DNA from: Candidatus Latescibacterota bacterium
Lineage (GTDB): Bacteria > Latescibacterota > UBA2968 > UBA8231
Reading direction: 5' to 3'
DNA length: 64,000 bases
Assembly: GCA_965217585.1 (NCBI GenBank)
Contig: OZ244561.1
Coordinates: forward strand, 7,072,001 to 7,136,000
The notes below the pieces were generated by a model. It was not told where the DNA came from. It saw only the letters and a program-made list of their open reading frames with translations, and did not search any database. The translations under genes were made by a program, and so were the position numbers. Each line of letters opens with the position of its first letter. The stretch's first letter is position 1. Of this stretch, positions 1 to 64,000 are shown piece after piece.

Positions 1-300
1 GAGCTGTTCGAGGCGGCTGAGTTCGAAGCCGCCGGCCGTCATCTTGCGGATCGGCTTGCCGTCGGCATCCACGTCGGGATCGGGGTCCCAAACTTCGGTG
101 TCGTCTCCCCACATGGCCGAATGCGGGCTGCCGCGCCAGACGACATCATCGTCAATGCCGATGAGTCCGGCGAGGGCATTGACCCCGGCCGGGACCAGTT
201 CGTCGAGCTGATGGGTGACATCGTCGGGGCTGCGGTCCGGCAGGTAGAAGAGCATCCAGTTGCCGTCGGTATTGAAAATCAGGCGCGGGAGTTTGGTCAT
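1..300 (-). CDS. Hypothetical protein, 5' part only (runs off window start); possible glycoside hydrolase-like TIM barrel
   Basis: Absent from the ORF track. Manual translation from ATG at 300: MTKLPRLIFNTDGNWMLFYLPDRSPDD..., open to position 1, with GGAG RBS upstream. The 'RLIFNxDG' start resembles GH-like barrel proteins (inference). Confidence 0.7.
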   Translation of the reverse strand, partial: MTKLPRLIFNTDGNWMLFYLPDRSPDDVTHQLDELVPAGVNALAGLIGIDDDVVWRGSPHSAMWGDDTEVWDPDPDVDADGKPIRKMTAGGFELSRLEQL

Positions 301-354
301 CGCGATCTCCGTTGTAGAATGCTGCGGCGAAGGTAGCTTGCCTGGGATATAGTG

Positions 355-1476
355 TCAAAAGAGCGACGGTACGCGATAGTCTTCATCGAAGACGAGGCGA
401 CTGTTCTGCACATTCAGGATCAGAACAGATAGGGCAGTGGAGAAGACCGGCCCCATGGCCACCGTGTTCTGGGCGTTGCCAGGCGGGAAGCCGACGGCGC
501 CGTCCTTGCCCTGGTGTTCGCGGATCTGCAGAAAGACGGCGCGCAGGGCGCGGCTGAATTCGCGTGCCCCCGGATCAGCGCGCCGCAAGGCGCGCAAATG
601 GAAAAAGTTGGTGTAGAAGTAGTTCGGTCCCGACCACACCGGCAGGTGCCGCACCAGCCACTGCGCGTTCAGCTTGGCCTCTTTCCCTGTGGCACGCCAA
701 CACTGCAGTTGCCACCCTCCCATGGCACTGATGGAAGCCACGGCCAAGCCTTCCGCATCGACGCTGAGTCCGCCTACCTGCTCGGGGTTATCTGCAGTGT
801 GTTTGAAAGATCCCAGCAGGAAATCCAAGGCGCGATCCCGGTTGGCCGTCTTCACGGCGAGACCGTAGAGTTCCGCTGTACGATAGCTGAGCAGTGCCCA
901 CGCTGTAGCCCGGCGATCATTTGTTTTGCCCTCGCGCCCCTCCATCTTCCAGCCGCCCCGCGAAACAGATGAACTACTGCGGTCCTGCCAGCGCTGCAAC
1001 AGCCGCAGGGCCCGGGAGACCGTCTCGGCCACCTTCTGCCGCAGGGCATCATCGCGCAGGTACGGGGTTGCACACAGCAGCGCCACCAAAGCTAGGGAGT
1101 GGCTTTCCGTGCGGAAGGCATCATCCCCCAGATCGCCGCTGCGACTGCCTGCCTGTAGGAGAAAAGCGACCGCCTTCTCGATACAGGCACGATCCGCCGC
1201 CGTAGGAGTGGCAGCAGCACAGAGCAAGGCCAATATCGAAACCGCTGTTTGTAGCCGAGGCTGTTTGGCCCCAAAGCCCCCGGTCTCATCCTGCTGCGAA
1301 CGCAGATATTCAAGGGCATGGTCACAGACCACCGCCAATTCCTCTGGCCGCACCGACTCGCCCGCCGACGGGGTCGCGCAATCGAAAACGAACACTGCCA
1401 GCAGGAAGACGACGCGTACTTTCCACGGTTTGGATGGTTGGTGCTGGTCTTCACTTTTCTTCATGAGGACCCGCAA
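355..1476 (-). CDS. Prenyltransferase/squalene oxidase repeat (alpha/alpha toroid) protein, probably exported
   Basis: 373 aa with QW-like repeats (YLRSQQDETGGFG, LQRWQ...RGGW, HQGKDGAVG) and an N-terminal hydrophobic segment. Typical member of MoxR-VWA clusters. Confidence 0.7.
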   Translation of the reverse strand: MRVLMKKSEDQHQPSKPWKVRVVFLLAVFVFDCATPSAGESVRPEELAVVCDHALEYLRSQQDETGGFGAKQPRLQTAVSILALLCAAATPTAADRACIEKAVAFLLQAGSRSGDLGDDAFRTESHSLALVALLCATPYLRDDALRQKVAETVSRALRLLQRWQDRSSSSVSRGGWKMEGREGKTNDRRATAWALLSYRTAELYGLAVKTANRDRALDFLLGSFKHTADNPEQVGGLSVDAEGLAVASISAMGGWQLQCWRATGKEAKLNAQWLVRHLPVWSGPNYFYTNFFHLRALRRADPGAREFSRALRAVFLQIREHQGKDGAVGFPPGNAQNTVAMGPVFSTALSVLILNVQNSRLVFDEDYRVPSLF

Positions 1477-1497
1477 TCCCTAACTTGAAACAAGCGT

Positions 1498-4400
1498 CTA
1501 CTCCGCTAGGTCTTGGTACAGTGCTTCATAGTAGGCCTTGATGCGGGCCTTGAAGGCGGCAGGAGAACGCCGGTTGCGCGCCTTGAAAAACTCCGTAGCA
1601 ATGTGCTTGGGCAAGCGCAGCGACGGTCCAGAATCTTCCGCGAGGAAAGACAGGCCGCGGTTGCGGCGGCGTTCGTTGGCCAGGTTGCGGGCCCGCAACT
1701 CCAGAATCCGGCCGTACTGGAGCTCGAGGCTCTGGGCGTGGGCCGGCGGCCCCACCGCGGCAAAAACTCGCGCCGCCAATTCGCGCACCAGAGACAGCTC
1801 GGCATGACGCAGCTCCTCCGCCCAGCGCCGATCGTGGCCATCCACAATACCCTGAATAGTCCACAGATTGATCGAACTCCTCGATTTGGTGAAACGCCGG
1901 TTGAGCTGAGCCGTTGCATTCACCGGGGGCAGGTGGACCGCCGCGGCAAGGCGCCCCGTGGTTTCGGATAATTCCTCGCGCACCGCGGAAAGCCGCCGCT
2001 GCACTTCCGGTCGTTGCAATACATCCTTGCCGGTCGGCCGGGATCGGAGCATGCGCTCCAGTGCCTGCAACTGCTGTCGCAGGTCTTCCTCTTCCTCCGC
2101 CCCCGCAACAGCAGTGGCTACGGCCCTGAGCCCCTGCAAGACCCCGGCAGCGCCTTCCTGCAGGCCTTGATCGAGTTGGCCCGTGGCGCGCACGAGATGC
2201 ACCAAGCGTCCCTCGTGCCGAGCGATCTTGCCAAAAATGGACCCCGCCAACTGTTCCTGCGCCGCCGCGTCAACCGGCTTACCCGCAACATCTAGAAAGG
2301 AGCTGATGTACTCGAACTCCTCGTGCAAATGCTCTAGGTATCCCTCGGTGCGGGTGCGTTTCATCAACGCCGCAAAGTCGTAAGTGACCTCTTCCCCCTG
2401 CAGAACGGCGGCGGCGAGATCCGCGCAGCGGCGCAACTCTTCGGCCACGTCGCGACTGCCGTCGGCAATTAGCCCATACGTCTTGATCCGTTCCGCCGTC
2501 TCTCTGCCCTCGCGCCCATAGCGATTCAACACCTTCTCCGCAGACTGGCTCGCGACCATGGTCATGGCCAACTGCAGGCCGTGGAGCGGCTGCCACGCCG
2601 GCCAATCGCCGGGTTGTGCTCCTCTGTGCAGGCGCTCTTGCGCCAGCAGGAAGAGCACCGCGCGCGTATAAGCCTCCAGCCCTTCGACGCGCTGCTTCAA
2701 GGCTTCAGCCTCGCGGTACAGGCGGCTGTGGATGGCCTTCCCGGCAATCTCCGCAAAGATCTCCGGTTGACTCGCCAGGGCCTGACAGCGAGGGCCGTAC
2801 GCCGCAAAGGCATCAGCCGTTTGCCGCAAGCTAGTGCGCAAGAATCCAACATGCTGCGCTAGAGAGCCCTGCCATTTGGCAATCGCCGCCGGCCCGGGAA
2901 GCTCCTCTACCGCTTGGTCAAGTGCTGTCAGCAGAGCAGAGTCCTCCCGACGCAAAACAGCATGGAGATCGCCGCGCAGCGCCGACGAGAAAACCTGCAC
3001 CAGTTGCCCCCGCTTTTCTTCGCTCAACTCCGGCATCCCGGCAACCATCTCCCAGACAACGAGAAGTCCTTCGCGCAGCGCCGCTTCGCGATCATCGGCA
3101 GCGGCGGCAAAAAGCTCGTATCTGCCACAGAGCAGATCTAGCTGGTGGGAGCGCAGACGCTGATGCAGTTGATCCAGAGCCAACCACAGATCCACCAGTG
3201 ATCCGGGCGGTGCATACCAGTTGCCCGGTGCCATGTTCCCAGCTTGGGTGGCCAGACCAAAATGGAGAAGCTCCAGCGGCCGGAAGAGGCTCTCCTGGCC
3301 ACGCGCCCGCATCACTTCGCCGTGCGCTCCCAAGAAGCGCGACCGCGTTCCTTCATCTCTTTGAGCTTCCTCGGCTAGGGCTTCCACCAAGCGCACGCTC
3401 GCCGCCGACGGCGCGCTCATCCGCGCCGCCAGTTGGGACGTGAAGCCGGACAGGTGTTGGGCCACTGCCGCCACATCCTTCGCCCGATGAGCCGCCCGCA
3501 GATCCACCAGTACCCGCTTTAGTTGCGGCGACGGATTCGGCAACTCGTCCGCCGCGACCAAGAGGGCCGCAAGCTCATCCAGATAGAACCTCAGATTGGC
3601 GGCATAGAGGGCTTGGTTGTGCTTGAGTCCGGCCAGGCTGCGCAGTTGCGTGTCGAGCTTGCGCGCCTTGTGCAGGAGATGCTCGGGCAGGAAACGCAGC
3701 GTTTCCGCCCGCACCGCGGCCAACCAAATCTGCGCGAAGGCTTGGCCGCGCTCGTGGGCCTGTTGCAACTGCATTAGGACGACTGGCACATCCTCGCTCT
3801 GCGGCAATTGCTCTACCAGAGGCAGCAAATCTCCATACCTAGGGAGAACCTGATGCGGCAGAGCCAACAAAACGGCTGCGCGATTCAGACGATAGGGAAA
3901 ACCGCCGTAGCGCTGGTGGTAATAACGCGCCAGCCCGAAGACATCGGGCTGCCGGTGGGTGCTCTTGGTGTACTCGGCAAGCAGTTGTCCCTGCGCCGGT
4001 GGCCAGGTCTTGCTCTGCCCCACGGTCGCCGCAATGATGTTGAGCTGATTGGCCAAGTTGCGATGGTAGCTCAGGTAGCTCTCTGCCGCCGATTTCACCA
4101 GATTGAGATATTCCATGCCGCGCTGGAAACGAGCGGAGAAATCGTCGTTCACAATGTGAATGCGATACTTGGCCGTACGGGTCTCTTGCCCCTTGGAGTC
4201 GACCGCCACAAGCCTGAATTCAAAGGGCTCGGTGCTATAAACGCGGTAGTCCATGCGCTGGATCAGTTCCTGCCCGCCGAGCTGTCGCTTCCCATAATCC
4301 GGATGATGGATGTACTCCTCACCGGTGAGCTCGGTCACAGCCGCCCCGCCCGCTACGGTCCAGGACATGATCAGATCGCTCACCGCATAGTCGTCCTCCA

Positions 4401-5823
4401 CAGCAAACTGATAGGCCACCGTCTCCCCCGGAACGATGGTCGTCTCACTCTCCAGTCCCGTCATCGTCACCTTGGGCGGCGCATCCGGCAAAGCCTCGAT
4501 CATGCAGAGCCATTCGCGGCTGTAGAGACCGTTCTTGCCGCGGGCGCGCAGGCGCAGAATGCCGCTGTCATCCGCGAGGAGCCGGAAGCGGCCGCCGGCC
4601 GCGCCGCGCCGACGCACCGTCAGCTCGCGCCGTCTAACATCCTCCTTTTCCTGCTTGGCGCCGGGCTGGCCGATCTTTAGCAGGTTCTGGCCGAAAAGCC
4701 CCTGCCCCCCTGCATCCCCTTTCTTCTGCAAGATTTCAAAAGTCGCCTCAATCCCCTCGTGGGGTTCACTGCAACGCACCTCGAATTCCATGCGCGTACC
4801 ACTGAGGACACTGAGGCGCTTGGCAGTGAGTTCCTGCTGGATCACATTTTTGCGCCGCGCATACTTGGGGAACCGCAGCGTATGGGTGACACCGCTCAAC
4901 TTGATGCGCGGCGTCACCGGCTGCTGCCACCAAGCACTGAGCGCATCGTCGGCCCGGACGCGGAAACGCAGCGGTTCCCCCAGCCGCACAGCGCGAAACT
5001 GCCAGCGCTCACCTTGCCGCCGGCACTCGCCCACTTCCACGCCAGTGGCCGTTTGGTACTCCACCTGCGGCGGTGCCTGGAATCCGGATCCTGCCATGCC
5101 GAGTTCAGCCAGCCATGTCGTCTGGCGCTCAAGTGCGATGGTGAGGGTAAAATTGCTGTCCTCCGGCAACGCCGGCAATTCGCCGTCCGTCCACGGACGA
5201 CCGTTCGTCTCCAGGAATCGGATGACTGTAAAGCTGTCGCGCGGCAGGTTTGCTTGCGGTTGCCAGAAACGCTGCCACAAGAGGGTCAGGTCGAAGGCGC
5301 TACTCCATTGCAGGAACCCAAACCAGAGGACCATGCTACAAAGGCAAACCAGACCAGCTCCCAATGCCCGGCGGCGCACCGTCGCTGCGACCGGGGCGAG
5401 AGAAGTTTTCTCTTCCGTCTCTTGACGCAAACGGGCCAAGAGCATGGCCGGGCCGACCTTCTCACCCGCCGCCTCACGGCGCGCCAGATCCAGCGCCGTA
5501 CCCCAACGGTCCTGATGTTGGGGTAGTGCCTTGTCCAAGTGGATCGCCACCTCCAAGGCATCCGGACGGATCCAGCGCCACAGGAAGAAGAATCCCAGCA
5601 CCAATAAGAGGAGCCCCCCGGTGAGCCCCCAAGGACCAATGCCGCGCACCGAAGGGCTGAGCTCCACAAAGCGATCCAGCAGGAGGAAGGCAGAGAGCAA
5701 GAACGCCACCCCCGCTACCCCAAAGGCGGCCAGAGCGCACAGGGCTACGGCGCGGCGCAAGCGCACGTAGAGCTTGACTCCTTTCCGTACATTGGCGGGC
5801 AGATTGGCGGGGAATTGCATCAC
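1498..5823 (-). CDS. Large membrane-anchored protein of MoxR cluster (DUF4175-like)
   Basis: 1441 aa: three N-terminal TM segments, Ig-like beta region (DAPPKV...DDYAVS), long helical C-terminus ending 'IKAYYEAL'. Confidence 0.6.
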   Translation of the reverse strand: MMQFPANLPANVRKGVKLYVRLRRAVALCALAAFGVAGVAFLLSAFLLLDRFVELSPSVRGIGPWGLTGGLLLLVLGFFFLWRWIRPDALEVAIHLDKALPQHQDRWGTALDLARREAAGEKVGPAMLLARLRQETEEKTSLAPVAATVRRRALGAGLVCLCSMVLWFGFLQWSSAFDLTLLWQRFWQPQANLPRDSFTVIRFLETNGRPWTDGELPALPEDSNFTLTIALERQTTWLAELGMAGSGFQAPPQVEYQTATGVEVGECRRQGERWQFRAVRLGEPLRFRVRADDALSAWWQQPVTPRIKLSGVTHTLRFPKYARRKNVIQQELTAKRLSVLSGTRMEFEVRCSEPHEGIEATFEILQKKGDAGGQGLFGQNLLKIGQPGAKQEKEDVRRRELTVRRRGAAGGRFRLLADDSGILRLRARGKNGLYSREWLCMIEALPDAPPKVTMTGLESETTIVPGETVAYQFAVEDDYAVSDLIMSWTVAGGAAVTELTGEEYIHHPDYGKRQLGGQELIQRMDYRVYSTEPFEFRLVAVDSKGQETRTAKYRIHIVNDDFSARFQRGMEYLNLVKSAAESYLSYHRNLANQLNIIAATVGQSKTWPPAQGQLLAEYTKSTHRQPDVFGLARYYHQRYGGFPYRLNRAAVLLALPHQVLPRYGDLLPLVEQLPQSEDVPVVLMQLQQAHERGQAFAQIWLAAVRAETLRFLPEHLLHKARKLDTQLRSLAGLKHNQALYAANLRFYLDELAALLVAADELPNPSPQLKRVLVDLRAAHRAKDVAAVAQHLSGFTSQLAARMSAPSAASVRLVEALAEEAQRDEGTRSRFLGAHGEVMRARGQESLFRPLELLHFGLATQAGNMAPGNWYAPPGSLVDLWLALDQLHQRLRSHQLDLLCGRYELFAAAADDREAALREGLLVVWEMVAGMPELSEEKRGQLVQVFSSALRGDLHAVLRREDSALLTALDQAVEELPGPAAIAKWQGSLAQHVGFLRTSLRQTADAFAAYGPRCQALASQPEIFAEIAGKAIHSRLYREAEALKQRVEGLEAYTRAVLFLLAQERLHRGAQPGDWPAWQPLHGLQLAMTMVASQSAEKVLNRYGREGRETAERIKTYGLIADGSRDVAEELRRCADLAAAVLQGEEVTYDFAALMKRTRTEGYLEHLHEEFEYISSFLDVAGKPVDAAAQEQLAGSIFGKIARHEGRLVHLVRATGQLDQGLQEGAAGVLQGLRAVATAVAGAEEEEDLRQQLQALERMLRSRPTGKDVLQRPEVQRRLSAVREELSETTGRLAAAVHLPPVNATAQLNRRFTKSRSSINLWTIQGIVDGHDRRWAEELRHAELSLVRELAARVFAAVGPPAHAQSLELQYGRILELRARNLANERRRNRGLSFLAEDSGPSLRLPKHIATEFFKARNRRSPAAFKARIKAYYEALYQDLAE

Positions 5824-8384
5824 ATGACCCTCCCCGCCCGGCGGCGCAGAAGATACTCAGCCGACACCAGGAGAAGAAGCACTGCCAGGACCCACGATCC
5901 ACGCCAGAGCGAGTGATGGGTCGTATGCTCCTGCACTACGGGTGGGCCGGCCTCGGGTCCCTGCCAGTCGGCGAGTTCATGCAACGGGTGGAAGGTCCCA
6001 CCCGTGCGCTCTGCAAGCTCGCGCAAGGGCGCCGCCCGAGCTTGCAGCTCAAAGTCGCCCCGCTCATAAGGGATGTCCACAAAGAGAGACTGTTCCTGTC
6101 CGTCGAGCGTAAAACTTAGCTGCGGCACCAACTCAGCAGGCCCTGACCGAGCCGCCTTTACACGCCATCGCTCCCAGCCCGTGGGTGCCCCTTGCTGTGG
6201 CTGGAGAGACGCAGGGGACGCTGTTAGGGCCCCGGCCGGCGAACTGTAAAGATCATAGCCAGCCACCGGCTGGACCGGCACGATCCCCTCATGGGGAAGC
6301 AACGCCTGCACCAGCAGGCCGGCGAGCAGGCGATTTACGAGCAGCCCCGTTCGCTCCCGCAAAGTTTTCAGTTGGGGTAGCCCGCAGAAGAGAAGCCGGC
6401 CTTTGCCGCGCTGCAACAGACTCACGCCCGCGTCATCGCCCACTTGTAAAAGAGGCAGGCCGATCCCCGACACGAGGCTACGACTCGACACGGTCCCAAA
6501 GCTCGCCCAGCGGTCCAGAGACGCGGCCATGTCGCGCCCCAAACGATGGGCATCCAACCACAGTCCCGGAGTGGGGTGCAGCGGACCCGATACCTCACTG
6601 CCCTGCAGCTTCAACTCCAGAACCTGGGTCCACGAGTGAGCAGCCGGTAGCGCTTCCGGCTCATGGATAAAGACGGCCAACCCCTCCTCCACCGCAGTGC
6701 GCAAGCCACCCATCCAAGCGGCGGCCTCTTGGGGGTCCTTGCGCAAGTCTTCAGGGATAGCGCCGATCAGCACAGCCATGCCAATCCCCCGCCATGCCTG
6801 CGCCTTTGCCGGCCAGGCCCCGGCTTCGCTGCCGATTTTGAGGCGCGACAACCCCGGCACGCCCAGCAGCATCTGCAAAGATACACCCGGCATCTGCCCC
6901 AGCACCTCCTGGTAGGCGGCGAAATCATCGTTCACAGAGCTGCCCACCAGCAGAACGGGGACCGGTGTGGACAGCACGTGGGTGGTCCGCACCTGCACTT
7001 CGTTGCCGGGATAGTCGTCCGCTTGTGCCATACTCAACTGAAAGACGAGCTGTTGCCGACCCACCACCGTAGGCACAAAGGGAATCGTCAAAACCTGATA
7101 ACCCTGGTGATCTGCGCCGATCTCCTGACGCGCCAGACGAGAGCTGCCGCCGTGGATCTCCAAGGCCCCCGCCCGGGGTGAGGGAAACTCCCACTTGACC
7201 AGGACCCGCACCCGGGTTTCCTCATGCTGTACGAGGATTGCCGGCAATTCCACCGCCACCAAGCCGCCATCCGCCGGTGCCGTCTTGTCCCGGCCCGTTA
7301 GGATCGTGTGCACCGGCACTCCCATGGCCGCTAGGCGCCGCGCTACGCGCCCCTGCTCATCCACTGCACCAGCACCGCCATCGCTGACCAAGAGCGCGGC
7401 CGTATGCGGGCGCACCTCTTGGTGCCGCTGTAAAAGCCTCATAGCTGAAATGAGGTCTGGCACCATCTGCAGCTCCACCCCTTCGGAGTACCGTTGTTGG
7501 GAGGCCACCCGCTTGCTGGCAAGCAAAGCGAATTCCCGACGTGTCTGCCGCAAGGCCCTTAGGCTTTGCTTTTGTGCCGCTGGCAAAGCAACCCCGTCCA
7601 ACTGTTCCTGTAGCGCTTGTGCATCCTTTAGGAGTTGCTGCGCGGCGGTGGCCGCGGCCCCGAGATGATCCACAAATTGTGGCAAGAGTGGCAGGCTTTC
7701 GCTCGCCTCCCGCCAGATGAGTTCGCTCTCATTAGCTATTGCCGCGGCAGTTGCACAGAAGGCCTGCTGCTGGGTCTGCACCGCGGCCAGAGCGGCCAGC
7801 AATCCCTGGTCCTCGATAGGCACCTGCGCCGGGGCCGAAGCATCCTGCACCCGCTCGACAAGAGGAAGCAATTGGGGCCCAAAAACCAACAGGTCATCGC
7901 GGCTCTCCTCGCCGAGGGGCAGCCCCATCTCGGCTGCGGCAAGTCGCTTCTGCCACCCTGCGAATTCGCGGTGCAGGCGCTCTACAACATCCGCCGTCGC
8001 TGCGGCGAGTTGCGAGCCAAAACGCACCCGTCCGGGGATCGGCTGCTGCAGCGTCTCCACCACATCGAGGAGGCGACTCCTGCTGCCGAAGCCTTCGCGC
8101 ACTTGCATGCTCCTGCCGCTATCGATCAGGATCAACAGTTCCTGTTCGAGGGACTGGCGCGTGGTCACTCGCAGCGCCGGCCGGCACAGAAGCCAGACAA
8201 AGAGCCCAATGATGGTGAACCGCAGCGCCGGCAGTAGCCAGCGCGTCAGGGCCTGCTCCCGCCCCTGGGCGAACTCCCGTTTCACCTGGTAAATGGCAAA
8301 ACCGGCAGCCACCGCGAGCAGACACACCCCCCACCACCCGGAAAGCCAGCCCTCTGTGAAAAGATGCCAAGAACGTTCCGTCAC
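5820..8384 (-). CDS. Membrane protein with VWA-like domain (MoxR cluster)
   Basis: 854 aa with N-terminal TMs, LIDSGRSM (MIDAS-like), LLVSDG, and a C-terminal TM ending 'EYLLRRRAG'. Overlaps the next gene by 4 bp. Confidence 0.7.
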   Translation of the reverse strand: MTERSWHLFTEGWLSGWWGVCLLAVAAGFAIYQVKREFAQGREQALTRWLLPALRFTIIGLFVWLLCRPALRVTTRQSLEQELLILIDSGRSMQVREGFGSRSRLLDVVETLQQPIPGRVRFGSQLAAATADVVERLHREFAGWQKRLAAAEMGLPLGEESRDDLLVFGPQLLPLVERVQDASAPAQVPIEDQGLLAALAAVQTQQQAFCATAAAIANESELIWREASESLPLLPQFVDHLGAAATAAQQLLKDAQALQEQLDGVALPAAQKQSLRALRQTRREFALLASKRVASQQRYSEGVELQMVPDLISAMRLLQRHQEVRPHTAALLVSDGGAGAVDEQGRVARRLAAMGVPVHTILTGRDKTAPADGGLVAVELPAILVQHEETRVRVLVKWEFPSPRAGALEIHGGSSRLARQEIGADHQGYQVLTIPFVPTVVGRQQLVFQLSMAQADDYPGNEVQVRTTHVLSTPVPVLLVGSSVNDDFAAYQEVLGQMPGVSLQMLLGVPGLSRLKIGSEAGAWPAKAQAWRGIGMAVLIGAIPEDLRKDPQEAAAWMGGLRTAVEEGLAVFIHEPEALPAAHSWTQVLELKLQGSEVSGPLHPTPGLWLDAHRLGRDMAASLDRWASFGTVSSRSLVSGIGLPLLQVGDDAGVSLLQRGKGRLLFCGLPQLKTLRERTGLLVNRLLAGLLVQALLPHEGIVPVQPVAGYDLYSSPAGALTASPASLQPQQGAPTGWERWRVKAARSGPAELVPQLSFTLDGQEQSLFVDIPYERGDFELQARAAPLRELAERTGGTFHPLHELADWQGPEAGPPVVQEHTTHHSLWRGSWVLAVLLLLVSAEYLLRRRAGRVM

Positions 8385-8395
8385 CTAGGCTGCGC

Positions 8396-10555
8396 TCATA
8401 GGGTTTGCACCAGCCAAGTTTCCACAAGGTAGATTGCCAACATCGCCGCGAGGAGCCAAGGCCACGCCTCGAGCAAGGCATCAGCCGCACCCAAGGCGAT
8501 CACGGCGCTGGGCCAATCGGGATGAATCGATGCTCCGAGCGCGCGGGCCATCTTCTCGAGGCCCGCTTCGTCCAGAGAGCGTAGATCGCTCTCCGGGATC
8601 TCGCCGCGCACCGTGAACTGTACCAGGACTGCCTCACCATCGGCCCCATCACCGCCGAGGTCGCCGGACAGCCGATAGAGCCCGGGCGCCACCGGCGCCG
8701 GCAGGACGACATAGCTTTCCCCGCGCCACGTCACCGGCTTCACTGGACGCGAACGGCCGTCCGGCATCTCCAACAAAGCCATCGTGGCGTGGGACCAAGG
8801 CAGGATGGCAGAGGCGCCCGGATTTAGGTTGCGCGGCAGTACACTGCCGCTGGCGGCGGCATGGAGCAGGCGGGTGAGCAAGGGAAGAAAAGACTGTCGC
8901 ACTGGCAAAGCGGTCCAGGCGATGCTAAAACTGCTGGTCCAAATATAGACCCATCCCCGCCCCAGAGCACGGCGCACCAGCAGGGGATCATCGTTGCTCA
9001 AACGGAAGACCACTTCTCCCTCCAAGTCGGGGGCCAAAGTCAGATGGTTGTAGATACGCACATCGCCAAGGTCGCCACCCGCCGCCGCGGCAAATTCCGC
9101 AAACAGAAGCGCTGCTGCCGTTTCCGCTTCGCTGCGCACCAGGGAGAATTCCCGCGGATCTGTCTCTGCTCGCGCCGCCCGCTCAAAGCGCACCCGCAGG
9201 AGTTCTCCATAGTGTTCATTGTAGCCTTGTAGCTCCATGGCCGGTGTGGCGGCAAAGATCAGACCGCCGCCGCGCTCGACGAAGCGCGCCAGCGGCTCTG
9301 CTGCGGCCGTTAGGGCAAAGCGCGGGGCGCAGACGAGAATTACATCCACCTCGGGTGGGATGGCTCTCGTGAGGGCATTGACGTTGGTGGAGATAAGTTC
9401 GATTGCCGCTTGTGACCCTGGCGAAGCGGCGTAGGCCCGGCGGATAAACTCGTCCTCCGAGAGATCCAACCCGCTTGCCGGGCTCGCCTCTTCCGCCACC
9501 ACCCAGACCTTGAGCTGTTCCTTCACGCGCACACAGAGGGAGCGGGCCGCGTGGGCTGGCAACCGACTGTCATCGGTGCGAACGCGCAAGACCACGTCCC
9601 CCGGCTGATCGAACTGCAAAGTTAGGGCAAAGCGCTGGGTTTCGTTGGCTTTGAAGGGGACCTGCAGCCGCCCCACCTCCGTGCCGTCGGCTTCGCACGC
9701 GAAGGTGGCGGTCATTCCCGTCGGACCATAACAGCTGGCCTCGATATAGAGATGGACCGGAATCCCGCGCAGCGCCAGGTCGCTCCCCAGACCAATCTGT
9801 TTGAGTGCGACATAGCTGCCCACCTCTGCGGAGGCCGTCATATTTACCGGAACAACCGCAATGGCACGGCGTCCGCGGAACTCTTTGAACCAGGCAAGTT
9901 GGGTTGTCTCTTGTGCCAAACGCCGGGGGAAGTCCGACAACAGATAAAGTTCCGCCACGGCCTGCGGGGTGCGCGCCAGTCGCGCCAGACCTGTGGCCAG
10001 CGCTGCGGCCAATCCCACCTCGCCAGGAGAGACGGCAATGGCCTCGATGACGGCTCGTCGTTCACGCCCCGACAGCGGGCCGGCAAGCGTCTGGGTCTGA
10101 TCGTCTGCTGCGCTGAGGGCACCGCGGACGAGAGGCACAACCGTTGCACGATCCCCAATCCGCAGATCCAGCAAGAGAGCGTCTACCGCCACCTGCATCC
10201 TGGTCAACCGGGCGCTGCCATCGGTACTTGCCGTCATGCTCAAGGAGTTGTCCACGAGGATGGCTCGGTGTACCGGCTCCCGCGGCAGAGCAGGTCGCTC
10301 GCGACTGGGTTGTGCATTGGGCCACATCAACCCCACCAGCAGGGCCGCCCCCAAAGCCAGCACCAGAACGCGCAGTGCGAGGACAACCATCTGTTTCCAG
10401 ATCGAAGCCTTGCGTTTGCTGCGCAGGGTCAAACGCAAGAGGTAGCTTGCCCCCCAATCCACCTCGGTCTTGCGCCGGCGCAAAAGGAAATAGATGACGA
10501 CCGGTGTCGCCGCCGCCAAGAGACCGAGAAGAGCAATGGGAGAGGTCAGGATCAC
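8396..10555 (-). CDS. BatA N-terminal domain + VWA protein
   Basis: 719 aa. N-terminus 'LGLLAAATPVVIYFLLRRRK..VDWGA', MIDAS 'VDNSLSM', 'LLSDF', C-terminal TM. Confidence 0.8.
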   Translation of the reverse strand: MILTSPIALLGLLAAATPVVIYFLLRRRKTEVDWGASYLLRLTLRSKRKASIWKQMVVLALRVLVLALGAALLVGLMWPNAQPSRERPALPREPVHRAILVDNSLSMTASTDGSARLTRMQVAVDALLLDLRIGDRATVVPLVRGALSAADDQTQTLAGPLSGRERRAVIEAIAVSPGEVGLAAALATGLARLARTPQAVAELYLLSDFPRRLAQETTQLAWFKEFRGRRAIAVVPVNMTASAEVGSYVALKQIGLGSDLALRGIPVHLYIEASCYGPTGMTATFACEADGTEVGRLQVPFKANETQRFALTLQFDQPGDVVLRVRTDDSRLPAHAARSLCVRVKEQLKVWVVAEEASPASGLDLSEDEFIRRAYAASPGSQAAIELISTNVNALTRAIPPEVDVILVCAPRFALTAAAEPLARFVERGGGLIFAATPAMELQGYNEHYGELLRVRFERAARAETDPREFSLVRSEAETAAALLFAEFAAAAGGDLGDVRIYNHLTLAPDLEGEVVFRLSNDDPLLVRRALGRGWVYIWTSSFSIAWTALPVRQSFLPLLTRLLHAAASGSVLPRNLNPGASAILPWSHATMALLEMPDGRSRPVKPVTWRGESYVVLPAPVAPGLYRLSGDLGGDGADGEAVLVQFTVRGEIPESDLRSLDEAGLEKMARALGASIHPDWPSAVIALGAADALLEAWPWLLAAMLAIYLVETWLVQTL

Positions 10556-11448
10556 CGCAACCGCAACCGTTCCCGCAAGAGACCTGCGAGGACCTCATCC
10601 CAGGCGACTGAGACCGGGATGCTGTGAAATTCAGTGCCGAAGCGGCTGGTTCCCTCTTTGATGCGCAGGGTGTGTTCGGCAAAGACATCCCGGTAGGCCC
10701 GACGAATCTCCAGTGGATCAACCGCGTCCAGGCCCTCGCCTTCGAGGTCGCGAAAGAGAGTAAATCCGGCGAAGGGCAACTCCGCTTCAGCCGGATCGTA
10801 CACTTGGTAGAGCACCACATCATGACCGCGGACCGCCAGCATCCCCAGCGCCTTGGTAAGCAGGTCCGGATCCTGATAGCAGTCGGAGAAGAAGACAAAG
10901 ACGGACCGGCGTCGAACCTGGTTCAATAGCTGCTCCACCCCGCCGGCAAAGTCGGTAAGGCCGGTGGGTTGGGCCTCCACGAGTTGGCGCAGCACTTCGA
11001 CCAGATGCTTCCGACTGCTTTGGGGGCGCAAGTACTGCGCAACGCGATCCCGCAGGATGGTGAGGCCGAAAGCGTCGCCCTGTCCCAGCAGAAGATAACA
11101 GAGCATGGCGGCGCAACGCCGGCAGAATTCGATTTTGTTCAGTTCCAGAGTGCCATATCCCATCGAACCGGAGGCATCCAGACCAATCACCACATCGAGG
11201 TTGGTGTATTCCTCGTACTCCCGCGTCACCAAGCGGTCACTGCGAGCGAAGACGCGCCAATCCAGACGGCGCAAATCGTCGCCCGGCAGGTACTGGCGAT
11301 GCTGCATGAATTCGGTCGACTGTCCCTTGCGCTTTGAATGGTTGTTGCTCTTGAGGAATCCTTCGACCCGCGTGCGCGCGAAGAACTCGAGCTCTTTCAC
11401 CAGCGCCGCAGCATGAGGGGTGAGCAGATCGGTTGCAGACATGGGCAA
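10552..11448 (-). CDS. DUF58 family protein
   Basis: Motifs 'GQSTEFMQHRQYLPGDDLRRLDWRVFARS' and 'LDASGSM'. Adjacent to MoxR. Confidence 0.92.
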   Translation of the reverse strand: MPMSATDLLTPHAAALVKELEFFARTRVEGFLKSNNHSKRKGQSTEFMQHRQYLPGDDLRRLDWRVFARSDRLVTREYEEYTNLDVVIGLDASGSMGYGTLELNKIEFCRRCAAMLCYLLLGQGDAFGLTILRDRVAQYLRPQSSRKHLVEVLRQLVEAQPTGLTDFAGGVEQLLNQVRRRSVFVFFSDCYQDPDLLTKALGMLAVRGHDVVLYQVYDPAEAELPFAGFTLFRDLEGEGLDAVDPLEIRRAYRDVFAEHTLRIKEGTSRFGTEFHSIPVSVAWDEVLAGLLRERLRLR

Positions 11449-11490
11449 GGTCTCATTTACTGCCGAGAACGCAGAGCGGAGAGAAAAGAA

Positions 11491-12483
11491 CTATTCTTCC
11501 GGCACTGCGATCGCTGCGAGGATCCTATCAATGATGTCGGTCGAGGTAATTCCGTCGGCTTCGGCGGCAAAGTTGACGAGGACGCGATGCGTCAGGACCG
11601 GGTAAGCGACTTTGCGCAGGTCTGCGGCAGTCACGTGGGTGCGCCCCTCCATCAGCACACGCGCCTTGCCGCCGAGTACCATGTACTGAGCAGCGCGGGG
11701 TCCTGCCCCCCACTGAACATACTGCTTGACCACCTCCGGAATCGCGCCCGCGCCTTCCTCACCGCGCTCGAGGCGCGTAGCCCGGACAATGTCCAGGGCA
11801 TAGGCCACCAGATGGGCCGCTACCGGTACTTCCCGCACCATGCCTTGGGCTGCAATGAGTTCCGCCGCGGTCAGCACTACTTTGGGTTCCGCCCTGGCGG
11901 TGCCGGTGGTGCGGTTGATCACCTCAATCTCTTCCCGCCGCTCTGGGTAACGGACGTGGACAAAGTACATAAATCGATCCTGCTGGGCCTCGGGCAGGTT
12001 GTAGGTACCCTCCTGCTCGATGGGATTCTGCGTCGCCAAGACGAAGAAGGGTTCCTCCAGTTTAAAGGTGTGGTTGCCCACCGTGACAGAATGTTCCTGC
12101 ATCGCCTCCAAGAGGGCCGCCTGGGTCTTGGGAGGAGTGCGGTTGATCTCGTCGGCCAGGAGCATATTGGTGAAGAGCGGGCCTTGAACAAAGGTGAACT
12201 TCCGCCTGCCATCCTCCTGCTCCTGAATGATCTCGCTGCCGGTGATGTCGGCTGGCATGAGATCCGGGGTGAACTGAACGCGCTTGCAGGAGAGGTCCAT
12301 CACCTGACTGAGGGTCTGCACGAGGAGAGTCTTGGCCAACCCCGGCACCCCCATCATGAGGCAGTGGCCGCCAGCGAGGATAGCCTGAACCACGTCCTCA
12401 ATCACCGCCTGCTGCCCCACAATGACCTTGGCTATCTCCTCCTTGAGGTGGGTGATCTTCTGCGCAAGGTCCTCGTGTTGCAT
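11491..12483 (-). CDS. moxR: MoxR family AAA+ ATPase
   Basis: Walker A 'GVPGLAKT', 'RVQFTPDLMPADITG', Walker B 'LLADEINRTPPKTQAALLEAM', 'ATQNPIEQEGTY.LPEAQ.DRF'. Confidence 0.95.
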   Translation of the reverse strand: MQHEDLAQKITHLKEEIAKVIVGQQAVIEDVVQAILAGGHCLMMGVPGLAKTLLVQTLSQVMDLSCKRVQFTPDLMPADITGSEIIQEQEDGRRKFTFVQGPLFTNMLLADEINRTPPKTQAALLEAMQEHSVTVGNHTFKLEEPFFVLATQNPIEQEGTYNLPEAQQDRFMYFVHVRYPERREEIEVINRTTGTARAEPKVVLTAAELIAAQGMVREVPVAAHLVAYALDIVRATRLERGEEGAGAIPEVVKQYVQWGAGPRAAQYMVLGGKARVLMEGRTHVTAADLRKVAYPVLTHRVLVNFAAEADGITSTDIIDRILAAIAVPEE

Positions 12484-12523
12484 GATTGATTCAGAATACA
12501 GGAGTCAAATGGGCGATTCGCAA

Positions 12524-14530
12524 TTACAGGTCGTATCCTGCATACCGCACCACATTGGCATATAGCTTCTGCCACTCCTTCCAGGCGTAGACCGGAGTCT
12601 TGCCCGGATATTCAGCGGCAACACCATAGGGCTGGGCCAGAACGATCATGGTGCGTTGGCCTTTCTGCGGACTGTATTCAACAATGAAGGGCTGGTCTCC
12701 GACCTTGAGCAGCACCTTGGGCTCGGCCTTGAGCTCCTCTGCCGGTTTCTCCTGAACCTCTTGGACGTAGAACTGCCAGGGCAATTCCGTCAGATCGATT
12801 CCCTCGAAGATGGGATGATCCTGCACCGGTGAGTTGAGTTGAGCCGCGCCCTTGCGAATGATACTGCCCTTGGCAAAAGGCAGGTAGTCGTAAATGGGAT
12901 GTTCCTCGTTGAAGGGGGCCAGACCATAGGTATTCTCCCCCCCTCCATAGACCAACCCACCGCCACGCTGCAGATAGTTGTGGAGGATGTGGAGCCCCAC
13001 ATAGCGCGCCGGATCAAAGATCGCATTGTTCAGGACCACAACGCGAAATTCGAAAAGACGATCATAGTCGTAGGGGAAATCGGTCAGCCCCGTCCTGGAG
13101 ACTGTGAAGCCTGGGTGATAGCCCGTCTCCAGCTCGACCTGGTCCGAAATGGAACGCATTGCTTCTTCGAGGTGCAGAACGCGACTGTGATTGCCCAAAA
13201 GAGCAAAGATATTGAAATCCTTCCGGTTCACGGCAAGGGTGTCGTCTGGCACCGGTAGATTCGGGTTCTGCGCCGGCCGCTCCAGCTTGCGCACGGGGGT
13301 CTTGAAGTCCTTGCGAATATTGCGGCCGAACTCGTACTTGCCCACGTGGAAGTGCTCAAAGTCGCGGCGCAGCTGCTGGCCATCCGCCAGTTCGACAAAG
13401 ACCGCGGTGCGAACGACTATGGGATCAACCGAAGGTATCTTGAGCACCGCCTCGCCCACCGTCGGTTCGAGCCCCAATTCCCTAAATTCCACTGCAGTAA
13501 GGGTGGTCTCTTCGACTGCTGGTGCCAAAAGATCGTACTCCACCGTGGGCACAAAAGTGATCTTGCGTGCCTTCTCATAGGAGGAGACGACCTTGTACTG
13601 CAGGCGCAGCTCGCCGGCGTCGCGCACCGGTTTGAGCTGAGTAATGAAGTATTCCGTAGCGTGATCTACCTTCTCGAGTCCCATGGTCGGCAGGACATAG
13701 ACCCGACTCTTTATCGGGGACTGATTAAAAACGAGACAGTTGTCATAGACCCATTCGGTGGTGCCAATGCTGCAGTTGTAGAGGAAGGAGAGGTAGTCGT
13801 AATCCATCAGGTAGGTCACCCCTTCTTTGCGCTCGGGAGAGACGCGGGCCGACCAGCCGTGGTTGAAGTTGTGGACGTAGTCGTGGCCAAAGCGCGTTGG
13901 CATCTCGTTGATCCCCAGATCGCTTGGTCTGTAGACATGATCCAGGGCCGTCAGGTTGATGCGCGAGGCATTGTGCGCCCAGTAGAGGGGCAGCTTGGCC
14001 CTGATGTCTGGGTTGATAAACTCCACATCAAAAAGGAAATAAGGGGTTCCCTGTCGCAGCGTCACGGTGCGCCGAATGATCAGGTTCTCCAACAGTTTTG
14101 ACTTGAGGCCGCTTTCGTCCGACTCGAGCCAGCCCTCCAGCTGCGTTTCGAAAACCACCTGCACCTCGTCGGGACCGCGCTTGGTGATCTGATAGTCGTA
14201 CCACTTGCCGCGCAGTTCCTGGAAGCGCCAGTCCTGCTCCCACACATTGTCCTGCAGCAGCCCTCCACCCGAATTCAGGGTCTTGGGTTGGGTCACATCG
14301 ATGATCTCGTTCTGGGTTGGCCGAAAGACAAAGCGCACCACGGTCGAGCCGATGGCCGGCATCAGGTGCATGCTAATCCAGTCGGTTTCCATGGCGAGGA
14401 CGAGATCGGCGTCCTCGTCCTCTATCTCGGCAATATAAGCCCCCTGGGGCTCGACGGCGCAAAGTCGTCCACTGCTGGCGCACAACACGGCAAAAGCGGC
14501 GACCAATAGGAAGTGCGCATTCCTCACCAT
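12524..14530 (-). CDS. Secreted protein with C-terminal GATase1-like (class I glutamine amidotransferase-like) domain
   Basis: 668 aa with signal peptide. C-terminal 'YLQRGGGLVYGGGENTYG', 'HPIFEGID'. N-terminal beta-rich region, possibly mutarotase-like (inference). Confidence 0.55.
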   Translation of the reverse strand: MVRNAHFLLVAAFAVLCASSGRLCAVEPQGAYIAEIEDEDADLVLAMETDWISMHLMPAIGSTVVRFVFRPTQNEIIDVTQPKTLNSGGGLLQDNVWEQDWRFQELRGKWYDYQITKRGPDEVQVVFETQLEGWLESDESGLKSKLLENLIIRRTVTLRQGTPYFLFDVEFINPDIRAKLPLYWAHNASRINLTALDHVYRPSDLGINEMPTRFGHDYVHNFNHGWSARVSPERKEGVTYLMDYDYLSFLYNCSIGTTEWVYDNCLVFNQSPIKSRVYVLPTMGLEKVDHATEYFITQLKPVRDAGELRLQYKVVSSYEKARKITFVPTVEYDLLAPAVEETTLTAVEFRELGLEPTVGEAVLKIPSVDPIVVRTAVFVELADGQQLRRDFEHFHVGKYEFGRNIRKDFKTPVRKLERPAQNPNLPVPDDTLAVNRKDFNIFALLGNHSRVLHLEEAMRSISDQVELETGYHPGFTVSRTGLTDFPYDYDRLFEFRVVVLNNAIFDPARYVGLHILHNYLQRGGGLVYGGGENTYGLAPFNEEHPIYDYLPFAKGSIIRKGAAQLNSPVQDHPIFEGIDLTELPWQFYVQEVQEKPAEELKAEPKVLLKVGDQPFIVEYSPQKGQRTMIVLAQPYGVAAEYPGKTPVYAWKEWQKLYANVVRYAGYDL

Positions 14531-14558
14531 TCTGTATTCTGCCTTCTGCTATCTTTTA

Positions 14559-17144
14559 TCACGGCATAAACTCCACTACTAGGGTCCGAAAAAATTTGAG
14601 CCCGGGAAAGGTCACGGTGCAAATAGCGCCAGCGACATCTGCCCTGAGTGGCACCGCTTCAACTCGGGGCTCCCAGGTCAGCATCCACGCTGCCGCCCGG
14701 GTGCTTCCCTCGGGGATGGCAATTTCAACCGGGAACGCCTCATCAATCGGCGGCGGCAATTCATTCACCTTGTTGCGGCGCAGGCGCTCCACCACGGGCG
14801 GGTTAAGCAGTGGAATGACGTAGCGCCGGCGATCCTTTAGCTGCTGCTGCACGACGCCTTCGGCAAACCAGATATCAGCCGGCGCATCTACCAAAATGAG
14901 GTCCGCCGCCTCTTCAAGCGGTTGCAGTTCTGGGTGCCAGATGAACTCGCTGAAGCGCGTCGCAAAGGCACCCATGCCTTCTTCGCTGTAGGCCGGTGCC
15001 GCGAAGCTACCATAGTAGTGGGAACCGGAGGCGATTATCATGGCGGCGAAATATATATCGTCGTGACAGAAATGGCCGCCGCCATCGCGGTGGGGGGAGA
15101 ATAGCTGGTATACCGCGCCGAAGCGCCGCGTAATCTTGCGCTTCAGATTCATGAAATACCAGGAGTCCTCCCACTTGTTCATATAATGATCCCAGAACGG
15201 GGCATCCATGGAGCCTTCATCCATAAACATCCCATGGGCCTGCGCAAAGGCGACAAACTCCTTGTATTTTTCTGGCGGCTCCGGTGCCATGTCGCGGTCC
15301 TTGATGGTGTCGAGATACCCCCAAGAGTCCATGTTGGCGCCCCACTCGAAGTCGGGGTATTCTGCCTCGACCAGGGCGCGCAGATCATTGAAGTTCTTGG
15401 CGGCGTGGGCCATGGGGTCATCCACCTTGATCGAATGCTCAAGGCCCAGGACGTTAAGGGAGTCACCCACCGGCGCCATGATACCCACATCAAAGCGCAC
15501 GCCGCCGTAGCCGGTCTGGCGCACAAACTCCAGGAATTCACGTTCAATCCGCGCCTTTAACTCGGGGAAGCGGTGGTTCAGGTGCATTTCAACCGCGGGG
15601 ACCATGACACCGACCGTTTCGATTGGCCCCTTTTTCTCCCAATCCCAACCACGCACCTTCTCACCCCATTGGTGATTGATGCGGTAGATCGGATCCGTTG
15701 CTGTCACTTTGTGGGATATCCACTCGGGATGGGCCACATAATCATCTAGGAGGGGCGCACCAGTCCCACCGGCAAAAAGGTAGGTAACGGTCAGGATTCC
15801 CTCCTTGCGATTGTGGTCCGTGGCAGCGCGCACCAGCTTGAAGGTATAGGGCTCAGGGCCGCTCCCCATGCCGGCGAACCAGGACTCGGCCTTGGGCATA
15901 ATGCGCGACATGTCTCCCGGCGTGGACGCAAAGATCTCCATGTGATTCTTGTACGACTCGGGGAAGCGGAAGGGATCGACCGAGCGCGTGTTGCTGCCCA
16001 TGATGTGGACGGTGTAGTTGTCTGGATGGACCTGAAAATAATCGTGGGCTTTGGATTCCACGGTGTTGTCGTGGCGAATCTCCGCCACCACCTTGTAGCC
16101 GTACAGGGGCGTGCCCTGGTCCGTCTGCCAGGGAACGTGCAGGTGCCTATCTGCCCCAGGTGGGAGTTCCACGGTCTCACTGTGGATAACCTGGCGTTCC
16201 GCCAAGCCGCGCTCGAGCACAATGCTGAGCGTGCGCACCTGTTCACGCGGCGTGAAGTTCTCCAAGCCCACCGCAAAGCCGGTCTCCATGCCGGGTCGCA
16301 ACCACAGCTTATCGGGGCGCACGTACCTGACCGTGATGGATGGACTGAGATCAATTTTCTCCAACTTGATCCAGTCGAGCCGCACCCAGCGCAGGCTGTT
16401 GGGCGGCATACCGGAGCTGGACATATACTTGGTCTGCGGCAGCGTCAGGCCAATGGTGAAACCCGCTAGCGGCCCGGGCGGGGCAGTTTCCCGCTCATTC
16501 TCTTCGCTCTCTGGCCGGGCATCGGGATAGATATCGGGGCCGAATTTAGCGTAGTCCGAGGTGGCAACCGCTGCACGGGCGGGCAGGCGTTTTTCGCCCT
16601 TGGGCGAAACTTCGTAAACAAAAGAGATCTCCTGATAGGTATCTACTTCCCCCAGGTCCGTGGCGGAGAATTCCCGACTCACATCCCGCGCCTTGTGTTG
16701 GGGGTGGTGCGGCTGCGCGTTCACCTGCAGCCGAATGGGCGTACCGATCACCCCGCCGTCGCCGTCGAACTTGATCCGCGCACTTACGCGGTATATGCCC
16801 GACACCACATCAGCCCATTTGATCAAAGGAGTACGCGCCACCTCGATGTGACCTCTAGCGGCTGCCCGACGACTGACGCGTTGGTGCAGGGCGCTGCCGA
16901 CCTGCTCGTCCTTGCCGTCTTCGCCTTTGACCTTGCGCTTTGACTCGGCCGCCTCGTCTTCCACAATGGCGAGGGCACCCCGCTCCTCCAGTTCCTTGGC
17001 CGCTATGCTCCACCCCGGCCAACTCAAATGCTCGGCTGGCTCAAATGCTCGGCCAACTGATGCCGGCAGAAGCGAGCCGGCGACGAGGAGCAACACAGCC
17101 GCCCAACTTCGTTCTATCATGTTCTCCTGCGCGCCTTTTGGCAT
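14559..17144 (-). CDS. Secreted hypothetical protein, possible glycoside hydrolase-like barrel
   Basis: 861 aa with signal peptide. Ig-like segment followed by 'YGGVRFD', reminiscent of TIM-barrel glycosidases (inference). Confidence 0.5.
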   Translation of the reverse strand: MPKGAQENMIERSWAAVLLLVAGSLLPASVGRAFEPAEHLSWPGWSIAAKELEERGALAIVEDEAAESKRKVKGEDGKDEQVGSALHQRVSRRAAARGHIEVARTPLIKWADVVSGIYRVSARIKFDGDGGVIGTPIRLQVNAQPHHPQHKARDVSREFSATDLGEVDTYQEISFVYEVSPKGEKRLPARAAVATSDYAKFGPDIYPDARPESEENERETAPPGPLAGFTIGLTLPQTKYMSSSGMPPNSLRWVRLDWIKLEKIDLSPSITVRYVRPDKLWLRPGMETGFAVGLENFTPREQVRTLSIVLERGLAERQVIHSETVELPPGADRHLHVPWQTDQGTPLYGYKVVAEIRHDNTVESKAHDYFQVHPDNYTVHIMGSNTRSVDPFRFPESYKNHMEIFASTPGDMSRIMPKAESWFAGMGSGPEPYTFKLVRAATDHNRKEGILTVTYLFAGGTGAPLLDDYVAHPEWISHKVTATDPIYRINHQWGEKVRGWDWEKKGPIETVGVMVPAVEMHLNHRFPELKARIEREFLEFVRQTGYGGVRFDVGIMAPVGDSLNVLGLEHSIKVDDPMAHAAKNFNDLRALVEAEYPDFEWGANMDSWGYLDTIKDRDMAPEPPEKYKEFVAFAQAHGMFMDEGSMDAPFWDHYMNKWEDSWYFMNLKRKITRRFGAVYQLFSPHRDGGGHFCHDDIYFAAMIIASGSHYYGSFAAPAYSEEGMGAFATRFSEFIWHPELQPLEEAADLILVDAPADIWFAEGVVQQQLKDRRRYVIPLLNPPVVERLRRNKVNELPPPIDEAFPVEIAIPEGSTRAAAWMLTWEPRVEAVPLRADVAGAICTVTFPGLKFFRTLVVEFMP

Positions 17145-17161
17145 AGGTGTGGGTGTCCATC

Positions 17162-18835
17162 CTAGAGTTGATCGAGGGTCATAGCCCGAAGGTTTTTTTC
17201 GAATATTTCTACCTGATACTTCTGCCGCATTTCGTTCAGAAAGTCTTCAAAGCGCCGCCGCGTTTTCTCAAAGCGGACATGCACTTTCACTTTCGGCTGG
17301 ACCTCCTCAAAGGGAGGGATTTGAGCGGTCGATTTTTTCATCGCTTTGAATATGGAATAGCCGCCTGGGAAGTAGCCTTCTGCGACCTTGAGCGGCCCCA
17401 TCACCTGTCCCAAGGGCGCTTCTATGGCCGCCTGGTATAGCTGCTGGTAAACCGACTCTTCGTACTGGTGGATGTGCAGGTGGCCATTCGTCTGCTCGGC
17501 TTTGGGCCGAATCGAGTGGGTCGCAGCCAGTTCCTCCAGAGTGGTTCCCGCTTTTATTTTGGCCAGCAGGGAATCAGCCTGTTCCTCGGTCGGCAACAGG
17601 ATCTCCACTAGTTGGACAGCATCTGGCAGGGCATACCAGTCCCGGTGGTCAATGTAGAACTGTTCCATCTCTTCCCGCGTCACCGCGGTCTCCGCCGCGG
17701 TTTCCAGGTCCCGCAGCCGTTCCATCATCAGTTCCTCTTCCCGGTCCTGCAGCCACTTTGTGAACTCGGGTTGCCGATCCATTTTGCGCCGTCTGGCTTC
17801 GGGCAGCAGCAGCGCGTAGAACAGGACGCGCCTTTCCACTGTGGCCTCAATGTGCCCGTCGTCTATGGGCTCGTCCCCGGTTTGCAGGTCGGACGCGCCT
17901 TTAAGACACTGGCCCACCGATACACTCCCGCCATCGTACTGATAAACCGGCACGGCGAGGTTCTCGGGAGACGGCGTTGGCTGGTCCTCTGCCACTTGCG
18001 CCACCAGCAGGGCCAGGCCTTCCGGCAGGAGCTGGACGTGCAGAGAATCTCTGATTCTGGCCAGAAATTTTTCTTGCTCCTGAAGGATTTTCTCTCCTCT
18101 CAGATCGCGGTAAATCGCCTCGGCGACCTCTTCAAAGGGGACGGAACCTTCCTCGACGAACTTTACGATGTCGTAGCCGTTGGGCCGCTCGATAGGGCCG
18201 GCCACTGCGCCGATTGGCAGGGATACCAATTCTTCGCCCAGTACCCTGGCGACTGCCTCCCGACGATAAAATCCTTTGATCAGCCCGCCGTGCTCGCCCG
18301 TCTCTCGGTCTAGGGACCGCGCCTTGGCAATTTCGGCGAAATCTCTTCCACCCTTCAATTCCTGCAAAATGGTCCGGGCTTCTTCTTCGGTCTCTACCAG
18401 GATATGAGCTCCTTGCACCGTTCTCCCCAGCTTTTTGGTGTGGTATGCGTGGTGCATCTCTTGGTGCCATTCCTCGTGGGTCCGGGGCAGTTTGTCGAGG
18501 ACCTCCATCCGGTAGAGTTTCTCTTGGAGCCGGGCGTCGTGCAGAGCCTCTTTTTTCTGCACCACTGCGGGATCGCTGGCCAGCCCCCTCGCCTCGGCTT
18601 CGCGCACCAGCATACGCCGATTTATGACAATGTCCAGGTAGTGCTTTTTGAGCTCCTGGGCGGACTTTTGCTCCCCGTCCTTCTTGGCCATGAGACGGGC
18701 GATCTTGCCAAGGTCCGATGCGGTAATCTCCTCGTCGCCTACCCGGGCTAGAGTCCCTAATTGCACATCGCTCTGACAGCCCATGAAAAGCCACACGCCG
18801 ACCCATCCTAAGATACTTGTAGCCCCTGCTCGCAT
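17162..18835 (-). CDS. PpiC/parvulin-type peptidyl-prolyl isomerase lipoprotein, two rotamase domains
   Basis: Lipobox 'LFMGC'. Two domains: 'AHILVETEEEA..L..G.DFAEIAKARS.D...GG' and 'EILLPTEEQA...LEELAATHS'. Confidence 0.9.
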   Translation of the reverse strand: MRAGATSILGWVGVWLFMGCQSDVQLGTLARVGDEEITASDLGKIARLMAKKDGEQKSAQELKKHYLDIVINRRMLVREAEARGLASDPAVVQKKEALHDARLQEKLYRMEVLDKLPRTHEEWHQEMHHAYHTKKLGRTVQGAHILVETEEEARTILQELKGGRDFAEIAKARSLDRETGEHGGLIKGFYRREAVARVLGEELVSLPIGAVAGPIERPNGYDIVKFVEEGSVPFEEVAEAIYRDLRGEKILQEQEKFLARIRDSLHVQLLPEGLALLVAQVAEDQPTPSPENLAVPVYQYDGGSVSVGQCLKGASDLQTGDEPIDDGHIEATVERRVLFYALLLPEARRRKMDRQPEFTKWLQDREEELMMERLRDLETAAETAVTREEMEQFYIDHRDWYALPDAVQLVEILLPTEEQADSLLAKIKAGTTLEELAATHSIRPKAEQTNGHLHIHQYEESVYQQLYQAAIEAPLGQVMGPLKVAEGYFPGGYSIFKAMKKSTAQIPPFEEVQPKVKVHVRFEKTRRRFEDFLNEMRQKYQVEIFEKNLRAMTLDQL

Positions 18836-18850
18836 ATCTACTTCCTTCGC

Positions 18851-20608
18851 TTAATCCTGACTTTCTGTCCGCAGAATGCCCTCTTCTTCTGAGACGCTGA
18901 CCCACTGATTCACGCTGAGATCCCTGAATTCCTGCACCACCCCGCTGGGCCAGAGGATCTTCATCCGGTCCACCTTCTCTGCCTCACCGAGACCGAAGTG
19001 AACCCGCAGATCGCTCTGCGACAGGAAGCTGATGCCGCACATCACCTCCCGGATCTGGATGAGCGAGCCAGTGGTCACCTCAATCCGCGCACCAATGCCG
19101 TCCCGGTTGCTCTTGGTCCCGATGGTGGATATTTTCAGCCAGCGCTTCTGGTTGCCGCCGTCGTTGCGCAACAGCGTAGGAGTGTCGTCGACGTTCAGGA
19201 CCAGGATGTCCACGTCCCCATCGTCGTCGTAATCGCCAAGCGCTGCGCCCCGGCTCACCTTCTTCACGGCAAAGCCGCTGCCAGACAAGGCCGAAACTTC
19301 GGCGAACTTGCCGTTCCCCAGATTCTCAAAAAGAAGGTTGTACTGGGCGTAGGAAGTGCCCAGGTCGTAATTGTCAACGACGGGATAGACGTGGCCGTTG
19401 GCGACGAAGAGGTCGAGGTCGCCGTCGTTGTCAAAATCGAAAAAGCCGGTCCCCCACCCCACGAACGGCAGACTTTCCTCGCCCAGATCCGCGGCGTAAC
19501 TGACATCGAGAAAAAAGCGGCCGCCGTCGTTGCGGTAGAGCGTGTTGTAGTCTTCGGAGAAATGGGTCTCAAAGAGGTCGAGGTCGCCGTCGTTGTCAAA
19601 ATCGCCGACCGCCACCCCCATCCCGGCCTGCATCCCCCCGTCCGCACTGTGGCTGACCCCGCTCGACAGCGAAATGTCTTCGAAGGTCCCGTCGCCGCGG
19701 TTGCGGTAGAGCAGGTTCGGAGTGGTATCGTCCGCCACGTAGATGTCGGGGTGGCTGTCGTTGTCAAAATCGGCAAATACACACTGAAAACCGTTGTAAG
19801 CCGCCGCGCCCAAAGGTCCCACTTGTCGGGTGACTTCCCTGAAGCTTCCGTCTCCCTCGTTGTGGTAGAGCACATCCGTTTCTCCGTCAAACGTCTCCGG
19901 ACCGTAGAAGACTTCGACGTTTTTCCATAGGCAGTACTGCATGGAGTTGGGCCGATAGGCTGGATCGAACTGGACGAAATTGGCCACGTAGAGATCGAGG
20001 TGGCCATCCTGATCGTAGTCGCCGAACGCCGCACCCGTGCCCCAGCGCTCATCCCCCACGCCGGCCAGCGCGGTCACGTCCACAAAGGTCCCATCCCCTT
20101 GGTTGCGATACAACCGATTGGGCCCGTAGTTGGTGACATAAAGGTCTAGGTCCCCGTCGTTGTCGTAATCGGCCGCGGCGCAACCCATGCTCCAGGAGGT
20201 GTCCCCCACGCCGGCCAGCGCGGTCACGTCGGCAAAGGTGCCATCCCCTTGGTTGCGATACAACCGGTTCTTGGGAGCTTTCCCCGGGGGAAAGCTTTCG
20301 AAGGAAGAGCCATTTATCACATACGCGTCCAGATCGCCATCGGTGTCAAAGTCCAAAAAGCAGGCACCCCCGCCTTTAGCCTCTATAATGTAGGTTTTGT
20401 TCGGTTTACCAGACATATTGCGCACGGTGATCCCGGCCTGGGCGGCAACATCGGTGAATTCTACCCGCCCGGTGCCCTTCTCAAATGCCGTATCGTCGGA
20501 CACAGACTGCCCCGACCCATTGCAACCGGCTCCCAGCAGCAGCAACACCCCTGCCAAGAGCCATCTTTGCGCTACGGGCCACTGTGGACCGGTGTAGAGT
20601 GTTACCAT
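18851..20608 (-). CDS. CRTAC1-like FG-GAP repeat / ASPIC-UnbV lipoprotein
   Basis: Repeated 'DxDNDGDLDL(Y/F)V', 'NRLYRNQGDGTF.DVT', C-terminal 'SNRDGIGARI...HFGLG...WPSG'. Confidence 0.92.
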   Translation of the reverse strand: MVTLYTGPQWPVAQRWLLAGVLLLLGAGCNGSGQSVSDDTAFEKGTGRVEFTDVAAQAGITVRNMSGKPNKTYIIEAKGGGACFLDFDTDGDLDAYVINGSSFESFPPGKAPKNRLYRNQGDGTFADVTALAGVGDTSWSMGCAAADYDNDGDLDLYVTNYGPNRLYRNQGDGTFVDVTALAGVGDERWGTGAAFGDYDQDGHLDLYVANFVQFDPAYRPNSMQYCLWKNVEVFYGPETFDGETDVLYHNEGDGSFREVTRQVGPLGAAAYNGFQCVFADFDNDSHPDIYVADDTTPNLLYRNRGDGTFEDISLSSGVSHSADGGMQAGMGVAVGDFDNDGDLDLFETHFSEDYNTLYRNDGGRFFLDVSYAADLGEESLPFVGWGTGFFDFDNDGDLDLFVANGHVYPVVDNYDLGTSYAQYNLLFENLGNGKFAEVSALSGSGFAVKKVSRGAALGDYDDDGDVDILVLNVDDTPTLLRNDGGNQKRWLKISTIGTKSNRDGIGARIEVTTGSLIQIREVMCGISFLSQSDLRVHFGLGEAEKVDRMKILWPSGVVQEFRDLSVNQWVSVSEEEGILRTESQD

Positions 20609-20637
20609 CTAGCGATTCCCAAACTGGATCACGGAGC

Positions 20638-22206
20638 CTAGCGGGCGCGCAGAGTCGCGAGCATGGCGCGCGCCCGTGCGTGGTCCGGCCGCAGCTTCAG
20701 CACCTGCTGCAGCTCTTCAAGTGCCAGGTTGTAACGGCCCGTTTTCTGGTAGGCTACCGCCAGATTGTAGCGGGTCCGCGCGCGATCTGGCTCGAGGCGC
20801 AAAGCCTCCTCGAACGCCGCTATCGCTTTGCTGTACTGTCCATCCCGAGCATGGGCTAGGCCGAGCCCGTAGTGCACCTCCACCGACTCGGGGGCCAGCT
20901 CCCTAGCGCGCCCGAAAGATGTGGCCCCCAGCGCATACTTTCCCGCCTTGCCGTACGCACGCCCCAGCGACAGGTGGAAGCGCACGGAATCCGGGGCTAG
21001 GGCTACTGCCTGCGCGAACAGATCCACCGCCTTGCCCACCATGCCCCACTGCTCGTAGACCGTTCCCAGATCGTGGTAGGCGTGGACCATCTCAGGGGCC
21101 AGAGCCAGAGCCACCTGAAATTCTTCGACCGCTTCGGCGTACTGGGCTGCCTCGGCGTAGACCACGGCCAGCGCGCACCGCTTCACCGCATTTATAGGGT
21201 CTCGCTGTACAGCGAGGGCAGCCGTGCGGATGGCGTCTCCCTTGACTTTCCCCAACCCCTTGAAGGCGGCCATGGCCTGCTGTCCTTCTTCTGGACGTCC
21301 CATGCGGTAGTAGATTTTCCCCAGACTGTAGTACGCCTCGGCGTAGTCCGGCCTGAGCGCAGTGGCGCGCTCGTACAAAGAAAGGGCTTCGTCGAAGCGA
21401 GCCTGCTTGGTGCGTATCTGGCCCAGATAATAGTAACTGTCCGCATCGGTAGAGTCGCCCCGGACCGCTTCCTTATAAGCCATCTCTGCCCTAACCAGAT
21501 CGTCCTGCTGCAGGTAGATGGCTCCGAGATACCGGTGCACCAACGCCAGCGTCGGGTCCAGTTGTGCGGCCCGCCGATAGGCTTCCAGCGCCTCATCGAA
21601 GCGGTTGTGAAGTTGCAGGGCCCGTCCCAGATTGTAGTAATATCTCCCGTTCTCCGGTTCGAGGATCAGGGCCCTTTCAAAGCTGGCGATGGCCTCTTCC
21701 AGCGTTGGGTAGACCACGCCCACTGGACCCTCTGCCGTAGCAAAGGCTTCCCTACCGTAGATATCTCCTAAGTTGCTGTGGGCCTCGGCGAACTCCGGGA
21801 CTAGGTTGACGACCCGGTTGAAATACGCTCTGGCTTCCTCGTATTTGCCCATCCGGGAGTAGATCCGGCCCAGGTTGAACAGCGATCGCACATTATCTGG
21901 AGATTGCTCTAACCCGGCCCTGTAAGCGGCGAGCGCCTCGGCGTAGCGTCCCTTCTCCAGATAGGCTCCGGCTAGGTCGAGCCCAAGTTCGACTTGGCCG
22001 GGGGCCGTGTCCACAGCGGCCTCCAACTGCTCCAGGGTGCCAGGCGAACGCGGAGAACTGCCATAGCGCTGGCGCAGTTCGTCCTGGCTGACAGCAGGAA
22101 TCGGTGCCTGGCATCCCACCAAGAGAGCAATTCCCGCGGTGGCTATGAGGCTCCGACCCTTCGCGTTGCCGGAGCATTGTGCGGCAAGGTATTTGGGCGG
22201 GAACAT
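20638..22206 (-). CDS. TPR repeat lipoprotein
   Basis: Lipobox 'LLVGC' and many TPR motifs (AEAYYSLG, YYNLG...A...Y..A..L.P). Confidence 0.9.
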   Translation of the reverse strand: MFPPKYLAAQCSGNAKGRSLIATAGIALLVGCQAPIPAVSQDELRQRYGSSPRSPGTLEQLEAAVDTAPGQVELGLDLAGAYLEKGRYAEALAAYRAGLEQSPDNVRSLFNLGRIYSRMGKYEEARAYFNRVVNLVPEFAEAHSNLGDIYGREAFATAEGPVGVVYPTLEEAIASFERALILEPENGRYYYNLGRALQLHNRFDEALEAYRRAAQLDPTLALVHRYLGAIYLQQDDLVRAEMAYKEAVRGDSTDADSYYYLGQIRTKQARFDEALSLYERATALRPDYAEAYYSLGKIYYRMGRPEEGQQAMAAFKGLGKVKGDAIRTAALAVQRDPINAVKRCALAVVYAEAAQYAEAVEEFQVALALAPEMVHAYHDLGTVYEQWGMVGKAVDLFAQAVALAPDSVRFHLSLGRAYGKAGKYALGATSFGRARELAPESVEVHYGLGLAHARDGQYSKAIAAFEEALRLEPDRARTRYNLAVAYQKTGRYNLALEELQQVLKLRPDHARARAMLATLRAR

Positions 22207-22272
22207 GGTTTACACCCCAGCAAAGAAGGGGATCACTTGTCGTCTCTCCGCGGGATTCAGCTCTGCTCCTAA

Positions 22273-24480
22273 TTAGTAGACAATGGACACCGCGCCCACG
22301 CGTTCCACTTTCTGCTGATCTGTTTCAAGCGCAAGTCGGTACAGGTAGATGCCGGGTGAGAGGTGCTGGCCGGCCTCATCTCGGCCGTCCCAGGTTATGG
22401 TTGCCCGACCAGCAGACTGGTTTTGCCGTTGGAAATGCTTGACTCGCCAGCCAGCCAGGTCAAAAAAGTCCAGGGATATCACTCCTCTTTCATGCACGAA
22501 AAAAATATGGTAGGTCAGCGCTACTTTGTCATTGACCCCATCCCCATTCGGAGTGAAGATCCGGGGGGCGATCCTCAGGTCTCCCAGAATATCATCCCTC
22601 TCCGAGGCGGCGAATACCGCCGCCCTATCTGTATCGAACTCCGGGATCACATCCCCCTCCTCTATTTGCTGGCGCACTTCTCCCGGACGTTCGCTGTCCC
22701 CGATCCGGCCGGAAAACCGCGTGAAGAATTTGAACACCCGAGAGCGAAATACGGCCTCGACAAATTGTTCGCCGCGGCTGGTCTCGACCCTTGGGCTGAA
22801 CTTCAACATCAACACATGACGGCCCTCGCTCTCCCCCAGCACTTGCACAAAGGTGCCATCTCCTATTTCCAGTTCATTCATTTTGGCGGGGTCTCGGCCC
22901 AGGGATTCCACCGCTTCCTGGTCCAGGATTATCTCGTTTAGGGCAACATCCTCTATGCTGAGCACCTCGAGGTGGGCTTCGGTATCCGGGACCTCGATGT
23001 CGATCCGATCAAAACCTGTGGCACCGCTGCCAGTAAACCGGGATTTGACCGCGTAGCGAAACGCGGTTATTTCGCCCAGAGCCACCTCGCCCGGGAAGAT
23101 CTCCGCGATGATTTCGTCCGCGTACAGGGGAGACGAAAAATCAAATTCGAGGTGGTCGAACCTGACTGCGTCCAGCTGGGACGGCAGGAAATCTATCCTT
23201 ATCTGCAGATAGCGTCTCTGGGACGGCGAGGCAATGAGGGCCCCTCCCGACCCATCCTCCCCGCTCAGGCCCACAGCCAAATTAAAAGGGCTGGACCAGC
23301 CGCTCCAGTTCTCCACATCGCGAGGCAGATTCTGCGGCGCGACCCGCTCTGTGATCGACAACTTCTTGTAGCGGTCGCGGTCGAGGAACTCGCCCGCCTC
23401 GTTCCGAGCGCTCGTCCGGGTCTTTTGTGGATCTATGTAGCGCAGGTAGAGATGGGGGTCGTCGTCCCTTCCACTGCGGGTCCGAATCGCCACCTCTCCA
23501 GCTAGGCCCTCACCGATGCGTTCGGCTTTCCAGCGCAGCGCACCGAAGTTCACCGGCTGCCCCAGGTCAATGATCGGGGAGAGATAGAACGCGCCATCCG
23601 CGAAGCCGACGCCGTAGACCTCAAACTCGGCGATTTCAAAGGGTCTGTTGCTGGGGTCCAGATCCACCCTGTCCACCAAGAAAGGATCAAAGCGGAACTC
23701 GGCCACCCCGGGCGGTAGGGGCGGCCCTAAATGCTGGTAAGGTGCCAGGACGGCGTCGCCCGGCAGCGGCTCTCCGGTAGTCAGGTCAAAAGCTGGCCGC
23801 CCCTTCTCGTCGAGCTTGATCGAGCGCAGCGCTCGGCCGTCGCGATCGCGCTGGACAATGTGCGTGCCCACGTCGCCTACCTTGACCAAGGTGAGCTGCA
23901 GCGGCTCGGTAGAGGTCGCCAGGCGGCCCCGCTGGGTCCGCGTCTCGTCCGCCTCGTGCACCTTGATGGCGTACCCTTCCCTGAAAAAATTCTGCGGAAA
24001 GTCCGGCCGGGTAGAGACGCGGATGCGGTTGATCCAGAAACGGCCCCACAGATCGAATTTGAAGTCGAACCTGCCGGCAAAAATACCGCCGATGTAGGCG
24101 GTTTCAATATCGTCGTCCAGGATGTAACCCATGCCCTCGGGTAGGGGCTGGTCGGTAGCGCCGTGAACGTAGGGAAGCTTGTTGCCGCGCTCTCCAGCAG
24201 CTTTGTTCGTCGTCGGATCCACTCCGGCTCTATCGAACACTAGGTGGAGGATATTTCGGGTGGAATCGAGCTGGATGGGACGCAGCCAGGTCTTCCCGCC
24301 GGCACGGTCCACCTCCACCCCCTCTGTGGTGCCCAGAGAGAGAAGCAGGAGATCCTGCGCGCTGATCGACCAGGGTTTTCCCACCGCGCCCTCGTCCCCG
24401 AGCCGGTAGGTTTCCAGACCGAGCGCTGACGACACCCAGATCATCAGGGGCAGGACCAAGCTCCCCGCACCTTTGGCCAT
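22273..24480 (-). CDS. Secreted protein with C-terminal FlgD-Ig / T9SS type-B-like sorting domain
   Basis: 735 aa with signal peptide. C-terminal 'IFTPNGDGVND...WDGRDEAGQHLSPGIYLY...VY'. Confidence 0.75.
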   Translation of the reverse strand: MAKGAGSLVLPLMIWVSSALGLETYRLGDEGAVGKPWSISAQDLLLLSLGTTEGVEVDRAGGKTWLRPIQLDSTRNILHLVFDRAGVDPTTNKAAGERGNKLPYVHGATDQPLPEGMGYILDDDIETAYIGGIFAGRFDFKFDLWGRFWINRIRVSTRPDFPQNFFREGYAIKVHEADETRTQRGRLATSTEPLQLTLVKVGDVGTHIVQRDRDGRALRSIKLDEKGRPAFDLTTGEPLPGDAVLAPYQHLGPPLPPGVAEFRFDPFLVDRVDLDPSNRPFEIAEFEVYGVGFADGAFYLSPIIDLGQPVNFGALRWKAERIGEGLAGEVAIRTRSGRDDDPHLYLRYIDPQKTRTSARNEAGEFLDRDRYKKLSITERVAPQNLPRDVENWSGWSSPFNLAVGLSGEDGSGGALIASPSQRRYLQIRIDFLPSQLDAVRFDHLEFDFSSPLYADEIIAEIFPGEVALGEITAFRYAVKSRFTGSGATGFDRIDIEVPDTEAHLEVLSIEDVALNEIILDQEAVESLGRDPAKMNELEIGDGTFVQVLGESEGRHVLMLKFSPRVETSRGEQFVEAVFRSRVFKFFTRFSGRIGDSERPGEVRQQIEEGDVIPEFDTDRAAVFAASERDDILGDLRIAPRIFTPNGDGVNDKVALTYHIFFVHERGVISLDFFDLAGWRVKHFQRQNQSAGRATITWDGRDEAGQHLSPGIYLYRLALETDQQKVERVGAVSIVY

Positions 24481-24495
24481 TGCTCCTCTCCCGTA

Positions 24496-27192
24496 TTAGT
24501 CCAGGCCAGCGTACATCGTGATGAAAATCACGCTCTCGCGCTCGCTCTCTTTATCTGAAGCCCGGTCCACCCAGGACAGTCTGATCCCTGCCTGCGTCGT
24601 GGTCGCGTACCCTAGATAAGCTGATGTATTCGATGTCTGCAGGGCCAGCACCACTTCTTCTCTGTCCGACAGGAATGGGTCTTCTTCTAACTTTTCTTGC
24701 AATTGTTCAAAGTGGAGCAGCTCCAGGCCAGCCTCGATGTCCGTTGCAGTCAGCATGGAGAATGTCAGCAGCAGCGAAGCAGACTCCGTGAGTTCTCTTC
24801 TGGTGTTGTCCGCCTTCAGAAACGGTCGCTGGGAGTAAAACTCGCTCTTCCAGCGGGGCACGAGGGTGAATTTTTCCATGCGGAAAAGGTAGTCAGCTTT
24901 GTTGATGAGCCCGAAAAAACCAGAGGTTCGACGCCCTGTTTGCGCGACGTCAGAGCCTTCCAGATAATCCCGCTGCCGGAAAATTTCGTATTTCAGCTTG
25001 TTGACTACATTCAGGTTGGGGATATCGCGGTAGTCCCACTGGGTGTAAAAGGTGTTTATCCAGGTGCCCCGCGCCGGCAGTGGATCGATGAACGGAACCA
25101 GTTGTCCACTCGAACCGGATGGCTGGGACCACTGGATCAGGTCGTCCGGGATATTGTCCTCTGCCCTGCGGATGTTGTGGTAGAGCAGCAATTTTCCCCA
25201 GCGCGCGTGATCCCGGTCGAGAACCGCCATGGCGTAGTAGGTGTGGTTCTGGCGGTCGTCCGAAATCAGCTCTTCGCGCATGTGCCCGACCGAGAGTCGC
25301 AGACTGGGTGCTAGGTGGACTCCAGTGTAGAAATTGAATCCACGCCGGCCGCGCTTGTAAGGGAAGTCCGCTTCATCGTCGTTTTCGAAACGGTCGACCG
25401 TGCCGTTGTTGTTCATGTCCACACCGAACAGGAATTCTGGACGATCCGAGCTAAAGCGCAGGAAAGGTTCCTCGTAGTCGGGGAACAGGTTCGGCCGGTT
25501 CTCACTGTCGTTCTGGTTGAAATCCGGGACAAAATCGTTGTTCTCGTCAAACCCGGGGAAAACCGCGATATCGACAGGCTGGTTGGCGCGCTCCCAGTCG
25601 GGGTTGCGGTCCTGATCATCGTTGTCGTCGACGAAATCATAGCGGTTCAAGTTGGCCCTGGAGTAGTCTATGATTCCTCCCCGTGGCAGGTAAATGCTGG
25701 TTGCATAGGAGGGCTCCATGCTGTAGGCCTCTCCGAGGAAGAACCAGGGATACCCCTTTTTCCACACGTTCATCATCCAGACATCGGCGGATTCCACAAT
25801 CCGGTGGTGCTGGCTCGGCTTCAGGGTGCTGCGATTGGGATAGCGGCTGTGGCGGCGGTTGCGATCGAATTCGGCATACAGGTAGATCCCCCCCACATCG
25901 GCGGCCTCGACGGTGAAGCCGAAAATTTCATTGGCTGTGGGCAACCCGTAATCCAGCACGACGAACCGCTGATTTGAGCTGTCCTTAACATTTCCATCGG
26001 CGTGGACCGTCCACTGTGGAATGCCATCACTCAGCAGCACGGGCTTGCGCTGCAGATCGGTCTGCACATTGGAGGTCATGTCGATTCGGTAGTCGTTGGC
26101 CAGGAGGAGCCTGAACTTCACTGATTTGATTTGTGAAGGATCCGGGCCGCCGGTCTGCCGGTAGGCACTGCTCTCCAGGTCGTACTCCAGAACGATCTGT
26201 TCGTTGCCGTCGGCTGCGAGGAAGCCCTCCCGCTGAATGCCGCCCCGCACGAGCGGCTCGAACCCCAGGTCTCTTCCCCTGAACACATTCCCCTCTTTGT
26301 CCTCGATGATAATCTCCTCGGCAAAAAATGCCGTGCCGGCCTCGCCGTCTCCTGGCGAGTCATCGCTGAGGCGGATCTCTATGCGAGAGGGGCTCTTGTT
26401 CTGTTCGGTGGTGAGCGATCCGTGAAAGGGGGCGTCTTTGAAGGTCTGGCCCAGGGTCTGGGTGTTGAAACCGCTGACATAGGTCGTTCCCACAGTCACA
26501 AAATCTCCCACCTGCATAGTACCCCGCATGCCCATCAGGTTGACCACATCCGTCAGCAGGGTGGGGGTTGGGCGGTTCGCGTTCAGCACATCCCCGGTCT
26601 GACTGGGGCGCGAAGCCAGAAGGGTAAACGCGTACTTGTCGGAGAGGAAGTCCCACTGAATTCCGTCAAAGGAGGGTTTGGAGAATGTCAGCGGCGTCAA
26701 TGTAGTGCGGATGCGTTCTCCGATTGTTGCCGCGTAGTGGTACTGTCCCTTTTGGTCAGAGGAAATCACGACCTTATTGAACCAGGAGCTGAATCTCGCG
26801 GCCTTGGCGACCGCGCTGCCCTGGAGCTGGGGCTGCGATTGGGACCAGTCGTAGATCAGCCAACCATGGGTCACGAAACGCCCGTAGAGATCGTAGAAAT
26901 AGTCCCCCTCCAAGCCAGTATTTACATAGGTCTTGTAGTGATCTCTGGCATAGTTTGTGTAGGCCGACTGCTTCCAGCCGTATTCCAGGTAGAGCTCCTG
27001 GGGCACGTACCACTTTTTGACCGCTGGGTCTAGGGCACCGAAAAGCACTCCGGGGCCCTGCGGCACATAGCTCAGCTCCCCGCCGCGCTGCATCCCCAGA
27101 CGGGTGCCGTAGTCTTGGGCCCAGAGGAGAGAGGGTGCCTGCAACCATGTCCACGCAAAGAAAGAGAAAAGTAAAATTCTGTGGGCACTCAC
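24496..27192 (-). CDS. Large secreted/outer-membrane hypothetical protein
   Basis: 898 aa with signal peptide. Acidic Ca-binding-like loops (DDNDDQD, DENND, DMNNNG). The C-terminal third has alternating amphipathic strands ending 'FITMYAGLD'. Confidence 0.6.
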   Translation of the reverse strand: MSAHRILLFSFFAWTWLQAPSLLWAQDYGTRLGMQRGGELSYVPQGPGVLFGALDPAVKKWYVPQELYLEYGWKQSAYTNYARDHYKTYVNTGLEGDYFYDLYGRFVTHGWLIYDWSQSQPQLQGSAVAKAARFSSWFNKVVISSDQKGQYHYAATIGERIRTTLTPLTFSKPSFDGIQWDFLSDKYAFTLLASRPSQTGDVLNANRPTPTLLTDVVNLMGMRGTMQVGDFVTVGTTYVSGFNTQTLGQTFKDAPFHGSLTTEQNKSPSRIEIRLSDDSPGDGEAGTAFFAEEIIIEDKEGNVFRGRDLGFEPLVRGGIQREGFLAADGNEQIVLEYDLESSAYRQTGGPDPSQIKSVKFRLLLANDYRIDMTSNVQTDLQRKPVLLSDGIPQWTVHADGNVKDSSNQRFVVLDYGLPTANEIFGFTVEAADVGGIYLYAEFDRNRRHSRYPNRSTLKPSQHHRIVESADVWMMNVWKKGYPWFFLGEAYSMEPSYATSIYLPRGGIIDYSRANLNRYDFVDDNDDQDRNPDWERANQPVDIAVFPGFDENNDFVPDFNQNDSENRPNLFPDYEEPFLRFSSDRPEFLFGVDMNNNGTVDRFENDDEADFPYKRGRRGFNFYTGVHLAPSLRLSVGHMREELISDDRQNHTYYAMAVLDRDHARWGKLLLYHNIRRAEDNIPDDLIQWSQPSGSSGQLVPFIDPLPARGTWINTFYTQWDYRDIPNLNVVNKLKYEIFRQRDYLEGSDVAQTGRRTSGFFGLINKADYLFRMEKFTLVPRWKSEFYSQRPFLKADNTRRELTESASLLLTFSMLTATDIEAGLELLHFEQLQEKLEEDPFLSDREEVVLALQTSNTSAYLGYATTTQAGIRLSWVDRASDKESERESVIFITMYAGLD

Positions 27193-27234
27193 AGGGTTCC
27201 TCCTCGGTTGAAAAAGAGTGCTGCGACTTATGAT

Positions 27235-30150
27235 CTAATACGCCACATAGACGATGCGTGCGAGTTCCTCGTTGCGCGTGTCGGACTCGACCTTGATCCG
27301 GTAGAGATAAATACCGGGTGGGACGAGCTGGAGAGCGCTGGAACGACCGTCCCACGAGGCCGCAAATTCTCCCTTGGTACCGTTTACTTCAAGTTTTTGC
27401 ACCTGCTTCCCCGCCAAGTCGAAAATATTCACTTGCACCGGTCGCTCTGTCCGCAGTTTCAAGCGTGCGAAGCGAATCTCCAAGACATCGTTGACGCCAT
27501 CGCCGTTCGGAGTAATGGCGCTGGGGGCCTCGGAGAGCATGATAACCAAGTCTGCTTGCGGGGCGGAAAACGCCCGGGAAGTGCGGCTGTCCACCAATTC
27601 GGTGGCGTCCCTGTTTTCCAGATCGACCTGTTGCCAGGAATCTCCTCTGGAACTGCTTCTGACCTGTGCCTTGAAGGGGGAGCCCGAGGTGATGACTTGG
27701 CTGGTGAAGCGCATTTCTATGAGCGCGTTCTCGGTTGCGCCGACCGGGCTGCGAATCGTGCGCGGAAAGTGAATCCAGAGTGAGTCTGAGGAGGGCGAGG
27801 AGAGAACGGTCAAATCGGCATCCGGTTCGGCGAACACCTGATCAAAAGAGGTTTTGAGCGCTACGATATCCTGATCCCGGGAGGTTGCAGCGCCAGCAAC
27901 CTCTACCCGCCCCAGGCGCACATAGCGGCACTGCATGGCCGCGATTCCCTTCAGCAACACCTCATCGAACCCCTGGCCCGGCTCGAGCTGGGCGCGGATG
28001 AAGTACGAGAATTCGCTCTCTTGTGCCGCCGCAATATCCTCCGGCCGGGTATAATCGGTAGGATCCGGAATAGCAACCGGCGCTTTGGCCGTACCCGCAT
28101 CGGTCACCAGCGCCAACTCTCCGGCGAGCCGGGCCGCCACCGGCGCACGAGTGTGGATCGCGAGCGCTCGCAAGGTGGAATGGACATTGGGATGATCCGC
28201 AATCAGCACGACCTGAAGCTGGATGAACTTGCGGGGGCTGGGGGAGACAAACGGCGCTATAGTCCCACCTGTTTCCGCGGCCCGGTAGGGCGCGCTGAAA
28301 GGACTCCATCCTGTTCCGGGACGCGCAAGGTACTCCTGCTCTTTGCGTCTGAGGTCTTTGAAGGTGCGCCCCCACCTGCTCTTCGAAATGATATTGCCGG
28401 CAATATCGAAGTAGAGCGTATCGAGCGCGACCTCGTCTCCGGTCCTCGACTGGATCTCCACCCGGGAGCCCTCTGGAAAATCTCCATCCCATTCGATGGC
28501 AATCAGGTTTTTAACCCCCCCCACGTCGATCAGCGGAGAACGCAGGGTCGCCTCGGCCACGTACCCCTGCCCATATATTTGCATTTCGCTCAACACGCCC
28601 TCATTGCCCCAGCCCCCAATCCCCTTTCCTGTAATGTCCAGATTGCGCAAATCCAGCAGCCGCACTTTGCGAGGACTGAATCCTATCTGGACGCGGCTGG
28701 CCCAGTTGACCTGGTTGTCCTCGTGCAGTGGCTGCGAAAGTTCTTCCCACTCGAGTGCCTGCCAGAGGTCTCTGAGGGTGTCCGACTGCCGGGGCAGCGC
28801 AAAAACACCTTCGGAGGCCCGCAGTTGGTAGCCATAGAAATTGTTCCGGTTGCCGCCGTAGGCCCGACTGTCGAAGAAGGTGATGAAATGTATGCCATCC
28901 ACCCAGTAAGTCACTCCCAGATCCACCAAGGTGAGCTCGTCCGTCTTGCCGATAGTGCGGATTTGCCCCTTGGGTGGGGTACCAGAAACCTTGGCTTTCC
29001 AGGCCGAGTTGTAATACATCCCATCGAAGGCCAGACTCCCTCCCGCACCACCTTCTGGATCCGAGGCGTAGCCGCCGCGCTCCTGAAGACCGAGCCCAAT
29101 ATTGTCCCCTCTGGCCCATACCTCTATCTCACTCAGCTGCGGCACTTCCCGCCGAAAGTAGTGCACATTACCCTTTTCGCTCGGGCCGAGATCCGCATAC
29201 GTTTGCGGCACCTGCCCCCGCTGGTAGATACTCCCCAGCGTGTCGACGGCAGCCCGGCGCTCGCGGCCCCCCAACGTCACCCTGAAATACTCGATATCCC
29301 CCTGCCGTTTCCGAGGCAGTTGATCGTAGGTTGCCGCATCGACTTCTGCTGCTCTGCCGAATTTGCTATTGGTCGCTATGAGCTGAACGTAGTGAATGGC
29401 CGCTCCCTGTAGATCCGCAACGCCGTCGCCGTCAATATCCCCGTTTTCCAGTGGCATCAGCGGGAAGACAAAACGCCGCTGCGCCCCGGTCGGCTCCCGC
29501 GTCTGGCCGACCAGCCTGAATTCCCGGGCCGTGCTGGTGACCACCTGCGGGAACGCCTTTGAGCCATTGGAGACGAACAGGGCGAATTGATTGAGCGCGT
29601 CCCCATCTTCGGCGAATTGCACCACAATGCTGTCCGCCCAGACCAGCCTTCCCAGATCTACCTCAACCACCCACCTGTCCAGACCTTCCAGCGAGAAGTC
29701 TTCAGCTCCGGGCAACCACCCCGTATCCGGGTTGCCGTCGATGATATTGGCGGCGCTGCCCCGGATAGATTCCGATTCGGCGCTTGCTCCACCCGATATC
29801 GGGTCGGGAAACTTGCGGACATTGTCTTTGTAGCTGAAGGTTTTCGCATCCAGAACGGCGTTGATATTCTTCTGCAAGAAGCGCGGGCGGAGGCCTCTGG
29901 CGTCGACCTGCACCGCGTTTGCCTGGCCGAGTTCCACGGTGAGGCCGGTAAACGAGTTGTAGAGCTGCCAGGCCCGCCAGTGCGCGGTTCGGTTGACCAC
30001 GATCCGCTCCCCGGCTCTTGCATACCCCTGCTGGCCGGAGGCCTCCGAACCCAGACTGCAGAACATAGCTCCCGTGCTCAAGCAGATAAACACGTACATG
30101 GGCCTCATCTCGACTTCGCCTCCTTCAATAGGCCACGTGCACCAAGGCAT
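27235..30150 (-). CDS. Secreted protein with discoidin-like N-domain and C-terminal FlgD-Ig / type-B-like sorting domain
   Basis: 'NIIDGNPDTGW...VDLG' and C-terminal 'ITPNGDGVND...WDGRSS...VPPGIYLY...VAY'. True start may be MRPMY, slightly downstream. Confidence 0.75.
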   Translation of the reverse strand: MPWCTWPIEGGEVEMRPMYVFICLSTGAMFCSLGSEASGQQGYARAGERIVVNRTAHWRAWQLYNSFTGLTVELGQANAVQVDARGLRPRFLQKNINAVLDAKTFSYKDNVRKFPDPISGGASAESESIRGSAANIIDGNPDTGWLPGAEDFSLEGLDRWVVEVDLGRLVWADSIVVQFAEDGDALNQFALFVSNGSKAFPQVVTSTAREFRLVGQTREPTGAQRRFVFPLMPLENGDIDGDGVADLQGAAIHYVQLIATNSKFGRAAEVDAATYDQLPRKRQGDIEYFRVTLGGRERRAAVDTLGSIYQRGQVPQTYADLGPSEKGNVHYFRREVPQLSEIEVWARGDNIGLGLQERGGYASDPEGGAGGSLAFDGMYYNSAWKAKVSGTPPKGQIRTIGKTDELTLVDLGVTYWVDGIHFITFFDSRAYGGNRNNFYGYQLRASEGVFALPRQSDTLRDLWQALEWEELSQPLHEDNQVNWASRVQIGFSPRKVRLLDLRNLDITGKGIGGWGNEGVLSEMQIYGQGYVAEATLRSPLIDVGGVKNLIAIEWDGDFPEGSRVEIQSRTGDEVALDTLYFDIAGNIISKSRWGRTFKDLRRKEQEYLARPGTGWSPFSAPYRAAETGGTIAPFVSPSPRKFIQLQVVLIADHPNVHSTLRALAIHTRAPVAARLAGELALVTDAGTAKAPVAIPDPTDYTRPEDIAAAQESEFSYFIRAQLEPGQGFDEVLLKGIAAMQCRYVRLGRVEVAGAATSRDQDIVALKTSFDQVFAEPDADLTVLSSPSSDSLWIHFPRTIRSPVGATENALIEMRFTSQVITSGSPFKAQVRSSSRGDSWQQVDLENRDATELVDSRTSRAFSAPQADLVIMLSEAPSAITPNGDGVNDVLEIRFARLKLRTERPVQVNIFDLAGKQVQKLEVNGTKGEFAASWDGRSSALQLVPPGIYLYRIKVESDTRNEELARIVYVAY

Positions 30151-32209
30151 CCTTCACCACGCGCTCGGCATCCGCCTTTACCACTAGCTGCACGACATAT
30201 ATACCCGGTGCCACCGGCGCACCGGCGGCGTCCTCTCCACCCCACACCTGGGTATATCTTCCGCTCACCAGATGCGCAACCGGGAAAGCGCGGATGCGGC
30301 GGCCGGATAGGTCGAAAATCTCCACCGCGACTGGCCGCGCACGAGTGAGCCGCAAAAGATTGTAGGTCAGCACAACCTCGTCGTTGACGCCGTCGCCGTT
30401 AGGCGTGAACACCTTTGGCGAGAGGTCGAACGCGTCGAGCAGCGACAGACCTTTCTCCGGCACGGCCAGGTCGACGGCCAGAGCATTGGCGTCTCCCGGT
30501 CCCAGATTGCCCGCATCCCCCGGCACCAGACGCTGAGGCAGGCCCTGGATTTCTCCGGCGTCATCGACCCGAAAGACCCTGCCCGAGAAGCGGGTCCCGA
30601 AACCGAGGACCATGGTGCGAAAATGCAGCCTCACGAGGGGCGACTCTGGGGCCGCGGCGGCCGTGCTTAAATCGACCTGGGGGAACCCTACCACAAAGGC
30701 CCGCTCGCTCACGGATATCACCTCAAAGTCCGTCCCCTCTTGTAATTTCCTGCCTCCGATGAACAGCGAATCCACCCCGGCGATTTTTGTCGGGGTGCTG
30801 ATTTCCAGCCGATTGAAACCGGCGTCCTCCGCGTTGAAGACCGGCTGCAGCCCATAAGTGAACGCCGTGATCTGGCCGGGCGCAACATCTACGGCTGGTT
30901 CGATCTCGGCCGCAATCTGCTGGGCCCCCACCTCGAGGGAAAATTCAAAGGCAAGCCGATTGACGGCCGTCGCTGCCTCGAAATCACGGCTCTTGAACTC
31001 GATCTCGAACTGCAGGAACTGGCGCTCGCCAGGGGAGACGATCTGCCTGCCGTTCTCAACCGGCTGCAAGCCACTCCAGTTTGGATCAGAGGTAAACGGG
31101 ATCTGGGAAGCCCCGAGGGCCCGGTAGCCCTCTAACGTTAGCTCTACGGCCTCTTTTTCTTCAGCGGTCAACGCATTGTAGGTCTCCAAGGCGACGAACC
31201 GGCCGCCCTCATCGCGCAGATCGCGCAGGCTGAAATCGTCCAGGTTCACGGCACTATCCCCCGATCCCGCCCTCGCATTCGCCATCCAGGGCACAACATC
31301 CCCGTTGCTGTTACTGCGCCAGTACACAAAGGGAGTAGAATCGCTGCCAGTGTGCACCCGGATAATGAGCTGAGATGCGTCCGGATCGCCTATTATTTCT
31401 TCCTGCCACTCGATCTTTCCCAGCGCTACCGGTCCCCCGAAGTCGATGGGTTGGGAGCGAAAGACCGCTTCCGGCAGGTAGCCCTCGCCGTAGAGTTCGA
31501 GTTCGGCGATCTCAAATTCCAGGTTGGTCCGCGAAATCAGTTTGAAATAGCGGATGTACTGCTGGCCCAGCGGCACATCTACGGTGTCCTGGGCGTTCAG
31601 CACAATCTGTCTGGTCGGTACCAAGATGGGCCGGCCGCTGCGGTCGGCGGTCTCGGGTGTGCCGTCGTTGATCTGAACGTCAAACTGACTCCATGCCCGC
31701 CCGGTGAATCCAGGCCGAGGATAGAGCCGCAGGAGGTTGACGCCCATCCGCCGACCCAGATCCAGTTCGATGTTCGTGCCCAGGACACTGATATGTCTGC
31801 CGTCCAGTTCCTGCACCCGTTGAAACGCCGTAGTTGTATTTCCGTCGAGCATCTTCCTGAGTTCGGTCTGGCGCTGCGCGGCCAGCAGGTCGAAGACATT
31901 GGGGGCATCGACAGAGCCGCCCAAGTCATAAACCTTGAGCGCGAGGTTGTGTGTGCGAGAAGTATCACCGATGGAATTTCTCACCGGCAAAATGGAGCCG
32001 GGCCGCGCAGCAAAATCCACGCTTGTAGGAAGAGCGGAGTTAGTAGAGGGTTGCAGGAGAGTTTCCCAGGAGACCTCTTCCCCTGGAATGGCGTACCACT
32101 CGACAGCGGCTCCGAGATTTATAGGAAGGCCACAGAGGAACAGGACGAGGATATAATAAAAAACAGCGCCTGTTGCCCCTGGAGCTTCTATCTTTTGGGG
32201 GGCATGCAT
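30125..32209 (-). CDS. Secreted protein with C-terminal FlgD-Ig / type-B-like sorting domain
   Basis: 694 aa paralogue of the two above (shared EIAELELYGEGY, PIDFG, SPGERQFLQ, FTPNGDGVND, VAPGIY..., VAY). Confidence 0.75.
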   Translation of the reverse strand: MHAPQKIEAPGATGAVFYYILVLFLCGLPINLGAAVEWYAIPGEEVSWETLLQPSTNSALPTSVDFAARPGSILPVRNSIGDTSRTHNLALKVYDLGGSVDAPNVFDLLAAQRQTELRKMLDGNTTTAFQRVQELDGRHISVLGTNIELDLGRRMGVNLLRLYPRPGFTGRAWSQFDVQINDGTPETADRSGRPILVPTRQIVLNAQDTVDVPLGQQYIRYFKLISRTNLEFEIAELELYGEGYLPEAVFRSQPIDFGGPVALGKIEWQEEIIGDPDASQLIIRVHTGSDSTPFVYWRSNSNGDVVPWMANARAGSGDSAVNLDDFSLRDLRDEGGRFVALETYNALTAEEKEAVELTLEGYRALGASQIPFTSDPNWSGLQPVENGRQIVSPGERQFLQFEIEFKSRDFEAATAVNRLAFEFSLEVGAQQIAAEIEPAVDVAPGQITAFTYGLQPVFNAEDAGFNRLEISTPTKIAGVDSLFIGGRKLQEGTDFEVISVSERAFVVGFPQVDLSTAAAAPESPLVRLHFRTMVLGFGTRFSGRVFRVDDAGEIQGLPQRLVPGDAGNLGPGDANALAVDLAVPEKGLSLLDAFDLSPKVFTPNGDGVNDEVVLTYNLLRLTRARPVAVEIFDLSGRRIRAFPVAHLVSGRYTQVWGGEDAAGAPVAPGIYVVQLVVKADAERVVKDALVHVAY

Positions 32210-32224
32210 GGGATGTTGTGAGAA

Positions 32225-32260
32225 AAGAGAGAGGAGAAGCTGGAGCTTCTCCTCTCTCTT
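32225..32260 (-). terminator. Intrinsic terminator / stabilising hairpin downstream of the 32288-33217 gene
   Basis: Perfect 16-bp inverted repeat AAGAGAGAGGAGAAGC-TGGA-GCTTCTCCTCTCTCTT. The minus strand continues TTCT. Confidence 0.7.
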
Positions 32261-32287
32261 AAATTCTAATACTGATCCGCCAGTTTC

Positions 32288-33217
32288 TTACTGGGCGAAC
32301 GTGGATTTGATTGCTCCCCAGGAATCCGTTTCCACTGCCGTCGCGCCAGAAGGTGAGGCGAGGAGAAAGTCTACAAAGTTGTCGGCATTGTTCCAGGTGG
32401 AGCCCCCTCCCAGATTCGGGTAGGCATAATAAACGGCGCGACCTTCCTCGTTAAAGGAGTCGAAGTCCGCAACATTGACCTGCATGTGGACGATTTCGCC
32501 TGCTTGCAGGTCGCGTTCGATGCTATCATTCGCTCCTGCTGGATTCAGGTCGTCCCAGGGAGTCGTATACGCTTCATAAATAAAGGAAGCCGGGCCGGAG
32601 TTATGTTCGCCAATTGTCGTATTGGCAGCGTCCATGTAGGGCGGGACAGCGACCCAGGATGCGCCAGCGGAAAATAGCGTCACTCCGTGGAAGGGATCGA
32701 GCACGATCTGCTGCGCCTGCGAATAAGCCCAGCGCGTCTCCTCTTCGGCCTCGAGTCCCAAGCAAGCGTAAGGGCCGCCACTGTGATCCGCATCGACATT
32801 CCACTCGATGTTATCCGACTGGGTGTCAAAGATCCCCGAGGTCAGGGTTTCCGAGATGTAGAGATTGTCGAACACTTCTGCGCCGAGGTAGAGCCGGTTC
32901 GTATTTTCGGCCCAGCCTAGGGCAAAACGCACGGCGAGATTGTCCAAGTTGTAAGTCGCTCCGGTACCCCAGAAATCGTTGCTGGTCATGGCTTCGGTAG
33001 TGATCCAGAAGACCGGGTCAGTTATCGTAGCCTCCCAATCGCCGATATCTGCGTTCAGAGTGGGAATCTCGTTCTCCGCAAACCCGTATGCCACCAGCAG
33101 ACCGCCGTAATCTTCGCCGGTGTCACCTACGACATTGAGGTGGGCCCGGGAATCCGTAGGCACACCGATGAGTAGGCCGATCGCCAGCACAGAAATGAGC
33201 AATTTATTCATTCTCAT
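32288..33217 (-). CDS. Secreted acidic protein (CBM9-like fold possible) with C-terminal 'TAVETDSWGAIK' motif
   Basis: Start reassigned to ATG 33217 (MRMNKLLISVLAIG..., signal peptide, GGGAG RBS). The track's upstream extension is AT-rich intergenic DNA. Confidence 0.75.
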   Translation of the reverse strand: MRMNKLLISVLAIGLLIGVPTDSRAHLNVVGDTGEDYGGLLVAYGFAENEIPTLNADIGDWEATITDPVFWITTEAMTSNDFWGTGATYNLDNLAVRFALGWAENTNRLYLGAEVFDNLYISETLTSGIFDTQSDNIEWNVDADHSGGPYACLGLEAEEETRWAYSQAQQIVLDPFHGVTLFSAGASWVAVPPYMDAANTTIGEHNSGPASFIYEAYTTPWDDLNPAGANDSIERDLQAGEIVHMQVNVADFDSFNEEGRAVYYAYPNLGGGSTWNNADNFVDFLLASPSGATAVETDSWGAIKSTFAQ

Positions 33218-33512
33218 TATTAACTCCCTGATGAAAGATAAAGGGTGAATATAGCCGTAATACATTCCAGCCGAGCAAGTTGAAAACACTCTCTTCCCCT
33301 CCTTTCTATTTTTGTTTTGAGAGTAAAAAAATCGCTTGAAATGGTAAGATAAGCACCTAGGGTTCCCGCGCAACCATACTTTAAATATCGATAACCCCGC
33401 ATGCTTTCCTGACCGTTCCATGAATTCGCCGGCGGCGACTACGTCTTCGTACACGGGCAATTGCATAAAATCCTCCGCTTGACGGCTAGAAAGCTGAGGC
33501 CGCATTTTACTG

Positions 33513-35852
33513 GTGACCCATACTGGCAACACTACCCTGGGGACGTGCAAAACGTTGAACTATCTACCATCCATTGCCAAAAGCGCCGTCGTCCTAGCGC
33601 TGCTCGCCGCACCAAGCCAAGCGCGGGAAACCCCCGTCGTCCAAGCCACCCGCACGCCCACGCCCCCTAGCATCGACGGTCGCCTCGACGATTCGGTCTG
33701 GCACCAAGCCCCGACCATAGCCGACTTTTTCCAGCGCGAGCCCGTCGAAGGCGCCCCGCCCACCGAGCAGACCCAAGTCCGCATCCTCTTTGACGACGAC
33801 CACCTATACTTTGCCCTGCGCTGTTTCGACAGCCAAGCCGACCGCCTAGTGGCCAACCAGATGCGGCGCGATGCCGACTTGGACGAAAACGACAATATCC
33901 AGATTATCCTCGATCCCTATAACGACCGCCGCGGCGGCTTCTACTTTAGCACCAATCCCCTAGGTGCTCGCCAAGATCTGCTGCTCACCGACGAGGGCCG
34001 CACCCGCAACCAAGCCTGGGACAGCGTCTGGCAGAGCCGCACCCGGATCGACAGCCTGGGCTGGAGCGCCGAAGTGGCCATTCCCTTCGATCAGGTGCGC
34101 TATCCCGACAGCGACCAAGCCGTGTGGGGCATTAATATCGGCCGCGCCATTCGCCGCAAAAACGAGGAAGTCTTCCTCGTGCCTCCGCCCCAATCCTATG
34201 GTTTTAGAGGCCGCTACCGCACCTCGCTTCTAGCGACCCTGACGGGTTTGGGCCAGCTGCAGAGCCGCCCGCCCCTAGCGGTCGTCCCCTTCTTGCTGAG
34301 CGGCACCCAGCGCGATTTTACGGCCGACGGCCCCACTGAATACGACCTAGATCCGGGCTTGGATTTCAAATACGGCCTCACTCCCTCGCTGACTTTGGAC
34401 CTTTCCTACAAAACCGACTTCGCCCAAGTGGAAGCCGACCAAGAGCAGATCAACCTCACCCGCTTCAGCCTGTTCTTTCCCGAAAAACGCGACTTCTTCC
34501 TCGAAGGGGCTGGCATTTTTGAATTTGGCGAACGCGTCGAAAGGCAGGGCAGTGGCGGTCGTCCGCCCACCCTGCTGTTCTACAGCCGCCGCATTGGCAT
34601 TGAAGAGGGCCATAATCTGCCCGTATTGGCCGGAGGCAAACTCACCGGACGAGCCGGTCCCTACCAGATTGGTACCCTGCGCATGACCACCCAAGCCATG
34701 ACCTTTGTCGATGAAGAAGAGGAGGATCGCTTTGTAACCGCAGGCGGCGACTTGCTCGACGAGGACCAAGTCGGGCTAAGTGGGGCAGCCATCGTCGATA
34801 CCTTGCAGCTAAACATCCTCGACACCCTGCGCGTAGCCCAGACCGACTTCACGGTCCTGCGCCTCAAGCGCGACCTGCTGGGCCGCTCCAACCTCGGCTT
34901 TATCGCCATCGACAAGCAACCCGGCTCCGAGGGTGATTACAACCGCACCGGCGGCGTGGACTTCACCCTGTCGCTGTTGCAGGCCGCTCTCAACCTGCGC
35001 GGCTTTGCCGCCAAGACTTGGATACCCCAAATAGAAGGCCGTGACCGGGCCGGCCTCCTGGAGCTGGACTACCGCCAAGGCCGCTTTGAGACCCGCCTGA
35101 GTTATCTGGACGTGGAAGAGGACTTTGCGCCCGAAGTAGGCTTTGTGCCGCGCACCGACATCCGCCGCCTCAAAGGCAGCGGGCGCTACCGGCCCCGACC
35201 GGCTATCGACTGGATCCGCATGTTCTCGCTCGGGCCGCGCTTTACCTACCTGACGGACCGGAACAATACCTTGCAGAGCCGCGATTTTGAATTCTCCGCC
35301 TTTGTCAATTTGGAAGTGGGAGACTGGTTCGGGGCGCGCTACCGCCAGCGCTACGAGCTTTTGGAGGAGGCGTTTGAGATACGCGACGACCAAGAAATTT
35401 CCCCAGGCGCGTACGAATTTGGCAGCTACCAGTTCAATCTCTTCGCCAATTCGAGCCGCCGCCTCTCGGGCCGCACTTCGTACGAATACGGCGATTTCTT
35501 CAACGGCATCCGCCAGCGCGTTTCCACCGAGGCCATCTGGCGCTACAATGCCCGCTTAGAGCTGGAGGGGACCTACGAGTTCAACCACATCAACCTGCCC
35601 AACGGTGCCTTCAACACCCACCTGTTCGGGCACCGCTTCCTCTATTCCTTCTCGCCCGACATGTTCGTGCGCGGCTTCTTGCAGTGGAACAGCGCCCAAG
35701 AGCTAGTGGGTGGCAATTTCCTATTCAACTACCGCTATCTGCCCGGCAGCGATCTGTTCCTCGTGTACAATCAGGTTTGGGATACGGAGGGAGGGTTGCA
35801 GCAGGCCAGCCGCTCGCTGCAACTCAAGTTGTCGTACTATTGGCAGCGCTGA
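33513..35852 (+). CDS. CBM9-like + DUF5916 outer-membrane protein
   Basis: 'PSIDGRLDDSVW', 'WSAEVAIPF', 'TDFAQVEAD...INLTRFSLFFPEKRDFFLEG', 'FYSRRIG', beta-barrel end 'KLSYYW'. Confidence 0.88.
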   Translation: MTHTGNTTLGTCKTLNYLPSIAKSAVVLALLAAPSQARETPVVQATRTPTPPSIDGRLDDSVWHQAPTIADFFQREPVEGAPPTEQTQVRILFDDDHLYFALRCFDSQADRLVANQMRRDADLDENDNIQIILDPYNDRRGGFYFSTNPLGARQDLLLTDEGRTRNQAWDSVWQSRTRIDSLGWSAEVAIPFDQVRYPDSDQAVWGINIGRAIRRKNEEVFLVPPPQSYGFRGRYRTSLLATLTGLGQLQSRPPLAVVPFLLSGTQRDFTADGPTEYDLDPGLDFKYGLTPSLTLDLSYKTDFAQVEADQEQINLTRFSLFFPEKRDFFLEGAGIFEFGERVERQGSGGRPPTLLFYSRRIGIEEGHNLPVLAGGKLTGRAGPYQIGTLRMTTQAMTFVDEEEEDRFVTAGGDLLDEDQVGLSGAAIVDTLQLNILDTLRVAQTDFTVLRLKRDLLGRSNLGFIAIDKQPGSEGDYNRTGGVDFTLSLLQAALNLRGFAAKTWIPQIEGRDRAGLLELDYRQGRFETRLSYLDVEEDFAPEVGFVPRTDIRRLKGSGRYRPRPAIDWIRMFSLGPRFTYLTDRNNTLQSRDFEFSAFVNLEVGDWFGARYRQRYELLEEAFEIRDDQEISPGAYEFGSYQFNLFANSSRRLSGRTSYEYGDFFNGIRQRVSTEAIWRYNARLELEGTYEFNHINLPNGAFNTHLFGHRFLYSFSPDMFVRGFLQWNSAQELVGGNFLFNYRYLPGSDLFLVYNQVWDTEGGLQQASRSLQLKLSYYWQR

Positions 35853-35998
35853 AACTACCGCTGGCTTTGCACCTCATCAAATCACGAGAGATCGCACTGC
35901 TTCTCCAAGCTCTTCACCGCTACCCTTGCCCCCGCCCGAGAGTTTAAAGGGGCGTTGTTGCATGAATCATCTTGGTTGTCAAGAGATGCCCTAAATAT

Positions 35999-36023
35999 GT
36001 AGGGGGCCCCCTTGTGGGCACCC
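35999..36023 (+). repeat. Single REP-like palindrome
   Basis: GTAG followed by imperfect hairpin GGGGGCCC-CCTTGT-GGGCACCC between convergent genes. GTAG-headed hairpins are the known REP architecture. Only one copy seen. Confidence 0.4.
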
Positions 36024-36048
36024 TCAGTTCTTGACGCGGTACAGATTC

Positions 36049-37518
36049 CTATTCAACAGGTCGTGCATCGTTGCGGTCTTCGAGCCAGTAGGCGTAGAGG
36101 CGGGCTTGGTGCAGGTAGAACTTCAGGCGCACCGGTTTTTCAAATACCAAGTCGTGCGGGTGCTTCCAGACGTATTTGGCGCGCAGGCTGTCGCCGCTAA
36201 AAGGCGGCGGCTCCTCCCCGGGCACCCAGAAGTTAGGGAGGGGGCTGCCGGTCTCGGCGTCTTGGATCTCGGCGTAGATTTCGCCCCAGCGGGCGTCGGC
36301 GTTGAGGTAGAGGTCTTCGCCGCGCCAGTGGAAGGGATGGGTGACGAGGGTGGCGATTTCGTCGCCGTCGATGGAGACGAAGCGGTCGGGCGGCAGCTTG
36401 GCCAAGCAGAGCGCGCCCGGGTCGGCGAAGTGGCGCTGGTCCACCCCGAGCCGGAACAGCTCCTTGCAGCGGTTAAAGCGCTGGTACATTTCCACGCTGC
36501 TCGGGATGCGGAGGGCGTTGTAGTAAATCCAAATCTCGCCGTCTTCGCGCACCAGCGGCGCACCGGACATGAGGAGTTGGCTGGTGCCGTAGTTTTCCCC
36601 GTCAAAGGGTTCGATGCCGATAAAGGGCGTGCGCTCGGCCACCCGATCATAGGTGTGCAGGTCGCGCGAGACCGCCATTTCAATCTGGTTGATGCGGGTG
36701 AAGTTGGTGGCCGGCGGCGGGATAGCGCCGATGGGGTTAAAGACGGTGGGGAAGCCGATGTACAGGCCCTGATAGGGCATGACGGCCATGTTGTAGATCT
36801 CGGCGTAGTAGTCTTCGTCATCGACGATTGGCGGGGTGATGTACGCTGGGTCGTCGATGATGGTGCGGACGCGCTGGCGGCAGTTTTCCCAGTCGGTTTC
36901 GTCGGCGTGGAAGATGAGTTCGGGCGCGGTGAAGTGGTCGAAGTCACGGCTGGTCGCCAGCCAGACCGAGCGGCCCCACTCGGTGGGCTGCTTGACCAAG
37001 GCGAGGAATTGCTCGGTATAGGGATCGTACGCGAACTGGGACTCGTCTTGGCTGGGGATGAAGGCGCTGGTGAGCGGGGTCCAGGCAAACCCGTCGGGCG
37101 AGATGGCACCGCAGCGGCCGCGGCCGTCGGGCGCGTTGAACAGGGCCTTGTAGCGGCGGCCGGGGTCTGGGTCGCGCTCGTCGCGGACGATGTGGTACAG
37201 GCCCGGGCCGTTGGGATCGCAGGCGATGTTGTTGTCTTTGCTGCCGTTCCACTCGTATAGCCCCAGAGAGGGTTTTTCCCAGTGCTCGCCGTCGCGGGAG
37301 ATGGCAAAGCGGGCTTGCGGGCCGTTGTACCACCATTCGTAGCGCTCCTCGTCCGGGTTCCACAAGGGCGCGCTGCGGCTCTGGATGCCGCCAGTGATGA
37401 GGGGGCCACACCTTTTGGGCGGATGCAGAGTGCGGGTGGTGCCTTGCTCAGAGACTAAGGCGCGGCTGTCGAGGAAGAGCTGGCGATGCTTTTTGGGGTC
37501 GATGAGGTCAGTGGACAT
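36049..37518 (-). CDS. Hypothetical five-bladed beta-propeller glycosidase-like protein (GH32/43-like)
   Basis: Asp-box-like repeats 'SRDGEHWEKP', 'SPDGFAW', 'SRDFDHF', 'SRDLHTY'. C-terminal 'RLKFYL..ARLYAY'. Confidence 0.65.
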   Translation of the reverse strand: MSTDLIDPKKHRQLFLDSRALVSEQGTTRTLHPPKRCGPLITGGIQSRSAPLWNPDEERYEWWYNGPQARFAISRDGEHWEKPSLGLYEWNGSKDNNIACDPNGPGLYHIVRDERDPDPGRRYKALFNAPDGRGRCGAISPDGFAWTPLTSAFIPSQDESQFAYDPYTEQFLALVKQPTEWGRSVWLATSRDFDHFTAPELIFHADETDWENCRQRVRTIIDDPAYITPPIVDDEDYYAEIYNMAVMPYQGLYIGFPTVFNPIGAIPPPATNFTRINQIEMAVSRDLHTYDRVAERTPFIGIEPFDGENYGTSQLLMSGAPLVREDGEIWIYYNALRIPSSVEMYQRFNRCKELFRLGVDQRHFADPGALCLAKLPPDRFVSIDGDEIATLVTHPFHWRGEDLYLNADARWGEIYAEIQDAETGSPLPNFWVPGEEPPPFSGDSLRAKYVWKHPHDLVFEKPVRLKFYLHQARLYAYWLEDRNDARPVE

Positions 37519-37527
37519 GGTTATCGC

Positions 37528-38529
37528 TCATAGCGCAAAGGGTGGAATGCGGAGAAACGCGCCCCCTTGCCGGGCGGACTCTTGGGCCAGCAGGCAGGCT
37601 TGGGCGGTGGCGAACACCGAGCGGGTGGGGATGAAGAGGTCGGTGCCGCGTTCAATGGCGTCGATCAGGTTGGCGACTAACGCGCCGCTTTGGTCTTCAG
37701 GCAAATCGGGCGCGTACGGGCCGCGCTCGTTGGTGGCGATGAGCAGATGGGCTTCGGCATAGGCGCGCAAGTGCGCCGAGCCGGCCGTGCCCATGACGAT
37801 GAAACGCGTGTCGCCAAACGAGGGTGCGGATTGGGGCGTAAGCCAGTCGGCGGTGAGGGTCGCCAGCGCGCCGTCGGATAGCTCGAAGGAAGCCTGCACG
37901 TGGTCGTCTAAGCGCGGCTCTGCCGTGAACCGCTTGCAGGTGGTGAGGGCGTGGACGCCGACGCATTCGGCACCGGTGAGCCAGCGGATTTGATCGACGC
38001 CGTGGCAAGCTAGGTCGTGGAACGCGCCCGTGTACTGATTGGGGTCGAAATACCAAGCCGGAGCAGTGGCGCGGCGGATCTTGTGCGGGTGGGTGGAGAT
38101 GAGGCTGGCGATGGTCCCGAGCGCACCGTCGAGAATGGCTTGGCGCAGGGTGATAAACGGCGGATAGCTGCGCGAGGTGAACCACATGGACACGTGGATT
38201 GGGCTGGCGGCCACGGCGCAGCGCATGCGCTCCCAGTCGTCGAGCGTGCGGCACAGAGGTTTGTCGAGGAGCAGGTGAATGCCAGCGCGGGCGCAGGTTT
38301 CCACGAGCGCGGTTTTCTCGTGGTGGATCAAGCCTTCGAGGATTAGCTCGGGTCGGGCGCGGGCGATCATGTCGTCCAAGGTGGCAAAGCGGGGGATGGA
38401 TGCATAGCGCACGCAGAGCGCGTCGTCGTCTTCAACCAAGCCGACGATTTGGCCGTTTGATGCCTGCAAAGCGGATTGGATCATGCCGCTGATGTGGCCG
38501 TAGTGGACGCCCATGATGCCGATGCGCAT
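37528..38529 (-). CDS. Gfo/Idh/MocA family oxidoreductase
   Basis: Start reassigned to MRIGIMG at 38529. 'HLLLDKP', 'DLACHGVD'. Confidence 0.88.
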   Translation of the reverse strand: MRIGIMGVHYGHISGMIQSALQASNGQIVGLVEDDDALCVRYASIPRFATLDDMIARARPELILEGLIHHEKTALVETCARAGIHLLLDKPLCRTLDDWERMRCAVAASPIHVSMWFTSRSYPPFITLRQAILDGALGTIASLISTHPHKIRRATAPAWYFDPNQYTGAFHDLACHGVDQIRWLTGAECVGVHALTTCKRFTAEPRLDDHVQASFELSDGALATLTADWLTPQSAPSFGDTRFIVMGTAGSAHLRAYAEAHLLIATNERGPYAPDLPEDQSGALVANLIDAIERGTDLFIPTRSVFATAQACLLAQESARQGGAFLRIPPFAL

Positions 38530-38670
38530 GATGAACCCTCCGAGTGAAGCTGACGCGATTGGCGCAGATGAAAGTAAGGCGCGGTGGGTTAATGCGCTAC
38601 GGCTATTGTGGCGTATATTCAGGCACGGAATAGCGCCTGACGCGCTGCCCGCAAACAAAGGACCCGAACC

Positions 38671-40191
38671 ATGTCTGATTGGCTTACCACGAGACAGTTG
38701 CAGCACTTGCAGCGCGGCTACCGCAAGCGGGTCGAGACGCCCATCCCAACCCAAGTCGTATCCAGTGGCGAGTGCTTCCCGCCGCCGCAGTCTCGCCGCC
38801 AAGCCCAAGCCGAGGCGCTAATGCGCGAAAAGACCGACTTCTACGCGGGTCGCCAGGGGATGCCCCGCCAGCGGTATCTCCGCTCGCCCAGCGGCATGGC
38901 CGCGGCGTTTATGGCGATGAATCAAGTCTATGGCGATGTCTATCGCGTCGATCCGGCAGAGGCCGAAGACCCGGCGGCTGCCGAAGACCAGCGCAACCAG
39001 ACCCGCGATCAGTTTATCTTTGACGTCCACACCCACCACGTGCGCGAGGACTACACCTGGGAAGGTCAGCTCTGGCTGCGCGATGTGGCGCGGGGCAACA
39101 ACCAAGCCCAGACCCCGTGGAATCCAGCGCTGGTCGAGCAGGAGCTGGACCTGAAGTACTACAAGTTCGATTACTACGTCAAAGACATGTTTTTCGACAG
39201 CGACACCACGCTGGCGCTGTTGAGCACCTCGCCCTCGGTCGATCCCGAAAAGACGCTGTTGTCCGATCGGCAGATGGTCGCCACGCGGGACCAAGTCAAC
39301 GAGATCGCCGGTACGCGGCGCATGTTCGCCCACGGGGTCATCTGGCCGAGCGCACCCGAGTACCTCGAGCTAATGGAACCGGCGGCGACGGAATTGAAGG
39401 TGGACTCTTGGAAGGGCTACACCATCGGCGACGTGCTGGGCTACCATCCCACCTTTGACCGGCCCTGGTGCCTCGACGACGAAAAACTAACGTGGCCCAC
39501 CTACGAAAAGGCCCGCCAGCTCGGCGTGCGCAACATCTGCATCCACAAAGGCGTTTTGCCGATTGACTACGAGCGCCTTCCCAACTGGCAATACGCCAGT
39601 GTCGAGGACGTGGGCGGCGCGGCGGCAGCGTGGCCCGACCTGAATTTCCACATCTACCACGCGGGTCTGAAGATGTGGCGGGACGCCGAATCAGTCAGCG
39701 AGGAATTTGAACGCACCGGGCGGCTGGCTTGGATCGACGAGCTGGCTGCCATCCCCGCCGAATACGGGGTGTCGAATGTGTACGCGGATATTGGCCTGTC
39801 GTTTGGGGCGCTGGCGATCACGCATCCGCGACTGGCCGCGGCTATGGTGGCTAAGTTGATCAAGGGCCTCGGCGTTGATCACGTGTTGTGGGGGACGGAT
39901 TCTATTTGGTTTGGCTCGCCGCAATGGCAGATTGAGGCCTTTCGCCGGATTGAGCTGCCGCCCGACTTGCAGGACAAACTCGATCTAGCGCCGCTCGGCC
40001 CGGCCGACGGCCCGGTGAAAAACGCGATCTTCGGTATCAACGCCGCTGGGCAATACGGCCTTGCGATGGACGATCAGGGCCGACCTGTTACCGACTATGC
40101 TGGCGACGCGCTGTCGCAACTCAAGGCCGAATACTTGGCGGCGGGCAATGAGCGCGATAATCTATTTTGGGGGTGGATTCACAGGGAGTAG
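38671..40191 (+). CDS. Amidohydrolase family protein
   Basis: 'FDVHTH', 'ICIHKG', 'IYHAG', 'LWGTDSIW'. Confidence 0.88.
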   Translation: MSDWLTTRQLQHLQRGYRKRVETPIPTQVVSSGECFPPPQSRRQAQAEALMREKTDFYAGRQGMPRQRYLRSPSGMAAAFMAMNQVYGDVYRVDPAEAEDPAAAEDQRNQTRDQFIFDVHTHHVREDYTWEGQLWLRDVARGNNQAQTPWNPALVEQELDLKYYKFDYYVKDMFFDSDTTLALLSTSPSVDPEKTLLSDRQMVATRDQVNEIAGTRRMFAHGVIWPSAPEYLELMEPAATELKVDSWKGYTIGDVLGYHPTFDRPWCLDDEKLTWPTYEKARQLGVRNICIHKGVLPIDYERLPNWQYASVEDVGGAAAAWPDLNFHIYHAGLKMWRDAESVSEEFERTGRLAWIDELAAIPAEYGVSNVYADIGLSFGALAITHPRLAAAMVAKLIKGLGVDHVLWGTDSIWFGSPQWQIEAFRRIELPPDLQDKLDLAPLGPADGPVKNAIFGINAAGQYGLAMDDQGRPVTDYAGDALSQLKAEYLAAGNERDNLFWGWIHRE

Positions 40192-40194
40192 GGA

Positions 40195-40446
40195 ATGAAT
40201 CCAAGAGTATTAGAAATCACTCCAATAGAAGGGCACAAATTGAAGCTGCTTTTCGATAATGGGGAGCAGAGGTTCTACGACTGTTCTGGATTGTTGGATT
40301 TTGGTGTGTTTCAAGAATTGCAGGATAAAAGTTACTTTAGGAAGGCAAAAGTCGTGGATGGAACCATTGTTTGGCCTCATGGGCAAGATATATGTCCTGA
40401 TACATTGTATTTGGATTCTATAAAAAATGTGGGCGGTAGATTTTAG
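40195..40446 (+). CDS. DUF2442 family protein (putative antitoxin-type)
   Basis: 83 aa, 'L.L.FDNGE...D...L..GVF..L.D..YF......GTIVWPHGQDICPDTLY'. Visibly lower GC than its flanks. Confidence 0.8.
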   Translation: MNPRVLEITPIEGHKLKLLFDNGEQRFYDCSGLLDFGVFQELQDKSYFRKAKVVDGTIVWPHGQDICPDTLYLDSIKNVGGRF

Positions 40447-40523
40447 CTGGTGTAATCTAGCAAAGTGCCTATGGGCACGATCTGATATAGACTTCCAAGA
40501 TCTTCCTAGGAGGATACAGACAG

Positions 40524-40751
40524 ATGGACGATATCCTAACCATAGCCCAAATCGAAGCGCAGTTTGTCTCAGAATGGGTACTAGTCGAAGCCCCACAGAC
40601 CAACGACGCCTTGGAAGTGCAAAGCGGCAAGGTCCGCTGGCACAGCAAGGATCGGGAAGAGGTCTATCGCCAAGCTGTAGTATTGCGTCCTAAACGGTTC
40701 GCCATCTTGTACACGGGGAAGATGCCCGAGGACACGGCGATCGTCCTATGA
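40524..40751 (+). CDS. Small hypothetical protein (DUF5678-like)
   Basis: 75 aa, 'SEWVLV...GKVRWHSKDREEVY', AGGAGG RBS. Stop overlaps the next ATG (ATGA). Confidence 0.65.
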   Translation: MDDILTIAQIEAQFVSEWVLVEAPQTNDALEVQSGKVRWHSKDREEVYRQAVVLRPKRFAILYTGKMPEDTAIVL

Positions 40752-40864
40752 GCTTCTCCTTTGATCCACAGCAGGGGTTGATCATTGTGCCGGCAGAGCT
40801 GTGGGGGCCGAGTGGCAGTGCTGTTCTCCGCCTAGCGCTCGACACTGGAGCAAGCCTGCCCTAG
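40748..40864 (+). pseudogene. Truncated retropepsin-like aspartyl protease
   Basis: MSFSFDPQQGLIIVPAELWGPSGSAVLRLALDTGASLP* (38 aa). Ends two residues after the catalytic DTGAS motif, at the 3' end of the convergent sulfatase. Confidence 0.75.
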
Positions 40865-42624
40865 TCCGACAACTTCCGAACATACACGTAGTAAGGGGCG
40901 ATGGTCCGCTCGGTGTGGTCGTAGAACGAGGCGTATAGCCGGTCGAGGCCAGCGGCGAGGTCGATCTCAAAGCAAGCGCTCGTCGCGGTGGGATCGACTT
41001 CTTGCTGGAGGTTCTGGCCGCCGATGGATAGCTGCGCCCAGCCGAGAGTGAGGGCGACCCCGCCTTCGTAGGCCGGAGCATCTTTCGGCTGGATGCCATC
41101 GCGGTACCAGCCGCTGTCGTCGCCCTCAATCCCCGCAGCCAGCGCATAGCCGGTTTCCTCGGGCCAGCGCCGCAGCTCAATCTGGTAGCGCCCCGCCTCT
41201 TTGACATCGACGGCCCAAAAACCACTCGCGACCTGCCCGGCGCGAACTTGGCGCTGATTCCAGACGGCGTTACACGCCTCATTGCGAATATCGTGGGTGG
41301 TGAGTTTGGCCGGTTGGTCGTCCCCGCCCAAGGCAATCGGCTCGTCGCGGTCGAATTGCTTGGATACGAGCTCCCACCAGTCATCGTACGCAGCGCACAG
41401 TTCGGCGACGGTGTCGGGATGCTCAGCGGCGATGTCCTGCCGCTGCCCGGGATCCGCGCCGAGGTCGTAGAGCGCGCGACCGTCGATGAGTCGCCACTTG
41501 CCCTTCATCACCGCGCTCTTGCGCCATTTGACCGGATCGGCCACGCGCTGGGTGTCACAGACGTTGACGCGGTTGGCCCAAGCCGAATCGTCTGCGTCGT
41601 GCAGTAACGGCGTTAGGCTCTGACCGTGGAAGGTGCGGCCGGCCGGGACCTCAACACCGCACAAGTCGAGCAGGGTCGGCATGAAATCCACGTAGCTGGT
41701 CAGCGCGTTGATGTCGCGGCCGCCGGCGATGTGCCCGTTGGGGTAGCGGATGAGGAAGGGCACGCGGTGGCCGCCTTCGTACTGGGAGCCTTTTTTGCCG
41801 CGCATTCCAGCGTTGTAACTGCCCGGCCCTTCGCGGGGGAACTGATCGGCGTCTAATTCGACGCCCGTGGCCGTGCCGTTGTCGGTCATAAAGATGAGGA
41901 TGGTATTGTCGGCGATACCCAATTCGTCGAGATGGGCCTGCAAGCGGCCGAAGTTCTCGTCGATGTTGGTGATCATGCCGTAGAAGCGGGCGCGCGCTTC
42001 GTGCGGGGTGGCGTCGCGGTATTGCTCGACGTAGTGTGGCTCCACGTTGAGCGGTCCGTGCGGCGCGTTGGTAGCGATGTAACAGAAAAAGGGCGCGTCG
42101 GCGTTCTCTTCGATAAAGCGCCGACCCTCGCGGAAGAACACGTCCGTGCAATAGCCCTCGTACGGGGTGGGGACGCCGTTTTTGAAATAGGTGTCGTCAA
42201 AGTAATCGTTGCCCCAAGGGTCGCCCGTATTGCCGATGCCGCCGCCCGCGTGGTACACGGATTCGGCAAAGCCGCGCTCGTGCGGGCGATAGGGCGGGCT
42301 GTCGCCGAGGTGCCACTTGCCGAAGTGCCCGGTGCGGTAGCCAGCGCCGGTGAGCGCGTCGGCGAGGGTCCACTCATCGGCGCGCAACAGCGAGCGGCCG
42401 CCGATGGTGTGCCAGACGCCGGCGCTATTGCAGTAGTGGCCGGTGAGAAGACCGGCGCGGGTGGGGGCGCAGGTAGAGCCGACGTGGTAGTCGGTGAAGC
42501 GCACGGCCTCTTGATGGAAGCGATCGAGACAAGGCGTGCGGATCGCGCTGTTGCCGTGGCAGCCCAAGTCGCCGTAGCCTTGGTCGTCGGTGAGGACGAA
42601 GACGATGTTGGGGCGCGGGGCCAT
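40861..42624 (-). CDS. Arylsulfatase (Cys-type formylglycine sulfatase)
   Basis: 'PNIVFVLTDDQGYGD', 'CAPTRAGLLTG', 'GKWHLG'. Confidence 0.95.
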   Translation of the reverse strand: MAPRPNIVFVLTDDQGYGDLGCHGNSAIRTPCLDRFHQEAVRFTDYHVGSTCAPTRAGLLTGHYCNSAGVWHTIGGRSLLRADEWTLADALTGAGYRTGHFGKWHLGDSPPYRPHERGFAESVYHAGGGIGNTGDPWGNDYFDDTYFKNGVPTPYEGYCTDVFFREGRRFIEENADAPFFCYIATNAPHGPLNVEPHYVEQYRDATPHEARARFYGMITNIDENFGRLQAHLDELGIADNTILIFMTDNGTATGVELDADQFPREGPGSYNAGMRGKKGSQYEGGHRVPFLIRYPNGHIAGGRDINALTSYVDFMPTLLDLCGVEVPAGRTFHGQSLTPLLHDADDSAWANRVNVCDTQRVADPVKWRKSAVMKGKWRLIDGRALYDLGADPGQRQDIAAEHPDTVAELCAAYDDWWELVSKQFDRDEPIALGGDDQPAKLTTHDIRNEACNAVWNQRQVRAGQVASGFWAVDVKEAGRYQIELRRWPEETGYALAAGIEGDDSGWYRDGIQPKDAPAYEGGVALTLGWAQLSIGGQNLQQEVDPTATSACFEIDLAAGLDRLYASFYDHTERTIAPYYVYVRKLSD

Positions 42625-42627
42625 GAG

Positions 42628-43368
42628 CTATTGTTCCTGTTCGGCGCGCCAGGCTTCGTATTCGGCGCGGGCTTCTTCGCTGAGCGGGTAGTACTTGCGC
42701 AGGTGTCCGCCCTCGGCCAGCTTCATGCGGCTGAAGTCCTCCCACTCGGCGTGGGCTTGGGCCTTTTCGGTCAGTTCAGGGGCGAGCTGGGCCGGAACGA
42801 CGGTAGCGCCGTCGTCGTCGGCAACGATGATGTCGCCGGGCATGACGAGGGTGTTGCCGCAGGCGATGGGCACGTTGACCGCGAAGGGGACGATGTTGGT
42901 CTGGGTGTGGAAATTGGGGGTCGTGCCGCGCAGCCAAAGCCCGATATCGAGGTCTTTGAGCACCTGGGGGAAGTCGCGGATGCAGCCGTCGATGACCGCG
43001 CCGATGCCGCCGCGCCCCATGAAAAAGGTGAGCATCATCTCGCCGAAGACCCCGCTGTGCAGGTCGCCACGGGCATCGACGACGATGATGTCGCCAGGTT
43101 GGGTGTGGTAGAGGGCGTGACGGTGAAGTTGTTTTTCCGGGTCGGCGTATTCATCGACGGCATACTGGTCTTCGCGTTTGGGCATAAACTGCAAGGTCAG
43201 GGCTGGGCCGACGACGTGCTTGCCTGTGGTGCGGGCGACCGGGCCCTGGATATGAGGGTCGCGGATGCCCAAGCGGGCGAGTTCGCCAGCGGCCGTGGCG
43301 CTGCTAATGCCGGAGAGCTGGGCGACGAGGTCTTTAGGGGGGCGTTGGATGTCGTTGGTTTCGACCAT
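42628..43368 (-). CDS. RraA / HMG-aldolase family protein
   Basis: 'VVGPALT', 'GDIIVVD', 'GAVIDGCIRD', 'PGDIIVADDDG'. Start at MVETND with AGGAG RBS. Confidence 0.88.
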   Translation of the reverse strand: MVETNDIQRPPKDLVAQLSGISSATAAGELARLGIRDPHIQGPVARTTGKHVVGPALTLQFMPKREDQYAVDEYADPEKQLHRHALYHTQPGDIIVVDARGDLHSGVFGEMMLTFFMGRGGIGAVIDGCIRDFPQVLKDLDIGLWLRGTTPNFHTQTNIVPFAVNVPIACGNTLVMPGDIIVADDDGATVVPAQLAPELTEKAQAHAEWEDFSRMKLAEGGHLRKYYPLSEEARAEYEAWRAEQEQ

Positions 43369-43544
43369 GATATCTCCTGTTTTTAGGTGCGAGTAATTCA
43401 TTTAAGCTAAGAATGAGGCGTCAGTAGGGTCAATCCCGAATGAGTAGCAGGAGCTTAAGCGGTTGGCTATTATTGGACATCTGGCATAGTGAGCGGTCGT
43501 GGACGAACCAAGAGATGTAAGCCCTCCCAATGAGGAGATGATCT

Positions 43545-45056
43545 ATGTTGACCCGACTAAAAGTCTCTAACTTCAAAAATTTGGTGGATGTGGATTTGTA
43601 TCTTGGTCCGTTTACCTGTGTAGTCGGACCGAATGGGGTGGGTAAGTCGAATCTATTCGACGCGATTCGATTTCTGAGCGCGCTGGCCAACCGCACGCTC
43701 ATGGAGGCCGCCGCCACCGTGCGCGACCAAGACAGCCGCACCACACCCGTGCGCGACCTTTTCCACCGCGTGGGAGACCACTATGCCGAGCGCATGACTT
43801 TTGAAGCAGAGATGATCGTGCCGCGGCGGGCCATCGACGACTTGGGACAGGAGGCCGAGGCCAGTATTACATTTTTGCGTTATTCCCTAGAGCTTGCCTA
43901 TCGAGAGACGGCCGACAGCTTGGTGCGAGGTAATCTCGCTATCGTCAAAGAAGAATTAGTCCATATCACCCACGGCGATGCCCCCCGACATCTTTTATTT
44001 CCTCACAGTGTAAAGGACTGGCGCAAATCCGCAGTGTACGGCAAGCGCCACGCACCCTATTTCATTTCAACTACAGGCGAGGGCGAAAACAGGGTCATAA
44101 AACTACATCAGGATGGCGGCAGCAGCGGGCGTCCTTTGCCCCGGTCGGCCGCTAATCTACCTCGCACGGTGCTTTCCATCGCCAATGCGGCGGAAAGCCC
44201 TACAGTATTGGCTGCTCGCCGAGAGATGGAATCTTGGCAGATGCTGCAACTGGAACCTTCGGCACTGAGAAGACCCGATGAATTTAGTGCTCATACACGC
44301 TTAGGAGCGGATGGCCGCTATCTGGCGGCTACGTTGCATCGCTTGGCTCGCCATGATGGGCAAAACCAAGACATCACTGAACAACAGCTTCTAGACTTGA
44401 CGATCCAACTCGAAACTCAACCCTCGGCTCCCCAAAAAGTATATAGTCAGATCGCCAACCGCTTGGCCGAACTCATCGACGGTGTGCATGAGATCCATAT
44501 AGAGCCAGATGAGAAGCGGGAGTTATTGACTTTATATGTAAAAAACGAGGAGGGAACCTTTCATCCAGCACGCGCCCTATCGGATGGCACCTTGCGCTTC
44601 CTCGCGCTGGCCGTCCTGGAGAGCGACCCGCAAATGCAGGGGGTGCTCTGTTTGGAAGAGCCGGAAAACGGCATTCATCCGGCGCGGATTCCGGCCATAC
44701 TGCAACTACTCAGGGATATTGCGGTGGATACCCAAGAGCCTGTTGGGGAGGATAATCCATTACGCCAAGTGATCGTCAATACTCACTCGCCTGCAGTATT
44801 CCAACAAGTCCCGGATGATAGCGTCGTATTTGTAAAGGCAAGAGAGGCCATAGACGAGGAAAGACGCCTCTGCAAAAAGGCCCATTTTCTCTGCCTGTCC
44901 GATACTTGGCGAGCCAAAGTGAGCGAAGACGCCGCCCGCGGTGATCTGCTCCCTTATTTGAATCCAGTACTGCCTAAGAATTACGTAGAGGTATCAAGGC
45001 AGAAGCGGGTAGTCGATAGAGAAGATATGCAGCAACTGCTTCTGGCACTTTCCTAG
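43545..45056 (+). CDS. ABC/SMC-like ATPase (AAA_21 / AbiEii-associated type), putative defence component
   Basis: Walker A 'GPNGVGKSN', signature 'LSDGT', Walker B 'LEEPENGIHP', 'NTHSP'. Confidence 0.85.
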   Translation: MLTRLKVSNFKNLVDVDLYLGPFTCVVGPNGVGKSNLFDAIRFLSALANRTLMEAAATVRDQDSRTTPVRDLFHRVGDHYAERMTFEAEMIVPRRAIDDLGQEAEASITFLRYSLELAYRETADSLVRGNLAIVKEELVHITHGDAPRHLLFPHSVKDWRKSAVYGKRHAPYFISTTGEGENRVIKLHQDGGSSGRPLPRSAANLPRTVLSIANAAESPTVLAARREMESWQMLQLEPSALRRPDEFSAHTRLGADGRYLAATLHRLARHDGQNQDITEQQLLDLTIQLETQPSAPQKVYSQIANRLAELIDGVHEIHIEPDEKRELLTLYVKNEEGTFHPARALSDGTLRFLALAVLESDPQMQGVLCLEEPENGIHPARIPAILQLLRDIAVDTQEPVGEDNPLRQVIVNTHSPAVFQQVPDDSVVFVKAREAIDEERRLCKKAHFLCLSDTWRAKVSEDAARGDLLPYLNPVLPKNYVEVSRQKRVVDREDMQQLLLALS

Positions 45057-45071
45057 TAGGCTTGGCGTAGG

Positions 45072-45128
45072 ATGCAGCGACTGCGCTACACGCTGGTGGC
45101 AAATCTTAAAATAGGAGGAAGCTCATGA
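45072..45128 (+). pseudogene. Probable 5' remnant of the ATPase partner gene
   Basis: MQRLRYTLVANLKIGGSS* immediately after the ATPase. 'LRYTLV' resembles the N-terminus of partner proteins I recall following this ATPase type (unverified). Confidence 0.4.
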
Positions 45129-46219
45129 CAGTGGAAGATCGCGGCTCGGCCATTCGGGTCGAGCGCCTGACGGCCATTCCGGTGGGGGCCAAGGGCTACG
45201 TGAAGGTGGAGACGAACATGGGGGTGGTCGGCTGGGGCGAGATCAACAACATGGAGACCAAGGTCGCCTGCGCCTTGGCCGAGTCGCTGGGATCGCTCAT
45301 CGTCGGCGAAAACCCGACGCGCATTGAGCACCACTGGCAGCGGCTGTTCCGCGCCCATCGCAACCTGCGCGGCGGCGGGTTGATGCTGCACGTGATTGCG
45401 GCCATTGACATGGCGCTGTGGGACATTGCCGGCAAGCTCTATCAGGTGCCGGTGTATCGCCTGTTGGGCGGCCCCTGCCGCGACAAGGTGTGGATGTACC
45501 CTAGCCCCAAGGCGATCAAGGTCGGCCCTGGGGGCGCGCAATATCACGCAGGTACGCCGGCTGAGGTGGCAGAGTTGGTGCAGCGGGTGGCCGACGCCCG
45601 CGCCAAGGTGGGGCCGGATGGGGCGGTGATGTTCGACGCGCATAGCATGTTGCCGCTGCCGCTGGTCAAGCAATTTGCCGGTTATCTCAAGCCGGACGAT
45701 TTGCTCTTTTTGGAAGAGGCGTGGGTGCCGGGCAACATCGAGGCCATGCACAAGCTGCGCGCGGCCGTGCCCGTGCCGTTGGCTACCGGCGAGCGCGACC
45801 GCACCATTTGGGAGGTGCGTGAGATCTTGGAGGCCCAGGTCGTCGATATCCTGCAGCCCGACTGCGGCCACGGCGGCGGCATCAGCCAGATGCAGAAAGT
45901 CGCCGCCCTGTGCGAGGCGCATCACGTGCCGATCGCCCCGCATTGCACCATGTCGTTTTTGGGCCTGACAGCGAGCTTACACGTGGCAGCATCGGTGGCG
46001 TTTTTCCTCATCCACGAGGGCTACGATCACCAATTGCCCGAAGGCGTGGCGCACAAGACGTGGACCTTGGACGCGGAGGGATTTGCGTCGTTGCCCGAGG
46101 GGCCGGGGTTGGGAGTGGAGATCGACGAGGGAAAGGCCATTGCCGTGGGGCAGGAGAGCGGGCGGCAGTTTAAGTGGCCGGATAATCGGCTGCGGGATGG
46201 ATCGGTGGCGGATTATTAA
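45125..46219 (+). CDS. Mandelate racemase/enolase superfamily dehydratase (DgoD-like)
   Basis: 'IDMALWDIAGK...PVYRLLGG', 'MFDAH', 'FLEE', 'ATGER', 'QPD', 'APH'. Confidence 0.9.
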   Translation: MTVEDRGSAIRVERLTAIPVGAKGYVKVETNMGVVGWGEINNMETKVACALAESLGSLIVGENPTRIEHHWQRLFRAHRNLRGGGLMLHVIAAIDMALWDIAGKLYQVPVYRLLGGPCRDKVWMYPSPKAIKVGPGGAQYHAGTPAEVAELVQRVADARAKVGPDGAVMFDAHSMLPLPLVKQFAGYLKPDDLLFLEEAWVPGNIEAMHKLRAAVPVPLATGERDRTIWEVREILEAQVVDILQPDCGHGGGISQMQKVAALCEAHHVPIAPHCTMSFLGLTASLHVAASVAFFLIHEGYDHQLPEGVAHKTWTLDAEGFASLPEGPGLGVEIDEGKAIAVGQESGRQFKWPDNRLRDGSVADY

Positions 46220-46222
46220 AAG

Positions 46223-46265
46223 GGAGCCTTTATCTGCAAAAGCGATTGATGCAGATAAAGGCTCC
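46223..46265. terminator. Hairpin between convergent genes, probable bidirectional terminator
   Basis: 16-bp perfect inverted repeat GGAGCCTTTATCTGCA-N11-TGCAGATAAAGGCTCC. A second weaker hairpin lies at 46277-46307. Confidence 0.7.
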
Positions 46266-46337
46266 ACAACTTATAGCGGGAATTGAGAAGCTGCTTTGAA
46301 ATTCCCGATTTTAACGGGACGTATGATTACTGGTCTG

Positions 46338-48716
46338 CTACTCCTCTTCTACTACTTCCTCTTCTACTGCTTCCCCTGCCACTACTTCTATCTCAAGGAT
46401 TTTAAAACCTTCGAGCAATAAATCGACGTCTTGCTGCGTGGAAATAGGCGCAGGGGGGGCAGGAGGAGGACCGGGAGGAAAGGCTCCAGGTGGCGGAAGT
46501 TCATCAAAGCCGCCTTCGGGTTCGCCTTCACCTTCTTCACCTTCACCACCTTCAGGTTCACCCTCACCTTCTCCTTCACCTTCACCACCTTCAGGTTCAC
46601 CCTCACCTTCTCCTTCACCTTCACCACCTTCAGGTTCACCCTCACCTTCTCCTTCACCTTCACCACCTTCAGGTTCACCCTCACCTTCTCCTTCACCTTC
46701 ACCACCTTCAGGTTCGCCTTCTCCATCTACAAACTCAGGCGGTGGCTCGGGAAATGCCGGTGGCGGGGGTGGCGGGGGTGGCGCGACAAACGTCAAGCGA
46801 GCTTTTAAGAGGACATTCTCGTCGGGTTTATTCAGTCGTGCAAAAACATCATCGAGCGTTTCCTCACCCCCAAAAAACGATGGCGGTGGGCCGAACAACA
46901 GCGCATCGTCCCCTAATAGTGCGGCGGACCCCACTTCGAGTTGGTAAAAGCCAGGGAAGAGCGTGTCCGGCACGCTGAGGGCTAGCTCGACTTCCCGGTC
47001 CTTGGTCCGTCCCACGCGCAGTGAAGAGGTAATATTCAGCGTACTCCCAAGACTGACGACCGTGTCGGCAGTAACCTTCGTCAGGGTGGCAAAACGAGTC
47101 TCAGGAATCATTTCGACATGCACCTCGGCCTCGCGCACATATACGGCGTAATCGTACCTCGTCATAAGCTCCGAAAGTGCGAACGACACGTCGCCATAGG
47201 CATTAAAAATTGAGGCAAAGAGCCGTCCGCCTGGTGAGGAGTAGAGCCGGGAACGAGTGAGTGTTGAATCGGAGCCGGCAAAAGCGATATCCGTCGTAAC
47301 GCGGATACTGTGATCAGGATCGTTGTCGACCCGGTTGGCCAAGGGATAAAAGAATGCATTGGAGACGAGATCGAGCGAGGTATATGGGCTGATACCGACG
47401 GCCATCCTGTGCGTAAGTTCGAGTTCGCTCCCTGAAGGAAACGTATAGACGCTCTTAACAGGTACTAATTCTGGTTCCTGATCGAGCACGCCGCGCACCG
47501 CGGGCAAACGGTCTTCGGTCAGAGTGCCCCGCACCGTTGGATTCAGCGTTGCAAACTTGAACGGAGCGGACAAATTGGAAATTTCGCCGAGCACCTTTGC
47601 TTCGATTATGGGAAGCTCTACCGGACCGCTACTATTCATTGGATGCCCAAACCCATAGACCCGGTTGCCATCGACGTACGATATGGTTCCCATCGCACCC
47701 AGCGTAAGCTCACCGAGCAGCAACCCAACGGTCAGTGGCCTGCCGGCCTCAAAGCTGGCCTGACGCTCTTGGGTCAGACCAGCGGCGCTGGCTCCGCTCA
47801 GGATAGACGAACGCCCTTCAGGCAGCGAACGCACCCCATTGAGTCCCGTGCTGAGCAAGGGGGTATCCAAGGGAGTAATGCCGTTTCCTTCCCACGTGGC
47901 CGTGGGTTTGGCCGCAGGCATCATTCCCCGCGTGCCGATGACCCATTCTATGGGCGTGGCAAAAAAGTAGTACGGCGGGTTGTCTTGGGCAGAAAATCCA
48001 TAAGCAATGGCACCCCAGGTGCCCTGCTCCGTAAAAATGGGCGAACCGCTCATCCCCTGAGCAATGCCCCCAAGCTGTATCAGAACAGGGTCCGAGGCTT
48101 CGACCATATAGACCGGCATCGGTGCCAAAAAATCATCAACCACCTGGACGAACGTCATTTCGAGATCGGCGAGCTCGCCGTTAGCAAATTCAGTGCGCAG
48201 GAATACGGGCGTGCCCGGGGGCATGGCACGAACCTCGTCAGCCGAGACTATGGGCGAAAGATCCCAAGGCTTTAACTCCCCGGTGGGCCGCAAAATCGCT
48301 TCTGGAGCCAGGATGGAACCGGCAGCCGCCAGCATGGAATCAGCGGCGGCCAGCATGGTATTCGCGGCGGCTAGCATGGAAGCCGCATCGGCCGCTATCG
48401 TCGAATCTGCGTCTGCGGCGACCATTGCATTGGCGGCGGCGATCATCGAATTCGCGGTAGCCATCATGTCATTAGCAGCGGCCAGCATGGAATCGGCATC
48501 GGCGGCTATTGTTGAATCCGCGTCCGCAGCGATCATTATATTCGCGGTGGTCAGCATGGAATCGGCGGTGGCCAGCATGGTATTGGCGGCGACCAGCATG
48601 GAATCCGCGGTGGCGATCATCGAATCGACGGCAGCCGCCGTTGGTGCAGGATCGTCGTCGTCCCCACAACTCCATAGACCAACGGCGAGTGCGAGTAGTG
48701 CTAAACGAATCGGCAT
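46338..48716 (-). CDS. SpoIVB-like S55 serine peptidase lipoprotein with repeat regions
   Basis: Lipobox 'LWSC', 'GGIAQGMSGSPI', 'GTISYVDG.RVYGFGHP'. N-terminal heptad repeats and C-terminal Pro/Glu/Gly repeats. Confidence 0.85.
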   Translation of the reverse strand: MPIRLALLALAVGLWSCGDDDDPAPTAAAVDSMIATADSMLVAANTMLATADSMLTTANIMIAADADSTIAADADSMLAAANDMMATANSMIAAANAMVAADADSTIAADAASMLAAANTMLAAADSMLAAAGSILAPEAILRPTGELKPWDLSPIVSADEVRAMPPGTPVFLRTEFANGELADLEMTFVQVVDDFLAPMPVYMVEASDPVLIQLGGIAQGMSGSPIFTEQGTWGAIAYGFSAQDNPPYYFFATPIEWVIGTRGMMPAAKPTATWEGNGITPLDTPLLSTGLNGVRSLPEGRSSILSGASAAGLTQERQASFEAGRPLTVGLLLGELTLGAMGTISYVDGNRVYGFGHPMNSSGPVELPIIEAKVLGEISNLSAPFKFATLNPTVRGTLTEDRLPAVRGVLDQEPELVPVKSVYTFPSGSELELTHRMAVGISPYTSLDLVSNAFFYPLANRVDNDPDHSIRVTTDIAFAGSDSTLTRSRLYSSPGGRLFASIFNAYGDVSFALSELMTRYDYAVYVREAEVHVEMIPETRFATLTKVTADTVVSLGSTLNITSSLRVGRTKDREVELALSVPDTLFPGFYQLEVGSAALLGDDALLFGPPPSFFGGEETLDDVFARLNKPDENVLLKARLTFVAPPPPPPPPAFPEPPPEFVDGEGEPEGGEGEGEGEGEPEGGEGEGEGEGEPEGGEGEGEGEGEPEGGEGEGEGEGEPEGGEGEEGEGEPEGGFDELPPPGAFPPGPPPAPPAPISTQQDVDLLLEGFKILEIEVVAGEAVEEEVVEEE
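46536..46715. repeat. Perfect 39-bp tandem repeat, about 4.6 copies, coding (EGEGEGEGEPEGG)
   Basis: Unit TTCACCTTCACCACCTTCAGGTTCACCCTCACCTTCTCC starts at 46536, 46575, 46614, 46653 and 46692 (partial). Confidence 0.95.
48320..48630. repeat. Degenerate 21-bp (7-aa, A-D/N-S/T-M-L/I-A-A/T) coding repeats
   Basis: Recurrent CAGCATGG core. Protein reads ADSMLVA-ANTMLAT-ADSMLTT... Confidence 0.8.
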
Positions 48717-48928
48717 AATACGTGTTCTCCTACATTAAAGTGTACTCGGTGTGTGCAGTTCAATCTTGTCCCGTTCCATCAAGAGATGGTCGGCCAAATC
48801 CTATCCTGCTTGGGGGTAGCGGGTGTGGATCAGGAGGGAAATATAAAGTACGCAGAATTTCCGTTTTGTGAAAGGTCGCAACCGCAAGGCGAAGGACACC
48901 CGCACCGTACGTGCCGGCTGCTATTCCA

Positions 48929-49573
48929 CTACGCGGTCAGGGTGTCCATCAGGGCTTGGGCGATCACCAAATGTCCGGCTTGATTGGGGTGGACCGGTTC
49001 TGGACAGAAGGTATCGGCGTCGCGGTACTGGAGCTGCCGTTGGAAGATGTCGTGTAGGCGCACTAGGCGGGCATCAAAGCGCTCGGCTAGCCGCTCCACT
49101 ACTTCGATGTACCGAGGCAATAGTTCGAGCACTTGGCTACGGAAGGTTTGGTCGCTGTGGTCGGTGGAAATGTAAAATGGAGTGAGCAATACGAGGGGAC
49201 AGCCCAGTTCGTCTTGGGTAAGCCCTAGTACGTGTTCATAGACGGCGGCGAAGCGGGCTGGATCGACGCCGTCTTCGGCACCGCGCAAATGGCTGTGCAG
49301 GTCGTTGATGCCGATTTTGACAGACAGCCGGTCCGGCCGGTGGTAGAGCACGTCGTCCCGCCAGCGGGCGGCTAGGTCGGTGACGCGGTTGCCGCCGATG
49401 CCTTTGTTGATGTAGCGGACCCGTCGCTCGGGGAAGCGGGCAGTGGCCAACTCGGTGAACAGGCGCGCGTACCCATTGCCCAGCGGGGCCTCGGCACCGC
49501 GGCGACCGCAGTCGGTGATGCTGTCGCCGATCAACAGCAGCGTTTGTCCGTCTTCAATCCAGTATTGGCTCAT
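48929..49573 (-). CDS. SGNH/GDSL hydrolase
   Basis: Start MSQYW at 49573. 'GDSITD', 'NKGIGG', 'GIND', 'EPVHPN'. Confidence 0.9.
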   Translation of the reverse strand: MSQYWIEDGQTLLLIGDSITDCGRRGAEAPLGNGYARLFTELATARFPERRVRYINKGIGGNRVTDLAARWRDDVLYHRPDRLSVKIGINDLHSHLRGAEDGVDPARFAAVYEHVLGLTQDELGCPLVLLTPFYISTDHSDQTFRSQVLELLPRYIEVVERLAERFDARLVRLHDIFQRQLQYRDADTFCPEPVHPNQAGHLVIAQALMDTLTA

Positions 49574-49602
49574 GGATATTTCTCTTGGTTGGAGGAGGTG
49601 GC

Positions 49603-50367
49603 TCAGACGCAGCCGGCGTGTTCTTGCCCCCGCAGCAGGGGATAGTCGGGTTTGTCTTGGGGAGCACCCGTCCAGCGCGAGTGGGCGCTCATGTAGTGGG
49701 TGGCCATACCGCGGCGGCGCGTCGTCGTCTGGTTGGGGCCGGAGCGATGCAGGAGCAGGCTGTGGTGGAAGGAGCAGTCGCCCGCTTGCAGCAGGATGGG
49801 CTGTTCGCGCTGGTGGTCGATGGCTGCGTCGGGAACTGTCTTGTCTTGCCGCGAGCCGACCATCCACACCTCGCTGTGGTCCACTAGCCCCTCGCGGTGG
49901 CTGCCCGACACGACCCATAGGCAGCCATTTTCAAGGGTTACATCGTCTAAGGCGACCCAAGCGGTGGCGAGGGCCATCGGCTCGATGTGAAAGTACGCGG
50001 AGTCTTGGTGATAGGTCTTTTCTATGCCGCCTGGCCCCTTAATAAAAACTTGGTCGCCGTAGAGCTTGACGTCTGGGCCGAGCAGGTCGGCAGCGGCGGT
50101 GAGGAGGGCCCCCCGCATTGCGTGGTCGCGGAAGAAAGCATCGCATTCGGACGGGCCGTTGATCTTGCGCAGATGGTCGATGTGGCGTTGCTGGGGCGCG
50201 TTGGGGTCGAACTCGATGTTCGCCTCCGGGAAGGGCAGCGCGCCCGAGGCGATCCCTTCGATGTGGGTGCGGAGCTCGTGCAAGTCTTCTGCGGAAAGGG
50301 CGTTGCGCAAGATGGTGTACCCGTCTTGCTGGTACTGGGCGATTTGTTCGGGGCTGAGTACGGACAT
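49603..50367 (-). CDS. Phytanoyl-CoA dioxygenase (PhyH) family protein
   Basis: Start MSVLS at 50367. 'HQD', 'WVALDD...NGCL', 'HRSGPN'. Confidence 0.9.
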   Translation of the reverse strand: MSVLSPEQIAQYQQDGYTILRNALSAEDLHELRTHIEGIASGALPFPEANIEFDPNAPQQRHIDHLRKINGPSECDAFFRDHAMRGALLTAAADLLGPDVKLYGDQVFIKGPGGIEKTYHQDSAYFHIEPMALATAWVALDDVTLENGCLWVVSGSHREGLVDHSEVWMVGSRQDKTVPDAAIDHQREQPILLQAGDCSFHHSLLLHRSGPNQTTTRRRGMATHYMSAHSRWTGAPQDKPDYPLLRGQEHAGCV

Positions 50368-50381
50368 GGTTTGCTCCAAAT

Positions 50382-51707
50382 TTAGGCTATCTCCGCCAGC
50401 GCGTTCCCCACCGCGGCGACTAAGCCGTCGATGTGCCCGGCGTCCATGGGCGTAGAAAGCGCGCACATGCCCAACCCTGAGCCGAGGAAGTACCCTTGCT
50501 CGATGAGCGAGAGAAAGAGCGGATGAATGGGGGTTTTGTCGGTGGCGGCGAGATCGCGGTAGTTGGCGATGGGGCCGCGGGCGAAGTGGATACTGAAGAC
50601 CGACCCCGTGCAGACCGCTTGGGCGGCGATGGCACGGGTGGCAAAGAGCGCGTTGAGTTGGTCCTTTAAGCGTGCTCCGAGTGCGTTCAGGTGGGCGATG
50701 GTTTGCGGCGTCAGCTCGCTCAGGGTCGCTAGGCCGGCGGCCATAGCTACTGGATGCGCGCTAAAGGTGCCGCTCTGGAAAAAGCCGGTGGATTGCTGCG
50801 AGTTGTCAAACAGGTCCATCAGGTCGGCCCGGCCGCCAAAGGCCCCCACCGGAAAGCCGCCGCCGATGATCTTGCCAAAGCAACTCAGGTCCGGGTCGAT
50901 GCCGTACAGGCCCTGCAAGCCGCCGGTGTCTGTGCGGAAGCCAACGATTTCGTCGAAGATGAGTAAGACTCCGTGGCGGCGGGTGATGTCGCGTACGGCG
51001 CGGGCAAAATCCGGCTGGACGTCCATGATACCGACCTTGGGATCGAAGAGGACGCAGGCTAGTTCGCTGGCGTGCGCGGCGACGAGCCGCTCGACGGCTT
51101 CTAGGTCGTGGTAGGGGAGGATGATGGCCTCGGACGCGGCCGACGGGGACATGCCGCCGGCTGTTGGCAGCGCGATGGGCGCGTCTGCGGGGCCGGCTCG
51201 GTCCAGGGGCGGAGCTACGCTGACTTCCACGGCGTCGTGGCTGCCGTGGTAGCCACCCTCGAACTTGGCGATTTTGCCGCGCTTGGTGTAGCCCCGCGCC
51301 AAGCGAATCGCGTGTAGCGTGGCCTCGGTTCCAGAGTTGACAAAGCGAATCCGCTCCAGCGCATCCACTCGGTCGCACATTGCGCGGGCGATTTCGCTCT
51401 CAATGCCGGTGGGCGCGCCCAAGGCAATGCCCTTTTGCATCTGCTCGCGCACGGCCGCTTCCACGCGCTCGTGCCCGTGCCCGAGGACTTGGGCCGTGTG
51501 GTGGTTGGCGCAATCGACGTAGCGCCGGCCATCGACATCCCACAGGTAGCAGTCCTTGCCACGGGCCATGGCGAGCGGATAGGGCGAGTAGTAATACGCG
51601 CCTTTGGCCGCACCGGCCGTATAGGCGCGGCCCTGCTCAAAAAGGGCGCGGGAGCGCGGGCTGGCGCGGCGATAGCGCGCTTCGAGGTCGGCGAGTGAGG
51701 TAGGCAT
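50382..51707 (-). CDS. Class III PLP aminotransferase (GSA aminomutase-like)
   Basis: 'NSGTEA', 'GGYHG', 'LIFDEI', 'FGKIIGGGFPVGAFGG', 'SGTF'. Confidence 0.88.
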   Translation of the reverse strand: MPTSLADLEARYRRASPRSRALFEQGRAYTAGAAKGAYYYSPYPLAMARGKDCYLWDVDGRRYVDCANHHTAQVLGHGHERVEAAVREQMQKGIALGAPTGIESEIARAMCDRVDALERIRFVNSGTEATLHAIRLARGYTKRGKIAKFEGGYHGSHDAVEVSVAPPLDRAGPADAPIALPTAGGMSPSAASEAIILPYHDLEAVERLVAAHASELACVLFDPKVGIMDVQPDFARAVRDITRRHGVLLIFDEIVGFRTDTGGLQGLYGIDPDLSCFGKIIGGGFPVGAFGGRADLMDLFDNSQQSTGFFQSGTFSAHPVAMAAGLATLSELTPQTIAHLNALGARLKDQLNALFATRAIAAQAVCTGSVFSIHFARGPIANYRDLAATDKTPIHPLFLSLIEQGYFLGSGLGMCALSTPMDAGHIDGLVAAVGNALAEIA

Positions 51708-51839
51708 AATGGGATATTATACTACTAAATGAGGCTGGTGCCCAACTCTCGCGGGCACGTGGAGTTGACGCAGCCCATGTTCGCCCCCATCCTTCTAGAA
51801 ACCACTCGCCCTATAAACCCTTCACCACCAATTGCTACC

Positions 51840-52934
51840 ATGTCCCAAACCGAATACGCCGTCCAAGTCGCGTCCTCGGCTGACGTTTCGCTGATCGACT
51901 GCGATGTCCACAACTACCCGAACTCCATCGACGAGCTCATGCCCTATCTGTCGGCGCGCTGGCAGGCGTACGTGCGGCAATCCGGGTTTAGCGGCCCGCC
52001 CGGGCCGACCTATCCCAAGGGGTTTGCCCAAGCTGCGCGGCGCGATGCTTGGCCGCCATCGGGCCTGCGGCCGGGCGGCGACCCGGATTTTGCACGCACC
52101 CAATTACTCGACGCTTGGGGCATTGACGTGGCCTTGCTCAATCCGCTCTACGGCATGACGTCCCTGCACAACCTCGACTTTGCCAACGCGCTAATGCGGG
52201 CGGTCAACGAGTGGACCGCGCACGCTTGGCTCGACCACGATCCGCGCTGGCGCGGCTCGATTGTGGTCAATGCCAGCGACCCGGCGGAGGCGGCCGCGGA
52301 AATCAAGCGGGCCGCGGCTGATCCGCGCTTTGTGCAGGCGCTGCTCTTAGTGCGGTCGAGCGCGCCGTATGGCAAGCGGCAGTTCCGGCCGATTTTTGCC
52401 GCGGCCTGCGAGGTCGGTCTGCCGGTGGGCATCCACTTTGGCGGCAGCGGCCAGCCCATCACGGCCTGCGGCTGGCCTTCCTATTACATCGAAGATCACA
52501 CGGCCATGTCGCAAGCCTTTGAGGCCCAGGTCGTCAGCCTTGTTTGCGAAGGGGTGTTCTGCGAGTTCCCAGAGCTGCGTGTCGCGCTTATCGAGGGGGG
52601 ATTCGCGTGGTTGCCCGGGCTGATGTGGCGGCTGGACAAAAACTACCGGGGCTTGCGCAGCGAGGTGCCGTGGCTAAAGAAGCGGCCCAGCGAATACATC
52701 CGCCAGCACTTCCGCTCCACGACCCAACCCATGGAAGAGCCAGACGATCCCCAGCACTTGTTGCAGATCATCGACATGATCGGCTGCGAGGAGTTCTTGA
52801 TGTTCGCCACGGATTATCCGCATTGGGACTTTGACTCGCCGGCCCGCGCCCTGCCGCCAGTGATTGACGACGCGCTGCGCCAGGGCATCAGGGTCGATAA
52901 TGCCGAGGCATTATATGGATTCGCGGCGCGTTGA
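51840..52934 (+). CDS. Amidohydrolase_2 family protein
   Basis: 'IDCDVH', 'GIH', 'IEGG', 'FATDYPHWD'. Likely start MSQTE at 51840. Confidence 0.88.
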
Positions 52935-53280
52935 CGTAGGGCCGGTCGATGCCTTTGCCGATGGCGAGGTCCGCCGGGTCGAGGTCCAGGGGCGGGGCTT
53001 GGCCATCGTGCGGCAGGGGAATGCTTGGTACGCGCTCCGCGATATTTGTCCACATCAAGGAGCACGCCTGTCGGATGGCCGGGTTGGGGGCACGGCGCTG
53101 GCGCGGCACCCAGGGGACGAAATCGTCTTGGGACGCGCGGGCGAAATTCTGAGCTGCCCGTGGCACGGCTGGGAATACGACGTGCGCACGGGCCGCTCGC
53201 TCTGCGAGCCTGAAAAGGTGCGGGTGCGGACCTATCCGGCCCGCGTGGAGGCCGGTCGGGTGGTCGTGGAACTGGACTAG
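52915..53280 (+). CDS. Rieske [2Fe-2S] ferredoxin
   Basis: 'CPHQG' and 'CPWHGWEYD'. Overlaps the amidohydrolase stop. Confidence 0.9.
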
Positions 53281-54263
53281 GCCCGTGGCACCGGAATGGG
53301 CACCGGCGCGTTGCCCTGTTTTTGCGATTCTAAAAACCCAATAATCAGCTCTACTACAGTGTGCCCGGCCCGGCCCGGCGACACCGACTCGACGCCTTGG
53401 TCCATGGATGCAATCAACTCGTGGATGCCGGCGGGGATACCCTCGATCGGCCATGTGGGCGGCTCAATCGGTTCGGCCTCTTCGCCCCGGTACAGGATGC
53501 TCGTTTGGCCGAGGAGTAATCGTCCGGTGGTGCCGACCACTTCGAGTTGCTGCTTGGGCGCTGGCGTGGTCTTAGAGCCGCCGATGTAGAAGCCCCGCAC
53601 CCCCCCGGCAAAGTGGATGTACCCGTTAGCTCCCGGCTCGGTGGCTGGCACGTGGCCGCCGTCGCCGCGGTACTCGGCGTAGTCCGCGTATCCTTCCTCC
53701 AACTCGGCCACCACCCACTGGGGCTGCGCGCCCGCGTAGTAGCATATAGCGTCGAGGGTGTGGGTGCCGTTGCGGAAGAGCATGGCGCGGGGGCCGGAGA
53801 GCGTGCCGATGACGTATTGCACCGGGCCGATGACGCCTTGATCGACGATCTCTTCTTTGGCGTGCCGCCACAGGGGCATGAAGCGCCGGGTGTGATCGAC
53901 CGACAGGGTGGTGTTGTTGGCATCGCAAGCGGCGATCATGCGGTCGGCGTCTGCGAGGTTGGTAGCCAGCGGTTTTTCGCAGAAGATGCCCTTGGCCCCG
54001 GCGTTGGCCGCATCGACGACTAAGTCGGCGTGGCGGTGGTCCGAGGTGGCGACGGTGACGATGTCCAGCGATTCGCGGGCGAGCATCTCGCGGTGATCGC
54101 GGTACAGGGTAAGGTCCGCATCTGGCCAGCGTTGCTCAAACTCGCGGAGGGTTGCTTCGTCGAGGTCGCAAGCCGCTGTGAGGCTGGCGCGGTCTGACCC
54201 GACAATCCCGGTGGCGTGGGCCACGCCAATGCCGCGGCAGCCAATGACTCCAGCTTTATACAT
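53277..54263 (-). CDS. Gfo/Idh/MocA family oxidoreductase
   Basis: 'GVIGCRGIG', 'IFCEKP', 'GTH.LD'. Confidence 0.9.
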   Translation of the reverse strand: MYKAGVIGCRGIGVAHATGIVGSDRASLTAACDLDEATLREFEQRWPDADLTLYRDHREMLARESLDIVTVATSDHRHADLVVDAANAGAKGIFCEKPLATNLADADRMIAACDANNTTLSVDHTRRFMPLWRHAKEEIVDQGVIGPVQYVIGTLSGPRAMLFRNGTHTLDAICYYAGAQPQWVVAELEEGYADYAEYRGDGGHVPATEPGANGYIHFAGGVRGFYIGGSKTTPAPKQQLEVVGTTGRLLLGQTSILYRGEEAEPIEPPTWPIEGIPAGIHELIASMDQGVESVSPGRAGHTVVELIIGFLESQKQGNAPVPIPVPRA

Positions 54264-54293
54264 GTCGTGCTCCTTTGTTTAGGGTTTCACTCA

Positions 54294-55661
54294 TCATGCA
54301 GTGTAAGGAACGGTGCCTCGTGCATCTACTTGGTACCCCCAGCGTTCGAGATAGGCTGGGCCGGGGAGGAAGAGGTCGTCGGCTGCGGCGAGGCGGCGCG
54401 TTAGGGTCGCGTCTAATTCGTCGAGCAAGTCCTGCTGGCCAGGCTGTCCGACGAGGTTGTCCTGTTGGAAGGGATCGGCCTCGTTGTCGTAGAGCAGCCA
54501 CGGCCCCTCTAGGGCGCGCACGTACGTGTGGCGGCGGGTGCGTAGGCCCCGGTAGGACCGGCCGCCGCCGCCGGTCCACCACTGCCCAAAGGGATGGGGG
54601 CACTGCAAGAGCGCGGTGCCGTCCGAGGGGTCTGAACCGCCTTGTAGGTACTCGGAAAAGTCGATGCCCTCCACGGTGGAAGGGATCGGTAGGTCGCACA
54701 GTCCCAACAGGGTCGGCATGATGTCCGGCAGGTCAATCAGCGCGTCGAGTTGGCGGCCGGCGGTGTCCATCCCTGGATAGCGCAGCAGGAACGGCACGCG
54801 GATGGACTCTTCATAGGGCTTTTGCTTTTTGTCCATGCCCTGCGAGCCGAGCATGTCGCCGTGATCCGAGAAGAACAGAAAGACTGTCTCTTGCTCCAAT
54901 CCCTCCTCTTGTAAGGTCTGGAGCAACATGCCGACGCAGTCGTCCAAGGCCGTGCAATGGGCGTAGTACCCGGCGAGCCACTGCCGCGCGGGTTCGGCCC
55001 AGTCGCTCGGCACATTGGGCCGCAGGGCGATAGCTGCCGGATCGTACAGAGCTTGGTATACTTCCGGGGCCGTGTGATAGGGGGCGTGCGGCGGCCCCCA
55101 CGACAGGACCAGCAAAAAAGGATTGGTCTCGCCTGAAGTCGAGGTGAAGCCGCGTCGGCTGCGCAGGTACGCTTGGGCGTCGCGGGTCTGGGCCAAGGCG
55201 TCGTAGCCCTCCCACACGAGCTGCTCGTCCGAGTCGCCGGCATAGTACGCGGAATGGTTGTAGTCGTGAGTGCATTCGAGCACCTTCCAGTACTCGAAGC
55301 CCTGCCGCCGCTCGGGCGGGATATAGCGGGAGCGGCCGCGGCCATTGACGTGCCATTTGCCGATATAGGCCGTGTCGTAGCCGCCCGCGCTGAAAGCCTG
55401 CGCGAGGCTCGTGGCGTCTTGGCCCAGCTCTACGTCGTTGACGAAGACGCCGTGCGTGAGGGGGTATTGACCAGTCAGGATCGAGGCCCGCGCTGGCGAG
55501 CACACCGAGCAGCCAGACACCGCGTGGGTGCAGTTGACGCTGCGGCGCGCTAACGCGTCCAAATTGGGGGTTTGCACGTTGGGGTCGCCGGCGTATCCGC
55601 AGGCTTGGGCACGCCATTGGTCGGCGAAGACGAGGACGACATTCGGCTTTTTGTTGGTCAC
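54294..55661 (-). CDS. Sulfatase (Cys-type)
   Basis: GTG start at 55661 with GGAG RBS. 'PNVVLVFADQWR', 'CSPARASILTG', 'GKWH', 'SDHG'. Confidence 0.93.
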   Translation of the reverse strand: MTNKKPNVVLVFADQWRAQACGYAGDPNVQTPNLDALARRSVNCTHAVSGCSVCSPARASILTGQYPLTHGVFVNDVELGQDATSLAQAFSAGGYDTAYIGKWHVNGRGRSRYIPPERRQGFEYWKVLECTHDYNHSAYYAGDSDEQLVWEGYDALAQTRDAQAYLRSRRGFTSTSGETNPFLLVLSWGPPHAPYHTAPEVYQALYDPAAIALRPNVPSDWAEPARQWLAGYYAHCTALDDCVGMLLQTLQEEGLEQETVFLFFSDHGDMLGSQGMDKKQKPYEESIRVPFLLRYPGMDTAGRQLDALIDLPDIMPTLLGLCDLPIPSTVEGIDFSEYLQGGSDPSDGTALLQCPHPFGQWWTGGGGRSYRGLRTRRHTYVRALEGPWLLYDNEADPFQQDNLVGQPGQQDLLDELDATLTRRLAAADDLFLPGPAYLERWGYQVDARGTVPYTA

Positions 55662-55710
55662 TGCGCGTCTCCTGCGTTGGAACTGGACTAGCCCCAATAT
55701 CTTCGCGTTG

Positions 55711-55756
55711 GGGGTTGGCTGTCAATGTTGACCGGGTTCGACGCGCGCGGTACTTT
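55711..55756 (+). promoter_or_regulatory. Sigma70-like promoter, copy 1 of a direct repeat
   Basis: TTGACC (55728)-17 bp-TACTTT (55751). Palindrome GTCAA-N2-TTGAC overlaps the -35. 37/43 nt identical to 57344-57386. Confidence 0.65.
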
Positions 55757-55790
55757 GGCCGCTTGAAAGCCCTGTCTGGAGGATGCCCCC

Positions 55791-57338
55791 ATGAGCAAAC
55801 GCAGATTACCCATCGGCATTCAAACCTTCCGCGAGATCCGCGAGGAAGACTGCTACTACGTCGATAAGACCGGCTACATCTGCCGGCTGCTCGACGAGGG
55901 CAAGCACTACTTTCTGTCGCGTCCGCGCCGCTTTGGCAAAAGCCTGTTGTTGGACACGCTCAAGGAGGTGTTCGAGGGCAACAAATCGCTGTTTGAGGGG
56001 TTGGACATCCACGACCACTGGGATTGGTCACGGCGGTATCCGGTTGTGCGGCTGGACTTCAGCGGCGGCAGTTACTACGAGCGGGGTGGTCTGCACGAAG
56101 ACGCGATGGCGCAACTACAAGATTTGGCAGAAGAGGCCGGGGTTACGACCCGTTACGAGAGCGCCTCGGCGTGCTTTCGCCATCTGCTTGGGGCACTGAG
56201 TCGGCAGGCTGGGCAGCGCGTTGTAGTGCTGGTAGATGAGTATGACAAGCCGATTTTGGATGCGCTGGAGGTGCCGGACATCGCCCGCGCTAACCGCGAC
56301 TTTCTGCGCGACCTGTACGCGATGATCAAATCCAGCGATGCACACATCCGCTTCGCTTTCATTACGGGGGTGAGCAAGTTTTCCAAGGTCAGTTTGTTTT
56401 CTGGACTCAACAACCTCAAGGACATCACCCTCGACCCGCGCTACTCCGCTATCTGCGGCTACACCGAGGCAGACCTCGACGCGGTGTTCGCACCGGAGTT
56501 GCCCGGCCTCGATAGGGACGAGATCCGCGACTGGTACAACGGCTACCGTTGGCTCGGTGACGAGAAGGTGTACAATCCCTTCGACATCCTGCTGCTCTTC
56601 GACAGCCGCAAGTTCGGTGCCTATTGGTTCGAGACGGGTACACCGACGTTCTTGGTCGAAACCCTGTGCAAGCGCCACGTCAGCTCCTTGGAGTTGGGCA
56701 GCATGGAGGGCAGCAGCGACCTGTTGTCCACCTTCGACGTGGACGACATAGCGACCGAGGCCCTGCTGTTCCAGACCGGCTACCTCACCATCCAAGACGA
56801 GGAAGACCTCGGCGGTGAGCCCGTCTATCGGCTAGGCTATCCCAACCGCGAGGTACGGCAGAGCCTGAACCGCAGCCTGCTGCGCTACTTGGTGCAGGAT
56901 GCCACGCGGCAGATGGCCAATAGCGTCCGGCTCTACCGGCTATTAGAGGCCAACGACTTCGCCGGGCTGGAGACGCTATTCCACGCCTTTTTCGCCAGCA
57001 TTCCCTATGAGTGGTACACCAACAACGACATCGCCCGGTACGAAGGCTATTACGCCAGCGTGTTCTACTCCTATTTCGCCGGGCTAGGGCTGGACATCAA
57101 GGTAGAGGACAGCAGTAGCCACGGACGATTGGACATGGCGGTTCTATTCAACGGCAACGTCTATCTATTTGAGTTCAAGGTGGTCGAGTTGGCGTCCGGG
57201 GGCGCGGCGATGGGGCAATTGAAGGAGCGGCGCTACGCGGATAAGTATCGCGGTTTGGGGCAGCCGATATACCTGATTGGCGTGGAGTTTAGTAAGGATA
57301 CGCGCAATGTGGCGGCGTTTGCGGTGGAGCGGGCGTGA
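55791..57338 (+). CDS. AAA-ATPase-like + PD-(D/E)XK nuclease (PDDEXK_9 type)
   Basis: 'LPIGIQTF..IR....YVDKT', 'SRPRRFGKS', 'LVDEYDKP', C-terminal 'GRLD...FEFK...Y'. Confidence 0.93.
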   Translation: MSKRRLPIGIQTFREIREEDCYYVDKTGYICRLLDEGKHYFLSRPRRFGKSLLLDTLKEVFEGNKSLFEGLDIHDHWDWSRRYPVVRLDFSGGSYYERGGLHEDAMAQLQDLAEEAGVTTRYESASACFRHLLGALSRQAGQRVVVLVDEYDKPILDALEVPDIARANRDFLRDLYAMIKSSDAHIRFAFITGVSKFSKVSLFSGLNNLKDITLDPRYSAICGYTEADLDAVFAPELPGLDRDEIRDWYNGYRWLGDEKVYNPFDILLLFDSRKFGAYWFETGTPTFLVETLCKRHVSSLELGSMEGSSDLLSTFDVDDIATEALLFQTGYLTIQDEEDLGGEPVYRLGYPNREVRQSLNRSLLRYLVQDATRQMANSVRLYRLLEANDFAGLETLFHAFFASIPYEWYTNNDIARYEGYYASVFYSYFAGLGLDIKVEDSSSHGRLDMAVLFNGNVYLFEFKVVELASGGAAMGQLKERRYADKYRGLGQPIYLIGVEFSKDTRNVAAFAVERA

Positions 57339-57343
57339 GCGTC

Positions 57344-57389
57344 GGGGGTGGCTGTCAAAATTGACCGGGTTCAACGCACCCGGTACAAT
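57344..57389 (+). promoter_or_regulatory. Sigma70-like promoter, copy 2 of the direct repeat
   Basis: TTGACC (57361)-17 bp-TACAAT (57384), upstream of the VOC gene. Confidence 0.7.
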
Positions 57390-57428
57390 CGAATTCTATC
57401 GACTTAAACTCATCCACGGGAGGAAAAT

Positions 57429-57947
57429 ATGAGAAGTCACAGAATTGCCGCAGCAGTAGTAGTTGCAGGAATCGCCATCGGCATTAGCTCAATCGCCGTC
57501 GCCCACGAGGACCACGACAAGGCTTCCGCACCCACGGCGTTCACCGCCATGACGCCGATTCTGAACGTCGCAAGCGTGGAGGCGAGCATCGAGCACTACA
57601 CCTCGGTTCTTGGTTTCAACAAGGACTGGGACTGGCCCGCCGAGGCCGAGGACAAGACCTTTGCCTCCCTATCCAATGGCGAGGTGCATATCTTTCTCGC
57701 CGAGAATTCGCAGGGTGCCCGACCGGTGTGGCTCTACTACAACGTCGGGGATGTTGACAAGCTGCACGAGGGGTACGCGGCGGCGGGGGCGAACATAAAG
57801 AAGGTGCCTGTTGACGAGCCTTGGGGGGCGCGGGAGATGCTGGTTGAGGACTTAGATGGGCATGTTTTGCGGATTGGCGGGCCGCCTAGCAGGGGAGAGG
57901 GTGGTGAGAGTGAGGAAGGGGGCGATGAGACGAAAGAAGATGGCTAA
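57429..57947 (+). CDS. VOC / bleomycin-resistance family protein with signal peptide
   Basis: 'TPILNV.SVEASIEHY..VLGF', 'PVDEPWGAREMLVEDLDGHVLRIG'. GGAGG RBS. Confidence 0.85.
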   Translation: MRSHRIAAAVVVAGIAIGISSIAVAHEDHDKASAPTAFTAMTPILNVASVEASIEHYTSVLGFNKDWDWPAEAEDKTFASLSNGEVHIFLAENSQGARPVWLYYNVGDVDKLHEGYAAAGANIKKVPVDEPWGAREMLVEDLDGHVLRIGGPPSRGEGGESEEGGDETKEDG

Positions 57948-58143
57948 AGTCAACGACACAGAGCAGCCTTCAGAGAGTGAGAACACTCGAACTATCCCTT
58001 CGGCGGTCAAACTCAAGCAGCTAATAGGCACCTCGCCCGCTTGCCGAATGCTGACGCCGGAAGAAATCGAGTTGCTGAGGAAAAGCAAGCAGGAAATGGA
58101 TCAAGTCGTGGGCGAGGTCCTTGCGGGGAAACGAGATACATAG
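57940..58143 (+). CDS. Small hypothetical protein (67 aa), paralogue of nested ORF 61212-61421
   Basis: MAKVND...LKQLIGTSPACRMLTPEEIELLRKSKQEMDQVVGEVLAGKRDT. 29/43 aa identical to the nested ORF. Start overlaps the VOC stop. Confidence 0.75.
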   Translation: MAKVNDTEQPSESENTRTIPSAVKLKQLIGTSPACRMLTPEEIELLRKSKQEMDQVVGEVLAGKRDT

Positions 58144-58191
58144 GATTTGACCAAGCCGATAAACCTGATTGGCGTGGAGTGCAGCAAGGAT
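58144..58191 (+). pseudogene. Remnant of the 3' end of an AAA/PD-(D/E)XK gene
   Basis: 39/48 nt identical to 57252-57299 (core 26/27). Translates DLTKPINLIGVECSKD versus GLGQPIYLIGVEFSKD. Confidence 0.75.
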
Positions 58192-58300
58192 GGGAGCGAA
58201 GCGGGGGCAGGCAGGCTCTGAGACGCCAATGCCGATGGAGTGGGCGACGCCAATGCTGCGGTAGCCGATGACTCCAGATCGGGTACATAGTAGGTTGCCT

Positions 58301-58424
58301 TATTCAATGAGGCCGGGGCAACGAGGCCCCGGAAATACGCACATACTTTGTGCGAGAAAATCACAACTCCCATACTTCAATGAGGCCCGACGATAGGGGA
58401 CGCTATTGCGCTGTCGGGGAAAAT
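58301..58424 (-). CRISPR. Single-spacer type I-G mini-array (one near-canonical and one divergent repeat); putative regulatory crRNA-like RNA
   Basis: Minus strand reads: divergent repeat ATTTTCCCCGAC...GTCGGGCCTCATTGAAGT (58424-58374), 35-nt spacer (58373-58339), repeat GTATTTCCGGGGCCTCGTTGCCCCGGCCTCATTGAATA (58338-58301). The GGCCTCATTGAA end and stem-loop match I-G repeats. Confidence 0.8.
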
Positions 58425-58439
58425 TTCATAGATTTATGG

Positions 58440-58474
58440 TTCATGGGAGTAGTAATATTAAACATTTTAGGAGG
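58440..58474 (+). promoter_or_regulatory. AT-rich putative promoter/RBS region containing a TTC-PAM partial protospacer for the mini-array spacer
   Basis: TTC (58440-42) followed by ATGGGAGTAGTAATATT, matching the spacer at 14 of the first 17 nt. -10-like TAATAT at 58453, AGGAGG at 58469. Confidence 0.65.
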
Positions 58475-58484
58475 ATAGAGTCCA

Positions 58485-58688
58485 ATGAGAAATAAATATT
58501 GCCTCACACATTTAGCTTTTCAGTTTGAGCAGGTTTCGGTCGAGATCGTTAATGACGAGCCATCCTACGGGACTAGATATGAGCAACGATCTAGGCCCTC
58601 CAACCCGGAACAGACTACTGTACCAAAACTCAAGCCCTTGTTGCTCCCCGCCGGGGACAGCGCGAGGAATACTAAAGATGACCTCTAA
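58485..58688 (+). CDS. Small hypothetical ORF (67 aa) leading the cas operon
   Basis: Perfect AGGAGG 10 nt upstream, ATG AGA AAT AAA start. No recognisable domain, so coding status is uncertain. Confidence 0.4.
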   Translation: MRNKYCLTHLAFQFEQVSVEIVNDEPSYGTRYEQRSRPSNPEQTTVPKLKPLLLPAGDSARNTKDDL

Positions 58689-58760
58689 CCAAACGAAACG
58701 TCGCGACTAATGTCAATCACCGCTGCGGCAAGACGCAGCCAAAACGAACGAGGATAGACT

Positions 58761-59969
58761 ATGATAATTGATCTACAGACCTTGCGGGACGCGGTTGGCG
58801 GAACGGCGGCAGCATTTCGGTGTGTGACCGACTATCAGCCGACGGGAGGCCGTGGTGATAAGGTTTTTCCGCCAACCTATGAAGGCGGCAAATACGCCAC
58901 AGAGGAGCGCGTTGATCCCGCTACTGGCGAGGTTCGGCAGTGCATTCTCTTGGATTCAGTGCAGTCGCAGGCCAACCGGATGGAGTTGGCATTGCTGGAG
59001 GCACACTGCGCCGGAACGGTACAGCTTCCTCTGCTAGTAACGCGCTTCGATCAGGAGAAACTGCTCAAGAAGTTCTCGGTGACCAGCTTGGAGGCACCTC
59101 ATCGCATCGCGGATGCGTTGTTCCGCGACAGCCTGCTTGAAGGCACGATTTTCCGCAAATCAGAGAAAGGTCGAATACTCGACACTGCGGAGGTGAGGAA
59201 CGCCACCGGCCTATTTGGCTTGTGTCCGACCGCACTGATATTTGGGCTGTGGGACTCGACTGGACCGCGTGGAGGCTTGGGGTGCAAGTTTCAGCGGGCG
59301 GTAGTGTCGGAGATTATGGGATATGATGCGGTGGCAGGGGAGAAAACAGGAAGCCGCATCGATCCCGCTCAGATCATGCTTGGAGCGGGTCCGTTATACG
59401 AGCGCAAGTCTTCAGATGATGATGTACCTGATTGGACCTTGGATGAAAAAGCGGGATCTAAAAAGTTGGGGAAGGACAAGAAAGGAAGGCCATCGGAAGC
59501 CAATCACGGAAACGTCACGCCAACTATTACGGAAGGCGGATTCACCATCTCCAGTGCCCGGCAAACGACAACCTTGTCTCTGGCCGTCTTGCGCCGTCTC
59601 CGTTTTCCCCACAACGGTGCCGCTGATTCTAACCACGATACCGACCTCGCGGCACGCACCGCACTGGCCGCCTTGGGCCTCACCGCCGGTATTCTAGCGA
59701 GGATCGATACGGACCTTCGCTCTCGTTGCCAGCTTTTCGCTGAACAAGAACCTGTGTGGGAACTGCTCGACCGCCCAGGAGAACCTCCACGGAAATTTGA
59801 ACTTAGTCCCGAAGATGCGCTGAAACTGTTGGCAGCGGCCATTACCGAGGCGAAAAACGCGGGACTACCGTGGGAGGACGAAATTGAGTTGACCCCATCG
59901 CCCGAACTTGTCGAACTGGTTCGGCGTAGCCAGGAATTGGCCAGCACATCGGGAGAAGGGGAAGACTGA
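58761..59969 (+). CDS. cas7: Type I-G CRISPR Cas7 (Csb1)
   Basis: 'KVFPPTY', 'LLDSVQSQANRME', 'PHRIADA', 'PTALIFGLWDS', 'LRSRC'. Confidence 0.93.
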   Translation: MIIDLQTLRDAVGGTAAAFRCVTDYQPTGGRGDKVFPPTYEGGKYATEERVDPATGEVRQCILLDSVQSQANRMELALLEAHCAGTVQLPLLVTRFDQEKLLKKFSVTSLEAPHRIADALFRDSLLEGTIFRKSEKGRILDTAEVRNATGLFGLCPTALIFGLWDSTGPRGGLGCKFQRAVVSEIMGYDAVAGEKTGSRIDPAQIMLGAGPLYERKSSDDDVPDWTLDEKAGSKKLGKDKKGRPSEANHGNVTPTITEGGFTISSARQTTTLSLAVLRRLRFPHNGAADSNHDTDLAARTALAALGLTAGILARIDTDLRSRCQLFAEQEPVWELLDRPGEPPRKFELSPEDALKLLAAAITEAKNAGLPWEDEIELTPSPELVELVRRSQELASTSGEGED

Positions 59970-62329
59970 TGTTCTCTCTTGGCATCCATTACCTGAATGG
60001 ATGGTCCATGGCAGCGGCGGACGGGGCGCGAAAAGAGCAGGCCGAATGGCCACCGCATCCCGATCGGGTGTTCATGGCGTTGGCGGCAGCTTGGTTCGAG
60101 ACCGGCGAAGATCCCGCCGAAGGCGAGGCCCTGCGCTGGCTTGAAGCCTTGCCACCCCCTGCGATTGCCGCCTCGGATGCGGACAGTCGCGTCACTGTTG
60201 TTAGCTATGTGCCCGTCAACGACGCGAACCTTAGTAGCAAGGTGCCTACTAGCGGAGACTTGAACAAACTAAAGAATGCCGGACTGGCCCAGCTTCCAGA
60301 GCATAGATCGCGCCAACCCCGTGGTTTCCCAGTTGCCATCCCCCATGATCCGACGGTACATCTAATTTGGCCGGATGCCGAATTGGGCGTACATCGCGTC
60401 GCCTTAGAACGGCTGGCCGCCAAAGTTACTCATGTGGGTCATTCGGCCTCCTTTGTGCAAATGTGGCTGGAAGCCAAGCCGCCGCCGCCCGCGTGGATTC
60501 CGACGTTTGGCGTCGCCCGTCAGCGACTGCGCGTAGCGAGCCCTGGGCGCTTGAAGGTGTTGGAAACGCGCATGAACCGCGCCGCATGGATCGCCTACCA
60601 CGATCTTCGCAGCGAGATTGAGCAAGCTGAGGCGGACCTCAAGGCGATGAAGCAACCGCCAAGGGTGCCTTGGAAGGCATTCGCGGATGTGGTGCTACTG
60701 GCCAGTGAATCTGCGGTCAAGCAGCATCCAGATTATCCCGGTGCCAAGACGGGTGACATCGTGGTCGCGACGAAACTAGTCAACAGCTTGGTTGACGAAG
60801 CGGGGATCGCCGCGATGCGGGAACTGATCGCCGAGGTTAGTGAAAGCGGCGATCCTGTACTAGTCAGCGCACATGCCTACGAACGCCAAAGCGTCAATGC
60901 CATTCCGATTGCCTTGGCGAAGTTGCTGAGCGAGCGACTCGGGATCCAGTTCGAGACTAATATCGTGCAGACCAATGTCGTTTCCCACACGGGTGCGGAC
61001 GGTTATGGCCGCCTTGCCCGCCAAGCTCGCTTTGAAGGCGGCGTTGATAAGGGCCGCGAATACGTGATGGTTGATGATTTCGTCGGTCAGGGCGGTACGT
61101 TGGCGAATCTGCGTGGCTGGATCCAAAAACAGGGCGGCAAGGTCGTCGGTGCCGTTGTGCTGACCGGCAAGCCGTACTCCGCTAAATTAAATCCTTCACA
61201 GGAGCAACTGCATGAACTCCGACAAAAACACGGATCAGACTTCGAGAGATGGTGGAAGGAACACTTCGGACACCCCTTCTCTTGCCTCACTCAATCAGAA
61301 GCTCGGTACCTCGCCCGCTCCCCGGATGTTGACACCATCCGAAATCGTCTTGCTGCGGCAAAGCAAGAAGGAAATGGCCCAAGTTGCACACGAAGTCCTC
61401 GCGAGCAAAGACAATACATAAAGGAAATGAAAGCGCGTTTGGAAGACTGTTTCCCCGATGGGAAGAAACCCGTGAGTCTGCCTCCGGTGCCGGGCCGTTG
61501 GCAGGGATACGATAGACCCCCGAAAGACAAGGCCCCCGAAGCTCCCGGCTCGGTTTTCGACCCTCAGCTCATTGTCCTCGGCATCAAAGGCAAGCGCGTG
61601 TCCTTGCCGGCGACGCTCAAGCTCACGGCGGCCCTGCGCAGCTTATTGATGAAAGAGTGTCCCGAACAACCGCCGCCCGAGTGGTTCAGTGGACATCGCT
61701 TGGACGGTACGCCCACCGCCGAACCGCATCTGGCTTTGACTCCGCTCCCCTTCGTCGGCGCAGAACATGCAGATGGTCGCATTATGGGTTTGGCTCTGGT
61801 TCTGCCGACGGGTTTGGATCAGCAGGAGGAGGCCGGGCATTGTCTCGAACCGTTCCTGCGCGACATAGCTACCGGATTGCCGCGTGAACATCCTTTGTTC
61901 GATGGCCAGTGGTTCGAGTGCGCTATTGAACTGGAAACCCGCGAACGCCCGCCGAAAAACCTTGACCCGGATACTTGGACACGGGAATCGCGCATTTGGG
62001 CGAGTGTGACCCCGGTGGTCCTGAACCGACATTTCGATGGTAAGGACAAGTGGGAGCGGGCGGCTGAGAGCGTGAAAGATGCATGTCTGCACATTGGTCT
62101 GCCGCGCCCACGCGAGGTGTTGCTGCACCCGGTTTCGCTGGTTGAGGGCGTCCCCCATGCGAGGGAGTATCCGCAACTGATGCGTAAGAACGGTGGGCGA
62201 CGGAGCCATAATCACGCGGTGATCGTCTTTGATGAGCCGGTGCGCGGGCCGGTGCTCGTGGGGGCAGGTCGCTTCCGGGGATATGGGTTGTGCCGCCCGA
62301 TGGATGGAAAAGGTGAAGATCGTGACTGA
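59969..62329 (+). CDS. csb2: Type I-G Csb2 (Cas5/Cas6 fusion) with inserted phosphoribosyltransferase-like domain
   Basis: N-terminal 'EWPPHPDRVFMALAA', C-terminal Cas6 G-loop 'GPVLVGAGRFRGYGLC'. Internal 'YVMVDDFVGQGGTL' PRPP-binding motif at 61061-61102. 786 aa. Confidence 0.9.
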   Translation: MFSLGIHYLNGWSMAAADGARKEQAEWPPHPDRVFMALAAAWFETGEDPAEGEALRWLEALPPPAIAASDADSRVTVVSYVPVNDANLSSKVPTSGDLNKLKNAGLAQLPEHRSRQPRGFPVAIPHDPTVHLIWPDAELGVHRVALERLAAKVTHVGHSASFVQMWLEAKPPPPAWIPTFGVARQRLRVASPGRLKVLETRMNRAAWIAYHDLRSEIEQAEADLKAMKQPPRVPWKAFADVVLLASESAVKQHPDYPGAKTGDIVVATKLVNSLVDEAGIAAMRELIAEVSESGDPVLVSAHAYERQSVNAIPIALAKLLSERLGIQFETNIVQTNVVSHTGADGYGRLARQARFEGGVDKGREYVMVDDFVGQGGTLANLRGWIQKQGGKVVGAVVLTGKPYSAKLNPSQEQLHELRQKHGSDFERWWKEHFGHPFSCLTQSEARYLARSPDVDTIRNRLAAAKQEGNGPSCTRSPREQRQYIKEMKARLEDCFPDGKKPVSLPPVPGRWQGYDRPPKDKAPEAPGSVFDPQLIVLGIKGKRVSLPATLKLTAALRSLLMKECPEQPPPEWFSGHRLDGTPTAEPHLALTPLPFVGAEHADGRIMGLALVLPTGLDQQEEAGHCLEPFLRDIATGLPREHPLFDGQWFECAIELETRERPPKNLDPDTWTRESRIWASVTPVVLNRHFDGKDKWERAAESVKDACLHIGLPRPREVLLHPVSLVEGVPHAREYPQLMRKNGGRRSHNHAVIVFDEPVRGPVLVGAGRFRGYGLCRPMDGKGEDRD
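61212..61421 (+). CDS. Nested out-of-frame small protein (69 aa) inside csb2
   Basis: AGGAG (61200-61204) lies 7 nt before the ATG. Homologous to 57940-58143 with mostly synonymous changes in this frame. Confidence 0.7.
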   Translation: MNSDKNTDQTSRDGGRNTSDTPSLASLNQKLGTSPAPRMLTPSEIVLLRQSKKEMAQVAHEVLASKDNT

Positions 62330-64000
62330 GTTGAACGACGCTACGGACTTCGCTGAGTTTTTCAACGAGTTGTGGGGCCATAAGCCTTTTGCTTGGCAGC
62401 AGGAATTGGCGGATAGAGTGCTGAAGCGGGCAGAGGCTCCTTGGCCCGAAGCCATTGCCTTGCCGACAGCAGCAGGCAAGACCGCGTCCTTGGATATCGC
62501 CGTGTTCGCGTTGGCAGCCCAAGCATCTCGGTTGGCTCGGAAGCAAGCCATCACTGCACCGCGTCGCATCTTCTTCGTGGTGGACCGGCGCGTGATAGTG
62601 GACCAAGCATATGAGCGGGCACGCCTGTTAGCAGACCATCTTGAGAAAGCGCAGGACGGCGTTATCAAGCGCGTTGCGGACAACCTGCGCCAGATTGCTC
62701 ACGGCGAGGCGGACGGGTTTGAGAAGGCACGGCCGTTGGCCGCTTATGTATTGCGCGGTGGCATGTATCGGTCGGAGGCTTGGATGAATAGCCCGCTTCA
62801 ACCCATGGTGGTGGCCTCGACCGTCGATCAAATCGGCTCTCGCTTGTTATTTCGCGGCTATGGACGCGGCCATCGCACGTGGCCGATAGCTGCGGGATTG
62901 GTCGCCAACGACAGCCTAATCCTACTCGACGAGGCGCAGTGCGCCCAGCCGTTCTTACAAACCCTGCAAGCGGTGCGGCGCTATCAAAAATGGGGGCATA
63001 CGCCGCTTGAACGTCCCTTTTACCCGGTGGTGATGTCGGCGACCCCGCCGTCGGGGGTGGACCTATTCGAGGACCTATCCGCCGAAAGCCGCAATCCTGA
63101 CCATACGCTAGGTAAGCGCCAACTAGCACAAAAGCCCGCCATCCTGAAGACAGTCGGAAAAGCCAAGGGAAAGCGGGCTACGAGTGTGCTGGCTAGGGCT
63201 TTGGCCGATGCTGCATCGGAGCTGGTCAACGACGAATGCCGCGCTATCGTGGTGTTCGTCAACCGCGTTGCCACGGCGAGGGAGACTTATTGCTTGCTCC
63301 ACAGTCGGGAAGACATTGACGCTGTACTGCTAACAGGTCGGATGCGCCCCGTTGACAAAGAGGTCGTCGTACAACGCTTAAAACCCCTCCGGTCGAGCCA
63401 ATCCGCAGAACGCACTTTGGAAAAGCCGATGATCGTCGTGGCTACCCAAACTCTGGAAGTGGGGGCCGATCTCGACTTTGACGGCTTGGTGACCGAGTGC
63501 GCGAGTCTCGATGCCTTGCGCCAGCGCTTTGGTCGATTGAATCGCATGGGGCGGAAGATTGATGCGCGAGCAGAGATTCTCGTACGCGGCGACCAAACAG
63601 GCGACAAAGGGGACGACCCCGTGTACGGCGAGGCCCTTACTAAGACTTGGGCTTGGCTCAACGAGTGCCAAGACGAAAACGGCGAGGTCGATTTCGGGAT
63701 TGCCCATCTTGAAGAGAAATTGCCAAAGGGCGATTCCCTGACTGCACTCAACGCACCTTCCGTCAATGCCCCGGTGATGCTTCCTGCCCATGTTGATTGC
63801 TGGGCACAGACAGCACCGCAACCACAACCTTCTCCTGATGTGGCTCCGTTTCTGCATGGTCCTCGTGAAGGCGCGGCGGATGTGCAGGTCTGCTGGCGTG
63901 CTGATGTGGATTTGACCCGTGAAAAGGAGACGTTGGAACTTCTGTCCTTGTGCCCGCCGAGCAGCAGTGAGACGCTCCCGGTGCCGGTCGGTGTGTTCAA
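62322..64000 (+). CDS. cas3: Type I-G Cas3 helicase/nuclease, 5' part (runs off window end)
   Basis: Absent from the ORF track. GTG start overlaps the csb2 stop. 'KPFAWQ', 'LPTAAGKT', 'PRRIFFVVDRRVIVDQ', 'LLDEAQ', 'MSATP', 'ATQTLEVGADLD', 'QRFGRLNR'. Confidence 0.93.
   Translation, partial: MTELNDATDFAEFFNELWGHKPFAWQQELADRVLKRAEAPWPEAIALPTAAGKTASLDIAVFALAAQASRLARKQAITAPRRIFFVVDRRVIVDQAYERARLLADHLEKAQDGVIKRVADNLRQIAHGEADGFEKARPLAAYVLRGGMYRSEAWMNSPLQPMVVASTVDQIGSRLLFRGYGRGHRTWPIAAGLVANDSLILLDEAQCAQPFLQTLQAVRRYQKWGHTPLERPFYPVVMSATPPSGVDLFEDLSAESRNPDHTLGKRQLAQKPAILKTVGKAKGKRATSVLARALADAASELVNDECRAIVVFVNRVATARETYCLLHSREDIDAVLLTGRMRPVDKEVVVQRLKPLRSSQSAERTLEKPMIVVATQTLEVGADLDFDGLVTECASLDALRQRFGRLNRMGRKIDARAEILVRGDQTGDKGDDPVYGEALTKTWAWLNECQDENGEVDFGIAHLEEKLPKGDSLTALNAPSVNAPVMLPAHVDCWAQTAPQPQPSPDVAPFLHGPREGAADVQVCWRADVDLTREKETLELLSLCPPSSSETLPVPVGVF

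Follow-up and report, generated by a model that had tools for sequence, protein, structure and literature searches.

Among the systems closest to the locus presented here are CreR (a Cas-regulating RNA), CreA (the antitoxin RNA of CreTA) and the regulatory mini-arrays. CreR has been validated only for types I-B, I-E and V-A, and creA-like elements were found by hand near the effector promoters of types I-D, I-C, I-E, I-F and I-U, according to the available part of the preprint by Liu et al. (bioRxiv 10.1101/2023.03.10.532045). I-U is the old name of I-G, and the I-U cases of CreR are predictions, given in supplementary Figure S7 of that preprint as far as it is accessible (bioRxiv 10.1101/2023.03.10.532045). 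The mini-arrays of Shmakov et al. are named, in the available text, for types I-B, I-E, I-F1, I-D, I-A and V-A, and the terms "I-G", "I-U", "Csb1" and "Csb2" were not found in what is accessible of its main text (bioRxiv 10.1101/2023.03.03.530964). A later preprint on viral mimics mentions neither I-G nor I-U in its available text. No literature joining type I-G with CreR, crRNA-like RNA or mini-arrays was found, it being noted that the supplements of the CreR and Shmakov preprints may list such loci; one apparent match for I-G together with a CreR-like RNA was merely an entry in a reference list. The original prediction for this locus knew of no experimentally characterised I-G case, and the literature found agrees with it, but the I-U creA-like elements found by hand and cited in the available part of the CreR preprint have to be set beside that statement. 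For I-G Cascade itself, the accessible part of the corresponding preprint (Shangguan et al., bioRxiv 10.1101/2022.08.08.503147) describes a handle of 8 nt, cleavage 4 nt 3' of the hairpin, a TTN PAM and the flipping out of every sixth base.

A type I-G locus with a mini-array upstream of cas7g

The window, i.e. the whole stretch of 64,000 nucleotides that was analysed, ends within a cas operon whose first genes are listed in Table 1. Type I-G systems are recognised by Cas7g/Csb1, by Csb2 (a Cas5-Cas6 fusion), by a Cas3g with a C-terminal HD domain and by a Cas4g/Cas1g fusion. The assignment of the present locus to this type is based on the NCBIfam profiles TIGR02570, TIGR02165, TIGR02621 and NF049935 (Cas4g/Cas1g), all of which scored above their cut-offs. 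Beyond the end of the window, the operon holds a protein of the "Cas3-extension family" (NF049934). A type III-like module, composed of a short Cas10 (498 aa), Csm2, Csm3, Csm4 and a CARF-type protein, is also located inside the operon, which then carries Cas4g/Cas1g and Cas2 and is followed by a plus-strand CRISPR array with 90 repeats (counted by regular expression), the 37-nt repeat ending in ATTGAAGC. When the 87 spacers of this array were compared with the rest of the genome, no real protospacer was found, only 6 chance matches of 17-18 nt. The profile of Csx17/Cas8g (TIGR04113) had no match in the window's genome and matched the positive control, G092; the absence of Csx17 is left unproven because the profile also misses G093 to G096. 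The locus thus represents a variant of I-G with no detectable Csx17/Cas8g, in which the NF049934 "Cas3-extension" protein is present instead.

Table 1 Features of the mini-array, its target and the downstream genes (window coordinates).
Feature	Position	Strand	Details
psiR2 (downstream repeat-like element)	58301-58337	-	hairpin CCGGGGC/GCCCCGG, then CCTC, then ATTGAATA
psiS (spacer-like guide)	58338-58373	-	36 nt, starts ATGGGAG; first bases ATGGGAGTTGTGATTTTC
psiR1 (divergent upstream repeat)	58374-58425	-	52 nt; stem CCCGAC/GTCGGG, 21-nt loop, CCTC, handle ATTGAAGT
8-nt handle of psiR1	58374-58381	-	ATTGAAGT
Stem of psiR1	58413-58418 paired with 58386-58391	-	predicted fold
Predicted cas promoter	58406-58434	+	-35 TTGCGC 58406-58411 (in psiR1 loop), N17, -10 TAGATT 58429-58434
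PAM	58440-58442	+	TTC (TTN)
Target	58443-58460	+	ATGGGAGTAGTAATATTA; 18 nt, differing from psiS at positions 9, 12, 15 and 18
Candidate mini-array promoter	58464-58491	-	TTCTCA-N16-TAAAAT, directed away from the cas genes; prediction
67-aa ORF	58485-58688	+	SD AGGAGG 58469-58474; first ORF behind the targeted promoter
Conserved hairpin	58722-58739	+	GCTGCG/CGCAGC; leader, just 5' of the cas7g ribosome-binding site
cas7g (csb1)	58761-59969	+	TIGR02570 E 1e-20; PF09617 E 1e-50
csb2 (Cas5-Cas6 fusion, 786 aa)	59969-62329	+	TIGR02165 E 6e-89
cas3g	62229-64000, running to 65282 on the window's scale	+	TIGR02621 E 6e-225 for the full ORF

The mini-array lies upstream of cas7g, at a distance of 336 nt, and its anatomy is plain: two repeat-like elements enclose a spacer-like guide, the match of the guide to its target is not random, and the target lies next to predicted promoters. 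The unit is a degenerate repeat-spacer-repeat derived from the CRISPR repeat of the same genome and placed beside the cas locus, with the minus-strand sequence that had been described for it. The downstream element, psiR2, is identical to the repeat of the array at 27 of 37 positions, retaining both stem arms, the flanks, the CCTC linker and ATTG, with all 7 bases of the loop changed; its hairpin is also present in the predicted fold, and it is recognised on the minus strand as CRISPR-DR16 of Rfam (32.6 bits for a gathering score of 35, E 1e-5). The upstream element, psiR1, is more divergent and resembles CRISPR-DR20 of Rfam weakly (16.6 bits, E 2.2, minus strand). It nonetheless keeps, as the original prediction had stated, the CCCGAC/GTCGGG stem and the handle, ATTGAAGT, and also the CCTC; its length, given in that prediction as 51 nt, was re-counted as 52 nt. 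CCTC separates the stem from ATTG in both elements, and this geometry of handle and cut fits the biochemistry of I-G. The guide, psiS, has 36 nt, compared with mostly 36-37 nt for the 87 array spacers. Its 5' 17 nt form the part that matches the target, and its 3' half folds as a CGCACA/UGUGCG hairpin in the predicted structure; a hairpin in the 3' half of psiS occurs in 7 of the 15 mini-array loci presented in the next section.

The plus-strand sequence ATGGGAGTAGTAATATT (58443-58459), flanked by TTC, matches the first 17 nt of psiS at 14 of 17 positions, which are exactly those predicted (1-8, 10, 11, 13, 14, 16 and 17), and nothing matches beyond position 18. Two of the mismatches in the window's own site, at positions 9 and 15, concern positions that otherwise pair. 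A full 36-nt footprint would extend to 58478, covering the SD sequence of the small ORF. The region is AT-rich, the G+C content of 58426-58484 being 32% versus 60% for the window, and the genome carries this self-match intact. The probability of such a match arising by chance was evaluated with psiS kept fixed and with a criterion combining TTN, the seed positions 1-5, 7 and 8, and at least 13 matches among the 15 non-flipped positions. When the two 500-nt flanks were shuffled with their dinucleotides preserved, a site of this quality appeared in 0 of 5000 rounds (TTN and seed alone in 16 of the 5000), and shuffling of the AT-rich 120 nt alone gave the match in 0 of 20000 rounds. Across the whole genome (7.3 Mb), 29 sites combine TTN with the seed of psiS, two of them with 11-12 of 15 positions matched, and the local site is the best of the 3 that reach at least 11 of 15.

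The -10 box of the predicted cas promoter ends 8 nt before protospacer position 1. Its -35 box is weak, with 3 of 6 consensus bases, and the hexamer scan gave the pair TTGCGC-N17-TAGATT a score of 7/12, equal to that of two other top-ranked candidates in the window; it was preferred because L032, L036 and L039 show TTGCGC or TTGTGC, N17 and a better -10 box at this place. A promoter search of 58150-58800 returned TTCTCA-N16-TAAAAT, the candidate promoter of the mini-array, as its sole promoter-like match. The start predicted for the mini-array transcript falls inside the 36-nt target footprint, and a perfect TTGACA-N17-TATAAT is found in L036 at the place matching this promoter. No terminator-like site was detected in 58150-58800, so none separates the target from cas7g. 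The original prediction had named the cas operon and/or the small leader ORF as the object of control, and the second part of this proposal holds as well, the same predicted promoter preceding the 67-aa ORF and no terminator-like site standing before cas7g. The conserved hairpin of the leader is kept even in G014 and G065, both without a mini-array.

Pairing and PAM in related loci

Of 76 genomes from the same family, 16 encode relatives of Cas7g. From a collection of species-representative genomes, the best 80 of 568 stretches with a Cas7g relative (62-90% identity) were taken, and these best 80 are from MAGs titled Latescibacterota, Binatia, Caldilineaceae, Dehalococcoidia, Bryobacterales, Alpha- and Gammaproteobacteria, and others. 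Together with L013-L022, 90 upstream regions were examined, 83 of which are distinct after dropping 7 identical pairs; L014, from a genome of the same genus as the window (G014), is identical to L105 over the last 330 nt upstream. An extension gene lies directly upstream of cas7g in 25 of the distinct regions, 42 have neither this gene nor a recognised mini-array, and an element resembling a mini-array is present in 16, clearly so in 15 and doubtfully in L110. The 15 clear loci (the window, L032, L036, which is the same as L015, L039, which is the same as L018, L020, L054, L056, L061, L064, L065, L070, L072, L073, L087 and L098) were picked by eye from a scan for a hairpin plus ATTG that was blind to targets, some of them having first been found through a scan requiring a seed match. 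They are not independent and represent roughly 8 to 10 spacer families. L110 has a 15/15 match, no recognisable repeat and ATT as its PAM, and was left out of all counts. In G002 and G006, small arrays close to a distant cas7g have a spacer in common; no convincing TTN or seed target was found for it, and these two were set aside. In the 42 distinct cas7g-first loci where no mini-array was recognised, an unbiased scan found no candidate flanked by TTN.

Each of the 15 loci has, between its mini-array and cas7g, a plus-strand site to which the spacer-like sequence is a partial match; the 8-nt handles are ATTGAAGN, GTTGAAGC or ATTGCAGN. Counted over the 15 loci, positions 1-5 match in 15, 15, 12, 15 and 15, positions 7-11 in 15, 14, 12, 15 and 15, and positions 13-17 in 12, 14, 13, 15 and 13, while positions 6, 12 and 18 are paired in only 4, 6 and 2 loci, respectively. 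From position 19 to position 36 the counts are 1 to 6 each, which is the chance level. A TTN PAM is present in 14 of the 15 loci, with the exception of L061 (CTA); given a TT dinucleotide frequency of 0.066 in these regions, the binomial P is 4e-16. The TTN PAM and the unpaired state of every sixth position, both named as known features in the original prediction, recur across the loci. TTN together with at least 13 of the 15 non-flipped positions is found in 13 loci, compared with a mean of 0.003 loci in shuffles (300 rounds). The two that fall short are L039, where 11 of 18 positions match, and L061, which has a seed mismatch at position 3 in addition to its unusual PAM. When spacers were swapped between loci, a match was obtained in 5 of 210 pairs, all within related families. 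Judged from this comparison, the 5+1 pairing rule of type I Cascade is written out by evolution in the 15 loci, and the pattern agrees with the expectation from the structure of I-G Cascade.

Spacer-target covariation, which had been proposed as a check, was found in several pairs of loci. Positions 6, 12 and 18 are the only ones of the 18 at which L054 and L087 differ, and L054 and L056 show double changes at positions 2, 9 and 16 with the pairing kept. Six compensatory double changes distinguish L098 from L020, three distinguish L098 from L064, and one, at position 5, distinguishes the window from L032. Relative to the window, L036 and L039 have one extra G between the handle and ATGG, and also one between the PAM and ATGG, so that the register is kept by a coordinated 1-nt change. 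The alignment of guides with targets shows selection acting on pairing and on the PAM across these loci.

A stem of the psiR1 type (at least 5 bp, with the 3' arm ending 4±1 nt before the handle) is present in 11 of the 15 loci, with loops of 16-31 nt and differing stem sequences; 200 rounds of shuffling gave 4.8 such loci on average and never more than 9. The constant register of the repeat stem with compensatory changes, predicted from the two repeats of the window, is accordingly true across loci. Promoters were compared by a simple hexamer scan, the window family being partly chosen by homology, and all are predictions. A sigma-70-like candidate adjoins the target in 14 of 15 loci, and L073 is the one for which the scan gave no clear promoter near the target. 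Ten loci have TTGACA (nine) or TTGACG (L070), N17 and TAnnnT just upstream of the PAM; for nine of them the end of the -10 box is 5-19 nt ahead of protospacer position 1, and in L061 the target overlaps the -10 box. The window family has TTGCGC or TTGTGC with N17. The location of these candidates upstream of the PAM indicates that the target lies on the start region of a predicted promoter reading towards cas7g.

The 67-aa ORF has no match in Pfam or NCBIfam, and its best score in the ESM Atlas (0.80) is at the noise level. It is a member of a small family of 66-72-aa proteins encoded at the same place in other loci. A survey of 13 other mini-array loci, with L020 left out, found the family in L054, L087, L061 and perhaps L073, and a matching frame with no start codon in L039; the scan gave no family-like small ORF in L036, L056, L098 and L064, and unrelated short ORFs only in L032, L065, L070 and L072. 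In L054, L087 and L061 the stop codon of the small ORF overlaps the start of cas7g (end at +10). The closest orthologous loci, G014 and G065 (88 and 85% Cas7g identity), both do without a module of about 735 nt which comprises the mini-array, the promoter and the small ORF, and a glyoxalase-family gene there abuts the hairpin and cas7g. The module is therefore dispensable, and its absence from these two looks like loss, since other genera possess it.

A proposed autorepressing guide and its alternatives

The mini-array is likely a CreR-like gene for a Cas-regulating crRNA-like RNA which autorepresses the cas promoter. RNA-guided autorepression of the cas operon had been the central proposal of the original prediction, and the comparison of the 15 loci, with TTN in 14 of them, covariation and proximity to promoters, argues for it. 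According to this model, the mini-array would be transcribed on the minus strand, and Csb2 would cut 4 nt after the stems of psiR1 and psiR2, giving an RNA in which psiS (36 nt) stands between the 8-nt handle ATTGAAGT and the hairpin of psiR2. This RNA would be loaded into an I-G Cascade consisting of Cas7g, Csb2 and probably the "Cas3-extension" protein. psiS has a single good match in the genome, flanked by TTC, which begins about 8 nt downstream of the -10 box of the predicted promoter for the small ORF and cas7g-csb2-cas3g, and there Cascade would pair over three Cas7 segments, i.e. 17-18 nt. An R-loop of 17-18 nt would be too short for attack by Cas3, and Cascade would instead sit on the start region and block RNA polymerase, the level of the effector thereby repressing its own synthesis. 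The candidate divergent promoter of the mini-array would probably also be repressed, the footprint covering its predicted start. If the analogy with CreR holds, repression would be lifted when free Cascade is lost or is titrated by many crRNAs or by anti-CRISPRs.

RNA-library contigs aligning to the window at 88% likeness come from relatives, mostly 90-95% alike, and are of a kind that cannot show small RNA; four RNA-library runs hold 5-6% of the window's words, and four runs of unstated kind hold the stretch. One type of contig joins 58364-58388 (the handle region) to cas7g from 58803 onward, skipping 414 nt, with the strand not given. These contigs, which represent relatives only and report neither small RNA nor strand, were not taken as support either way.

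Other explanations can be considered for the same observations. If the element were an addiction module similar to CreTA, the guide would act as CreA and mainly silence a toxin, the 67-aa ORF, so that a cell deprived of Cascade would be poisoned, with control of cas being secondary. The ORF has no known function, has a strong SD sequence and immediately follows the targeted promoter; members of its family, in which no domain is recognised, are encoded at this place in several loci, and one CreA site in H. hispanica controls both creT and cas8, according to the available literature. However, among the 13 other mini-array loci scanned, just three or perhaps four have the family, its overlap with the start of cas7g in L054, L087 and L061 has the look of an operon member and not of a separate toxin unit, and the 67-aa ORF has neither a terminator of its own nor any mark of toxicity, all of which makes this explanation improbable. 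It is likewise unlikely that psiS is a functional guide whose main job lies elsewhere, at other loci or only at its own divergent promoter, the effect on cas being incidental. The predicted start of the mini-array promoter within the footprint and the 29 TTN-plus-seed sites in the genome, two with 11-12/15, would be in line with such a role, but the local site is the best in 7.3 Mb, and the site lies between the mini-array and cas7g in 15 of 15 loci, next to a plus-strand promoter candidate in 14.

The element could finally be the remnant of a decaying array or an eroding self-targeting spacer, its match to the promoter being due to chance or a functionless scar. Repeats do degenerate at the ends of arrays, and the nearest relatives are without the element, but the match was reproduced in 0 of 5000 shuffles, and the same design is found in 15 loci from MAGs labelled with several phyla. 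Mismatches are also clustered at positions 6, 12 and 18, pairing stops abruptly at position 18, and compensatory changes are present. No full-length match of psiS was found in the phages, plasmids or IMG/VR searched: phages gave 5 partial matches with E of at least 1, plasmids gave none, and IMG/VR, searched with the 24-nt 5' part, gave none, in collections which may miss viruses of such bacteria. This origin is accordingly very improbable, and on the sequence evidence both a remnant and a chance match can in practice be excluded.

With autorepression by a CreR-like guide as the preferred reading, the loci might jointly be read as spelling the binding rule of I-G Cascade and as describing an I-G regulator with parts not described for CreR, which we put forward as a tentative and somewhat doubtful extension. 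The rule as spelt would consist of TTN and three 5-nt segments, leaving positions 6, 12 and 18 unconstrained and making no demand beyond position 18. The R-loop could be capped by the GC hairpin that psiS forms in its unpaired 3' half. The loop of psiR1 may have been widened, to 16-31 nt, with retention of the stem, and in the window family this loop contains the predicted -35 box of the cas promoter; the protein of about 68 aa could be an unrecognised small subunit or a co-regulator of the Cas8g-less I-G variant. Type I-G is, to our knowledge, the least studied type I system, and we know of no regulatory guide tested for it. The 15 loci constitute ready natural guide-target pairs which state the positions that must pair, and these pairs are directly usable for designing I-G-based repression of genes and for testing autoregulation and the sensing of anti-CRISPRs with reporters. 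CreR-type control would by the same reading reach the Cas8g-less I-G variant, which is spread among uncultured bacteria labelled with many phyla.

Comparison with known systems

The likeness to CreR, as described in the available part of that preprint, concerns the degenerate mini-CRISPR beside the cas operon, the pairing of psiS with the effector promoter in the PAM-proximal part only, and the predicted outcome, which is autorepression with no cleavage. Unlike CreR, the paired stretch here is 17 nt, corresponding to three Cas7 segments, the psiR1 loop has 16-31 nt, and some loci hold a small ORF between the promoter and the first cas gene. The accessible description of CreTA (haloarchaeal I-B, I-F) shares with the present locus a partly matching spacer enclosed by two degenerate repeats, a target closely flanked by divergent promoters, and Cascade as the repressor, a role that is predicted here; the design is, however, kept in loci with no ORF between the target and cas7g, and the toxin is only putative. 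The two-repeat mini-array, the spacer directed at the effector promoter region, the cognate PAM and the conserved seed are in agreement with Shmakov et al., as far as that preprint is available (bioRxiv 10.1101/2023.03.03.530964). The tracr-L of type II-A, in the text accessible to us, is also a natural guide with short pairing to its own effector promoter that leads to autorepression, but it is a class 2 (Cas9) guide whose RNA is of different origin and whose pairing covers 11 bp.

CreR, CreA and mini-arrays are already known and the CreR preprint, in its available part, mentions I-U, and the kind of control is therefore a known one, with no new mechanism or principle in the present locus. 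The loci compared here would provide, among the literature found, the first comparative proof of CreR-type control for I-G, and on the evidence of that comparison the I-G locus is a well-supported addition to the CreR, CreA and mini-array kind of self-control.

The targeted promoter region and the unpaired half of the guide

The segment between the targeted promoter and cas7g encodes proteins of 66-72 amino acids which have a common core around "..SIEI..D.P" and constitute a small family; in three of the loci (L054, L087 and L061) the stop of this ORF overlaps the cas7g start. A profile built for the family and searched against 1.84 billion representatives matched seven small proteins, five of them inputs or near-copies of inputs and two additional members, as well as, weakly (E 2.4e-5), one protein of 1221 amino acids. 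Comparison with Pfam, NCBIfam and the Atlas gave no lead to any known family. Just 5' of the cas7g ribosome-binding site, a conserved hairpin, GCTGCG/CGCAGC, is accompanied by an A-rich stretch that is likewise conserved. L014-L018 and L032 retain the hairpin, as do loci from which the mini-array is absent, and since no T-run follows it, a role as terminator is ruled out.

A second small ORF, of 67 amino acids, is located upstream of the mini-array. It has no family match, and a 41-aa stretch of it has a counterpart of 52% identity (E 3e-8) in L034, immediately 5' of cas7g. Elsewhere in the window, a minus-strand ORF of 792 amino acids contains long tandem repeats with periods of 39 and 21/42/111.

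The 3' half of psiS, the spacer-like guide of the mini-array, is unpaired with the target and forms a GC hairpin of 4-7 bp, differing in sequence between loci, in 7 of the 15 mini-array loci. The mean minimum free energy is -3.9 kcal/mol, compared with -1.5 for the 87 array spacers (Mann-Whitney p 0.001). Because four of the seven loci with the hairpin belong to one family, and because of the higher G+C, the finding is suggestive only.

Coordinates of features in the window and in related loci (L001 is the window's own locus, running past the window end)
Feature	Locus	Position	Remark
792-aa ORF	window	46338-48716	minus strand
Long tandem repeats in 792-aa ORF	window	46513-46715 and 48307-48625	
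Second 67-aa ORF	window	57940-58143	
Counterpart of second 67-aa ORF	L034	about 216-91 nt upstream of cas7g	locus without mini-array
psiS 3'-half hairpin	window	58338-58355	same place in L032, L036, L039, L054, L056, L061
Small-family ORF	window	58485-58688	
Small-family ORF	L054	2802-3008	
Small-family ORF	L087	2805-3008	
Small-family ORF	L061	2793-3008	
Small-family ORF	L040	2798-3001	
Leader hairpin	window	58722-58739	
NF049934 "Cas3-extension family" gene	L001	8249-9208	window scale 65249-66208
NF049934 "Cas3-extension family" gene	L067	1274-2956	
Type III-like module	L001	9361-14083	window scale 66361-71083; Cas10, Csm2, Csm3, Csm4, CARF-type protein, in that order
Small array	L005 (G002)	1400-1900	6 repeats, same repeat family
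Small array	L007 (G006)	1400-1600	2 repeats, same repeat family

Spread of the loci and possible relatives of the design

In L032-L111 (the best 80 of 568 stretches), Cas7g is found at 62-90% identity. The MAGs concerned bear the names of many different phyla in their titles, and sponge metagenome is the label of several sequencing runs, which suggests horizontal spread of these loci within one kind of community. L110 could be related to the mini-array design in a very degenerate form: about 250-160 nt upstream of cas7g it carries an 18-nt inverted match, mismatched only at positions 12 and 18, with ATT as PAM and no recognisable repeat or handle. Small arrays are present near a distant cas7g in two species of the same genus (G002 and G006); these have their first spacer in common, with one base different, and the search for a target yielded nothing convincing.

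Make-up of the operon

The I-G operon holds, beyond the window end, a type III-like module between the extension gene and cas4g/cas1g. Its Cas10 has 498 amino acids and aligns to the Csm1 profile in the C-terminal part of that profile only. With this Cas10 as query, the module was also found in G014, from the same genus as the window, and not in G051, G046, G067 or G096. The window Csb2 is 786 amino acids long, against a profile of 492 positions. The genome of the window organism has no detectable Csx17/Cas8g; in it, cas3g is followed instead by a protein of the NF049934 "Cas3-extension family". The extension gene stands directly upstream of cas7g in 25 of the 83 related loci (drawn from the best 80 of 568 stretches and L013-L022); in the classical I-G gene order, it is cas8g that is directly upstream of cas7g.

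Follow-up and report, generated by a model that had tools for sequence, protein, structure and literature searches.

A probable overlapping gene within the phosphoribosyltransferase-like domain of a type I-G Csb2, and its predicted partnership with that domain

Can the last codons of an enzyme domain, itself inserted into a CRISPR gene, encode a second protein in another reading frame? The question is raised by csb2 of a Candidatus Latescibacterota bacterium (assembly GCA_965217585.1, contig OZ244561.1, positions 7,072,001 to 7,136,000; this whole stretch of 64,000 nucleotides is referred to as the window), where a sequence-only reading had placed a hidden small open reading frame (ORF) over the end of a phosphoribosyltransferase (PRTase)-like domain. 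We suggest that this ORF is very probably a real, conserved overlapping gene, which forms one module with the PRTase; the suggestion comes from sequence comparison. The features concerned are as follows.

59969-62329, plus strand: csb2 (type I-G Cas5-Cas6 fusion), 786 aa, a single open frame across the insertion (ORF listing, TIGR02165, PF09609)
60584-61459, plus strand: whole insertion in csb2, aa ~206-497, made of a linker, the PRTase with the embedded small gene and a 13-codon linker (BLASTP against the Csb2 of locus L066)
60650-61423, plus strand: PRTase-like domain, csb2 aa 228 to ~485, the last ~70 codons putatively dual-coding (homologues, fold model)
61200-61204, plus strand: Shine-Dalgarno-like AGGAG, 7 nt 5' of ATG 61212 (sequence)
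61212-61421, plus strand: putative small gene of 69 aa that overlaps csb2/PRTase in the +1 frame, stop TAA (ORF listing)
57940-58143, plus strand: stand-alone small-gene paralogue of 67 aa (ATG 57940), stop TAG; an alternative upstream ATG at 57925 is possible

The host gene and its insertion

TIGR02165 (Csb2) matches csb2 with 299.4 bits (cut-off 45) in two stretches, both halves lie in one frame, and the neighbourhood is the usual csb1-csb2-cas3. In the BLASTP comparison with the uninterrupted Csb2 of L066, aa 498-616 of the window protein resume where aa ~205 stopped, and the C-terminal half aligns with that protein. The insertion had been proposed to end at the stop of the small ORF. This is approximately so; the actual end lies ~13 codons past that stop, which falls at aa 484.

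Homologues of the inserted domain number 2229 and are mostly stand-alone proteins of ~245 aa with 60-77% identity. Type I phosphoribosyltransferases share a PRPP-loop motif, in which a hydrophobic strand is followed by two acidic residues and then G-x-T. The domain carries this motif in the loop VMVDDFVGQGGT, residues 139-150 of the PRTase query, where 20 sequences show no variation at D142, D143, G146, G148, G149 and T150. The Pfam family PF00156 (Pribosyltran) scores 18.9 bits against the domain, under its gathering cut-off of 26.3. The AF2 model (pLDDT 85.7) matches PRTase folds, namely OPRT, APRT and ComF, with E of 3e-5 to 1e-3 and TM of only 0.27-0.38. The retron family PRTase_III-A (E=0.026) and the XopC family were rejected as assignments; they cover the PRPP loop only and stay far under their cut-offs.

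The best reading is that the PRTase and the small gene were captured by Csb2 as a whole module, at the junction of its Cas5-like and Cas6-like halves. Such a capture with both frames open had been claimed for the window, and it is borne out more widely: of the 81 PRTase copies compared, 62 are flanked by csb2 halves and 19 stand alone. Literature searches, supplements aside, returned no published description of a Csb2 with a PRTase insertion and an overlapping gene.

Conservation of the internal frame

The arrangement reported at the start of the ORF is reproduced, with AGGAG and ATG spaced by 7 nt and the frame being +1 to csb2. AGGAG also corresponds to preferred Gln/Glu codons of the PRTase frame, and hence the Shine-Dalgarno-like site alone is weak evidence. 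More can be learned from the copy at 57940-58143. In the +1 frame it is identical to the internal ORF at 29 of 43 positions, stop included (TAA versus TAG), exactly as first counted, and 10 of these positions use different codons, which are the nine synonymous amino-acid changes reported earlier plus the stop. The csb2 frame is indeed less similar, at 20/41 instead of the 22/44 given before, and the third frame stands at 21/42. The two stretches differ at 37 of 129 nucleotides. With 37 substitutions placed randomly, the mean is 20.0 identical positions (sd 2.1) and the probability of at least 29 is 0.00005 (20,000 trials). From ATG to stop the two proteins align with both ATGs opposite each other and with a single 2-codon gap; their identity is 59% over 61 aa. 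This frame of the stand-alone copy is free of stops, and its PRTase frame contains one TGA.

The start of the stand-alone copy overlaps the stop of a glyoxalase-family gene (57429-57947), and its close relatives include the metagenome-called proteins P0121, P0123 and P0127. Together with genes at three other loci (L061:209-457, L064:3020-3265 and L081:2224-2469) it belongs to a set of stand-alone small genes that begin and end as the internal ORF does. Their PRTase frame holds one stop in the window copy, three in L061, none in L064 and two in L081. Values of dN/dS are 0.27-0.65 in the small frame versus 0.62-1.05 in the PRTase frame, at ~67 codons per pair; the window copy gives 0.49 versus 1.05, and the L064-L081 pair is without a frame difference (0.65 versus 0.62). 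L016 has a further copy, decayed and interrupted by a stop in frame, which was left out of this set.

The same frame was followed through 81 PRTase copies, that is, the window and 80 kept of 370 loci found; they come from many phyla and are related, so that the counts are not independent. At the aligned start position 80 of 81 have ATG and one has GTG. The ORF is 69-72 aa long in 73/81 (range 57-112), and a Shine-Dalgarno-like site precedes it in 74 (AGGAG in 56, GGAG, GAGG or AGGA in 18), being absent from seven. The frame is open through codon 250 in all 81, and synonymous-codon shuffles of the same genes leave a mean fraction of 0.228 open. PRTase codon 188, which supplies the AT of the start, is NAT in 80/81 with a variable residue (H 57, D 12, Y 7, N 4) and a next codon beginning with G; elsewhere in the PRTase gene NAT makes up 0.44 of such codons.

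For the PRTase frame, synonymous codon identity is 0.443 in codons 1-185, climbs to 0.746 in codons 189-250 and returns to 0.418 in codons 259-283 (Mann-Whitney P of 3e-20 and 6e-9). The embedded copies alone (n=61) give 0.45, 0.82 and 0.415 for the three parts, and the stand-alone PRTase copies alone (n=20) rise from 0.445 to 0.78 in the overlap. In codons 206-240 the nucleotides are so strongly conserved that mean pairwise identity is high in all three frames (0.83, 0.79 and 0.74), and amino-acid identity by itself does not favour the +1 frame there.

One check proposed earlier asked if PRTases that stand alone still carry the overlapping ORF, and all copies examined do. These PRTases end 2-22 codons before its stop. 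In L075 the PRTase stop comes 7 codons past the ATG and the small ORF is nonetheless intact, and the internal ORFs of L061 (57 aa) and L081 (60 aa) are short and have diverged at the C-terminus, each with an intact copy just upstream. We conclude with high confidence that 61212-61421 is a protein-coding gene overprinted on the last ~70 codons of the PRTase, as judged from these alignments, and continued selection on both frames inside csb2 appears to be the best explanation of the pattern. A single silent CAT-to-CAC change removes the start of the small gene with the PRTase unaltered, which offers a simple experimental handle.

The gene would yield a protein of ~70 aa with the conserved core TPSxALLNxxLGxSPxPRMLTPxEIxLLRxSKxE, and the predicted small proteins that match the family profile form 156 clusters. 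No family was matched in Pfam, PADLOC, NCBIfam above cut-off, the PDB sequence search or the ESM Atlas; in particular, Pfam, NCBIfam and PADLOC gave neither a DNA-binding domain nor a toxin-antitoxin (TA) or defence family. The NCBIfam model aroma_sacti_dom (NF045560) was rejected, since its 18.7 bits, obtained with the stand-alone copy only, fall under the cut-off of 30.

Where it occurs as two free genes, the module often neighbours cas genes of type I-G or genes resembling MqsR/MqsA. A second PRTase subfamily, present in only 4 of 400 genomes of one class searched, retains the small ORF (L093:5501-5689, L094:1402-1575), and in both loci MqsR/MqsA-like genes adjoin the PRTase or are fused to it. 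The predicted protein P0171 joins an MqsA-like domain to the small-protein motif, with most of the PRTase gone. In L091, an AT-rich homologue of 37% identity, the +1 frame is open for 74 codons and only 0.32% of synonymous shuffles are; similarity of this ORF to the small-protein family is undetected (hhalign probability 0.2%), and L091 is a positional case only.

The PRTase and the small gene make up an uncharacterised two-gene module that associates with cas and MqsRA-like genes. Because csb2 encloses the small gene entirely, standard annotation does not show it, and a widespread type I-G CRISPR variant (metagenome-assembled genomes labelled as more than 10 phyla) would encode one protein beyond its annotation.

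Predicted partnership, proposed role and rival readings

Modelling of the PRTase with the small protein gives an ipSAE of 0.93 in 3/3 runs; the best of three controls gives 0.00. The partner has a pLDDT of at least 74, and the runs share at least 91% of contacts. Among solved complexes, 58 of 80 attain the mark used for such models, as do 2 of 110 mismatched pairs; this calibration applies only roughly here, because own alignments were used. A sequence search of the PDB found no similar solved complex. The modelled contacts of the small protein fall on invariant PRTase motifs beside the PRPP-binding core. On this model we consider it probable that the small protein binds the PRTase; it would sit on the conserved face of the N-terminal and core part.

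What such binding would do is a more tentative matter. We propose that the small protein would be a stoichiometric regulator of the PRTase, most likely inhibiting it in the manner of toxin-first TA pairs, and that the stand-alone copy at 57940 would supply additional small protein. An inhibitor or antitoxin-like role is possible, at somewhat under even chances; both this role and the toxicity of the PRTase are our inference. Binding as an obligate structural subunit, an activator or an adaptor to Cascade or another partner is rather unlikely. A small ORF accompanies every PRTase copy, with an external one where the internal is damaged, as would be expected of an obligate partner of any kind; the predicted interface is of high confidence, and an antitoxin-type DNA-binding domain is absent from the small protein. 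The location of the contacts on the invariant motifs by the PRPP core, the extra small-gene copies, which suit a neutraliser better, and the company of MqsR/MqsA-like TA genes all point the other way, but none of the three is decisive.

The preferred reading of an inhibitor can be extended to the whole locus, and here our confidence is low: we regard it as doubtful that the PRTase and its overprinted partner form a toxin-inhibitor switch within the type I-G Cascade backbone. Placed where the Cas5 half of Csb2 meets the Cas6 half, the PRTase would be silenced by the small protein encoded within its codons. If Cascade were lost, inhibited or altered in conformation, the PRTase would be released to attack nucleotide metabolism. 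A CreTA-like mini-array next door would be a second guard. If this were true, the effector complex would serve for immune sensing and at once as a device for suicide or addiction, and the overlap would be an evolutionary lock, with a toxin that is not inheritable without its antidote.

The mini-array in this scheme was previously described as self-targeting and tied to the module. A degenerate mini-array is present at 58301-58409 on the minus strand, detected only via comparison with the genome's own repeat; a repeat search of 57300-58800 found no direct repeats and a CRISPR array search of the window found no array. The link to the module is adjacency only, and the best partial target, 58443-58479, precedes neither the PRTase nor the small gene but another small ORF, at 58485. 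The toxic Cascade variant suggested earlier is speculation.

Three further readings concern the small gene itself. It is very improbable that the gene works in free PRTase modules and persists inside csb2 as an unexpressed, not yet decayed relic. The ORF does lie 1.2 kb into the long csb2 gene, the separate stand-alone copy in the window could do the job, and a simple scan of 57300-61600 for sigma-70-type consensus only found no internal promoter in csb2, but internal initiation on csb2 mRNA requires no promoter. The 61 embedded copies show the same constraint (0.82 versus 0.45) and, across phyla and at PRTase identities of 59-80%, retain the ATG and the open frame, and decay would bring stops, as only 23% of synonymous shuffles stay open.

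It is highly improbable that ribosomes reach the small frame by shifting out of the PRTase frame, which would yield a PRTase-peptide fusion and no separately initiated protein. Five predicted proteins do fuse the N-terminal part of the PRTase to the small protein (P0154, P0272, P0273, P0274, P0282), but at five different junctions, each in one sequence on one contig, and P0271, which is 95% identical to P0154, has the normal frame. Scattered junctions and a normal-frame relative are fitted by indels or errors, not by a programmed shift site. Also, the ATG is kept in 80/81 despite the variable PRTase residue, and stand-alone small genes have no upstream PRTase to shift from.

Least probable of all is a nucleotide-level element (RNA structure, binding or recombination site) that drives the constraint and leaves the open +1 frame as a by-product: extreme nucleotide conservation at 61233-61403 and the apparent conservation of all three frames in codons 206-240 would suit it, but RNAalifold finds no conserved RNA structure in 27 copies (-7.72 kcal/mol, covariation term -0.65), conserved stops occur in the third frame and never in the +1 frame, the ATG is retained as NAT-G, stand-alone copies differ mostly at +1 third positions and have the +1 frame open with the PRTase frame broken, and there are divergent small proteins and fusions that use the +1 frame.

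The extreme nucleotide conservation shows in sequencing runs as well. Contigs at least 90% alike pile up over 61233-61403 in 4 of 4 metagenomic runs examined; these are assembled contigs, without starts, ends, strands or levels, and uncovered bins carry no meaning. The runs listed number 23, two of them recorded as RNA (5-6% of sampled words).

Comparison with known systems

Small same-strand genes embedded out of frame are exemplified by comS in srfAB of Bacillus subtilis and Rz1 in Rz of phage lambda. Like the small gene here, they are short +1 ORFs with their own start and ribosome-binding site, and there both products are functional. Unlike in those cases, the overlap here takes the 3' end of a domain and extends past the stop of the stand-alone PRTase, the pair is conserved across many phyla with products predicted to bind each other, and the whole pair is inserted into a third gene.

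The toxin-first type II TA pairs mqsRA and higBA, with overlapping or coupled genes, resemble the present module in that the larger gene comes first and is tightly coupled to a small one; the module also has extra copies of the small gene and, by modelling only, a predicted tight complex. However, the overlap here covers ~60-70 codons and not a few bases, and no known toxin or antitoxin family is matched.

In the ShosTA defence system, ShosT is reported to be a PRTase-domain toxin (PMC11961720), a growth-arresting effector held in check by its partner. The ShosT structures (8zvc, 8zvd) are among the fold matches of our PRTase, with TM of 0.31-0.38, no better than housekeeping PRTases. Unlike ShosTA, the module has no PADLOC match and its partner is an unrelated 70-aa helical peptide, not ShosA.

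With respect to type I-G Csb2 (TIGR02165/PF09609), the host gene here is a clear member. It differs from the usual Csb2 by a ~290-aa insertion between the halves, which brings in an enzyme domain and, probably, an additional out-of-frame gene. In bacteria, same-strand overlapping genes that are both long and conserved are rare and often disputed. The comparative evidence for this one is unusually clean, with a natural control in the copies where one frame has decayed and the other survives.

The PRTase insertion in Csb2 and its overlapping ORF

The window ends in a type I-G cas block with the following features:

58761-59969, csb1
59969-62329, csb2, 786 aa
61200-61204, AGGAG, a Shine-Dalgarno-like site 7 nt 5' of the ATG at 61212, within the csb2 insertion
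61212-61421, small ORF of 69 aa in the +1 frame, stop TAA at 61419-61421, within the csb2 insertion
from about 62304, start of cas3

The TIGR02165 match of Csb2 (299 bits) is split into two stretches, separated by a phosphoribosyltransferase-like domain (PRTase; Pfam PF00156, 18.9 bits, below the cut-off). The uninterrupted Csb2 of the related locus L066 aligns with residues 2 to about 205 and 498-616 of the window protein, hence the insertion comprises approximately residues 206-497 (nt 60584-61459). The PRTase frame is genuinely coding over the overlap, and the issue is whether a second frame codes as well. At E<=0.001, 2229 homologues of the insert occur among proteins of 155-496 aa; the majority stand alone, with a length of about 245 aa and 60-77% identity. 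Conservation in the csb2 frame is strong as far as ...FGHxFDCLTQSEARYLARSPDVDTIRNRLAAA, and the proteins stop soon after it. In the AF2 model (pLDDT 85.7) the overlap region forms three confident helices (184-206, 215-222 and 227-240). The PRPP loop is intact, and the fold matches generic PRTases, ComF and ShosT with low TM scores. Upstream of the cas block, 55791-57338 encodes a predicted 515-aa PDDEXK_9 (PD-(D/E)XK) and AAA-ATPase_like protein. Two tandem-repeat tracts (46493-46726 and 48298-48651) carry 39-nt and 12/15-nt periodic CTTCACC-type repeats and 111-nt repeats.

The source genome contains two copies of the small gene only, the internal one and a stand-alone one at 57940-58143, 3278 nt upstream. 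The sequence-only reading reported 29/43 identity between them in the +1 frame and nine synonymous codon changes. Both counts are reproduced, with the stop included among the identical positions: ten of these use different codons, namely nine amino-acid codons and the TAA/TAG stop. The copies differ at 37 of 129 nt, and identity in the other two frames is 20/41 and 21/42. When 37 substitutions are placed at random, 20.0±2.1 positions stay identical, and 29 or more do so in 0.005% of 20,000 trials. The differences fall 12, 8 and 16 times on +1-frame codon positions 1, 2 and 3, thus the third position of the PRTase frame varies least. In the upstream copy a TGA interrupts the PRTase frame, and the +1 frame is free of stops. 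At 57925-57947 (ATGGCTAA) this copy overlaps the stop of a glyoxalase-family gene. The 13 residues upstream of its ATG are also present in the related protein clusters P0121 and P0123, so the true start may be earlier, e.g. the ATG at 57925.

Between the stand-alone gene and csb1 we also note a degenerate CRISPR mini-array (58301-58409, minus strand):

58301-58336, minus strand, pseudo-repeat 1, 27/36 against the reverse complement of the genome's own repeat
58337-58373, spacer, 37 nt
about 58374-58409, pseudo-repeat 2, a weaker match

The best partial target of the spacer (58443-58479; first 8 nt exact, 19/37 overall, 5' TTC) directly precedes the AGGAGG-ATG of a 67-aa ORF (58485-58688), which begins with AGA, AAT, AAA and TAT codons. 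We take the mini-array and this ORF to resemble a CreTA- or CreR-type guard. The real CRISPR array, with at least 68 repeats, lies about 9 kb past the window's end.

Conservation of both frames among PRTase copies

A locus scan with one genome per species gave 370 loci with a relative; 80 of them were kept and, with the window, provide 81 full PRTase copies. Csb2 halves flank 62 copies (embedded) and 19 are free, which supports the proposed capture of a two-gene module in csb2; cas3-, csb1- or csb2-like genes occur within the 3-kb flank of 9 of the 19. The metagenome-assembled genomes (MAGs) are labelled Gamma-, Alpha- and Betaproteobacteria, Latescibacterota, Binatia, Nitrospirota, Acidobacteriota, Dehalococcoidia, Rhodothermales, Entotheonella and others. 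The Csb2::PRTase form is widespread, and between MAGs that bear the labels of many different phyla Csb1, Csb2 and Cas3 share 60-90% identity; one type I-G variant seems to have spread horizontally.

The +1 ORF is found in all 81 copies, which confirms the hidden overlapping ORF seen earlier, and the 19 free copies all retain it, as had been asked of PRTases outside csb2. At the level of sequence, the observation extends to the entire PRTase family as sampled here. In 80 copies the ORF begins at the position of the window ATG, and in one it begins with GTG; 73 copies have an ORF of 69-72 aa (range 57-112 overall). It closes with TGA in 49, TAA in 25 and TAG in 6, one copy being open past the 300 codons examined, and a Shine-Dalgarno-like site precedes the ORF in 74/81. 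When synonymous codons are shuffled within each gene, the frame stays open in a mean of only 22.8% of shuffles, compared with 81/81 real copies. Synonymous constraint, taken as the share with the same codon among sequences with the same amino acid, is 0.443 in PRTase codons 1-185, 0.746 in 189-250 and 0.418 in 259-283 (P=3e-20 and 6e-9), and its 10-codon profile goes up at the start of the small ORF and down at its stop. In the free copies alone it is 0.445 / 0.78. At the small-ORF start the PRTase residue differs between copies (His 57, Asp 12, Tyr 7, Asn 4), but the codon is NAT in each of these, with G as the next base, so that the ATG is kept; NAT makes up 44% of such codons elsewhere in the gene.

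Frameshifting from the PRTase frame into the +1 frame might be considered, as the predicted proteins include five in-frame PRTase~peptide forms; however, their junctions are all different, with a single sequence behind each. A conserved RNA structure as the source of the constraint finds little in RNAalifold (-7.72 kcal/mol over 284 columns, almost no covariation). A relic in csb2 disagrees with the constraint seen in embedded copies alone (0.45 / 0.82 / 0.415).

Copies with one frame broken bear on the same question. In three Rhodothermales loci (L061, L064 and L081) a partial copy directly upstream of the full PRTase gene covers only PRTase residues of about 182-249, as far as the small ORF reaches. 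Stops in the PRTase frame number 3, 0 and 2, respectively; the +1 frame is open in each, with the product MNSxKNT...SPAxRMLTPYEIGLLRRSKREM..., and the window copy at 57940 belongs to this type. For L061 and L081, the C-terminus of the internal ORF is diverged and shortened and the upstream copy is intact. Among stand-alone copies and between them and internal ones, dN/dS ranges over 0.27-0.65 for the small frame and over 0.62-1.05 for the PRTase frame, with small samples and one pair lacking a frame difference. The L075 PRTase is cut short by a stop 7 codons past the ATG, with the small ORF (81 aa) intact, and a second PRTase C-fragment likewise retains its small ORF; an additional copy in L016 is decayed. 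By eye, from translations, the L075 locus (2986-4925) appears divided by a nucleotidyltransferase/HEPN-like gene pair. Part of its PRTase occurs twice, with both small ORFs intact and the PRTase truncated, and upstream, on the opposite strand, there is a Cas4-Cas1-like gene.

Summed contig depth at 61233-61403 is 7-20x that of neighbouring bins in 4/4 metagenomic or metatranscriptomic runs (557 against 19-25 in run X5). Many different contigs, at least 90% alike, match only there. This contig pile-up says nothing on expression and is consistent with extreme nucleotide conservation of the dual-coding core.

Relatives beyond the subfamily

A profile built from both window copies recovers predicted proteins in 156 clusters (50% identity), mostly of 55-100 aa, 63 of the clusters at E<=1e-10. 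Some join the small-protein motif to other domains: an MqsA-like antitoxin domain (P0171), a HigA-type HTH (P0219) and DUF2442 (P0253). When metagenomes were scanned with P0171, 36 loci came up, two of them with a PRTase of a second subfamily:

L094, 87-1575, MqsR-like gene, then an MqsA~PRTase fusion in one 367-aa open frame
L093, 2633-5689, MqsR-like and MqsA-like genes, one further gene, then PRTase

Behind the MqsR/MqsA-like genes, both retain a +1 ORF (57-62 aa) that shares the core; therefore P0171 is probably a deletion derivative, and this predicted protein shows the +1 frame surviving without PRTase. A more distant PRTase homologue (L091, 1395-3608; 37% identity) occurs on an integrase-bearing island of an AT-rich genome, adjoined by a tyrosine-recombinase-like gene and with a large TPR-containing gene opposite. 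Its 74-codon +1 ORF lies at the equivalent place, in a frame open in 0.32% of synonymous shuffles, and has no detectable sequence relationship to the small-protein family. From this setting, a PRTase with an overlapping ORF would also exist as a module outside CRISPR loci.

The small protein as a partner of PRTase

The small protein (37-row alignment) and PRTase residues 1-255 (20-row alignment) were modelled as a complex, with ipSAE 0.93 in 3/3 runs, the best of three controls reaching 0.00. The partner has a pLDDT of 74 or more, and the runs have 91% or more of their contacts in common. The ipSAE mark is reached by 58/80 solved complexes and 2/110 mismatched pairs, a rough guide only, as the alignments here are custom-made. 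No related solved complex was found by sequence, so the score is unlikely to be carried over from a known structure. The interface involves small-protein residues 18-66, the conserved core, and PRTase residues 35-45, 73-112, 124-130 and 240-241, among them the invariant motifs SAHAYE..GVNAIP and VQTNVVSH. In the topology typical of type I PRTases these motifs adjoin the PPi loop and the beginning of the catalytic loop, hence the small protein could possibly occlude the active site. We conclude from the model that the small protein is a likely partner of PRTase. We tentatively prefer inhibition of PRTase by it; an obligate subunit or adaptor seems only a little less likely.

Literature searches on Csb2, type I-G or Cas5 fusions with phosphoribosyltransferase found nothing relevant, and those on MqsA-phosphoribosyltransferase fusions unrelated work only; in a CRISPR-linked-genes preprint, "phosphoribosyltransferase" denotes another protein. 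Membership of the PRTase in a ShosT system is not supported. ShosT itself is reported to be a PRTase-domain toxin of a TA-type defence system (PMC11961720), and thus offers a precedent for a growth-arresting PRTase restrained by its partner.
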